From Octopus vulgaris (Eukaryota): a stretch of 64,000 bases of DNA. The stretch spans positions 40,362,001 to 40,426,000 of the forward strand of contig OX597823.1 of NCBI GenBank assembly GCA_951406725.2. The letters run 5' to 3'. Positions 1-64,000 of this stretch are shown here, in pieces. The stretch's first letter is position 1, and the number at the start of each line of letters is the position of its first letter. The position numbers and the translations under genes were made by a program. The notes beneath the pieces were generated by a model. The model ran no database searches, was not told the origin of the DNA, and worked only from the letters and a program-made list of their open reading frames with translations.

Positions 1-785
1 AATTACGTGAACTAAAAGTCGGAGGGGGATAGGATAAACTACCTGTATCAACTTGCTATAAAACAGGCAATAATTAAACCTTGTTTTTAGTCTTAGTGCA
101 GGTTTTGAAGAGTGCAGTTCGCCTTTAACAGTTATTGTTTCAAGGCTTCAATAGAAATGACAAAGGAGCATTTTCGGCGTATTTTGCTTTATGAATTCAA
201 TAAAGGCAACAACGCAACGGAATGTGCGAGGAATATTAATGCAGTATATAGGGATCGGAGAATAAGAGTCTACGGAGTCAACGGTGGTTCCAGAAATTCT
301 GAGCCGTAAACTACAACCTAGAAGACGAGCCTTGTCCTGGAGCCTCGTCTGTAGAGCTCGACGAGGACGTCCTGCAAAACCTGGTGGAACAAAATCCCAT
401 CGTAACTGTTGAGGAACTAGTAGGGAAGCTTGTATTTAGTCATTCAACCATTCATCGACACCAGCCCTAGAAGAAAAAAGACCATCTTCGGTTTCAGGAT
501 AATGCTCGGCTACATACAAAAATGATGACATTCCAAAGGCCGTATTTGCCAGACATTGCTCCCATCTGATCATCATTTATTCCGCAGTCTTCAAAATCAT
601 TTGGACGGAAAAAGTATGAATTCTGTAGACGAAGTGGGGCTTTGCAAGTCTACAGGATAGATGGAAGAGTATTGTAGAAAATGAAGGAGAGTATATTTTA
701 GATTAAAAATGTACTTTGTTTATCTTAATTTTGAAAGATAGAAAAGGTATAAAAAACACCGCAGTATTTATGGGATGACCCAATA
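1..785 (+). mobile_element. Internally deleted mariner (Tc1/mariner) element, 5' end outside window
   Basis: Transposase remnants at 157-706: MTKEHFRRILLYEFNKGNNATECARNI (HTH), WFQKF..NLEDEP, QDNARLH, PYLPDIAP, RWKSIVENEGEYILD*. Right TIR ...GCAGTATTTATGGGATGACCCAATA runs into a TA run. Confidence 0.9.
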
Positions 786-867
786 TATATATATATACAT
801 ATATATATGTTTATATGTATATATATATGTATGTATATATATATATATATAAAACATACATATACAC

Positions 868-944
<77 letters not shown>

Positions 945-1200
945 TGTATGTATGTATGTATGTATTCACGCATGCACACACCTACATATACAAATGCATA
1001 CAGCGAGGGAGAGAGAGAGAGAGACAAGAATGGGAAGCTTTTGCGAGTGCTATTGATATATATGTATGAGCATATCTATATACAAATGTATGTGTATATA
1101 CATATACATGTATGTGTGTGTGTTTCTGTATATGTATACATATCTTTATGTGTATATGTAGGTATGTTTTCGGTGAGACGTGTGTGTGAATATGAATAAA
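786..1200. repeat. (TA)n/(TATG)n/(GA)n compound microsatellite
   Basis: Directly visible. Confidence 0.95.
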
Positions 1201-1489
1201 TGAATGTATATACATGTACGAATGTGTACTTGTGTTGTTGGTGGTGGATGTATGATAATGGCGGCGGCGGTTAGTGTTGTTGTGGTGGTGCTGGTGGCGG
1301 AGGTAGCGGCTGTGGCTGGTGTTGCGTCGGAGAATGTTGGGTTGGGTAAATATTGCTCTATTGTGTGTTTTAAACATATATTGATTGACTGTGCACATTG
1401 GAGACACTTCCGCCATTTCTATCCGATTTCTATTGCTTTTACATCTGGCAACACAACAGACCAGACAATAGCATCTTGTTCTCTACTTT

Positions 1490-1509
1490 TCTTCTTTTCT
1501 ATCTTCCGT

Positions 1510-1565
<56 letters not shown>

Positions 1566-1700
1566 TTCTTTTTCGTTCCTTTTCTTTTATACTTTTCTTT
1601 CTTACCTTCTCGTGTATAATTTGCTTTTCTGTTTTTTCTTTTATCTCTTTCTTTCTTTCTTCCTTTCTTTTTTTCTTTCTTTCTTGCTTTGTTTTTGTTT
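1490..1700. repeat. (TTTC)n microsatellite within a polypyrimidine tract
   Basis: Directly visible. Confidence 0.9.
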
Positions 1701-2012
1701 TTGTTTGTTTCTTTGTTTAGCCCTTACATTTCTAATCCTTGCTCTCCTTCTCCTTCTCAATGGAAATATCTCTCTCTTTCAGTCGCTGCCCCTTAATCTT
1801 ACCACATTTTTATTCCCCTTTCCGTCATATTTGTTTCTCACCTCTCTCTCTTTCTTTTCTCCTTTCTCTTTCTTCCTCTATCTCTTTCTATTATTTTCTT
1901 TCATTCTCTCCTTAATCTTTTACTCTCCACTTACGTGCTCTTTGTATTAGCCTCATTCCTTCATTCCTTCATTCCTTCATTCATCATTTCCCCTCTCTCC
2001 CTCTATTTGTAC

Positions 2013-2065
<53 letters not shown>

Positions 2066-2429
2066 TGTGTGATGTGTGTGTGTGTGTGTGTGGGTGTGGG
2101 TGTATTCTCTCTTTCCAAGTCGCTGTTTCACCGTTTTACTTGAAGGAACTTCTCTTCTTGCTTCTTTTTGTAATTTCCTCACTCTTTGTAATTTATCTGT
2201 CTTTCTTTCTCACATTCTCTCTTTCTTTTTCTCCCTTTCTCTTTCTCTCCTCTCTCTCTCTTTGTACCCACCACTCATTCCCCCCCACTCAACAATTACT
2301 GTGCCTCCCCACTCTGTTACTGTTCCTCCCCCCTCTAACTAGTCTTTCTTTACTCCTTCTTCCCATGTTCCTTTTCCAGCCTGCTTTCTTTCATTCTGCT
2401 TCCTTCTCCCATCGTCTCGATATCTTAGA

Positions 2430-2882
2430 GTAAGTCTCTCCTCGTCCTCCTTCTCGTCCTCCTCCTCCTTCTGGCCGTCCTCCTCGTCCTCCACCTCGTC
2501 CTCCACCTCCTTCTCCAACTTACCTGCATCTTCTCCTCCTCCCCTCCACGTCCTCGTTCTCCTCCTCCTCCTCTTCCTCATTCCTCTTTCCTCCTCGTCC
2601 TCCTCCTCCACCACCTTACCTGCACCTTCTCCTCCCCTCCTCGTCCTCGTTCTCTTCCTCATTCTCCTCGTCCTCCTCCTCCCCTCCTCGTTCTCCTCCT
2701 CCCCTCCTCGTTCTCCTCCTCTTCCTCATCCCCTCCTCGTCCTCGTTCTCCTCCTCTCCTCGTCGTCCTCCTCCTCCCCTCCTCCTCCTCCTTACCTCCA
2801 CCTTCTCCTCCTCCTCCCCGCCTCGTCGTTGTCCTCATTCTCCTCTCCTCATCGTCCTCCTCCTCCTCCTCCTCCTCCTCTC
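2430..2882. repeat. Degenerate (TCC)n tract with ~100-bp higher-order repeat
   Basis: CTTACCTGCA.CTTCTCCTCC recurs at ~2520 and ~2615. Confidence 0.85.
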
Positions 2883-2970
2883 AGCTGATGCTTCGTTCGT
2901 TTCATTGTCGTCAAGTGTTTCGCGCAGCTCAACAAGCACGTGTTTGTGGTTGGCATTTTTTCTCTCTTTT

Positions 2971-3001
<31 letters not shown>

Positions 3002-3049
3002 TTTGACTGTTGTTGTGGCGAACTAGAAACACAAAAGCTAAATGAATAA

Positions 3050-3293
3050 TACGAACAACAACAACAACTACAATTCTCAACAACAACTACAACGATAGCA
3101 AGAACAACAATTACTACAACAATAACTACAACAGTAGCAACAACAGCAGCAACAGCAACAGCAACAACAATTACAATATCAACAACTATAATTGCAGCAT
3201 CAATCTCAGCAGTAATTACAGTAGTAATAGCAACAGCAGCAACAACAATAGTTACAGCGACACTACTGGAAGAAGCAGCAGCAGCAACACCAC

Positions 3294-3336
<43 letters not shown>

Positions 3337-4339
3337 GGTGGTGGTGGTGGTGGGAGTACTAGTAGTAGTGGTGGTGGTGGTAGTAGTATTAGCAGTAGTA
3401 TTAGTAGTGGTGGTGGTAGTAGTATTAGTAGTAGTAGTAGTAGTAACAGCAGCAGCAGTAGTAGTAACAATAACAACTAGCAATAAGTACCAGCAGCTTT
3501 TCGAATAAAAGCCACAATTACAACTTATAATAACAAAAAGTAAACACCACAAAGCAAAAGAAAACAAAAAGGAATTATAAACAAATATACACGCATATAC
3601 ACATTCATAACATACACACACACAAACATACATACATACATACAGACAGACAGACAGGCATACATACATACACACACATACATACATACATACACACATA
3701 CATGCATACATACATACATACATACACATACATAAATACTTACATACACACATACATACAGACAGACATACATACACACACATACATACATACTTACATA
3801 CACACATACATACATACTTACATACACACATACATACATACATACATACATGCATACATACATACATACACACATACATACATACATACACACGTACATA
3901 CATACTTACATGCATACGTACATACATACATACATACATACATACATACATACATACATACATACATACATACATACACATACATACATGCATACATACA
4001 TACACATACATACATACATACATACATACATACATACATACATACATGCATACATGCATACATACACTCACGCAGAATCACTAGAGAAACAAGAACAAGC
4101 ATCAAGAAAATGTAATAGATGTGATTGACGACAACAATGATAATGATAGTGATGCTGATGAGAGTGGTGGTGGTGGTGGTGATGATGGTGGTGGTGGTGG
4201 TGGTGGTGGTAGTGGTTGTGATGATGACGTGATGATGATAATGATGATAGATAACGATGATGGTGGTGGTGATGATGATGATGTTGCTGATGACGATGAG
4301 GATGGATATGACGGTGGTGGTGGTTGTGGTGTATGGTGG

Positions 4340-4379
<40 letters not shown>

Positions 4380-4765
4380 GATGTTGGCGATGATGATGAT
4401 GATGATGATGGTGATGATGGCGATAATGATGATGATGATGATAATGATGATGATAATGATGGTGATGATGAGGATGATGCTGATGAGGATGGTGGTGGTG
4501 GTGCAGGTGTTCCTGCTGCTGGTGCTGATGAGGATGATGACGATGACGGTAATGATCATGGTGAAGAGGGCGATGATGATGATGGTGAGGATGATGATGA
4601 TGATGGTAATGGTGGTGGTTCGGCTACTGCTGAAGATGATACTGGTTATGATGATGATATCTAGGTTGTTAGTAATAATGATGATGGTGATGGGCTTGAT
4701 GATGATGGCGGTAGTGATGACAACGAAGTTGATGGTGTTGGTGGTGATGTCGGCCGTGGTGGTGG
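3050..4765. repeat. Microsatellite block: (CAA/GCA/GTA/GGT)n, (CATA)n at 3590-4070, (GAT/GGT)n at 4125-4765
   Basis: Directly visible; explains the low-complexity ORFs in the track. Confidence 0.95.
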
Positions 4766-6342
4766 CGCGGTTGATGTTTATGGCGAGGACGTTACAGTTT
4801 GCTGTAAGAATGCCGAATTGAAATCAATGGAATGTAATATTTCATTGAGTTTTCAAGTTTAAAATAGCTCAATACTGACAGACGGGTTGGTTGACTGGTT
4901 GTTTGTATATAAAGCCTGCATTGAAGGAATTTCTTGGTGGTATTATGAAAGACGGGCGGTCGTCTGACGCTGATTTGTAACAGTTATTTTAGCAATAACA
5001 ATAAAAGAAACCCACCACAATGCTACAGCTTTAAATAATGAGTTCTTGGCTGGTTATAAACCCTTAAAATTATGGGGGTTAAATAGTGACATTTATGTCT
5101 TTTATAAAACAAGAATTAGCAAAGCAAGCTAATTCAAAATGAGAGGAGAAACTGACTTGCAAATTTATTATTCTAACAATCAACTTCTCTTTTATATCCG
5201 TGGTTTACTTTTTATGCTTTCCTGTAAATATATGTGTATTTTAGAGAACAAAGCTAAGCGTGGACCAATGTTTAAAGTATTTCGCTTTTTATCATTAGTT
5301 TATAGGTTTCGTCTTAATGCACGATATCTTGGATATTTCGTCTTGTAATTTTGATCTACTTCTTGTTAAGTGAAACCGGAAGTGAAGGAAATGTATGGAA
5401 GCACATCAGAGAGAGTGGACCTATAATTTGAATAGCCAGATTGTGTCACAGTGATTCTTCTGATCCGATTTTAATAATTTTACAGTATTTTGTTGGTCAC
5501 ACACAAAAACCTGATCGTTTGTTCCACAAGAAATAAAAGTGCAGTAAAGAGTCTGCCACACGTCTGTCACATGTCATGAGAAAAAAAGTCACGTACATGT
5601 CAAATGTACACTTATTGGTCGATAGGAAAATGAGTTTGGTCCGAGTTTGTAATTCTTTTAACTTAACGTAACACATACACATGTACACATACGTCGACAC
5701 ACACACAAGTACAAAGAGACAAAACTTTAACACCTGTTAGAGCATTTGCGTCTTAGGGCTCTACCCGTTGGGAGGTCGAGGGTTGCGTTTTGTCAAAGTA
5801 CATCAGTGGAAGAATCTCGAAGAGAAGAAGAGAGAGGGAGTGAGTGGTAGAAATAGGGAAAAAGAAACTGAATGTGAATACTCTCCGTCTCTCTAACTCT
5901 TACGTTACGAACATCTTTCAGTCTGACTGTTTGTCTGTCTGTCTGTGCATTGGTATTTGCTGCGTTAATTTTCCAGGGTAGGCTTGGCAGTTTCTGTAGT
6001 ATGGCTTATACTTATTGATGCATTTTTGCATATTACGGAGATGTACTTGCATAGCAAGTGACCTGATCTGAGATCGTCTGCTGAAACAAAAACAATTGCA
6101 GCGTGAAAGGTGCTTATAAGCCATTTAAGAAACACACAAAAACCGCTAGATTCACTTCAACATTTAAATTTAATTTGGCAAAATATTCTCGTAGGACAGT
6201 TTTATGATGATCTAGCACGATTATTGAGAAAAGTACGAATTTCGGACAAGCTGGTCATATTGGGAAATTTCAATGCAAGAGTTAGTTGAAAGAACTGTGT
6301 TTCGTGGCCTATTTTAGGTCATACACACACATACTACATATA

Positions 6343-6728
6343 TCTATATATATAAAACTCAACTTGTGTGTCTGTGTGTATATCTGTGTGTGTGTGTCTG
6401 TGTGTTTAACTTCCCGGCACATCTCCTCCTAGCCAACAAATGGGTCACTTAAAGTTTAGGCGAATGAAAATTGAACTGCGCTATTTCTGTTCCGAAATTC
6501 ATCTCGCAAGTGCAAAAATCGATAATGTGTTTGTTTAGGCCTTATCCCATGCATTGAATAGTGAACTTTACTCAGTCAGCGGTTTGTGTTCACCACGCGT
6601 GCAAGCGTGCGCAAATTGCATGAAAAATAAAAAAAAATCAAGATATAAAAACGAATCGCCGTAAACATTGTTGAAATTCGGCAAAGAAATGAATTTTCGG
6701 GATGTAGCCTGGAGGTTTTTTTTCGTAT

Positions 6729-6766
<38 letters not shown>

Positions 6767-6779
6767 TCATATATATATG

Positions 6780-6866
<87 letters not shown>

Positions 6867-6898
6867 TATACACATATATACATACATATATATATATT

Positions 6899-6980
<82 letters not shown>

Positions 6981-7241
6981 CATGATAGAAGAAGGCTAAC
7001 CCTTCGGTAGAAGAAAAAATTCAAATCGGACCATGTTAACACCAAAAATTATTTACATCAAAAAGGTGCCTTTTTTCTATGAATATCTCTATTTTTTACG
7101 ATGTTTTGACTGCTGTGTCGCCATTTTTCGGTGTATTTCACTTAAAGAGAATAACAAGCTACATACTGCCAAATTTTTTACTTATCAAAAATTCCAATTC
7201 TAAAGGGTCTAAACAAATCGCAACGCCGGGCGATACTGCTA

Positions 7242-7242
<1 letters not shown>
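6343..7242 (+). mobile_element. Non-autonomous Helitron-like element with internal (TA)n
   Basis: Starts A|TCTATATATATAAAA at 6343 and ends ATCGCAACGCCGGGCGATACTGCTAG|T (short GC-rich hairpin then CTAG at 7239-7242). Inserted between A and T with no TSD. Confidence 0.75.
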
Positions 7243-7275
<33 letters not shown>

Positions 7276-7277
<2 letters not shown>

Positions 7278-7433
7278 GACAGGATTCTTTCAGTTTCCAT
7301 CTACCAAATCCACTACTCACAAGGCTTTGATCGACCTGAGGCTATAGTAGAAGACACTTGCCACGCAGTGGGACTGAACCTGTAACCATGTGGTTCGTAA
7401 GCAAGCCACATACCACACAGCAACTCCTACGCC
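7276..7433 (-). mobile_element. tRNA-derived SINE family A, 5' half
   Basis: Minus strand GGCGTAGGAGTTGCTGTGTGGTA...GGTTCAGTCCCACTGCGTGG; matches the 9214-9660 copy. Confidence 0.85.
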
Positions 7434-7445
7434 TATGTAAACATA

Positions 7446-7655
7446 TACTCTTTACTCTTTTACTCTTTTACTTGTTTCAGTCATTTGACTGCGGCCATGC
7501 TGGAGCACCGCCTTTAATCGAGCAACTCGACCCCAGGACTTATTCTTTTGTAAGCCCAGTACTTATTCTATCGGTCTTTTTTGCCGAACCGCTAAGTAAC
7601 GGGGACATAAACACACCAGCATCGGTTGTCAAGCAATGCTAGGGGGACAAACACA

Positions 7656-7703
<48 letters not shown>

Positions 7704-7760
7704 CATATATACGACGGGCTTCTTTCAGTTTCCGTCTACCAAATCCACTCACAAGGCTTT
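7446..7760 (-). mobile_element. SINE family A, 3' part
   Basis: GCGGTGCTCCAGCATGGCCGCAGTCAAATGACTGAAACAAG plus repeated AAAGAGT-type tail; same as the 9214-9660 copy. Confidence 0.85.
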
Positions 7761-8930
7761 TTTTGTATTAAATTTATTTAACATATTTTGTATATCGACT
7801 TGTCGAAGTTGCTTATCCTTACATATTTACTCCTATGTGTGTGTGTGTGTGTGTGTGGGTGTGTGTGTGCATGTGTGTGTGTGAACGCGCGTGCGCGTGT
7901 AAATATATACGCAAGTAAACACATATGTAAGGAACAAGGTGTAAAAAATAGTATTCGAATATCAAAGGTATGTTATTAAAACAAAACTGCACAAATCTGT
8001 TACTCAGAGTTTTATGTGTGTGCAAAACAGTAAGATGTGTGTATGTATGTAGGTATGTATGTGTGTATATGTTTGTGTGTGTTTTGTGTGTGTGTTCTTA
8101 TGCGATTTGATTTTCGATGGTAGTTCTGTCAGTTTACCATTATTATACTTATTGATATATTATATATTTATATACAAACATATGTATATAATTTTCTATC
8201 TGTCTGTATATATATACATTTACATATACATACATACGTATGTGTAGGATTATATATATATACATTATATATGTATGTATGTGTGTTTTTACACGTAAGT
8301 ATATATATAGAGAGAGAGAAAGAGAGAAAGGAAGAGATTTGTGTATACACACATACACACACTCACAGTCACTCGTGCGTGCACGCACATACGCACGCAT
8401 TCACACACACACACACACACAAACACACATAAACACACAAAATCTCAGCATATTTTCTTTGATGTTTCACGGCAGAAACAGAAGGTGGATTAGGTTAGTT
8501 TATATTTCGTTTGAAACGTCGGAGACTTTCGTGATTTGTATGAATACATTAATAGGTTGTGGGCTCCAGAGGTCTACCAGGCTAGACAGGAACAATTAGC
8601 CATAGTAACGCTGCGTTAGTTTGTGTATAAAGATAGACATACTCAGGAGTACTGCCAGACAAGTAATGGTAACTGAAACGTGTACGAATATATTCTCAAC
8701 AGTTCCGTCAGCGGAGAAAAATAGCTATTGTTGCTGTGGTAGATGGTCACTTCATGAAGAAGTAGTTTAGTTTTGCTCAAAAGTGAGGCTTCTTATTGCT
8801 CATGTTGTTGACGTTGTTGCTGTTGTTGTGTAAGCTAAGTTCAAATCTATAACTGGAGGATCTATGTGATAGGTATTCGAGGGGATCTGTGATGAACCGT
8901 AACTCTCCTCTGTTTTCTTTAAATAGTGGT

Positions 8931-9200
8931 GAAGGTGCGTGGCTTAGTGGTTAGGATATTTGGCTCAAGGTCGTGAGTTCGATTCCTGGCCATGCGCTAT
9001 GTCCTCGAGCAAGACATTTTATTGCAGCACGTTGCTCCAGTTCACTCAGTTGGGAAAATGAACTGTAATATAATAAGTAAAAGGACCAGCTTTGTCACAT
9101 TCTTCGCCACGGTGAAAATCACTCGGAACTACGCTAAAGGTACGCGTGTCTGTGGAGTACTCAGCCACTTGCAGATTAATTTCATGATCCGGCTGTTCCT
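8931..9200 (+). mobile_element. tRNA-derived SINE family C
   Basis: A box TGGCTTAGTGG, B box GAGTTCGATTCC, then GAGCAAGACA...GCTCCAGTTCACTCAG shared with the 30681-30922 copy. Confidence 0.75.
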
Positions 9201-9213
9201 GGGGACTAGATCA

Positions 9214-9444
9214 TACTCTTTTTACTCTCTCTTTTTACTCTTTTTACTTGTTTCAGTCATTTGACTGTGGCCATGCTGGAGCACCGCATTTAGTCGAGCA
9301 AATCGACCCCAGGACTTATTCTTTGTAAGCCTAGTACTTAATCTATCGGTCTCTTTTTTCTGAACCGCTAAGTTACGGGGACGCAAACACACCACCATCG
9401 GTTGTCAAGCGATGTTGGGGGGACAAACACACACACACAAACAC

Positions 9445-9495
<51 letters not shown>

Positions 9496-9660
9496 TACGA
9501 CGAGCTTCATTCAGTTTCCGTCTACTAAATCTACTCACAAGGCTTTGGTCGGCCAGAGGCTATAGTAGAAGACACTTGCCCGAGGTGCCACGCAGTGGGA
9601 CTGAACCCGGAACCATGTGGTTGGTAAGCAAGCTACTTACTACACAGCCACTCCTGCGCC
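9214..9660 (-). mobile_element. Full-length SINE family A with internal (TA)n/(TG)n
   Basis: Head GGCGCAGGAGTGGCTGTGTAGTAAG...GGTTCAGTCCC (Pol III A/B boxes). Further copies at ~13850-14050, 15565-15690, 17195-17400, 17823-17997, 21482-21640, 35552-35830, 49865-49925, 52515-52882 and 61265-61697. Confidence 0.9.
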
Positions 9661-10067
9661 TACTCATGTGGACGTTCTTTGTGAAGTTATTAAAAAAAAA
9701 ATATATATTTAAAATAATTAATGAAAATACTTAACAAAATGGATGAAGGACAATAAAAATTCACTCATATAGATATAGTTGGAATATTTAATATGAAATA
9801 TGTGTTGGGTGAATAGTAATTAATATTGCACCGGTATTGGGATGGAAATTAATGAGTTTTAGTCTTGAATTACCGCAACTCATCCAGATTCAGCTTCCCA
9901 ATTAATTAAACATCTTTAATGTTCAAATTCCTGTCAGGTATTTATCAACACACTGGATAACCAGCCACAGAGAATCTGAAAAAGTCAGCACTGACCACTT
10001 TACCGACTCTTGGCCTAGCATGTTATTTTAAGGGAGATTTCGCCGCTGTTTATGGATCATCAGAAAC

Positions 10068-10368
10068 ACCACCACCACCACCACCACCACCACCACCGCC
10101 ATCCTTCTCCTCCTCCTCCTCCTCCTCATCATCATCATCATCATCATCCTCGTCATCATCGTCATCATCATCATAAGCAGCAGCAGACGCAGCACGACCA
10201 CGACGACGACCACCACGACGACGACGACCACCACCACCGCCATCCTTCTCCTCCTCCTCCTCCTCATCATCATCATCATCATCATCTTCGTCATCATCAT
10301 CATAAGCAGCAGCAGACGCAGCACGACGACGACGACCACCACCACTACCACCAGCCTCCTCCTCTTCT
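10068..10368. repeat. Tandem duplication of a ~140-bp compound trinucleotide unit
   Basis: (CAC)n-CGCCATCCTT-(CTC)n-(CAT)n-AAGCAGCAGCAGACGCAGCACGAC occurs twice. Confidence 0.85.
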
Positions 10369-11647
10369 ATAAAGATTCCTCGGCGAAGAGAATATTTTGT
10401 TTTATGTTTTAGAAGGTTGTTGTATTTGAGTTCTGAAGAAAGTAAAGAAACGGAGTGGACACAATTTCAAATCCCACCTGAACTGATTTACCATTTCGTC
10501 ACCTCCGGGAAATCAATAAACGAAGTTATTAGTAAAAGAAGGATCAAGTTAATTATTTGTAAATACTTCTCATTTTACAAAAAAGCGATATTAGCCTGCT
10601 TACAACTAAATGATCGATATTCGATGTCATTATGATATCTGAACCTCTGCTTATTGAAGAGCGTGGGAATAAAACAGCTATTTTTGGTGGACGAAGTATT
10701 TTCCAAACATAATCTTTTGCAGACGTCTAAATTGAAGAAAGAATTGATAGGAAGAATGATAGAGCAAAAAACATGAAACTTCGTGCTAACTTTTGTAAAC
10801 AGAGAGGTGATGAAGGCAGTGGTGACGGATAAGAAAAATAAATAGAAATATATGTTGAAAGAGAAGTGTGCGGGAAAATGCTGGAGATGTCTGTTGATAG
10901 AGAAAGGCAGGAGTTGGAAAACTGTGTAATATGGACTGTTGCTAGGTACATCGTAAAATGATAAAATAATATTTCCAATAAAATATGAGGCTAAATTCTA
11001 AATATTGTTTTAATATAATACGAAATATAACTGTACACGTGTTGGCTAAAGTAAGTAAAACTTTATTACATTCAAGATGGAATGAGGATAGGGGTGTTAT
11101 GTCAGATACGTCCAAAAATAAAATGAAAAAATTTTCCCCCAAAATATTATGTCTGCCATTGAGCGCGTGATTTAAAGTATCGAGCTGATACGATCTTTAA
11201 ATCTTTGGAAAACCTACTTGGCGCTTTTTGTCCCTCTTCTTTACGTTTTGAGTTCAAATGCACCTCATGTCGACTTTATCTTTGATCATTTCGTGGTCGA
11301 TGGAAAAGAGTAACAATGAAGTAGATTAATGATATAGACTAACTCCTTCCCGTCAAAACTGCTGTCCTTTCTGCTTTAATTAGAAACCATTGATGATGTA
11401 GTTGAATATATTAACTACATAACGGATAAGTACGTAATCATTTACTGATGTATATTTATAGATAAAAATGTCCTATTTTTCAGTGTATTGCTTTTTTTGC
11501 CAATGGCGTACAACATTATTGTTAATACGTTCCGGTAAATTCAATTGTGAATATGCTAATCACAGTTGTATTTTGTGCATGGAGAACAACTTACCATTTC
11601 AAGAACAATGTATGTTCAAAATACACTCGATTCATTAGAGTAAAGGA

Positions 11648-11694
11648 CTTTGAGACACCGGTGTTTCGACGTGGTTGTGTCTCTTCAGTCAAAG
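11648..11694 (-). ncRNA. Type I hammerhead ribozyme motif, core intact
   Basis: Minus strand: CTTTGA-CTGAAGA-GAC-acaaccac-GTC-GAAA-CACCGGTG-TC-TCAAAG. Stem I is 6 bp, stem II is 3 bp, stem III is palindromic, and the cleavage triplet is GUC. Confidence 0.85.
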
Positions 11695-11891
11695 CTCACA
11701 TCGGCTCGAAGAAACTAAACAATAAATATAGCTCTTGTTTATTGAACTCAGAAAACAAATTAGTTGCTGAAGCGTGTTGATACGTGCCAAAGCAATAACA
11801 AATTGTCAAGCAATCAATCTGCTTGAACGTATTAAGAATAAATATATTCTCCATTGTTTGAGTTTCGCTGGTCTCCGTACACGTGATAATT

Positions 11892-11956
<65 letters not shown>

Positions 11957-12083
11957 GGTTGAGTTTTATTTACGATCGTATGCATGGATTAAAATTTTAT
12001 AAAACTTTTAACATCTCTTCTTTAATTTTGTATTGTTTGTTGAGTTTATATAGGAAACATGTTTTAAAAATGCTCATAACACA

Positions 12084-12160
<77 letters not shown>

Positions 12161-14200
12161 TTGGTTTTTATGCAAAAAAGTGCAGCAATCTATGTATATA
12201 TGTTCCCAAATCTGCCACGAGTCATAAAAAAACATGTTTGGAAATCACTGAAGTCAATACGCAGTGAAATCTACTTGCAACCGCGTGATGTGTAGTTTCA
12301 GAAACATTTTCATGTAAGGAACTCTAGCAGTGTAGAGGAGAGAAGAAAAAAGGTAACGTTACATTTGTTTCGTATATGAAAACTGCTTCAAGACATGATT
12401 TTGGAAATAATTGTAACAGGAAGTAGAAACGTTCCAGAACACAGTTAGACATTGAAGAGTTCTGTCAAGGCACTGAGTGTAAGATTGAAAGCCAAAAGTG
12501 CTTCTTGTATTGCTGAAGGTAACGGTTCTTATTATTCGACGAGTAATACTTTAAATAAAGTCATCAGGCTTTCTATGTTTATATTCTTTTGTGTGATACC
12601 TTGTTTTCTTTTGTTGCTTATTCTTCGTAAATCTTTGAATAAAGTGAGATATATTGATTAATTTATAATAATGTTCTCGTAAGTACTCGCCAGATGTACT
12701 GGTGGGGTTTCTAACAATGAATCCTTTCTTTTGAAAATATTAGTTTTTTTTTGTAGCGAACTGAATAAGAAAGCAATTAAATAAAATTCTAAATTATCAC
12801 CATATGAATTGAAAAAACTTTTTCACCAATTTATTTAATATTTTTTCGTCTATGGTTTTGTTCTGTTCTCGCGTCCATATTTGTCTATATTTTTTTCTCT
12901 TCTTTTTTAAATGCTATTTTAATTCAGATTTTCATTCATAAAAAGAAAGCAAAAAACTAAGTTGATTTTAGTCTCAGACTTATGTTAAATGTTTCAAATT
13001 GATTTTATTGTATAGACGCAGAGAGAATATTTGCAAAGAAAAGGTGTAGTCAAAAGATTCTGCCCTAACTGGCATTTATTTCATCAGCTTTGGGTTTATG
13101 AAAACTAAAACTAAAACCTACAACGGCAGGATGCGAATACAGGACCTCGAGGACAAAACTAAATGCATGAGGATAGTTTCACATAGGCTCCATTGTGGGC
13201 ACAAGGACTGAAATTTTGTGGAGTGGGTTAGATGATAAGATCGATCCCAGTATTTGATTGGCTTCACTTATTTCATCGTTGCCGAAAGGATGTTGCTCTC
13301 ACGATAGTAAGATTGTAGTCCCAAGTCCCCAGAACTGGCGGCGCGTTGTGTTCTTGTTCAAAACACATTTTTTCATGTTGCTTCATTCACTCAGCTGTCC
13401 CTGCGATAATCTGGTGTCCTGTTCACGGATGATGGTCTGATTTCAGTCACCTGTGCGCCAGGGTAACCGGCACTATGAGTGCTAGGACTGAAGACAATAA
13501 TGTCGAGGGATTGTTGATGATGATACTGATGATGAAAGGACAAGTTGTCTTTGACAGCATTTGAACTGAGAACATAAAGAGCAGGAAAAAATGATGCAAT
13601 GCGTTTTCCGACTCTCTAATGTGTCTCTCAGCTCGCATCTATGGAGCATTTAATACGGATTTATAGCACTGGAGCAAGGCCCCAAGTGCCTACAAGAGCA
13701 TGTGTTTGTGGATGGATTGAGAGATAACTGAAAGTAAATTTATCTATGTCTTAATATAAAACGCAGGATAAAATTTCTCAATTTCAAATGCTTATATCCT
13801 GTGTTGTATAATGTAATTTAAAAGAAATGTAATCTTTTGTTTTTCCCTCATTGCTTTCGTTGGACTGTGACCATGCTGGGACACTTCTTTGAAGGGTTTT
13901 AATGGAGAATATTGACCACTGTACATATTTTAAAGTTTCATATTTATTTTATCCGTGTCTTTTGCCGAACTGCTTCGTTATGGTGACTTAACTAAACCAA
14001 CACATGTTGATAATTTGTTAGAGGGAAGATAAATACAGGCATCAAGACACAGGCTCATCTGTCTGTCTGTCTACCTATCTATCTATCTATCTACATTCTA
14101 CATTTCGTTTCTTTATAATTGATAAGTATGTAGGCTGATAGCCGTGTCCGTAAGAGCTGCTTTCTCTGAAAGCCGCACGATTCTGAGACACATGCATACA

Positions 14201-14234
<34 letters not shown>

Positions 14235-16485
14235 AATATATATAGTTAAAGAGAGAGAAAGAAAGAGAGAGAGGGCTGAACCGGAAGTGGGCTGAACGTA
14301 GGTTTTTTAATATTAATGCCTGCCCGTCTTTCTAGCTTTCCGAGTTCAAATCCCTAATATAGTTTGAAATGAAATCAATAGCGATCATTTATTTAACCGA
14401 TTCAATTCAATCGTTCTTATCGACTTCCTTCTACATATGTGTGGCATTTAGCCAAGGTTGAGAGAAATCGTTATTTTCAGGTTATTAAGTTTTGGAATTT
14501 GTTACAGTTAGGCGATTACCCAACAACTTTCGAACTAGCTTCGTTGAAATTCACACGCAATAAATTTTCAGAATTTAAATATATATTATTATTATCCTCT
14601 TATTTATCATGTTTGTATATTTTTCTCTTCTCTTAAAAATGATTTATTAAGTAAAAGCAAAAATTTATTTCGTTAAAATAAAAATTAAGAGCGTTATGGT
14701 GTATAGTAACCCGCGAGTCAAGTGCAGCAGTAATTGTGGTAGTAGTGGTGGTAGTGGTGGTGGTGGTGGGGGGTAGATAACGATGAGAGGGAGGAAGGGT
14801 GGTGATATGAGGAGGAAGGAGGGGAGGTAGAAGAGTAAAAGTAGCGAGAATAAGCCATGATGAACTAAAAGTTACAAAACTACCTATAGCTTTTTCAGTC
14901 CTCGAAAACAGAAACCTTCAGACTGTTGAAGTAGAGTTTCTTTGGCATTTTGCAATTTTCTGCGTTTTTTTTTTTCATAATTACTGTCTCTTCTTGTGAT
15001 TATCTTGGTTTCTTTTTCTTTTGTATTCCCTCTCTTGCTGTTGTTGTTTCTTATTATTTTCTTTCTTTTCCACCTCCAGCACTCTACGACTCATTGTCAG
15101 CCATTCGTTATCTTCACACAGTGTTAATAACGTATTAACATTTCTTTATTCGTGTTTTTCAAAAAGTCTTACCGTTCGTACTTTCTCAGTTTCTTCTACA
15201 ATTTCTTGCAAGAACAAAATCCTAACATTAATCCACATTTTCTTACTGGAATAATATTCTAATATTTAATCTGGCCTTATCATAATGAAGTTTTGTCATA
15301 TATATATGTTTTAAATTCCATCGTAACTCTTCAATTTTTTTTTCAACTTGATGGATTATTTTTTTCTCATTTGCACTTATCATGGTGATTTACTCGCTTT
15401 ATTAGATCTTCAAGCTATTTCAATCTGCAATATCTTATGTATTATACCATAATCTTTCCAATTATTCCATTGTGATTCATTTTTACGTAATCCTTTTCAG
15501 CAAGTATTTTGATATAAAACAGATGATGGGCATTTCTTTATTTTTTTTTGTTTTTATCTTAAAGACATGGTTATGTGTTTTAAGAAGTTCACTTTGCAAC
15601 TATATGGTTTCAGGTTCAGTGCTACCGCGCTGCATCATGGGCAAGTGTTGTCTGACTGAATCGTTGAGAGTGAAGTTGGTAGACGGAGGCCCCGTCTGAA
15701 GGCACCAGACGTGGTATGTGTCGTTTTCATTGCATAGAAACATTAGTAGCTCATAAAAATATATACAGTGTTTGTTAAACAATATTTATCTCTCACCAGA
15801 TGGAGTTTTTTTTGTTGTTGCTGTTTTTACCTCCATGGAACAGTACAACGTGTGTGTGTGTATGTGTGTGTTTGCGTGTTTGCTTGTGTTCGCGCGTGTG
15901 TGTAGGCATTCTTTTTAAACGGCGGAAGTTAGTGACACAAGAGCTGATAGTTTCCTCTTATGAAGCTATGTATTATATATATTACTTATCAGTTTATATA
16001 TTTACCTGGCTTTGAGCCAAAATCAGAAACCAGTATATATGTATATGTTTCGAGTTCTATTCATCCTGTTGTACTACCAAAACCCCCAGTATTGAGTACA
16101 TCTTTCTTACATTGTACACTAACCTTAATGGAAATGGAAGAGGTGGTTGAAGTCTACTTTTGATGCAGCAGCAATCAGTAACACTCTCATTCTCCTCCTT
16201 ATTATCACCACCACCACCACCACCACCATTATCGTTATCCTCACCATTACCACCATTGTTCTCTTCCCCTTCTTCACACCACCAGCACCATCATTGGAAT
16301 CATCATCATCATCATCATCGCTATTACAACCACCATCTTCAGCATTATCATCATCCCACCATTGATTTATTTGTGCATTAACTTATCACATGCCTATGTA
16401 TTCTATTGTCATGTACAGATTATCGTCATCATCATGGTTATTATTTCTTCTTCTTCTTCTTCTTCTTCTCTTTCTTCTTCTTCTT

Positions 16486-16586
<101 letters not shown>

Positions 16587-16622
16587 CATCAGTGTTATTA
16601 TCATCAGTGTTATTATCATTAC

Positions 16623-16682
<60 letters not shown>

Positions 16683-16686
16683 CAAA

Positions 16687-16900
16687 GGGGGCGAGCTAGC
16701 AGAACTGTTAGCATGCCGGGCAAAAAATGCTGAGCGGTATTTTGTCCGCCTTTACATTCTGATTTCAAATTCCGCTGAGGTCGACTTTCATCCTTTCAGG
16801 GGTCGATAGGTTAAGTAGCAGTGAAACACTGGGATCGATGTAATCGGCTAGTTCCCTTCCAATCAAGCTTCAGGCCTTGTGCCTATAGTAGAAAGAATTA
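16687..16900 (+). mobile_element. SINE family B (GGCGGCGAGCTGGCAGA head)
   Basis: Shared core GAGGTCGACTTT(GCCTTT)CATCCTTTC.GGGTCGATA. Other copies at ~11200-11390, 13060-13280, 18358-18546, 24183-24317, 35832-36047, 37040-37260, 49470-49665, 58625-58800 and 63367-63575. Confidence 0.85.
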
Positions 16901-17549
16901 TTCTTATTTTATTATTATCATTATTCATTTGCTGATATGTCAATACTCCGAGTATTCTTTTAATGATTTTAATCAGAATCATCTTTCATTGAACGAGAAG
17001 CTTTCCTCTTTGGATGAAGTATTCACTTTCATACACGAAGCCCAAACTAATAAACAAACAAAAAAAAAAGGAAAAACAAAAACCATTCCAGATTCACCAT
17101 TGATAATACAGTTATATTTGGGAGGTTTTTCTGCCGCAGCTTATATTTTTGCTTCATTTTTTTTTTACCTTTTGCCTATTACTTATTTCAATTATTGGAC
17201 TGCGGGCGTATCGAGGGACCGCCACATTGAAATGTTTAGTGGAAGAAATCAACACCAGTACTTATTTTTAAGTCTGGTATTTATTGTATCACTCTTTTTG
17301 CCGCAACGCTCAGTTACAGGAACGTAAACAAATCAACACCGGTTGTCAAGTGGTGGGGGGAGACAAACGCAAAGATACCCACGCATGCATCCACACACAT
17401 ATATATATATCATAACACACACCACCCACACACCAGCATTGACCAATTCCCATCCCCACATTTTCACACCTACACATACACATGCACACGTCAAGACCAC
17501 CAGCCCTCTTTCACACGCACATACGTACTCTCTTGCACACACGCGCACC

Positions 17550-17812
17550 TTCGTTTTGGGATCACCTTTACCTTGTTATCTCCCCTACTTCTTCGCTCTC
17601 CTATGTGACCCTTCTGTCCGTCAGTCGCCATGATAGATCGGTAACCACTACACACATTTTGTTTCTCTCCTTGTTTCTGTGTTCCTTTCTGTGTAAGAGC
17701 GTAGGCTCGAAATGTAAAAGACGTTTTCAATTCCTGAGCGTTATACTAATGCATCTGTTTGTTTTCTACACCACCGGTCTTCGTCTTTAGTTTTTTTTCG
17801 TGAACTCTCCCA
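17550..17812 (+). mobile_element. Probable Penelope-type pseudo-LTR fragment with degenerate minimal hammerhead (17685-17720)
   Basis: CTTT-CTGTGTA-A-GAGC-gtag-GCTC-GAAA-TG-TA-AAAG: stems I and II pair but the core is mutated. Confidence 0.5.
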
Positions 17813-18904
17813 ATATATATATATATATATATATATACATACACGACGAGCTTTCACGCATTTTCTGTCGACCAAATTCACTCACAAGGCATTGGTTGGC
17901 CCAGAGTTATATTAGAAGACACTTGCCCAAAGTGCCAGGCAGTGGAATTGAACCCGGAATTACATAGTTGTAAAGCGATCTTCTTAACGGCACAGACATT
18001 ATTTACTATTTCAAAAATATTTTCGCTATTTTACGTTTAAAGTCCAGATTGGCGGATTGTCTTGAATTCTAGACATGTTTATAAACTTCATCAAAATATC
18101 TAACAACGACGCATTTCATTTTATTCTGATATACACTGCAGTCGTCTCTCTAACTGATATGGTTTTCAATAAGTCATTGGTGAATATGCACAGACTAACC
18201 AAATCGTTTGGTTTGGTATTTTTTATTTTTCTCAACTAACTAATGTACGCAGAGACTTTATTCAAAATCAGCCAAGCGATTAAATGTAGTAAATTAAGTT
18301 TTTTAGCCAGTTTGCAATTTTGGGACCCTTCTTGTCACAATATTTCCTACACTACAAGGCGGCGAGCTGGCAGAAACGTTAGTACGCTGGGCGAAATGCT
18401 TAGCAGTATTTCGTCTTTCTTTACGATCTGAGTTCAAATTCCGCCGAGATCGACTTTGCCTTTCATCATTTCGTAATGGGGTCGATCTAATCGACTAGCC
18501 TTCTCCCACAAAATTTGGGGCCTTATGCCTAGAGTAGAAAAGAATATTCCCTACACTTCTTGGTTACCTTATTATACATAATGTCTGTATTTGTCCAGCT
18601 TAAAAAGAATATTAGTTTTCTCGATCGGATACATTTTAAATGAATAAATAACTAAATATACAAATAAATAAATGTATTTTTGTTGCGCTTTTATTACGGA
18701 GCGTCTTTTTCTGTAATCAGTTGTTTTCGCCGCATAAAATCTCAGTAACTGAATACCGAGTCTCAAACACTTCTCTTCTCTTGGCTATGTCTACACCGAA
18801 AATACTTTTTAAATCTCGTTCTGACATAAGGGAACATTTAACTTGGGCTGTGCTATTGGTTATGGCAACTGGACACTCTTGTGTTTGGTCTTTGGCATTC
18901 TAAA

Positions 18905-19260
18905 TATCAGAGCTAATGGATAACTCGAGAACCCTTCAAGCAAGTGTTATATGAAATGGAGCATAAGACGTGCAAAACTGCGCTTTAAGGACCAATGAGA
19001 AAGAATATTCCGATAAAAGAGTTCTCTGATGACGGGAAATGGGAAGAGTCCACAAAGGAAAGCAGCAAGTGGAGAGCAGCTATGCATTGAGGATCCAAAA
19101 CTTACGAAGATACAAGCATTCCTCATGTTCAGGAGGCAAGACAAAGATGTAAGTGCATCACAGTGTAAGATACTTCTGTCTCAACATGGATCTATGGTAT
19201 TATGAAAAATACCATAGTGCGCATTGGATTTATCAGCCACAAAAGGCATTGTTCAGGAAG
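18905..19260 (+). pseudogene. RTE-clade LINE 3' ORF remnant
   Basis: Frameshifted MDNSR..FKQVLYE..KLRFKDQ..GKWEE..SKWRAAMH..RIGFISHKRHC, resembling the RTE C-terminus. Confidence 0.65.
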
Positions 19261-19879
19261 AAGTTTAGTGAAGACGTCAGACGTAAGAAGTGAAGACGTT
19301 ACTCTTTCTGCAATGCCACCGAGCAACAATATAAAGTCCAACAATGTCTTGCCTTCAGAGAGCTTTGAGTTCACTATATTCTAACGGGAGCAAAACAACT
19401 CTTGGGAGACGATATACTTCTGCAGATTCTCAGCCTAGCCAATAATTTATGAAAAGTAAATTATTTGTAAGCTCACCACCTCCACCAATAGAAGCACACG
19501 TACACATGTATGCCCTGCTATACCTAACCACTTCAAGATATGTACTAATCATCTAATCATCATTGTTCAGATCATAGTGTCTCTAATCGTCAGGTATTTT
19601 CTATTGAAGCTATAGTTAAGGCTTCTAACTTCATTTGTCATGAATTTTTTGCATATGATAAACAATTAATCGTCCATATTGGATTAACATTGTCCTCAGT
19701 TGAACAGAGATATTCATTCAAGTGATAAACAAATTATCTTTGTTTACCTCCAAACGCAGCAGTTCATCCTTATTCACTCCTAATCCCTTTAGCATGAATT
19801 ACAATTAAAAGCATAAAGACTGCAAAATTCACTCTTTTCGAGTCAAATTTATTCAGCCATATATAATTTTGGATACTCA

Positions 19880-20700
19880 TAATGCCAACCTCATTATATC
19901 AACCCCAATGTGCCGTAGGGTTCTGTTTTGTTCCCCCGCTTCCACGATGTGTCTCCGCCTTCTATATATCAATGACATGCTCTCACGTCCAACAACAAGG
20001 TAAATGACTCTTCTATTTTTCCCTCAACTTCCCCTACTTCGCTTCACACACCCGAAATCAAGGCATCACACACCAAACCTGCACAGATTCCACGGATAGA
20101 GACCTCGAAATCAGCCTCCAGTGGGGATAGGCCAATCTTGTCTCCATCAGTATAATCCATAAAGGCTTCTCATATCAGGAAAGCATTATCCCTCACTCTT
20201 AAATCATGTGAAGCATGCAATTAAAGTCCCCATCGCTTCAAATATTGGACCACGCTATCACCGAGGATCTCTCCTGAAAAGCATATCATTAATATGGACT
20301 GTCCAAACGACGAGCCCTTCTTTTCAGAGCCAGAATATACTTCAACTTCCATCAATTATTGACATTCTACAAAGCTCAGACAACCTACAATGAGGGTATT
20401 GCCCTCACACCTTAGACAGTGTTGTTGCTTCTCACACGCACATACTAGACCACATCCAGAGAGGAGCCATTTGACTGACTGGTATAAAGTCATTTACAAA
20501 CGTGATCCAACTAACCTTTGGCCCACAGGTAACCTGTCTCTTTCCTCTGCTTTTTCTACCGCTATCATACTGACCTCTACTCCACAGGATTGGCTGTGTT
20601 TATGCGTCCACTGATCAGGAATTCCTGATACACTTATCTTCCCTCCTCTCATCATCCTTTTGCTAAATCTTTCCAGGCCACACACTAATCAATACGTCTA
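19880..20700 (+). pseudogene. CR1/Jockey-group LINE RT remnant
   Basis: VP*GSVL...LLYINDML, DLE...QWG*ANLVS, LTFYKAQ; heavily degraded. Confidence 0.65.
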
Positions 20701-21074
20701 GTCCTTCTCATATTATCCCCCACATAGAATTCCTTCCCTGTCCATATGTTACGCACACGCTTTGACTTGTAATGGTTCACGAGAAACATTAGGAACCGCA
20801 GTTTCAAGTCTAGGAGAGCCAGCCGAGGCCATGGGGTACATCCACTTTCTCCAAACCCAACCAATTAAAACCAAATCACTTTGTTTTCATAATGGCTTCA
20901 GAACCATATTCTCTCAATTAAAACTTCCCTACACATTCCATATTTTTCACATTTCTACGCTTCTCTTATCTTTCGCAACTTAATTTCGCAACCTCCCACC
21001 ACCACCACCACCACCACCACCACCACCACCACCATCACCACCACCACTATTTTCATCAACCTTTAGACACTACT

Positions 21075-21315
21075 GTTTCGAGTCCTAGAACTCATAGGGT
21101 CCGTTACCCAATTTCCAAGGCGAATAAGTGGCCGAGATCAAAATAACCCCATGAAGAGGATACCAGTCCATGACGGTTTACTCATTTATAGCTGAATAGA
21201 CTGGAACAATGTAAAAATAAAGTTTTTGCTCAAGAACACAATGCACTTGAGCTGGGAATCGAAACCGCGATTTTACGATCGTGAGTGCAAATACCCTAAG
21301 CATTAGGCTATGTAA
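21075..21315 (-). mobile_element. SINE family C
   Basis: GGTTTCGATTCC B box and TGTGTTCTTGAGCAAAAAC core, as in 30681-30922. Confidence 0.75.
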
Positions 21316-21638
21316 TGCAATTTTCTCAATGTCATCCCTACATCGTTCTAATTTATTTAAACAGTGTAATATAACGGGAATGTTAACTTGATATAAATTT
21401 GGCATATAGATACAAACTGCGAATGAATAAACGGCATACATTAGCTATTTTTAGTCTATTTTAATAAAATATAAATATACTGGGCGTGGCTATGCGGTAA
21501 GAAGCTTGCTTGCCAACTACATAGTTCCGGGTTTAGTCCCACTGCGTGGCACCTTGATTTAGTGCATTGTACTATAGCTTCGGGCCAACAAAAAACTTGT
21601 GAGTAGATTTGGTAGGCGGAAACCGAATGAAGCCCGTC

Positions 21639-21713
<75 letters not shown>

Positions 21714-21716
<3 letters not shown>

Positions 21717-22965
21717 GGGGGTACCCAAAAGAAAACGGAATTTTGCAATATCATTTTATCCACTTAGTTTTACATGCTCACACATTTACCACCTTCAAAC
21801 TATTTTCCATTTGAGGCAATGCATCGGTCCAGACGCGTTTTCCACTGTTCGAAGCTGTCCTGGAAGTCTTTCTTTTTAACGCCTCTATCGTTTTTCTTCA
21901 CCCCTTCGACATCTGCAAAATGTTTTATTTTAAGGATATTTTTCATTCGGCGAGCAGAAAAAGAAAAAAATTGCAGGGAGCAAGATCGGGTGAATAGGGA
22001 ATACGGGAGTGGGGTCATGTCATTTTTGGTCAAAAATTATCTCACACTCATGGTGTTGTGCGCAGGCGCATTGTCGTGACGAAGCCACCACTCACCACTT
22101 TGCCACAGGCCGGGGAGTTTTCGTTTCACCGCGTCTTGCAAATGCTTCAGAATTGCGAAGTAAAACATCTGGTTAACAGTTAAACCAGAAGAAACAAATT
22201 CTGTGTGGACAGTTCCTTCCGCATCGATGAAACAAATCAGCATCGTCTTGACATCGGACTTCACTTGACCGTTTTTTGGAGGCGTGTTGATATTGAATCC
22301 TTCCACTGACTTGATAGCTGCTTCATTTCCGGGTTGTAACCGTAGCACTAGCTTTCGTCACCAGTGATGGCCTTCGAAAACCGGTTCGAATCAATTTCCA
22401 ACTGTTCATTCAGTTCACGACACGCATGCAGTCGTGACTGCTTTTGATCTTCCGTGAGCAAGCGAGACAGAAATTTTGTTGCAATAATTTTTATTCGCAA
22501 TTCCTCGCTCAAAATTCGTTGGGAGGAGCTCGAGGACACACCAGTCATACCAGCAAGATCGTCAATTACTCTGCGATGGTCCTCCAATATCACGTCAAGA
22601 ATTTTCAAGATATTTTCATTTATTCGGGAGGTCGACGGTCGCCCTGAAGATGATAGTCTTCAAACGATAAGTGACCATTCCTAAAGCTTGAAAACCAATC
22701 GTAAACTTGTGTTTTGCTCATGGCAGCGTCCTTGTAAACTGTTTGAGGTATGACAACTGTTTCGGCCGTCGTTTTCCCCAACAGAAAACAGAATTTCACG
22801 GAAGCTTGCTGTACCTTCGTTTCAGCCAACGCAAAAATCGACGAATATGGGAGAAGCTTTGCAAAACAAAGATGTACCATGTGACACGACCTCATAGAAC
22901 GACGCCGGTCGGCAGACTGATGCCTGACGTTCGCATCAAGTGGTTTCTAGCAGCGGAAGCCTAAT
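21714..22965 (-). mobile_element. Decayed mariner element, near-complete transposase pseudogene (~22829-21780)
   Basis: QASVKFCFLLGKTTAET..QVYDWFSSF, ITGDES, KTMLICFIDAEGTVHTEFV, HDNAPAH, WKTRLDRCIASNG. One TIR survives: TA|CACGGGGGTACCCAAAAGAAAACGGAA at 21714. Confidence 0.93.
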
Positions 22966-23019
22966 CAACAACGGTCAATGAGAGCTCTAACAAAGAGGAA
23001 TGTATCTGTTCTCATGCCT

Positions 23020-23485
23020 TTCAGCCTTGTCCACCTAAACAACCTCTTTCGCCACAGCCACCAGGGGAAGGAAAACTCCTTTGCTTGCCAGAACACTGAA
23101 CGATTGCGTACAGAACGGTTTCATCACTCTACACGCACTCCACCCCGGGCGAGCCCGTCTGACAGCACGACTGTGCCTGTAGAGTTTATATCGAACTGGT
23201 AGCGCCCCACTGTATCACTGCAAGGCCAAGGACATCTGGAAATTATCCATGATAGTTCTCGACTGGAAAGTCCTCCGGAATAGATTAGCCAGTGTATTTT
23301 CGTCGGCGTCCTGAGTCTCCCCACCCACTGAACGTCATCGCACTTCCCCACCACTAATCTTTTATAAATTTCCAAAGCGGCATATCCACCGATTCCATTG
23401 CTCGACTGGTAGAGGGCTGTGTGTGCCTGACAACATTCTAGGTGCCACGTGCCCAGTCTCGGTCTTTTCGTCACCCAGGACTAAT
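23020..23485 (-). pseudogene. Tx1/L1-clade LINE fragment
   Basis: ORF TKRPRLGTWHLECCQAHTALYQSSNG..LEIYKRLVVGK is homologous to 59735-59900 (IKKRPR*GDWLLEYCQTFTALYQSGN..LEFYRGLVEGK). Confidence 0.8.
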
Positions 23486-23554
23486 AGAACTGCAAGAATT
23501 CTTTATAGAATTCTTTAAGCATGACCAGTAAACAATTAGTTAGCTGACTAGACA

Positions 23555-24111
23555 GTTGACACTTTCTACATTGGAAACTGTGCAAAAAGTAGGGACTAGA
23601 GAGAGGCAAGACGTAGTATGAACACAAACCACAGAGTGGCAAAGTTGGAGACTAGCAAAATCCTCTGGAACTTCCCAATCCAAACAGATCAAGTGCTAGA
23701 GCGTAACAGATTGGACCCAGTGGTGGTGGACAAGATGCACCACGTATGCTATATAGTTGAATTTTGCATGTCCCTTTGGCCCACGAATAATCAAAAAGGA
23801 AGGTGAAAAGATAGATAAATACAACCCTCTTATGAACGAAATAGACTGGCTATGGAAAACGAAGGTGAAGATAGTGCCAATTATTGTTGGGTTCTTGGGA
23901 ACAGTATCAGAAGGCATCAAGGGAAATATAAAGGAAATTGGAATAGTGTGCCCAGTGGAACTGTTACAAAAGGTTTGCCTCCTTGGCACAACCAGAATAA
24001 TCTGTATCAGATAGCTGAAAAGAATGGATAGCATCGTGCCGTAGGCTGCAGATAGGAAGCCCGCTACGCATGTAAGACTCCAGGAGATCCAACAAAACCT
24101 GTGATAAAGAG
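23555..24111 (+). mobile_element. R4/Dong LINE 3' fragment (RLE domain) followed by (TAA)n
   Basis: LHWKLCKK, KILWNFPIQTD, FACPF..IKKEGEKIDKY, PIIVGFLG, LQKVCLLGT. Confidence 0.85.
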
Positions 24112-24112
24112 A

Positions 24113-24180
<68 letters not shown>

Positions 24181-24318
24181 TGCTTTCTACTAAAGGCACA
24201 AGGTCTGAAATTTGGTGGAAGGGGACAAGTCGATTACATCGACCCCAGTGTTTCACTGGTACTTAATTTATCAACCCCCGAAAGGATAAAAAGTAAAGTC
24301 GACCTCGGCGGAATTTGA

Positions 24319-24811
24319 TGATACAGTATCAGTATCATGGTTTCTGATCTTAACTAATTGGAAATATTAACATGGATACATTTGTGTAAAAAGATGAGCC
24401 TCAAAGTTGCTTATCAGTTGCTTGACCTTAACCAGTTGAGTGTGCGTCTTAGTGGCTGACAAAATGTGCATCACTGTGGGGGTAGGGCATCGTAGCCATG
24501 TAAGGAATTCTTCGGGGTTTGAGTAATTCACGTCTGGAAACGTTGGTGTTTCTTTCATCATACTTAAATAATCCTTGTTCAGGGACCTTTCGAGCGGGAT
24601 GGGTTATTCGACTTGAAAAACATTCTAACTGGGCTCCACCTGCAAGGTCAGGTGCTCTTTATCTTGATATGGAATCATGTCGTCGTGCATATATGGTTGT
24701 GATGCATGTGCCTGGTGTACCCTTATCAGACGGGTAGTTATGATGAGTATACTGGGCTTCGTATATTTGTACCCCAGTGTCACATTTCTGATGGCGCTCC
24801 TCTCTCATTCA
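24319..24811. repeat. Unclassified ~490-bp interspersed repeat (family D), copy 1
   Basis: Colinear with 37574-38055 (CATGG.TTCTGATCTTAACT...GTACCCTTATCAGACG...CTCTCTCATTCA). Confidence 0.8.
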
Positions 24812-24817
24812 CTACTA

Positions 24818-24855
<38 letters not shown>

Positions 24856-24882
24856 ACCACCACCACCACCACCACCACCACC

Positions 24883-24952
<70 letters not shown>

Positions 24953-25015
24953 ATAATAATAATAATAATCATAATCATAAAATTAATAATGACATTATTA
25001 TCATTATTATTGTTG

Positions 25016-25079
<64 letters not shown>

Positions 25080-25621
25080 GCATTAAAAGTAACTTATCTA
25101 GCTACTATTAATTCTTTTTACTGTTACATATTTGCAATGTGCAGATCCTCTTAAATATTTTTAAGATTTCCATTTTTAGCTATCGTATATACTTGAACAA
25201 GATGGAATGTGGATGATAGAAACACTTTTAGCACTTCAAGAGCGAAAATAATATTTAACAAAACCAATTGTATATATCTTTCCCATTCTGTTGACTTTCT
25301 TATCATTAAATTCTCTCTCATTGCTATACAAAATAAATTGCCTTCATCTCTTACTCTTAGAAAAACCAATTTTCCTAAATTCTTTCGATTTCTTACGGTT
25401 CTTTTATATTGTACTACTTCCCCTTAAGCATTTTTTCTTTGTTATTTTCCTTCTGTCATTGAATCACGTGAAAGCGATTACCCTAGTGGTGAAGGTGTTT
25501 GATACATTTATAAGGTCGTGCGTTCAATTTCTAAATAGGATAACACATTATGCCCTTCAGCAAAGCATACATTACTCTAGTCTACTTAGCAGCAAATGTG
25601 TACTGAGTAAATACTGGTGCA

Positions 25622-25700
<79 letters not shown>

Positions 25701-26249
25701 TGATTGCACGCAAAGAGACACGGAAGCCATCTTCACGAGGAATGTGCTGAAATTGTCTCTTTCAGTATAAGAAACCTCAAACGCTACCCATATCAGTAAA
25801 CCATTATCAACCCCAACCTTTATTCATGAGTAACACTCATTTAAAGCTCATATATTTGAGGTGATAACACATTACTCTCATGTTTACCACCTAGGGTCTC
25901 TTCTGTCGAGAGTACGCCATTAACGTGGCTAGGACCGCATTTCGAGGCCAGAGGGCCCTTCAGCACGAAGCAATTCTTTTCTCCCTTTCTTCTTCTTTCT
26001 AAATTTCGAAGCCAGAGAGCACTTCAGTACCAGACAATTTCTTTTCCCCCTTTCCTCATCTTGCTAAAATTGTCTCTTTGAGCGTAAGGAAACCCAAACG
26101 CTACCCATATAAATAAACCATATTCATCCCCAGCTTTTATTCATGAGTAACACTTATTTAAAGCTCAAACATTTCAGGTGATATACCCTCCAGCCTTCAT
26201 CAGGTGTCTTGGAGAAATTTCGAACTTGGGTTCTCATTCCTAACATAAC

Positions 26250-26320
<71 letters not shown>

Positions 26321-27299
26321 GGAATGAAAACTGATACAAATAGCGGCAAAACACGAGCAAAACAAAAAACTGTTCTCAGTATTTAAGGAAGCTGACAAAT
26401 ACAAACAAGAAATCATACCACCTAATAAATATGAAGAAGAAGAAGAGGAAAATGAAGAAACAACAAAAGCTATAAAACAAATGAAATCCAAACTAAAAAC
26501 AGAACAGCAACGAACCATGATAAAACGATGGCAAGAAAAGCCCCTTCATGGTAAATACTGCACTAAACTAAACGCAAAAGAAATAGACAAAGAAAAATCC
26601 CAGCAATGGTTGAGAAGCTCAGGACTCAAAGCAGAAACAGAGGGATTTTTAATTGCAGCACAAGACCAAAGCCTCCCCACCAGAAATTACCAAAAACATG
26701 TAATGAAAAGAAATATAACAAGTAACTGCAGAATATGTGGAGATGGACAAGAAACAATAAATCATATTAGCTCTGGCTGCCCAGTCCTAGCTAAGAAGGA
26801 ATATATTCACAGACATGACAGAGTTGGAACCTACATACACTGGAAGCTATGCCAACATTATGGAATAACAACAGAAAAAAGATGGTATAGGCACACACCC
26901 GAAAAGGTCACAGAAAACGAGAAAGCAAACATACTCTGGGATATGCCGATACACACAGATAGAGAAATTAAGGCCAACAGACCAGATATAGTTGTCAGAG
27001 ATCATGAAGGAAAAAAATGCTTTCTAATTGATGTATCAATACCGGCAGATGACAACGTGTCTCTAAAAGAAATGGAGAAACTTTCAAAATACAAAGACCT
27101 GGAAATAGAGGTAACCAGAATATGGAATGTAAAAACAGAAACAATTCCTATCATAGTAGGTGCATTAGGCATGATAAAAAATATTCAGACAAATACATAA
27201 CAAAAACACCAAGACTTACAAACACATATAACATACAGAAAATTGCACTACTAGGCACTGCACACATCCTACGCAGAACACTTTCCATACAATAACCAC
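26321..27299 (+). pseudogene. R4/Dong LINE C-terminal fragment (CCHC zinc knuckle plus restriction-like endonuclease)
   Basis: ORF 26481-27200: WQEKPLHG, AAQDQ, CRICGDGQETINHISSGC, RHD, RPDIVV, IDVSIP, EKLSKYKDL, PIIVGALG. Confidence 0.93.
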
Positions 27300-27335
27300 C
27301 TTAGGATTGAGAGGCCAGGTTCGAAATTTCCCCAA

Positions 27336-27381
27336 GACACCTGATGAATGCTGGTGGGTGTATCAGCCGAAACGTTGTGTT
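27336..27381 (+). ncRNA. Minimal type I hammerhead motif (Penelope type)
   Basis: GACAC-CTGATGA-AT-GCTG-gtgggtgtat-CAGC-C-GAAA-CG-TT-GTGTT. Confidence 0.65.
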
Positions 27382-28099
27382 AACAAGAAACAAGATGAGG
27401 ACAAATAGCCGTCAAATGTAAATAATCTAAATAATGTACATAATTCATCATCTCTTAAATATAGAACTGTGATAACATATTGTTCTCATGTTTGGGGCTC
27501 TCTATAACCTGGACTCTCTTCTGTCGAGAGTACGCCATTAACGTGGCTAGGATCGCATTTCGAGGCCAGAAATCACTTCAGCACGAAACAATTTTTTTCT
27601 CCCTTTCTTCTTTCTAAATGCCACATCCATGTTGTGTTAAGAGAAAAAGAAAAAGGAAGCCACAGCTGGATTAAGAGAAGCCGAAAAGGTGTCTATGTCT
27701 ACTCCCGACTACATAGACACCTGAAACACTTAACGAAAGCATGGCATAAGCTTACAACCCATATCAGCTCGCGTGTAACTTCAGGATGTTATGTCCATTA
27801 CACTTCATTAAGGATGCATTTTTTTGAGACATTAGCGAAGGGATATTGTTTAATTATTAATATTTTGTCACTTATTAAGAACTTGACTCTAGTCTTGTAC
27901 ACCTGCGCAAACGCTATTTCTAAAATGACATGAAGCCAAAATATTTATCGTTTAAAGTAAGATTAATCCAACTGCAGTTATATAGTGTCTCTTCTTTCTA
28001 GATATGTTCTTTAAGTGGGTTCACAGAAGAATGTAGTAGCTTCAAATACCGCAAGGAATTATGACTCCTATGTTATAGAACTGCTCTAAGAGAGCAGGG

Positions 28100-28137
<38 letters not shown>

Positions 28138-28168
28138 TAAGATAGAAGAGGAGAGAGAGTAAGATAGG

Positions 28169-28201
<33 letters not shown>

Positions 28202-28214
28202 CAAGAGTGAGATA

Positions 28215-28700
28215 AATCCTTAATTTGTTGATCCTGTTTAGCCAATATAATTCTCATTGCAGTGTGGGCATGTGAAGCAGTTGGTAAAATATTTGTTTTG
28301 CAAATAGCGTTTGAATTTGATCTTGAATTCCTTCCCATTCTTGAAGCTTTCGGTTGCTCCCCGTTTCACTATTTCATACGTCCCACAACACAAGTCTCTA
28401 CAGCTTGTACATGCATAGTTTCTTCTTCCTATGTGAAATTCACCTTTGTTAGGAGTATTCTAAGACATGGTGGTTGTCTCCGATTGTTGATGATTTTCGA
28501 TTTTTAAATAATTTGTCGGAAATTTGATGATTGGTATAAAATTGGAAGGAGGGTCGAACCGAATATAAGATATTACAATTTCTAGAATCATGGGTGACTA
28601 CAAATAAAATATTCATAGCTGTGTTTTTGTTTTCACTCACATTATGAATATTTCTCTGTAAGACAGAAACTGGAATTTATTTTAATTTGGTTTTGGCATG
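28215..28700 (-). pseudogene. Penelope-like element remnant (linker plus GIY-YIG N-terminus)
   Basis: ILFVVTHDSRN, IINNRRQPPCLRILLTK, CRDLCCGTYEIV..SFKNGKEFKIK..FTCPHCNENYIG*TG. Confidence 0.75.
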
Positions 28701-29065
28701 ATTTATTAGATTATTACCATACAGTGTCGACAAATGTGCCAACAGCTTTACTTAGAATAAAAAAGTAGCGCATCAAAAGTATGGGAGAAACCGTTGATAA
28801 ATATCAGCAATCGTGTAAGTATATGGACATCTACAGAACTGAAGCACTAGAGCAATCAGATACAATTGTAACGTCTTAATTGAAAATATTATCATCCACA
28901 TTATATACACACGCACACACACATCTACGTATGTATGTATGTATGTATGTATGTATGTATGTATGTATGTATGTATGTATGTATGTATGTATGTATGTAT
29001 GTATGCATGTATGTATGTATGCATGCATGCATGCATGCATGTATGTATGTATGTATGTATGTATG

Positions 29066-29110
<45 letters not shown>

Positions 29111-29316
29111 TTATATATATATATATATATAAGTATTAGCGACAAAAACAATATCAATATCAAAAGGTAATATTTATCCCTAATTACCACCGAATTAGAA
29201 GAGAGGATAAATGATGTATACATACATACATACATACATACATACATACATACATACATACATACATACATACATACATGCATGCATACATATATACATG
29301 CATATATACATATATA

Positions 29317-29570
29317 CAGAAGTACCTCACTTTACGAGGACCCGCTTTCTGAAACCTTGGTTTTACGAGTTTTATTTTATAATAAACATAAAAAGGTTAA
29401 ACTACCATTTTGTGTGTGTGGTAATGTCGCAACATGTGGCAACACTGGTTCTGATGCGTCTATATACGTGAGTAAGGTGACAGCATAAGAGTTCATTTCT
29501 ACTGAGGGAAATTATTGCTCTGTTTTACGATTTTTTCGTTTTACGAGCGATCACAGGGAACAAATTAACA
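29317..29570 (+). mobile_element. pogo/Tigger-type MITE fragment
   Basis: TA|CAGAAGTACCTCACTTTACGAG start with repeated TTTTACGA subterminal motifs; second TIR not seen. Confidence 0.5.
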
Positions 29571-30000
29571 AATGATGTTGAACAACCTTAATCGATTTTC
29601 GAAACTTATTCGATTTTCCTAAGAGAATCCAAAATACACACACACACACATACACACACATACACATACACAAAAACACACACGCGCGCATACACACACA
29701 CGCACACATACACACACACACACACACACACGTATGCGTGTGTATGGTGGTGTCTGTGAAAAATTGAGAGATATAATTTCCGATAAAAATTTGCAGTTTT
29801 ATTTTGATTAAAATACACGCTACTCCCGAGCAAAATCTCTCACTACACTTTACCTAGCAATTAGCGTCTGTGACTGTCACTCACTCCCACTACATTTGTC
29901 GTTTTAGCTTCCCTCTACCAGCGTGAACGAAGAGTGAAACACATTACGCTTTATTATATGTAAGATGAAGCTATTTTTGTTTCTGATGTATGTATGTATA

Positions 30001-30232
30001 TATTTCTTTACTACCCACAAGGGGCTAAACACAGAGGGTAAAAACAAGGACAGACAAACGGATTAAGTCGATTACATCGACCGCAGTGCGTAACTGGTAC
30101 TTAATTTATCGACCCCGAAAGGATGAAAGGCAAAGTCGACCTCAGCGGAATTTGATCTCACAACGTAGTAACGGCAGACGAAATACCGCTAAGCATTTCG
30201 CCCGGCATGCTAACGTTTCTGCCAGCTCGCCC
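30001..30232 (-). mobile_element. SINE family B, well-preserved long-tail form
   Basis: GGCGAGCTGGCAGAAACGTTAGCATGCCGGGCG...TGTGTTTAGCCCCTTGTGGGTAGTAAAGAAATA. Confidence 0.9.
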
Positions 30233-30680
30233 TACGTATGTATGTATGTATGTATGTATGTATGTATGTATGTATGTATGTATGTATGTATGTATGTACG
30301 TACGTACGTACGGACTGACGGACGGACGGACGGAGTGATGGATGGATAATGAGTAGATGGATGGATAGATGAATGGAAGGATGTATATCATAAGCTGCTA
30401 TTAGGTTAAACATGGAGAGCCCGGACCAGAAACGTATCTAAGTTTATGTTTCTAGCGAAATTGTCGAATGGAGCTACTTTAAAGTGGTATTGTTAGGAGA
30501 AAGATATTTCACGATCGAATCTCTGGGGGTATCACCTTTAGGCAACAATCAGAAGAAACGTGAAAAAAATCCGCGCATGCACATGCTTCAAAGTGATTAC
30601 TGTCTAGATAGACAAAAATATCAGCATATCAGAGACTGTACTTGTTGTTTAACCCTAGGTTTTACCAGGTAGAATAGGCA

Positions 30681-30922
30681 TGTTCCTTCTCGAGCCATGC
30701 CAGGCTCATAAGGGTTTCCCGGTTTCAGTGGCGTAGAAATTTCCCATCTGGACGGGACGCCAGTCCGTCGCAGGATTACTCCTTTTTGCCAGCTGGATGG
30801 ACTGGAGCAAGGTGAAATGAAGTGTTTTGCTCAAGAACACAACGCATCACCCGATCCAGGAATCGAAACCACAACCTTACGATCACAAGTTCAACACCCT
30901 AACCACTAAGCCATGCGCCTCC
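30681..30922 (-). mobile_element. Full-length tRNA-derived SINE family C
   Basis: GGAGGCGCATGGCTTAGTGGTTAGGG...GGTTTCGATTCC...GCTCCAGTCCA...GGCTCGAGAAGGAACA. Confidence 0.88.
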
Positions 30923-31349
30923 ATAGGGTAGGCATGGGATCATTAACATTCTAATCGTTGCCTTCCCATTTTTATTCGGAGTTACTACAAGAAACATCCA
31001 CGTTATTCGATATGTCTATCTTTTAATTTTAAGGCAGTTATTTGACTGTTATTTCTGGCTAACTGAGAGACTGCTTTGACACCAGGAAACCATAAAAAAA
31101 TTTTCTAGGCATAATTACATGAAAACATAAAATTGCGTTTTCGTTACGTTCTCGCTTCGGCTTCGATTTTATCATAGTTCTGTAGGTCTGCAAAAATAAT
31201 CTATTTAAGAAAATGAAAGCGGTTTACCATTCAATCTCATATTTACCGTTCACTGCCAGTTTTTCTTTCGCTAAAAAGGAACCGTATTTAAAATTCCGCT
31301 GCCATTATTATACTCCGTCTTTAATTTCTTAACAAAAACTAAGGGTGAC

Positions 31350-31429
<80 letters not shown>

Positions 31430-31816
31430 TGAGAGAGGGAGTGAAAGAGACAGAAAGAGAGGGAGAGGATACCGTTTGATTTTTATTTCTTTACGTCAAT
31501 CACATATATCTTTATTCGTTATTCTCTAACTTCATTTCATTTTCAACTCATTTATTTTACTTATTTATAACGATGTCATTCATTTTCTCATTCATTCTGC
31601 CTTCATTTCGTTTTCTTTTCCTTCACGCTTTTGTTTCTTCATTCTTACCATTTATATTTATTTTCTTCGAGTGATTTCATCATAAAAAGCAAATGCGTGC
31701 ACACGCGCGTTCACGTACATGTACGTGTGTGTATGTACACACATTCTACGTATCTACATACATTCTGCATATCTACACACATTCTCTCTCTCTCTCTCTC
31801 CCCTCTCTCTCTCTGT

Positions 31817-31848
<32 letters not shown>

Positions 31849-31915
31849 CCCATCTCTATAGCTATGTATATATTAATATATGTATATAACTATATATATA
31901 TATTAATATATGTAT

Positions 31916-31955
<40 letters not shown>

Positions 31956-32469
31956 GATATACATGTATTTATATGTATTTACATGTATGTTTATATTCAT
32001 TATATTATCAGTATGAATCTATATATATATATACTAACATATATACACATACAATTACACACACATCCCTTTTTCCCTCGCTCTATTCAGTATCGCAGTT
32101 TTAATGTCATCCATTCAATCAAACAAACCGATGTTTTATTATGTTGTCGCTCGGGGAATCCAATATGGCGCATGTTCAGTCTAACAAACAATAAATTAAC
32201 TGTAATGACCATAGAAAATACGAGGGATTTGGCGTATATTTATCTTCTAAACAACTACAGCAATATAAAGATCCTTACACTTGAGGATTATGTGAAAATA
32301 CGTCCCGTACTCCTCACGTTAGTTTGTGTACTGATGGCGTTGGGCTTTGATTGTGTTAAGATTAGGGTTAGTGATAATTTATATAAATTTACTTTTATTT
32401 AGTACTGATTTTTTCATTATGTTTCATTAGGACTATTCTAAATTAATAGTATATGTATGTGTGTGTATT

Positions 32470-32531
<62 letters not shown>

Positions 32532-32634
32532 TATATATATGCAAGCACAAATACACACACATATATATATATGTATACGTATATGTGTATATTTATGGGT
32601 ATGAGTGAATGTTTATCAAGCTGTATATATATAT

Positions 32635-32709
<75 letters not shown>

Positions 32710-33094
32710 TTATATATACATATATATATACATATATATATATTTATATATATATGTATATATATATATGTAGATATATATGTATGTATATATATATATA
32801 TATATATATATACATACATACATATATATGTATATAATATCTATACTATCTCTATCATACATACATTTGCATGTATGTATGTATGTATGTATGTATGTAT
32901 GTATGTATGTATGTATGTATGTATGTATGTTACTTCTGTTTGAAGACCAGGTCACTGGTTTAAGACAAAAAAAAAAGATGAGAGGAAAATCAAAGCCAGG
33001 GCAAAAAGTGGATCGAGAAGTAAGAAAAAAGTGAAAGAACCAAGATCTGCGTCCCTTTTGTAGACGTAATTAATCTAGCTGGCGTAGAATAATA

Positions 33095-33460
33095 TAATGG
33101 AGACAAGGCCAAATCCGTGCAACGCCTTCTCAAGCCGGAGAGGGTGGTGTCCTCCAGTTCGACAAAAATAACTTGTCCATGTGCTTGCAATCGCTAAAAA
33201 TTTCAGATCTACCAGTGTGGTGGAATTCTTGAATCTAAATGGAATGTGTGATCTTTCAGCCACGCATAACTTGCATTTTTCGAATTATTAATATATGGAA
33301 CAGATTTCTTCACGATTCTCCACTTCACTGTATGTGACGCGCAGTTGGTCTTCAGATCCCATACATGTCTAGCCAACGTTGTGGCTTTATTTATATCGAT
33401 GTATGGGAAAAAAGAGTAATGGCTTTTCAAATAGCCTTCGCATCAAACGACGCATTTTTT
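33095..33460 (-). pseudogene. Penelope-like element GIY-YIG C-terminal remnant
   Basis: TTLARHVWDLK..VKWRIVKKSVPY..CKLCVAER..RSEIFSDCKH, across frameshifts. Confidence 0.75.
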
Positions 33461-33821
33461 TCTTTTTGATCACATTACATTGGAGCACTGCCGTGAATTA
33501 GGCTCCACAATCCATTGGGCTTATTAAACACGCCTGATCAAACGATCGAACACTAGGGTCTTGACAATTACAACAGAAAGTGAGCTGTTGGTGCGACTTT
33601 ATAATGACAATGCCCTTCATAGTGGACAGCAGTTGTATGACATTTTTTATTGATCTGTGTATATGAATATGTGTGGATGTATATATCAAAGTGTGTGAGT
33701 GTATGTGCATAAAATTGTATTATATATATATGTGTGTGTGTACATATATGTATGTATATATATATACACACGTACATACATGCATATACATAATACATAC
33801 ATACATACATACATACATACA

Positions 33822-33916
<95 letters not shown>

Positions 33917-34106
33917 CTATATGTGTTTGGTAGGTATTTCTTTTTGTACAAATACATCCTGAAAGAAACGGGAAAACGTTTAAATGCACATTGGCAATAC
34001 ATATTTATATGTACCGCCACTCACATATCTGTATATACATATAAGTATAGAGGAATTTACATATGCACATTATCATTTACACCGACAGATATATATCTCT
34101 ATCTCT

Positions 34107-34189
<83 letters not shown>

Positions 34190-34339
34190 CATATACATAC
34201 ATACATATACATACATACGTACATACATACATACATACATAAATACATACATATACACATATATATATATATATATGTATACATATATATATATACATAC
34301 ATATACATACATACATACATACATACATACATACATACA

Positions 34340-34375
<36 letters not shown>

Positions 34376-34746
34376 TGCCTACAATACAAACAATTACACG
34401 TACAAATGTAGCATGTGTATGTAGAGGGTGTACATATGCATGCATATTTGTATTCTTTAAAATAGCTGTATATTTACGTCTGAATGGAAGTGTGGTGAAT
34501 GAGCCGTTAGCCGAGAATAAGCAATTGCATTAATCTCAAAGGATAATTTTCTGCTTGGTTTAAATTAAGAAATTTTTTCTCTTATCCATTGAAAAATTTC
34601 TATATCTGAGGTTCTATATTTATTTTAAAAAGGATCATATATACATGCATGTACGTACAGACATACGCAGATACATATACACACGTACATACATACACAC
34701 ATGCATACAAAAATACATACTCACGTACGTACATGCACACATGCGC

Positions 34747-34807
<61 letters not shown>

Positions 34808-34873
34808 CATACATACAAAAGCATAGATAGACTTACGCACATATATATATATAAGAACATATCTATCTATCTG

Positions 34874-34920
<47 letters not shown>

Positions 34921-36084
34921 GTGTGTGTGTGTGTGTGTGAGTGTGTGTCTGTATGTGTGTGTATGTATTGGTGCTACTCTGTGTCCATATATCTGAATGT
35001 ATATGTGTGTGCGTACCTCTGTGTTGTGCTATATCATTATATTCATGTAAGTTATCATCAATGCATAAATGTGTCCGTATGGAAACGTTTGTGTCAGCAT
35101 TCATTGATATTTATAGTTATAAATATTAATACGTAACAGCGAAAAATAATAAAATGAAGTCACTAGAGAGCACATGAATTAATTAACTATATATTAGAAC
35201 CCATGTTTAGCTTGGCTCTCAAACAATTTTGAAACAATCACTGCCAAAATGAATATGCAAATGAAACAATTGAAAGAGACCATTGTTGATCAATATGGAT
35301 CGGAATCAGCTTCAATCAGTTTTGGGAGTCACCGCACAAATGGTATCATTTCAATTCTTGTTAGCAATCTATTGTGAATTATTGTGAATTATGAAAACAT
35401 TAATTTTATTCTTTTATAACATGCTTTATTCTAACATGCAATGATTGTGCTTTACCAAATATCTTGTTGCCCGGGTCAGTTGGGAAAGAACGGAAAGGAT
35501 TTCTATAGGCGTAAAATTAGGAGTTTTTAAAAATTAAAATAATGTATAAGCTCAGGTAGGACTGTGTGGTTATGAAGCTCGCCTTGCAACCGCGTGGTTT
35601 TGCGTTCAGTCCAACTGCGCGGCACCTTGGATCGGCACCTTGCTTTATGAGTGGAGTTGCTAAACGGAAACTGTGTGGAAACCCGTCGTATATACATGTG
35701 TGTGGGTAGGTATATATATATATGTATGTGTCACCGTCGTGTGAATGATGTGTGTGTGTGTGTCTGCGTTTGCATGCGCACGCACGCGCGTTTGCGCACG
35801 CGATTGTGTGTGTCTGTGTTTGTTCCATACCTATTTTTTTACTACCCAGAAAGGGGCTAAACAGAGAGAGGACAAACAAGGACAGGCAAACGGATTAAGT
35901 CGAATACATCGACCCCAGTGCTTAACTGGTACTTAATTTATTGACCCCGAAAGGATGAAAGGCAAAGTCGACCTCGGCGAAATTTGAACTCAGAACGTAC
36001 CGCTAAGCATTTCGCCCGACGTGCTAACTTGTCTGCCAGATCGTCGTTCCATACCACCGCTTGACAACTGGTCTTGATTTGTTT

Positions 36085-36860
36085 ATCTCTCCGTAACTTT
36101 CGGGACATTCATAGGAGATCATACTGTTATGCTAACCTTCTCTTTGCTGCTGTATAGGAAAAATAACCCTGTTTTTCTGTCGGTGAATTTTCAAACAGAA
36201 AACACACCCTTACATGGATTATAGAATATGAGAAAATATCTGGGTTTCGAATCTCTGTTAAGACGTAGATTTCAAGATGCAATACACTCGAATGAATTTT
36301 GATTTAATATTTGAAATCCAAGTCACGAAGGAAAAAAAACAATTCTGATGATTGTAATGCAGAGTAGATTAAATAGTTTGGTGGTGATGCCGAAAGAAAT
36401 ACTTAATTCTCAACAGAATAACAACTATCAAGCGATATTTGAAGTACTGACAGAAATCTGATCTTTTTCTTAGTTCTTGGTAATTAAGATAGAATATGAT
36501 AATTAAGAACGAAGAAGTACTTCATATCTATCTACAAATAACGTATGAAGAAACCACAGAAATTATGAGAAGTAAATATCGAAAATTAAAGAAGTCAAAT
36601 ACTTTTCTCTGAGTGTTGATTCAACTGAAAACGTATCTGACATTGTTCAAATGACTGTAGTTCTTCGTTGTGTTTGAAAACAAATCATAACCTTGTGCAA
36701 GCTTTTATTTCTTTTCTTTCCTCCTCAAGTCACACTCGACAAGCTCTTGCCACTACTGTCTTGGAATTCTTTGAGCAAATTCGAACTGAAGTAGCGGAAT
36801 GAGGAGAGGGTCTTATGACAACGCGTCAAACATATGATGTCACAAAATATTTCAGCCATA
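36085..36860 (+). pseudogene. hAT-superfamily (ZMYM1/DUF4371-like) transposase remnant
   Basis: STSYLST, KIKEVKYFSLSVDSTENVSDIVQMTVVLRCV, SHTRQALATTVLEFF, SYDNASN. Confidence 0.8.
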
Positions 36861-37493
36861 TTCTCAATATCATCCATGTCTATTATGCTGTACTGCGAGT
36901 ATGAGTAGAAGAGGTTTGCAATAAATAGGAGCGGGACATGTTCGTATGCCAATGCATACATATGTGTTTCTGTTTTTGCGGAGTGGTGTATGAGGTGTGA
37001 ATGTGGGTTGTTTTCAGTTCGGTGGAAGAAGGGTACCAATTTTTGTCACTCCTGATCATCTAGACAGAAGACAAACGAATTTATGGGGAGGGAAAGTTGA
37101 CACCAATGATTACAGTACATGACAAGTATTTTCATTTTTATTTCATTTCAGGGATGAAAGGCAAAGTTTACCTTGGTGGAAATTGAACACAGAAAATAAA
37201 GAGTGATAACTAAATATCAGAACTCATTTTGCCCGACGCTCTAAACAATGCTTCCAGACTACAAAAAAAAACAACAACAATAATAATTCTGATGTTGGTG
37301 ATAATGATAATATGATTATGATAATGACATTTTTCCTTTTCCTCTCTGTCTTAACCCTTTCCCCTATCACATGACTTTGCAAATGAACAATCTGGTGACT
37401 ATCTTAAATGGCCTACCAATGTATATAGTGAGTTTCTCGGCCCTCGGTGCCAGGAAGATACTCGGTAAGAAATAGAAGTAAAATTGAAAGAAG

Positions 37494-37558
<65 letters not shown>

Positions 37559-37573
37559 TAAAATAAATAAATA

Positions 37574-38055
37574 AATGCCCTGATACAGTACCAGGCAGTG
37601 GCTCACATGGCTTCTGATCTTAACTGATTGGACGTATTAACATGTACATACTTTGTCTTGGTTTAAACGATGGGTTATAGCATATATTCTGCCCAATATC
37701 GCAGATTTGTTTGTCAGTTGCTTGACCTTAATCAGTTTACCATATCCCTTAGTGTATCTCTGATTATGAGTAGGATCTCTGGCGAAGCATCATAGCCATG
37801 TGTTAAGACGGATTTTTTGAGGTTTGGATAATTCATCTCTGGAAACATAGGTGTTTCCTTTATTTTGAATGAGATGGGCTACTCGACAGAAAAATTTCAC
37901 AAGTTGTTTATCTTGAAAAGGGATAACCATGTCACACACATATAGTCATGGTGCATGTGCCTTGTGTACCCTTATCAGACGAATAGTCATGATGGGTATA
38001 TTGGGTTTCGTATATCCCAGCGTCAGTTTGATGGCATGCGCTGCTCTCTCATTCA
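37574..38055. repeat. Family D repeat, copy 2, between (TAA)n tracts
   Basis: Colinear with 24319-24811. Confidence 0.8.
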
Positions 38056-38189
38056 GTAATAATAATAATTCTACCTACAATAAGACATGAAATTTTGAGG
38101 GAGAACGCCAGTCGATTACATCGACCCCAGTGCTAAACTAGTATTTATTTTATCGATCCGGAAGGATAACTACAGTATACTAGTACAAA

Positions 38190-38425
38190 ACGAGTATAAG
38201 TGCAGGCATGACTGTCAAGGTAAATGTTTGTATTGAGATGTAAGTGGTGTCAGTGAAAGAGAATGAAAATTACAGGATATAGTGGGATTCTCCATAAAAA
38301 TTGATTACGCTATTAAAGCAAGGAGGTCAGATATGATATTAGAGAACGAACTAAACAAAGTAAGTTTATAGACTTTGCAATTCCCTGTGATAGCAAAGTC
38401 GCTACCAAAGAAATTGAATCCTTAG
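38190..38425 (+). pseudogene. R4/Dong RLE fragment, old
   Basis: WDS..KIDYAIKARRSDMI, FIDFAIPCDSKVATKEIE. Confidence 0.65.
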
Positions 38426-38508
38426 AAAAATTGATTACGCTATTACTTGTCAGCAAACGTCAAATTTACATTCCTGCCAATTGAATTAGCGTGTACTAGA
38501 TGAATGAT

Positions 38509-38542
<34 letters not shown>

Positions 38543-38719
38543 ATTAATAATGATTTCATTTATATGCCAGAGGGGCGAAGGATGAGGGAGACAATGCAAA
38601 GACAGACATAAAGTGTGGAGGTTTACATATGTTGAAATGATTAAAAAATGAAAAATAGTATACACGGTATACACTGAAAAAGATGAGATATATGCATAGT
38701 ATTCAAATATTTCAAAAGA

Positions 38720-41346
38720 TAGTAACAATAATAATTAAAAGAATTAAAAAGGAAACTTGAAGAATAGTCGCAAATTTGAAAAATTGATAAATTGTGGTGA
38801 TGATACAAAAGGACTGAATGTTGCAATAAAAGAACAGAAGCAGCGCATGCTTACCAAAATATCAACGCTAACTAGGTCTGAACAAACCGGCATAGCCGAT
38901 TGTTTAGAATCGACCAAAACAGATTTTATCAAGAAATTAATGGTGATACAGAGTGCGAAAAATTAATCCTTGATACTGATGAATGTCGACAGTTTTGGGG
39001 TAAGATATAAATAAGCAAGAACAACACGATTCTGGAGCTGCATGACTCTGCAGTCTGACGAAAACAGCGCCTTATCCCTAGCAAAGAGCTATCCCCTTTA
39101 CCAAAGGCAGTATCAGAAATATGAGCAAAAAAGGAGCAATTGGAAAGTAGCTGAACCTGATGGTATACAGGCATTTTGGATGAAAAAGTTCAGTAGGTGC
39201 CATAAATTGATTGCAGAGAAATTTAATGCATTGATTGGAGGAGAAGAAATCTCGGGCTGGTTGACCAAAGGACAAAACCGTTTTGTGTTTGAAGGATGTA
39301 TCAAAACGAAATGCCGACAATTACAGACCAGTGTCTTGCCTCATATTAAAGTGGAACTTACTTTCAGGGGGGACTGTAGAAGAAATGTACAAATTTCTTG
39401 ATGATAACGACATCTCATCGATGGAGCAAAAGGGTTGTAGTAGGAGATGCAGAGGTACCAAAGATCAATTATTAATAGAAAAAATGGTAAAGCAAGATTG
39501 TAAGCGAAGGAAGACAAATTTGGGAATGGCCTGGATCGACTACCGCAAAGCTTACGATTTGATTCCATATTCGTAGATCATTGAGTGCTTAGAATTGTTT
39601 GGAAATGCTAGAAATGTGACATGTTTTCTGAAGAGAAGTATAGTGGGGTGGAAAACTAGATTGTCATTGTGCGGACAAAGTTTGAGTATCCTGGGCATCA
39701 GGAGAGGAATTTTCAAGGAGATAGCTTATCTCCATTGCTATTTTTCTCTGTATGATTCCTCTGCATTTGTTGTTGAGGAAATTGAACCTGGGTAATCAGT
39801 TAAAGGGAAAATCTCAAAGAACCAACCACCTCCACTTCATGGATGATTTGAAGCTGTATGGTAAAACTGAGGCACAAGTGAGTTCTTTGGTGAACACGGT
39901 CCACTGTTTTAGTGCTGATATTAAGATGTAATTCGGACTCAAGAAGTGTGATACAATGTACGTGAAAAGAGGTAAGGTACAGTTCCTGGTAGGGATAGAA
40001 TTACCTAAAGGAGAAGTAATTAAATAAATTGAAAAGGGAGGTTATAAAAAACTTGGCATACTAGAGTTCAACGAAATCATGGAGAAGGAAATGAAAGAAC
40101 AGCTGGCGATAGAATATTTCTAAAGACTAAGATTGGTGTTGTGCTCAAAATTGACTGGATGGAATAAAACCCAAGCAGATAATATTTGGGTGATAGCAAC
40201 ACTTCGATATGGACCTGAAATCATAAACTGCCAAAAGAAAGAACTGATGAGCATAGATATGATTCGAAGACAAGGAAAATATTGAAAGGGCACTTAGTAC
40301 TCCAAGAGTGACACTGATAGGTTGTACTTGTCCAGAAGAAAGGCTGGGAGACTTTTGATCAGTTGCCAGGATTGTGTCGAAGCTGAGGAAAACAGCTTAG
40401 AGTGGTATCTAAAAAATGCCGTGAAGCCATTAATGAACCATGTGCAGAAGACCGACCAATAATTATGTAAAGAAAGTAAATCTATAAGAGAAGAATACAA
40501 ACAAAGAAACAGCATGGATGGGAAAGAAATGTATTGGTCAGTTTGTAAGATATACGAATCCCAAGACAGATACCAAGAACCGGTGGTTATGGATGCGGAG
40601 GAGTGATCTAAAGATTGAGACAAAAGAACTTATATGCACGGCACAAGAACAAGCGTTAAGGACGAACTATGTGAAGTGCAGAATTGACAACACAACTGAG
40701 AGCGACAAATGCAGAATGTATGGTGAGAGAGGTGAAACGATATGATCATAGTGTTAGCGTATGCCCGTAACTGGCATAGCGCTATTACAAAAGACAACAT
40801 GATAATGTAGCAAGAATGATCCATTCGGAGTTGTGTTGGAATCACCGCTTAAAAAGAGCAAAGACGTGGTATGACCAAATCTCAGAAAGAGTTACCAAGA
40901 ATGGAGAATATAAAATCTTGCGAGATGCAATGATTTAGTGTGACCATCAGGTCAGATATCACGAACCTGACATTGTTGTGGCGAAAAAAAAAAGAAAACA
41001 CTTGCATAATAGCATATCCCGGTGACAACAGGATCAAAGGGAAAGAAGAAAAACTGAATATCCATGACAATTCGAAGTGGGAAATACTCAGGTTGTGGGC
41101 AATGAAGAAGGTGGACGTGATACCAGTAGCAATTGGCGCGCTTGGGAGTATCAGTACTCAACAACCAAGATGGCTCAAAAGATGGGTACAAATGTAAAGA
41201 TAGAACACGTACAAAAATCATCATTGCTTGGAACTGCAAGAGTTCTCCGCAGGTTTGTTGAAGCATGACCAGTAAACGTGTGTTACCTTAGTCTACGGGA
41301 TGTGGACAGCTGACACTTTCCCTCATTCCCAGCAAAATAATCTGTG
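38720..41346 (+). mobile_element. Degraded R4/Dong LINE (RT plus RLE)
   Basis: [71 protein letters not shown]; followed by (TAA)n. Confidence 0.92.
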
Positions 41347-41362
41347 AATAATAATAATAATG

Positions 41363-41449
<87 letters not shown>

Positions 41450-41459
41450 TTAATAATAA

Positions 41460-42597
41460 TGGATGTTAAAACTTGTCTCAAAACATGAAAACAAGAAAGC
41501 ATCATACTCAGTAACAAAACAGGCAAAGGAATATCTAAGTAAATTCCGAATACAACAAATTTCGGAATTAGAGATAGACATACAAGAAACAGGTACAGAA
41601 AAAGCTAAGCGCATGAAAACCCGTGCTAAATCTGCGGCCTTAGATATTCTGAATGATAAATGGCAAGAAAAACCTCTCTATGGCAAATACCCAAAGAGAG
41701 CAAATAATGCAGATGTTGACAAGGCCCTGACTCATCAATGGCTAATGGCCTCTGGCTTAAAATCTGAAACAGAGGGGTTTATCATAGCAGCTCAAGATCA
41801 ATGCCTACCAACAAGAAACTACCAGGCCAACATATTAAAGATCAGAAGCAGTCCAACGTGTCGTGTATGCAAGCAACAAAATGAAACCATTGACCATGTG
41901 GTCTCCAAGTGCAGTCTTCTAGCGCCTACAGAGTATCTCAACAGGCACGATAGAGCTGCCCAATATATTCACTGGGTAATCTGTAAAAACCTGGATTTGC
42001 CCCATGAAAAAAACTGGTGGGAACACAAACCACCCCCAGTGCTTGAAAATGACCACATCTCACTCCTCTGGAACTTCACCATTCAAACTGACAGAAAGAT
42101 AGATGCAAATAGGCCAGACATTATATTGAAAGAAACTTCAAACAAAGAACATGCCTCCTCATTGATATGACTGTCCCAATCGATATAAACGTATCTGTCA
42201 AGACCTACCAAAAACTGAGCAAATATAAAGATCTTGAAATAGAAATCAGCAAAATGTGGAAGCTGAAGACTAAAACAATACCTGTTGTCATAGGTGCCCT
42301 GGGAATGATAGCAAAAGGGGCTGATAGCTACTTAACTCAGATACCAGGAAACCCAAAAATAGCAGAAATTCAAAAGATAGTGCTCATGGGAACTGCTCAT
42401 ATCCTACGCAAAATACTTTCTATGTAATCTCAAGGTTTAAAACAAACATAATTTTCAGTAGTACAACACCCCCACCCACCAAATATATGGCACACTAGGC
42501 ATAACAACAACATGAACTTCCAACCCTGTTGTCTCCTGAGGTCTCTGGGTGAGACTAGGAGCCAACTTGTACAAATATAAAGCAAAAGTCAAACATA

Positions 42598-42598
<1 letters not shown>
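41460..42598 (+). mobile_element. 5'-truncated copy of the young Dong family
   Basis: Nearly identical by eye to 47991-49157; (TAA)n on both sides; ORFs 41463-42170 and 42167-42427. Confidence 0.95.
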
Positions 42599-42640
<42 letters not shown>

Positions 42641-42641
<1 letters not shown>

Positions 42642-43006
42642 TGTGACAAAGAACTAGAAAAGATTGAAAAGTACAGACTACTAAAAGACAAAATTGAAAG
42701 AAAGTGGACTATAAGGAGAGTGTCTGTCATCCCAATAGTTGTAGTGGCACTCAAAGCACTGACGACCAAATTCGAGAAATATATCAGAGAAATTGGAACT
42801 GACATGAGAGCATAACAATCCTCAAAAACTGCTCCGCTGGGGACAGCTACGATTTTGAGATTGGTACTTGGATACTGGATGTCTTCCACGATAATTAATA
42901 ACCAATTATCGCGGAAAGAGGCCCTGTGAGACCTTTGACAACAGGCTGCTGTCCACACCCCCAGAATCAATCAGAGCAAACAAGACCGAGCGTTCTGAGA
43001 AGTATG
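42641..43006 (+). mobile_element. Short R4/Dong 3' end from another family
   Basis: KELEKIEKYRLLK..VIPIVVVAL..LGTATILRLVL; (TAA)n on both sides. Confidence 0.8.
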
Positions 43007-43045
<39 letters not shown>

Positions 43046-43081
43046 GCAACAACAACAACAACAACAACAATAATAATAATA

Positions 43082-45079
<1,998 letters not shown>

Positions 45080-45140
45080 AATAATAATAATAATAATAAT
45101 AATAGTAGTAGTAGTAGTAGTGGTGGTAGTAGTAGTAGTA

Positions 45141-45171
<31 letters not shown>

Positions 45172-45194
45172 TAGTAGTAGTAGTAGTAGTAGTA

Positions 45195-45225
<31 letters not shown>

Positions 45226-45254
45226 TAGTAGTAGTAGTAGTAGTAGTAGTAGTA

Positions 45255-49190
<3,936 letters not shown>

Positions 49191-49191
49191 G

Positions 49192-49224
<33 letters not shown>

Positions 49225-50464
49225 AATAACAACAAGAACAACAACAACAACAACAACAATATTAATAATAATAATAATAATAATATTAATAATAATAATA
49301 ATAATGATGATTTCTTTTATTGGTCACAAGAGTCCGAGAGACTGAGGAAACAGAAAAAAGATGGAATAAAATACGCAAAAGAATGAAATTTTCCTCGATG
49401 TAAACATATAACAAGACATAAAACATATAATGATAATGATAATATTGATAGTTTGAAAGTCTTTTTCAAAAGTCTAGCAATTTCGGGGTCGGGGATAAGT
49501 CGATTACATGCATCCCACTGCTCAACTATTACTTATTTTATCGACCCCGAAAGGATAAGAGGCAATGTCAACTTCGACGGAATTTGAATTCAGAACGAAA
49601 GCAAGGACGAAATGCCGGTAAGAATTTAAGAATTTTGGACGGTACCTTAACAATTTTGCCAACTTGCCGGAAACCCAAGCCGGCATCTGTTCAGTTATCG
49701 GGCCACCGAAAAAAATGCCCGGAGTTTTATCATGGCTACCGGATAATTGTCACAAATTATATTTACAGATAAATTCCTCTATTTTCATAATATCGAGGTC
49801 TCTTTCATTTTTTTGTTGTCTTACCATTTCTATCAATGTATATATATATATATATATACATAATAGGCGCAGGTGTGTCTGTGTGGTAAGAAGCTATAGG
49901 CGCAGGCGTGGCTGTGTGGTAAGAAGATTAGGTTATTATTTAAATATTCAACCGGTTTGACAGATTTTTTTGATTTTCAAAAGTTGAGATAGAAAGATAT
50001 GGAGCTATGCTGCATAAAATGCAGAATAGATAACACAGCAGGGCTCACATTGTTTACACTTTCGAAATTGTTCTATTTATTTCGAAACATGTCAAAAATG
50101 GAGCCTTTGCTTTACTGTTGTTTTTTCCAGCCACAAGTCGCATTGTGCGCACGCACTCTCTCTCATTGACGTTTCGTGACGCTCCTCACTCTCTCTCTCT
50201 CTCTCTCACATATGAGTTTCGCCGTGTTTTATTGTGTTTTCTCCATGTTGGTGGGGAAAATGCAAACAACCATGCTTAAAAAACGAAATCAATTGACATG
50301 TCCCCCCAAACTGGGGAACGAAACAGGAAAATAAACTCACCACTCGACAGCAAATAACTTTTCTACGATAGTATAGATGTGAAAGGTGAAAATATACTAT
50401 TGAGTGCTTTTTCTTTATAAAATTTACGGTGTAAGGTCAAGCGCGGCTTACCAGGCTGACGGCC

Positions 50465-50531
<67 letters not shown>

Positions 50532-50928
50532 TAATAATAATAATAATAATAATAATGATGATGATGATGAAGATAATAGTAATGCTGATGCTGATGTTGA
50601 TGATGATGGGAATGAGGATGAAGATGAGGAAGAGAAGAAGAAGAGGAGCAGTTTCTAGATAGTTTAACGAAATCCACGTGCTGATCAGATATATTTTGCT
50701 ATCAATACAAAGATGAGCGGTAGAGATGGTCGTCCTAGAGTCGGTGTGAACTCATAAAAAAAAGGTGTTCTAACTAAAAGCAAGGCATTATATTCAGTAT
50801 TCTAGGAACACTTCCATTCACAGCTTTCACAGAGAGTTAATAATGGCGTGCAGAAGCATGCTGGAATGGAAAAATTGCTTTAGCTGGTGAATGGAAATCA
50901 CTGTCATGTGAAAAATGTGTTCATCATA

Positions 50929-50964
<36 letters not shown>

Positions 50965-50991
50965 TAAGAACGTAATAATGCTACTGCTGCT

Positions 50992-51022
<31 letters not shown>

Positions 51023-51030
51023 ATGATGGT

Positions 51031-51064
<34 letters not shown>

Positions 51065-51073
51065 GTAATAATT

Positions 51074-51104
<31 letters not shown>

Positions 51105-51106
<2 letters not shown>

Positions 51107-51830
51107 GAAATACTTTTATTTTGTTTGCGACATGAACATCGGAGGAAGGAATACATAACAAGGACAGTTTACAATTTGTTGAGAGGTTTACATGAAAAAA
51201 CAACAAGTGTCAGAGAGGGAGAAAAAAGGGAGTAATATAAAAAGTATACTTAGTATACAAAATATGTTCGCACATGAATCCTGCAGCGCTCCTGATACAG
51301 GAGCAGCTCCAGCTATGATCGATCAAAGAATCCCAAAGATCCAGGATTTTCCAGACCTCCCCACCAAAGCACAAGCCCTCAGTCGTCTGTCGTTCTCCAG
51401 TCTACAGGTGCATATTTAGATTAGGGCCATTCACCCTAACCATTTCTGCTACAGCATCTTTTCACAACTTCACGAAGTAACATTTCCTGTCTACTTTCAT
51501 TTTCCTTTCCTTTAAAAGTTCGATGAAGGCCTGACCGAAGAGGAAGGTGTCTTTCCTCGATCATTTCAATCTCGTACACCACAAAACCTCCTTCGACATA
51601 GCCGCTTGACAGGGGAACACCACCTGTCTTGTCTTTTTAATAGTGGGTGGTCAGTGGATCGTAATGGTAGACTTGGCTGATAATCAGATTCGTCCTATAT
51701 ATGTGACGAGAGCTGTTCGACATAACCCCACAAGTCAGCAATACTCGGACACTGCAAATTTGCTTGCAATACGATTTCGTCGCTGTACAGTATATCTCGA
51801 ACGGCATTCGTCCTACTCGCAATAAAAGCT
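51105..51830 (-). mobile_element. Tx1/L1-clade LINE 3' fragment
   Basis: Nucleotide homology to 60010-60480 (AGCGACGAAATC..CAGTGTC..CTGACTTGT..GTTATGT.GAACAGCT). Confidence 0.75.
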
Positions 51831-52670
51831 TTTTATGATTAATAACTGTTATCAGCTCTGTTAAGATTTTAGCTTCTCGAATAAGTATATACGTAAGCAA
51901 GTTCCAAGATACAGACCCCGCCACCAATAATCGTTCTCTCTGGGTATTTCTTCACCTTGAATATTTGTGCATGTGTTGTACAAATTATATTTAATTTGGG
52001 CAACATATTTTCTTATTGTAATCTGAAATTAATCATAAATAATAAAACAGTTTAGTAAATTTATAGATTGAGAACCGAAAGAAAAACTGCTGTAGATAAA
52101 AGAATACACATTACAGCATTAGACGTTCAATAATAAAGACTCTACATAACAATATAAATACACATATCGGAACTTCGTTACAATATCCGCCTAAAATGCA
52201 ACGTTCCTTTGTCAGAGCTTGTATGTATCTGTGAGCGTGCGGAGGGAATTTAGTCTACACTGAAGTATTAAAAACGAGCGAGTTCAAGAGTGAATTTGAA
52301 TTTATAGACGGAATCACACACACAAACTCACTGCTCGTAACTCCTATACATACTTAGACACAGACATGTACGCAAATGCATGTGCGTGCGCACACACACC
52401 ATCACTCTTTTTCTCTCTCTTTCGCTCAATCTCTCTTTCTCTCTGTCACACACACACACACACTTATACAAACGTCCTCTCTCTCTCTCTCTCTGTATAT
52501 TTATATTTATGCTTCAGTTATTTTCTGCGGCCATGCTGGAGCACCGCCTTTTTAGTCGAACAAATCGACACCAGGAAATTTTTCTTTGTAAGCCTAGTAC
52601 TTATTCCATCGGTATCTTTTGCCTAAGTTACACACCAACAGCGGTTGTCAAACGATGGTGTGGGGACAAA

Positions 52671-52720
<50 letters not shown>

Positions 52721-52898
52721 TATATACGACGGGCTCTTTTCAGTTTCTGTCTTCCAAATCCACTCACAAGGATTTGGTCGGCCCAAGGCAATAGCAGAAG
52801 ACATATGCCCAAGGTGCTACGCAGTGGTACTGAACCCGGAATCATGTGGTTAGGAAGCAAGCTTCTTATCACACGCCTGCCCCTATATACATACATAT

Positions 52899-53202
52899 AT
52901 CACGTGATCACGTGACTGACCAGACCATCAGATGTTACTACACATCGCTGGTCACAATGCGCTTCGCATTGTTTTAGCCTTCGAATGATGCCACCCCGCT
53001 GGCTAAGCGAGCAGGCCAACAGAGGAAAGAGTGAGAGAAAGAGTGATGAAAGAGTACAGCAGGGATCACCACCCCCTGCCAGAGCCTCGTGGAGCTTTTA
53101 GGTGTTTTCGCTCAATAAACACACACAACGCCCGGTCTAGGAATCGAAACCGCGATCCTACGACCACGAGTCCGCTGCCCTAACCACTGGGCTATTGCGC
53201 CT

Positions 53203-53204
<2 letters not shown>
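52899..53204 (-). mobile_element. tRNA-derived SINE (family C head, different body)
   Basis: GGAGGCGCAATAGCCCAGTGGTTAGGGCAGCGGACTC...GGTTTCGATTCCT; ends with repeated CACGTGAT. Confidence 0.8.
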
Positions 53205-53274
<70 letters not shown>

Positions 53275-54066
53275 GTATATATATATATATATATACACAT
53301 ACACACACATATATAACACACACGCATAATACAAATATATGCAGGTGTGTGCTTTGTGTGTGGGCGTGTGTTTATGTATTTATATCTGCAAGTAGATATT
53401 CCATCGCGATAACGTTTTAATCCCAGCAGACTTGAATGCCTCTCTTAATGATAGGGTACAGTGAATAAGAAACTTGACTGGAGTCCGTCCCGCCTGTTAT
53501 GTCTTACTACATCTATTCTGTAGGCTTTATTATCGTTTCCATACCCATGGGACCAGCTTCTAATTGAAAATAACCGATTGTATAAGGTAGATCAAACAGC
53601 TATTTCTTCGACTGGCAACTTCCATTGAAAGAAAAGGAAAAGGAAAGAATCGTCAGATCCTAATACCTGTTCGCACTTGCGTTATTTATGTCAGATAACA
53701 TGAGGTGTCATTGCTTACGAGACAAAGTCTGTCGGGGGAGGGGAGATATCTTCTTTCCAAAAAGTAACCTACTAAACACTGCTGTTACTATTGGAGATTA
53801 TATTATCGTAAAATGTCTTCAGTAACGAGGAATAACTGGCCTTAGACAAGTGTATAGATCCTCCTCCTACTACTACTCGCCCTACCACACCTCCTCCTCC
53901 ACTTCCTCACCTCCTCCTCTTCCTCACCTCCTCCTCTTCCTCACCTCCTCCTCTTCCTCGCCTCCTCCTCTTCCTCACCTCCTCCTCTTCCTCACCTTCT
54001 CCTTCTTTTCTTCTTCCCTCCTGTTCATCATCACTATTATATTTATTATCAATATTACTATTATAA

Positions 54067-54640
54067 GGCGGCGAGCTGGCAGAAACGTTAGCACGCCGGG
54101 CGTATTTCGTCTGCCGTTACGTTCTGAGTTCAAATTCCGCCGAGGTCGACTTTGCCTTTCATCCTTTCGGAATCGATAAATTAAGTACCAGTTACGCACT
54201 GGGGTCGATATAATCGACTTAATCTGTTTGTCTGTCCTTGTTTGTCCTGTCTGTGTTTAGACCTCTTGTGGGTAGTAAAGAAATAGGTATTTCGTCTAAG
54301 TCCAAATTTCCCGGTGTCGAGTTTGCCTTTCACCCTTTCGTGGTGGATAAATCAAATACCAGTGAAACACTGGGGTCGATGTAATCAACTTATCTCCTCC
54401 CCTAAAATTTCAAGCTTTTTACCCGTAGAAGAAAGGATTAATGTTATTAAGAAGGCGGTGAGCTGGCAGAATCGTTAGCACGCCGGGCGATATTCTCAGC
54501 GGAAATTCGCCCGCCGCTCTGTTCTAAATTCAAATTCGCCGAGGTCGACTTGCCTTTCATCCTTTCGGAGTCGATAAAATAAGTACTAGTTGAGCATTGG
54601 GGTCGAAATAATCGTTGGCCTTGCGCCAGAATTTGAAAGC
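54067..54640 (+). mobile_element. SINE family B dimer plus a further copy
   Basis: Head at 54067, headless second unit after AAAGAAATA|GGTATTTCGTCT, new head at ~54454. Confidence 0.85.
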
Positions 54641-54669
54641 ATTATTATTGTTGTTGTTATTTTCCTTTT

Positions 54670-55010
54670 TAACTCAGGTTGTGTTGAAACTCTTGGAGCC
54701 CTGCATGCGTAGCGGGCTTTCTAACTGCAGCTTACAGTGCTTTTCTCTCTGTTCTTTTTAGCAATGTAATACTTTTCTGCTTGATTCTGGCCATGTAAAG
54801 GAGGTAAATGTTTTGTAACAGCTCTACTAGACACTCTATTCTGATGTTCTTTATATTCATTTTGATGCCCTCGAACACTATCCCTAAGGACTGCACAATA
54901 ATTAGCACTATCTTCACCTTCTTCATTTTCTATAGTTGGGCTATTTCGTATTTAACAGGATTGTATATGTCTATTTTTCCCTTCCTTCTTGACTATTCAT
55001 GAATGAAAAG
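54670..55010 (-). pseudogene. R4/Dong 3' fragment, same family as 23555-24111
   Basis: MKKVKIVLIIVQSLGIVFEGIKMNIKNIRIECLVELLQ. Confidence 0.8.
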
Positions 55011-55034
55011 GGTACGCACAATTAATTATACAGC

Positions 55035-55465
55035 ACGTTTGGTTCAACTTGTTCACCATCAATAGCATGCTGATGAGAATTCAGCGCAGATGGGTAGGAC
55101 TTTTTGTTCGAATGAAAAATGACCACATTCCGAAAATTCTTCGGTATAGCCAACAAGTGGAGGGATATCATGGCAAAGGAAGAGCTGTCCCTACGTATAA
55201 GGATAAGTTGAAGCAATCACAAAAATCTCTACAGCTTAACGTGACATATTGGCAAAGTCGTTGCCTCAATCAATCTGTATTGCGTAAAAAGATCACGATG
55301 CATCCAAACAATTTGTGTTAAATAGAACTACAGCATGCAACAGACACACTTGCCCCTATCCCCACTCCAAGCAACATCAAAATCGTCAGTGTTCCCATTG
55401 TGACGTCATATCAAAATCCATGCCTGGACTCAAATTAGATTCACGGATCCATCGCAAATAGATGC
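55035..55465 (+). pseudogene. RTE-clade LINE C-terminal remnant
   Basis: TINSMLMRIQRRWVGLFVRMKNDHIPKILRYSQ..GKGR..YKDKLKQS. Confidence 0.75.
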
Positions 55466-55867
55466 AGCTTCGTAGTGCTTTGTCTCTTTCTATTACTCTC
55501 TTTAACTTTAAGTAAGTCCTCTCCAAACACTCATACGTTGAAACCAACGGGAGGGACAATTATTAGTATAATTATTATGTACTTTTAATCTGCGTGTTTG
55601 TCACAATCACTTGCCAAGACACATCCAGCATCCTAGGGCGAGTGAAGGAAAAGAGATGTTATAGTATGGCAGAAAGCTTGGGGAGGGGAAGTGGCAGGGG
55701 AAGTAGGGAAATATCTTCATGTAATACAACACAGACATTTAAATTGATAGGGTTTTTCTAAGGATGTAGGCAGTACTTGTCAGCACAATCTTTTGGATTT
55801 CTCTGAGACATGGTTCTCCTGGGATGCTACCTAGATGTTTCTGACATCGTTTTTATCATACCTATAA

Positions 55868-56590
55868 GGCGGCGAGCTGGCAGAAACGTTAGCACGCCGG
55901 GCAAAATGCTTAGAGGTATTTCGTCTGCCGTTACGTTGTGAGTTCAAATTCCGCCGAGTTCGACTTTGCCTTTCGTGCTTTCGGGGTCGATAAATTAAGT
56001 ACCAGTTGCGCACTGGGATCGATCTAATCGACTTAATACCTATGTTTGTCCTTGTTTGTCCCTCTACGTTTAGCCCCCTGTGGGTAATAAAGAAATAGGT
56101 ATTTCGTCTGCTGCTATGTTCTGCGTTCAAATTCCGGCAAGGTCGACTTTGCCTTTCACCCTTTCGGGCTCAATACAATTAAAATTAACTATGCGCGTAA
56201 AACTTTTAGCCTAATTATAGCAGTCAAAGTAACACTTCTGGTCGAATTTATTTAGAAATTAACTGGCACTGAAATTTCGCAGGCAGTGTTGCACAGCAGT
56301 TATCAAAATCTTTCACAAAAATATCTTCGTTTCAAAGAAGAATTTCCTCATCCGCCTATTTTTGCCTTAAGAAGCAACACGAATATAAAAAAAAATATCA
56401 ATTGGTGCCTCTGATTGTAATCAAAACCCCGATGGATTTTCTGAATCTTGTAGCCCTAAAAACAGTCGCAAGAGAAGTATGTCCTATGTAACAGCTTGAG
56501 CTAGGTTAACCAGTTGAGTACTGGGGTTAATGTAATCGATTCATCCACTGCGCCCAAATTGCTGCTCTTGTTTCTAAATTTGAAATCATT
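55868..56590 (+). mobile_element. SINE family B dimer; second unit interrupted by 56172-56510
   Basis: SINE breaks after CCCTTTCGGGCTC and resumes CAGTTGAGTACTGGGG. Confidence 0.85.
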
Positions 56591-56602
56591 ACCACCACCA
56601 CC

Positions 56603-56636
<34 letters not shown>

Positions 56637-56966
56637 TCAAAAGAACGCAATTTGTTACAGAACACTCACTGAGCTTGTTTATTGAACTGAACAATATTTC
56701 TACAGTGTTTCTGTTTTCTTCGGGTTCGTAATACGAAAAAAATAGGGAAAAAGGTAAAAATTCAAATATTCAACTGAACTATCATGCAGTCCTTTAAAGA
56801 CAAAAAGATGTCATCAAGTTTTACATCTGGTTAAAACGAAAAAAGTAATGAAAAAGAAATAAGGAGAAAAGAATGTACTTAGTCAAATATTTATTTTGTT
56901 CACCCCTTTGGAGTGTCATGCTTGTAACTCGCAGTTATATTTTTCAACATAAAATTTCAGATAATA

Positions 56967-57440
<474 letters not shown>

Positions 57441-58554
57441 GAAATTTCAGTGGAGTCAGAATATTTTCTGTCGAAGCAGCGTTAATGTACCTAACATCAT
57501 ACCAATATCCATTAAATCTTTTGTTTAAACTTTCTGTGACGCAACTTGCATAAAGCGAGTGGTACTTATTGCATTCAGCTGCGTACACCAAATGTTAATG
57601 GTTAAAAGGCTATGATTTCAACATAAATCATAAGATGTCTGTTAGAATTCGTGATGGAGTTAGCCTAGCTCAAGCTGTTACATAGGGCATACTTCTCTTG
57701 CGACTGTTTTTAGGGCTACAAGATTCAGAAAATCCATCGGGGTTTTGATTACAATCAGAGGCACCAATTGATATTTTTTTTTATATTCGTGTTGCTTCTT
57801 AAGGCAAAAATAGGCGGATGAGGAAATTCTTTGAAACGAAGATATTTTTGTGAAAGATGTTGATAACTGCTGTGCAACACTGCCTGCGAAAGTTCAGTGC
57901 TAGTAAATTTCTAAATAAATTCGACCAGAAGTGTTACTTTGACTGCTATAATTATGCTAAAAGTTTTACACGCATAGTTAATTTTAATTGTATTATTTGG
58001 GATTTACTTCAATCATGATTCACTATAACCACGTTCAGTATCCTTTGCATGTTTCCAGTAATCCTCTTTATTGGCACAAATCTGTTTTATTCTCAAAAAT
58101 TGTGACTTTTGATTTGACTTAATTGTATGGTGTGAATGATCGGAGTGGTGGTGAAAATAAATGTGGGATGACGTGGGTTTGCAAAATATCTGACACTATG
58201 CGATCCTCTAAAAATTTAACTTTTGCGTCCAAAATGTTGACACTAGATTTTAGTAATCTGTACGAGATGTTTATGAAGGATTAAAAGCATAATTTTGTAC
58301 CAAGCTGCAACAGAAATTGATAAATTCAGTTTCACTGCCCTATCATCCTTCCCAGATAAAAAAAGACGTCATCAATAAACCGTAACCAGAATATCGGTTC
58401 ATGACCGTGCAGTAATTTGAATGCCTCCATTAAATGTAGCTCAAAATTCGTCATACAGACGTTAGCAAAATAAACTGTCGTGAGGGAATCCATCCGTTAA
58501 TTTATCCATTGATCCATCCATCCATACATGTTGTTGTTGTTGTTATTATTATTA

Positions 58555-58624
<70 letters not shown>

Positions 58625-58799
58625 AGCATTGAACTGGCAGGATCTTTAGCATGTCGGGCAAGATGCTTAGCGGTAATTCGTGCGTCCTCATGTTCAGAGT
58701 TCAAATTTTGCTGAGGTCGACTTTACCTTTCATCCTTCCTTGGTCGATATAATAGGTACCAGTTGAAAACTGGGGTCAAAGTAATTGACTCACCTCCTC

Positions 58800-60664
58800 C
58801 CAGATCTGGAGGGAGCTGTGAAAGCAGATAACTTCAGCCGAAATTCAGGATGCCCTTGTCGGCTGCTCGAGGCGAAAGTCACCCGATTTAGATGGTCTGC
58901 CCTACTAGCTTTACGTAAATATACCAGACTTGTTCGTTCTCCGATCTTCTCGACGCGCTCTACTGCAACTGGAAGCAGAATAGGAGTATTTCCAGTTCTG
59001 TGAGCCGGGGCGTAGTGACGCTGATGAAGAAAAACAACAACAAGAGGGATACATTAGATAACTTCAGGCTCTGCTTAATACAGAGCTTAATATTTTGGAT
59101 GTGTTAGCAAAGAGGTTTGCGCTTATCATCGAGGATTGGTAGGGGAAGCGGAAATCTGCGCAATCTCGACCAGGTCCATACACGACAACCTCCACCTCAT
59201 GCGATATATCATGGAGAGTGTAGGGTGTAAATCTGGCTTCGGTGGGGTGCAGATCAATTTATAGCATTTGATAGGGTCAACCATCGGTATTTGGAGGCTG
59301 TCCTCAAAGCGGCTGATTTCGGTTCCCTCTTCAGAGGCTGGATCTCTGCAATGCACAACGGCATCTGCTCGGTGGTCAAAGTTAATGACCACCTCTCGGA
59401 ACCGTTTCAGATCTTCCCATAAGTCCGTCAAGGATGCCCTCTCTCCTCCCTTCTGCACGTATCGACACTTTGGTGTGCCTGACAGTCGTGCCTTGCTCCA
59501 GTTCGCGCCTCGCCAAGCTGGAGTGCTTCCTTTTCAAATTCTTGTGGAGAGGACTGGTTCTAGTAGTGAGGCGGTCTATCTGCTGCCAATACCCGGAGGG
59601 CAGGGCATGCCGTGGCTAATGATGCGCTTAGGCTGTCACATCTCCTGATATTCTGCCTAAAAGGTGAACAGGTGTGGTCACCGTCTGTCAAACAGGCCTT
59701 TCCATAGCCCGTCTCCTTGACTGAGCTGCAGTCCTGGATCAAGAAGAGACCGAGATAGGGTGACTGGCTTCTGGAATATTGCCAGACATTCACTGCCCTC
59801 TACCAGTCTGGCAATGTGATCAGTGGAACATCCAATCTTGAGTTCTATAGAGGGTTAGTGGAGGGAAAGGGTGATGACCCACTCGGAGAGGCGCTAGGTG
59901 TCAACGAAGTCGAACTGACCAGTCTGTTCAGGAGAATTTTCAAGCTGGGGATGATGGATAACTTCCAGAAATTTCTAGCTTTGCAGTGCTACCGGGGGAG
60001 GGGCACTGTCGGTTCGAGATAAAATCTACAAGCACGGAAGTGCTGTCAGACCTACCTACCCGAGATGCGCGCAGAGCGACGAAATCATTCGGCACGCACG
60101 CGTCCAGTGTCTGTGCATTACTGACTTGTAAAGTTATGTTGAACAGCTTTTATCACGTGTATGACGGAAGAGCAGGCAATTTTCCTCTGTCTGACAGCAG
60201 TAGCGAAAGAAGTTGTATGGTGGACCAGGTTGAAAGGACTGAAGGTAGACACTTTTCTCTTCAGCCATTCCCTCATCAACTTTTCCAAATTTCACTTAGA
60301 AAAGAATATGAGGGTGGAGAGCAAAATGCTGCTCCTCAGTACATTTGCTAAAAGGTGAGTGAATGTAGCGAAAACGGCCCGTGTGAGTGGGCCTACTCTA
60401 ATAATGCGCCCGTAGGCTAGTGAATTTGAGAGGAAGAAGGGTGTCCTTCCCGGATGCTCTCGAAGCGTCGAGTGGTTCAGCATTGGTGGGGTATCTGAGC
60501 CAACCCCAGGTGGTAACCCCCTAGTGGGGAACTTTCATTGTTGTATTTTTCTTGTTTGGTATCATTGTTATGGTTTTAATTGTGTACTTGTTTTGCATAA
60601 AATCCCCACTGTTCACATCTACCGTAATGTCCTCTATATGTCGGCCCTGGTGGCCAATAAAGGA

Positions 60665-60668
<4 letters not shown>
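58800..60668 (+). mobile_element. Tx1/L1-clade LINE, 5'-truncated and internally deleted
   Basis: RGVVTLMKK..DNFR, RSIHDNLHLMRY, AFDRVNHRYLEAVLK, VRQGCPLS, VRDKIYKHG..PRCAQSDEIIRHARVQC; 3' end runs into (TAA)n. Confidence 0.88.
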
Positions 60669-60752
<84 letters not shown>

Positions 60753-60753
60753 A

Positions 60754-60854
<101 letters not shown>

Positions 60855-63711
60855 AACGTCTGCCAATTTCTGATAGTGATACACATTATCATTGAACTTC
60901 GTCTAAGCTTTCACAAACGTCTCCAGTTAAAACCAAAAATCAACAAACAGGAATGTCAAAGCATCTCAAGAAGTAAATAATATCTCTTGTTATTTAAAAA
61001 ATTTTTTTCCCACTTCCAAGCAGATACAAGCAGAGTAATAGCGATGCATGCAGTGATAGCGTACCATAACATGTTAACAAGCCGGGGGAGATATTGAATA
61101 CGTTATTTGAACCTCCACGGTACGCAACCAACCCGGAAATGAAAACTGGAAGATATTATTAAAGGAACATGACATCTAGTGAGGTGTGTATAAAGAATGT
61201 GTATAAATGTGTAAATGAGTGTGTGTATGTATGTGGAAAATGTTCATTTTGTTTTCTTCTATTTGTTTTAGTCATTGGACTGCGGCCATGCTAGGGTACC
61301 ACAAAACGACTACAGTTCGTATTTTTATTTGAGTCTGGTACTGATTCTATCGCTTACATTCACTAAACCGCCAAGTTATAGGGACGTAGAAAACGAAAAC
61401 CGGTTGTTAGTCAGTAGTGAAGTGAGTGACAAACATAGATCTAAAATACATACACACACGTCCATACACGTACACACACGTGTACACATACACATACACA
61501 CACACACGCGCACACACACATGCAAACACCCACCCACACTCACACACACGCACGCACACTATAGATTTCCACACAGTTTCCATCTTCCCTTATTCAGTGA
61601 CAAGGCATTGTGCAACACGGGGCTATTGGTGCCGAGCCGTGAGACTGAACCAGAAACCTTGTGGTTGCAAATCAAGTTTCTTAATCATACAGACATGTCT
61701 ATTAGTCATTTTACCGACGCGCTTTTGAAAATAACTGTGGTAACGTGACTCTCTTCAAATCCAAGGCGATATAAGTGACTGATAAAAACTTGTGTTTCAT
61801 CACAAGGTTTCGATGGAAGAAAGGACGACTGAATCCACATGATTCATCATTAAACTATACCAGCACGATACAGAGAAGGCATTGCCGAAGAATGAGTTGG
61901 CAAGAGATATTGTTATATTGGTCACAGCATCGTTAACAGACAACTACAACTTTAATTAGACATTACAAGCAAGGGTCCTGGCTTGTTTGGGTTTATAACA
62001 AACTGAAAGTGATATGCCAGTAATTATGAAATATGTTAGCCACCCTCCACTCTTTTGACATTAATCTCTTCCGAATTTTGTTTCTGATTACAGAAAGTTA
62101 TGTCTAATGCTTAAAGGAATATTGAAGATAAAACAAAATATTAAAGCTTTTATTTTAAAGATCTTCTTTAAACAATATTTCCAGCTTCAAAGTTAAAACG
62201 CCCAGGTTATATTCTCAGCTTACTTTTGATTAGTCAGTATATCGATTGACCATCAGAAAATGATGCATTTCAAAGTTCAAAGCAACGAAAATAATAATTT
62301 TCTGTGGATGTTGTATTTTACCGAACTTCTAAACGTCTGGTTTTGACAAGATGGAAAAAATCTTCGGAAGCCGACTGTATATTCCTTTCCAGAGTTCTTG
62401 CTGCTGTTGTTGCTTATCCCAAGGCCTGTCCTGGTTTTGTTGATCTGTAATCAAAGCCGTTCCAGCCGTGAACATTTGATTCCATCTATTTATGTTTTTA
62501 TCTAGACATGGTGTATCAATGAACTACATTATCCTATGCATATTTCCCTATTTATAAGAACCAAGGGTGTGATATGATTGACATATAGCTGTTTTTTCCT
62601 ACCAGGTCGAGTGACCCAGTGCATGCTTTAGCTTTGGTTCATTTTTGGCATCTATTGTACCGATCAACAAATTCAGTATTAACTTCCCCAAATTTGTGCA
62701 TTTCTCTCTTCATTCTTGGCGCTGTGTGCTTCACACTAAATCACACTGTGTCAACACAGCGATTTAAACACTGAACAAACTGAGTTAATAAATAAGAGAA
62801 AAAAGAATCGATTGGAAGTTAAAAACGTAATGCTATGAAGGAATAGGTGTTAATAGGAATTAATATATTTCATGCAAGCTAGTTTGAGTTGGAGGCCAAA
62901 AGGGGGAAAATGTATAAAAAAAAGACTATGATAAATATATAGACAAATAAATAACGCGAAGTTATTAAATAAAATGTTGAAGATATTTATTCATGTATCA
63001 AAAATTTTAAAACCAAAGGTAATTGACATCCCAGTGAGTTAAGATGTTATTTTGCAAATGTCATTAATTTAAAAAAATTCTAATTATAGGGCAATTGAAG
63101 AACAAACTTTAATTGACATGTAGCAGTTTTAAACGTGTTTTAATTAGAAAAATAATATGTGGAAAGGAATGAATCGAAGCGAAGCGAAATCACCGTTTTG
63201 AGCAAAGAAATAACGAAATTGCGAGAAAACTGTATATTCAAGGAAAGTGAGCGATTTGATATTAAAAGAAAATATAAAAATCAAAGAGTTAAATGGCCCC
63301 CACACCCGCAATTATCGAAAAATTCTCTTGATGCCTCAAATGAACAAAAACATTTGGTATGTGTATAGGTCGGCGAGGCGGCAGAACCAATAGCACCACA
63401 GACAAAATGCTTGGTGGCATTACGTCTTTCTTTTCGTTTCAAGTTCGAATTCCGCCGAGGTTGACTTTGTCTTTCATCTATTTGGGGTCGATAAAATAAG
63501 CTCTATTTGAACAATGGAGACGATGTGATTGACTTAAGTCCATCCCCCAAATTGCTGGCTTTGTGCCAAAATTAAAAAAAAATCTGTAGTATGTACACAC
63601 GCATACACACACACACACACACACACATACACACACGCACATATCTGTGTGTGTGTGAGTATAGTTAGGTAGGTACGAATATTTGTGTTTGCGTGTGTAT
63701 TTAAATATATG

Positions 63712-63931
63712 CAATAATCTCTCGATTATCGCTGGTTGTTACCTATCAAAATCCCCCGCGATAGGTGAAAATCCACGAAGTAGAAACAGTACTGTACTGT
63801 ATATTTTTTAATTATTATTATAATTTGTCTATATTTATTTTATTATGAATGCAAAACAACACTGCAGAGGAATCGACATAAGTTTAAATAATAAGCCCAC
63901 TGGTGAACCGCGATATGGTGACGGATTACTG
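63712..63931. mobile_element. pogo/Tigger-type MITE (~220 bp)
   Basis: Imperfect TIRs CAATAATCTCTCGATTATCGC and GCGATATGGTGACGGATTACTG|TA. Confidence 0.7.
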
Positions 63932-64000
63932 TAAGTGAAGTATTTAACATTATTAATAAAATTTATCTAACAACAAATTAATCATTGATAGTGGGAATCC

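What the first reader, a model, noticed from the sequence alone, without database searches (positions are those of the whole stretch)
11540..11893. Solitary intact-looking type I hammerhead ribozyme in otherwise unclassified DNA
Seen on the minus strand at 11694-11648: CUUUGA CUGAAGA GAC[ACAACCAC]GUC GAAA CACCGGUG UC^UCAAAG, with every core nucleotide canonical. Stem I can extend by GAG/CUC across a 7-nt bulge (UCCUUUA), the geometry used for loop 1-loop 2 contacts. Stem III is the 10-nt palindrome ACACCGGUGU, too tight to loop alone. Known: such palindromic stem III hammerheads work as dimers in Penelope-like elements and non-LTR retrozymes. No ORF or tandem partner is visible nearby. Inference: a solo pseudo-LTR or retrozyme of an uncharacterised family, or a retained self-cleaving RNA.
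Basis: partly seen in the sequence, partly recalled or inferred. Interest (0 to 1): 0.72.

Follow-up and report, generated by a model that had tools for sequence, protein, structure and literature searches.

The report
Fossil retrozyme copy with intact hammerhead
The predicted self-cutting RNA motif is really there, but it is one well-preserved copy of an old, decayed family of protein-free jumping repeats that were likely pasted by Penelope-type enzymes, and it has likely stayed intact by chance rather than because the animal uses it.

Summary
The hammerhead is real: Rfam Hammerhead_1, 37.4 bits, at 11694-11648 (-). It is neither solitary nor in unclassified DNA. It lies in a ~330-bp non-coding unit of an old family, estimated at over 1,000 motif-bearing copies about 17% diverged each. 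The unit forms head-to-tail tandems and folds as a predicted self-paired circle (consensus z = -6.0). Its insertions have the Penelope footprint: two fixed 3' ends ~42 nt apart, variable 5' truncation and back-to-back inverted pieces. The window copy is one such insertion, 11501-11808 (-) plus 11816-11897 (+). No ORF body adjoins any of 130 loci, so this is a non-LTR retrozyme, not a solo pseudo-LTR. Subfamilies show compensatory stem changes, so the masters were under selection. This copy is not: its outer helices have decayed, about 7 copies this intact are expected by chance, and the orthologue in a related species has two uncompensated stem III changes. Obligate dimer cleavage is not established. 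The scan already reported the same mechanism for younger families in this genome. Ordinary; new member of a known kind.

The parts
11648..11694 (-). Type I hammerhead motif (stem I 6 bp, plus a G-U pair at 11695/11647; helix II 3 bp with 8-nt loop; helix III 3 bp with CCGG tetraloop)
   Evidence: Rfam RF00163 37.4 bits; 2 differences from the family consensus in 47 nt
11653..11654 (-). Predicted cleavage site, after GUC (unit position 225)
   Evidence: Sequence and Rfam alignment; cleavage untested
11655..11664 (-). Stem III palindrome (10-nt subfamily); the orthologue in organism E differs at 11660 and 11662 without compensation
11501..11808 (-). Forward copy of the ~330-bp retrozyme unit, 5'-truncated at unit position 70, ending at the family's short 3' end (unit position 41); 80% identical to consensus
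   Evidence: L001 1462-1769
11816..11897 (+). Inverted 5'-truncated piece (unit positions 1-83), its 3' end pointing outward into a (TA)n run
   Evidence: (TA)n at 11895-11949
11857..11897 (+). ~42-nt 'tail' present at this end of the insertion only
   Evidence: 3' ends cluster at unit positions ~39-45 and ~80-84; coordinates derived
11807..11816 (.). Inversion junction; a contig of organism C has 29 more letters here and one of organism E has 50 letters between the two pieces, so this haplotype likely lost part of the junction
   Evidence: tables 4 and 5

Best explanation
The hammerhead sits in one old insertion of a ~330-bp protein-free repeat family (an animal non-LTR retrozyme) that was likely copied by Penelope-like reverse transcriptase/endonuclease and is now decayed, and this copy has likely kept its core by chance. 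Inferred life cycle: tandem units were transcribed, the hammerhead cut them to unit length, and the units were closed into self-paired circles. A Penelope-type enzyme then reverse-transcribed a circle, or an uncut multimer, from a fixed point about 150 nt downstream of the cut, often from both strands of the DNA break. That gives back-to-back pieces with a ~42-nt tail on one side. Shown: the motif, the family, the unit, the end geometry, the age and the neutral-rate divergence of the orthologue. Inferred: cleavage, circles, the enzyme. If transcribed today the motif would probably cut weakly, better as a dimer, with no product circle because it has no neighbouring hammerhead.
For: Unit: three head-to-tail units at L007 and two at L006, spacing about 325-330; consensus period 336, GC 39.6%. 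The consensus folds as a circle at -103.5 kcal/mol against -72.1 +/- 5.2 for 100 dinucleotide shuffles, 0 of 100 as low. Ends (199 segments in 130 non-redundant loci of 162): 159 of 199 3' ends fall in a quarter of the unit, with peaks at 25-48 (76) and 73-84 (45); 5' ends are spread; 28 of 30 adjacent inverted pairs point their 3' ends outward. In 14 of the 20 pairs that can be classed, one end has the tail and the other lacks it (p = 0.03). This matches the PLE description in 10.1101/2021.04.23.441226, section 6. Template: 120 pieces run across the cut site and 45 of 199 segments exceed 386 nt, so the template was not a linear cut-to-cut monomer. Past selection: compensatory swaps among 108 copies at stem I pair 1 (A-U 46, G-C 21; p = 3e-4), at another stem I pair (U-A 82, C-G 4) and at two adjacent outer-helix pairs (p = 3e-8 and 8e-7). 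Age: repeated unit positions within one insertion differ at 3487 of 12642 sites (68 loci), about 17% per copy; 14 of 55 in this copy. Chance survival: siblings average 9.2 mismatches in the motif; with about 1,250 motif-bearing copies (rough), about 6.6 are expected with at most 2. By a lenient test 5 of 111 unselected copies keep the core and three stems. This copy keeps 6 of 10 outer-helix pairs and 1 of 3 distal pairs. Orthologue in organism E (contigs of three studies spanning the stretch): 2-4 changes in 47 nt against 20-22 in the other 263 (p 0.55-1.0), two of them in stem III and uncompensated. The genome holds many PLEs: 6136 GIY-YIG candidates and 781-aa frames, with an RT-like region and GIY-YIG in L038 (domains read by eye).
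Against: The motif is far better kept than the rest of this copy (2 of 47 against 57 of 259; Poisson P about 0.005 per copy). The chance reading therefore depends on a rough copy estimate from a biased sample. Only 1 genome match exists for the 35-letter exact pattern, this one. The orthologue test has little power (about 3.5 changes expected), and 2 differences could not be placed because paralogues masked them. No autonomous partner was found: 20 PLE loci share no DNA with the unit. Three of five DNA queries covered the 3' part of the unit, which biases the sample towards pieces containing it. The compensatory swaps are few events shared by descent: unpaired subfamily markers are as strongly associated. 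3' flanks show no microsatellite excess (10 of 147 against 269 of 2236), although microsatellite targets are described for some PLEs.
Confidence: 0.82

Rival explanations
1. The unit is the pseudo-LTR of an old autonomous Penelope-like element. Its long ORF-bearing copies are rare or decayed, and this is a solo terminal repeat.
For: Penelope-type ends and inversions. Li et al. report Xenopus retrozymes homologous to PLE pLTRs (10.64898/2026.07.22.740005, parts 1-3 of 5 read). A GIY-YIG remnant lies 730 bp from one copy (L020).
Against: The unit's end runs seamlessly into the next unit. Shared flanks next to unit ends (5 pairs upstream, 7 downstream) look like common short repeats, not a PLE body (identity as SINEs recalled). 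PLE protein hits occur in 4 of 130 loci, none joined to the unit. Only 28 long frames from 20 GIY-YIG loci served as queries, so a distant PLE clade could be missed.
Confidence: 0.1
2. The copy was domesticated: selection in this lineage keeps the core as a working self-cleaving RNA in a host transcript or intron.
For: 2 of 47 differences in the motif against 22% in the rest; the insertion is old and orthologous in related species; stem I, helix II and the core show no listed change in organism E.
Against: Several such copies are expected by chance. The orthologue has two uncompensated stem III changes and a neutral-looking rate. The distal and outer helices have decayed. The lowest-energy fold of the 47-mer is a rival 7-bp helix (-9.2) rather than the hammerhead (-3.0 kcal/mol).
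Confidence: 0.05
3. The family was a satellite spread by recombination, or a SINE using LINE machinery, and the hammerhead is incidental.
For: Head-to-tail units exist.
Against: Copies are dispersed over most large contigs. Only 3 of 199 segments reach two units. Fixed twin 3' ends and outward-facing inversions fit PLE insertion. No poly(A) or simple-repeat tail is shared at 3' ends.
Confidence: 0.03

Closest known systems
Animal non-LTR retrozymes (Cervera and de la Pena 2020, PMC7229834: coral 220-240 bp, mussel 350-390 bp, axolotl 330/350 bp; passages and Results parts 1-2 of 3 read; supplement not readable)
   Same: Canonical type I hammerhead in a 150-450-bp, low-GC, ORF-less, tandem-forming unit with a predicted self-paired circle; short helix III with a tetraloop.
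   Different: Old and apparently extinct family (median 77% to consensus, no young copy in the sample); mostly 1-1.5 units per insertion; stem III occurs in 10-, 11- and 12-nt versions; expression and cleavage untested. 'Octopus' does not occur in that paper's main text.
Retrozyme monomers ('solo retrozymes') as PLE derivatives (Li, Clavereau and Pollet 2026, 10.64898/2026.07.22.740005; parts 1-3 of 5 read)
   Same: Dispersed monomer with one hammerhead in a PLE-rich genome; would count as an inactive monomer under their two-unit rule.
   Different: Their link to PLEs rests on co-occurrence and pLTR phylogeny in vertebrates. Here it rests on insertion geometry, and no homologous pLTR was found in 20 PLE loci.
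Penelope-like element insertions and pLTR hammerheads (Craig et al., 10.1101/2021.04.23.441226, passages and section 6; Cervera and de la Pena 2014, PMC4209133, passages)
   Same: 5' truncation, partial tandems, inverted 5'-truncated copy, 30-40-bp tail at one end; hammerhead with a small palindromic helix III.
   Different: No RT/GIY-YIG ORF; the unit itself is the whole element; the hammerhead is the canonical kind with 6-bp helix I and a real helix III, not the minimal kind.

Membership tests
Type I hammerhead (Rfam RF00163) | Core nucleotides, three helices, score above gathering threshold | tested here: met
   37.4 bits against 34
Type I hammerhead (Rfam RF00163) | Covariation of stems among homologues | tested here: met
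   Compensatory swaps in stem I and the outer helix between subfamilies; few independent events; none in helix II
Type I hammerhead (Rfam RF00163) | Self-cleavage | not testable with these tools
   Needs an in vitro assay
Animal non-LTR retrozyme | Hammerhead within a 150-450-bp unit that forms tandems | tested here: met
   Unit about 325-336 bp; 2-3 units at L006 and L007
Animal non-LTR retrozyme | No protein ORF; GC below 45-50% | tested here: met
   No conserved ORF body in 130 loci; GC 39.6%
Animal non-LTR retrozyme | Highly self-paired circular fold | tested here: met
   Consensus circle z = -6.0, 70% paired; a prediction on a consensus, not on this copy
Animal non-LTR retrozyme | Expressed as linear and circular RNA | not testable with these tools
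   Needs small-RNA or circRNA reads
Animal non-LTR retrozyme | Lack of PBS and PPT; long target-site duplication when present | tested here: inconclusive
   No duplication visible at this copy's two flanks (by eye); PBS and PPT not searched
Active retrozyme (Li et al. rule) | [quoted passage not shown] | tested here: not met
   One hammerhead at this locus; it is a monomer-type copy
Autonomous PLE pseudo-LTR | Repeat flanks an RT plus GIY-YIG ORF | tested here: not met
   0 of 130 loci joined to a PLE remnant; no DNA match in 20 PLE loci
PLE-mobilised insertion | Fixed 3' end, 30-40-bp tail at one end, 5' truncation, inverted 5'-truncated copy | tested here: met
Domesticated host ribozyme | Core conserved across species beyond the neutral rate | tested here: inconclusive
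   No excess conservation against organism E and two uncompensated stem III changes, but low power

The most novel reading that the evidence does not exclude
This copy has been co-opted: of more than 1,000 decayed copies it alone is held intact by selection in this lineage, as a self-cleaving switch whose rival 7-bp helix keeps the monomer off until two transcripts pair through the palindrome.
Probability: 0.05. Interest if true: 0.65.

Novelty: new member of a known kind. Interest (0 to 1): 0.25.

Why it matters
As a single locus it matters little: it is a fossil copy. The family adds two modest things. First, the Penelope-type footprint (twin 3' ends, one-sided tail, outward inversions) holds in an old family too, which supports PLE mobilisation of retrozymes, a route argued in print from co-occurrence and phylogeny. 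Second, its three natural stem III lengths (10, 11, 12 nt; two palindromic, one not) give a ready series for testing whether animal hammerheads need to dimerise. It also warns that an intact-looking solitary hammerhead in a repeat-rich genome is expected by chance.

Tried and rejected
(1) The idea that the ribozyme cut defines 5' ends of insertions: six 5' ends lay at unit 223-227, but breakpoint posteriors gave mass 3.6 there against a mean of 3.0, rank 97 of 336 (2.4 against 1.4, rank 69, in the 93 segments from 3' queries). Rejected. (2) A young subfamily: none in the sample (best long-piece identities about 82-86%), though searches score only 40 candidates and skip very common words. (3) A matching autonomous PLE: none in 20 GIY-YIG loci. 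(4) Microsatellite targeting: no excess. (6) Organism D's orthologous contig stops at 11475 and organisms B and C are nearly identical to this genome, so only organism E informed the conservation test. (7) The loose hammerhead pattern in the window is not above chance (21 matches; 5 of 100 shuffles reach this). (8) Plain folding does not recover the hammerhead (z -0.45 to -0.99), which is common for this motif (own knowledge) and was not counted either way. (9) The supplement of PMC7229834 could not be read and bioRxiv supplements are closed; they may list this family. Four paper searches showed no description of it in their listings; Repbase and Dfam were not searched. (10) Whether the copy lies in a host intron was not determined; 13 window ORFs gave only retroelement domains. 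(11) Rows dropped: duplicates (32 of 162 loci), the 21 loci L031-L051, and for pair counts 11 of 120 pieces with other stem III lengths plus the window copy.

Full report
Observation. Rfam Hammerhead_1 matches the whole model at 37.4 bits, above the gathering score of 34; the fast-filter scan of the whole window missed it. The cut site lies between 11654 and 11653. Helix I has 6 bp plus a G-U pair, helix II 3 bp with an A-C mismatch in the fourth place, and helix III can close as 3 bp with a CCGG tetraloop. Plain folding prefers a rival 7-bp helix that joins the helix II 5' strand to the helix III 3' strand and the cut site (-9.2 against -3.0 kcal/mol).

The family. The genome is 2.8 Gb; that it is a cephalopod is my recall from a repeat type and the wording of earlier notes, not a test. 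A search with the 354 bases gave 440 candidates, 40 scored, with long matches at 70-80%. Four more DNA searches and two pattern searches gave 130 non-redundant loci of 162, holding 199 segments. The unit is about 325-336 bp, 39.6% GC, and occurs head to tail: three units at L007, two at L006. Its consensus folds as a circle far better than shuffles (z = -6.0, 0 of 100). No ORF-bearing body adjoins it: PLE protein hits occur in 4 of 130 loci and none is joined to the unit. A broader core pattern has 79 matches in the genome against 0 for the control, 7 with the same palindrome. Of the 30 fetched, 21 match the unit beyond the motif and 12 keep all three stems by a lenient test.

How it was inserted. 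159 of 199 3' ends fall in a quarter of the unit, peaking at positions 25-48 and 73-84, about 42 nt apart, while 5' ends are spread. Of 30 adjacent inverted pairs, 28 point their 3' ends outward. In 14 of the 20 that can be classed, only one end has the extra ~42 nt (p = 0.03). This is the description of Penelope-like insertions in 10.1101/2021.04.23.441226, section 6. The window copy is a typical case: forward piece 11808-11501 ending at unit position 41, inverted piece 11816-11897 ending at 83. Contigs of related organisms have 29 or about 45 more letters at the junction, so the forward piece was probably a whole unit once. The genome has many PLEs, but the 20 loci examined share no DNA with the unit, so the partner is inferred, not identified. 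The cut site is unit position 225. 120 pieces run across it and 5' ends are not enriched there, so the template was likely a circle or an uncut multimer rather than a linear cut-to-cut monomer.

Was the ribozyme functional? In the master elements, probably yes. Stem III comes in three lengths among 120 pieces: 10 nt (25), 11 nt (52) and 12 nt (32). The 11-nt group swaps stem I pair 1 from A-U to G-C and two adjacent outer-helix pairs, each time keeping the pair. These are few events shared by descent, and unpaired markers travel with them. The 10-nt and inferred 12-nt forms are palindromes; the 11-nt form is not. PMC4209133 (passages) says short palindromic helix III motifs need a dimer. PMC7229834 (Results parts 1-2) reports monomer cleavage for coral and mussel retrozymes and calls two base pairs with a tetraloop typical of invertebrates. 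The helix here is at least that long, so monomer activity is possible and dimer help is likely.

Why is this copy intact? Positions repeated within one insertion differ at 27.6% of sites, about 17% per copy, and at 14 of 55 in this copy, so it is as old as its siblings. It has 2 differences in the 47-nt motif and 57 in the other 259. Siblings average 9.2, so P is about 0.005 per copy. With roughly 1,250 motif-bearing copies (12 exact pattern matches, divided by a column-frequency product of 0.0096), about 7 copies this intact are expected (3-34 over the range tried). Its distal and outer helices have decayed (1 of 3 and 6 of 10 pairs). The orthologue in organism E, spanned by contigs of three studies, differs by 2-4 of 47 in the motif and 20-22 of 263 outside it (p 0.55-1.0). 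The two placed changes, at 11660 and 11662, break a stem III pair and the palindrome without compensation. The test is weak and two differences could not be placed, so co-option is unlikely but not excluded.

Comparison and verdict. The family meets the testable features of animal non-LTR retrozymes and fails the defining feature of an autonomous pseudo-LTR. This locus would be an inactive monomer under the rule of 10.64898/2026.07.22.740005 (parts 1-3 of 5 read). Earlier notes of this scan describe the same footprint in young 360- and 485-nt families of this genome. I saw them after reaching my reading and did not test them; a look-up by this sequence and by place found nothing. Four paper searches listed no description of this family, but unread supplements and repeat databases may hold it. 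New member of a known kind; interest 0.25.

Noticed in passing
window 27298-27470 (+), 57312-57440 (+), 56966-57129 (-), 26168-26320 (-): A second, unrelated repeat with a minimal-hammerhead-like core, partly in inverted pairs within AAT runs and beside non-LTR RT fragments; likely the end of another Penelope-like family.
   Followed up: no
window 26328-27200, 41460-42170, 46777-48551 (+): Decayed non-LTR retroelement pieces with RVT_1 and zf-RVT hits among AAT microsatellites.
   Followed up: partly
window 28232-28435 (-): Remnant matching the GIY-YIG region of a PLE protein, 35% over 68 aa.
   Followed up: no
L038 and other loci: Many identical-length 781-aa open frames with a C-terminal GIY-YIG domain suggest a young PLE family; a hammerhead-like motif lies in L043.
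   Followed up: no
family alignment: A rival 7-bp helix that would hide the cut site is perfect in the 10- and 12-nt palindromic subfamilies and has a mismatch in the non-palindromic 11-nt one; it could be an off-state that dimer pairing relieves.
   Followed up: partly
L190, L191, L200, L203, L208: Other hammerhead cores with different flanks, probably separate older families.
   Followed up: no
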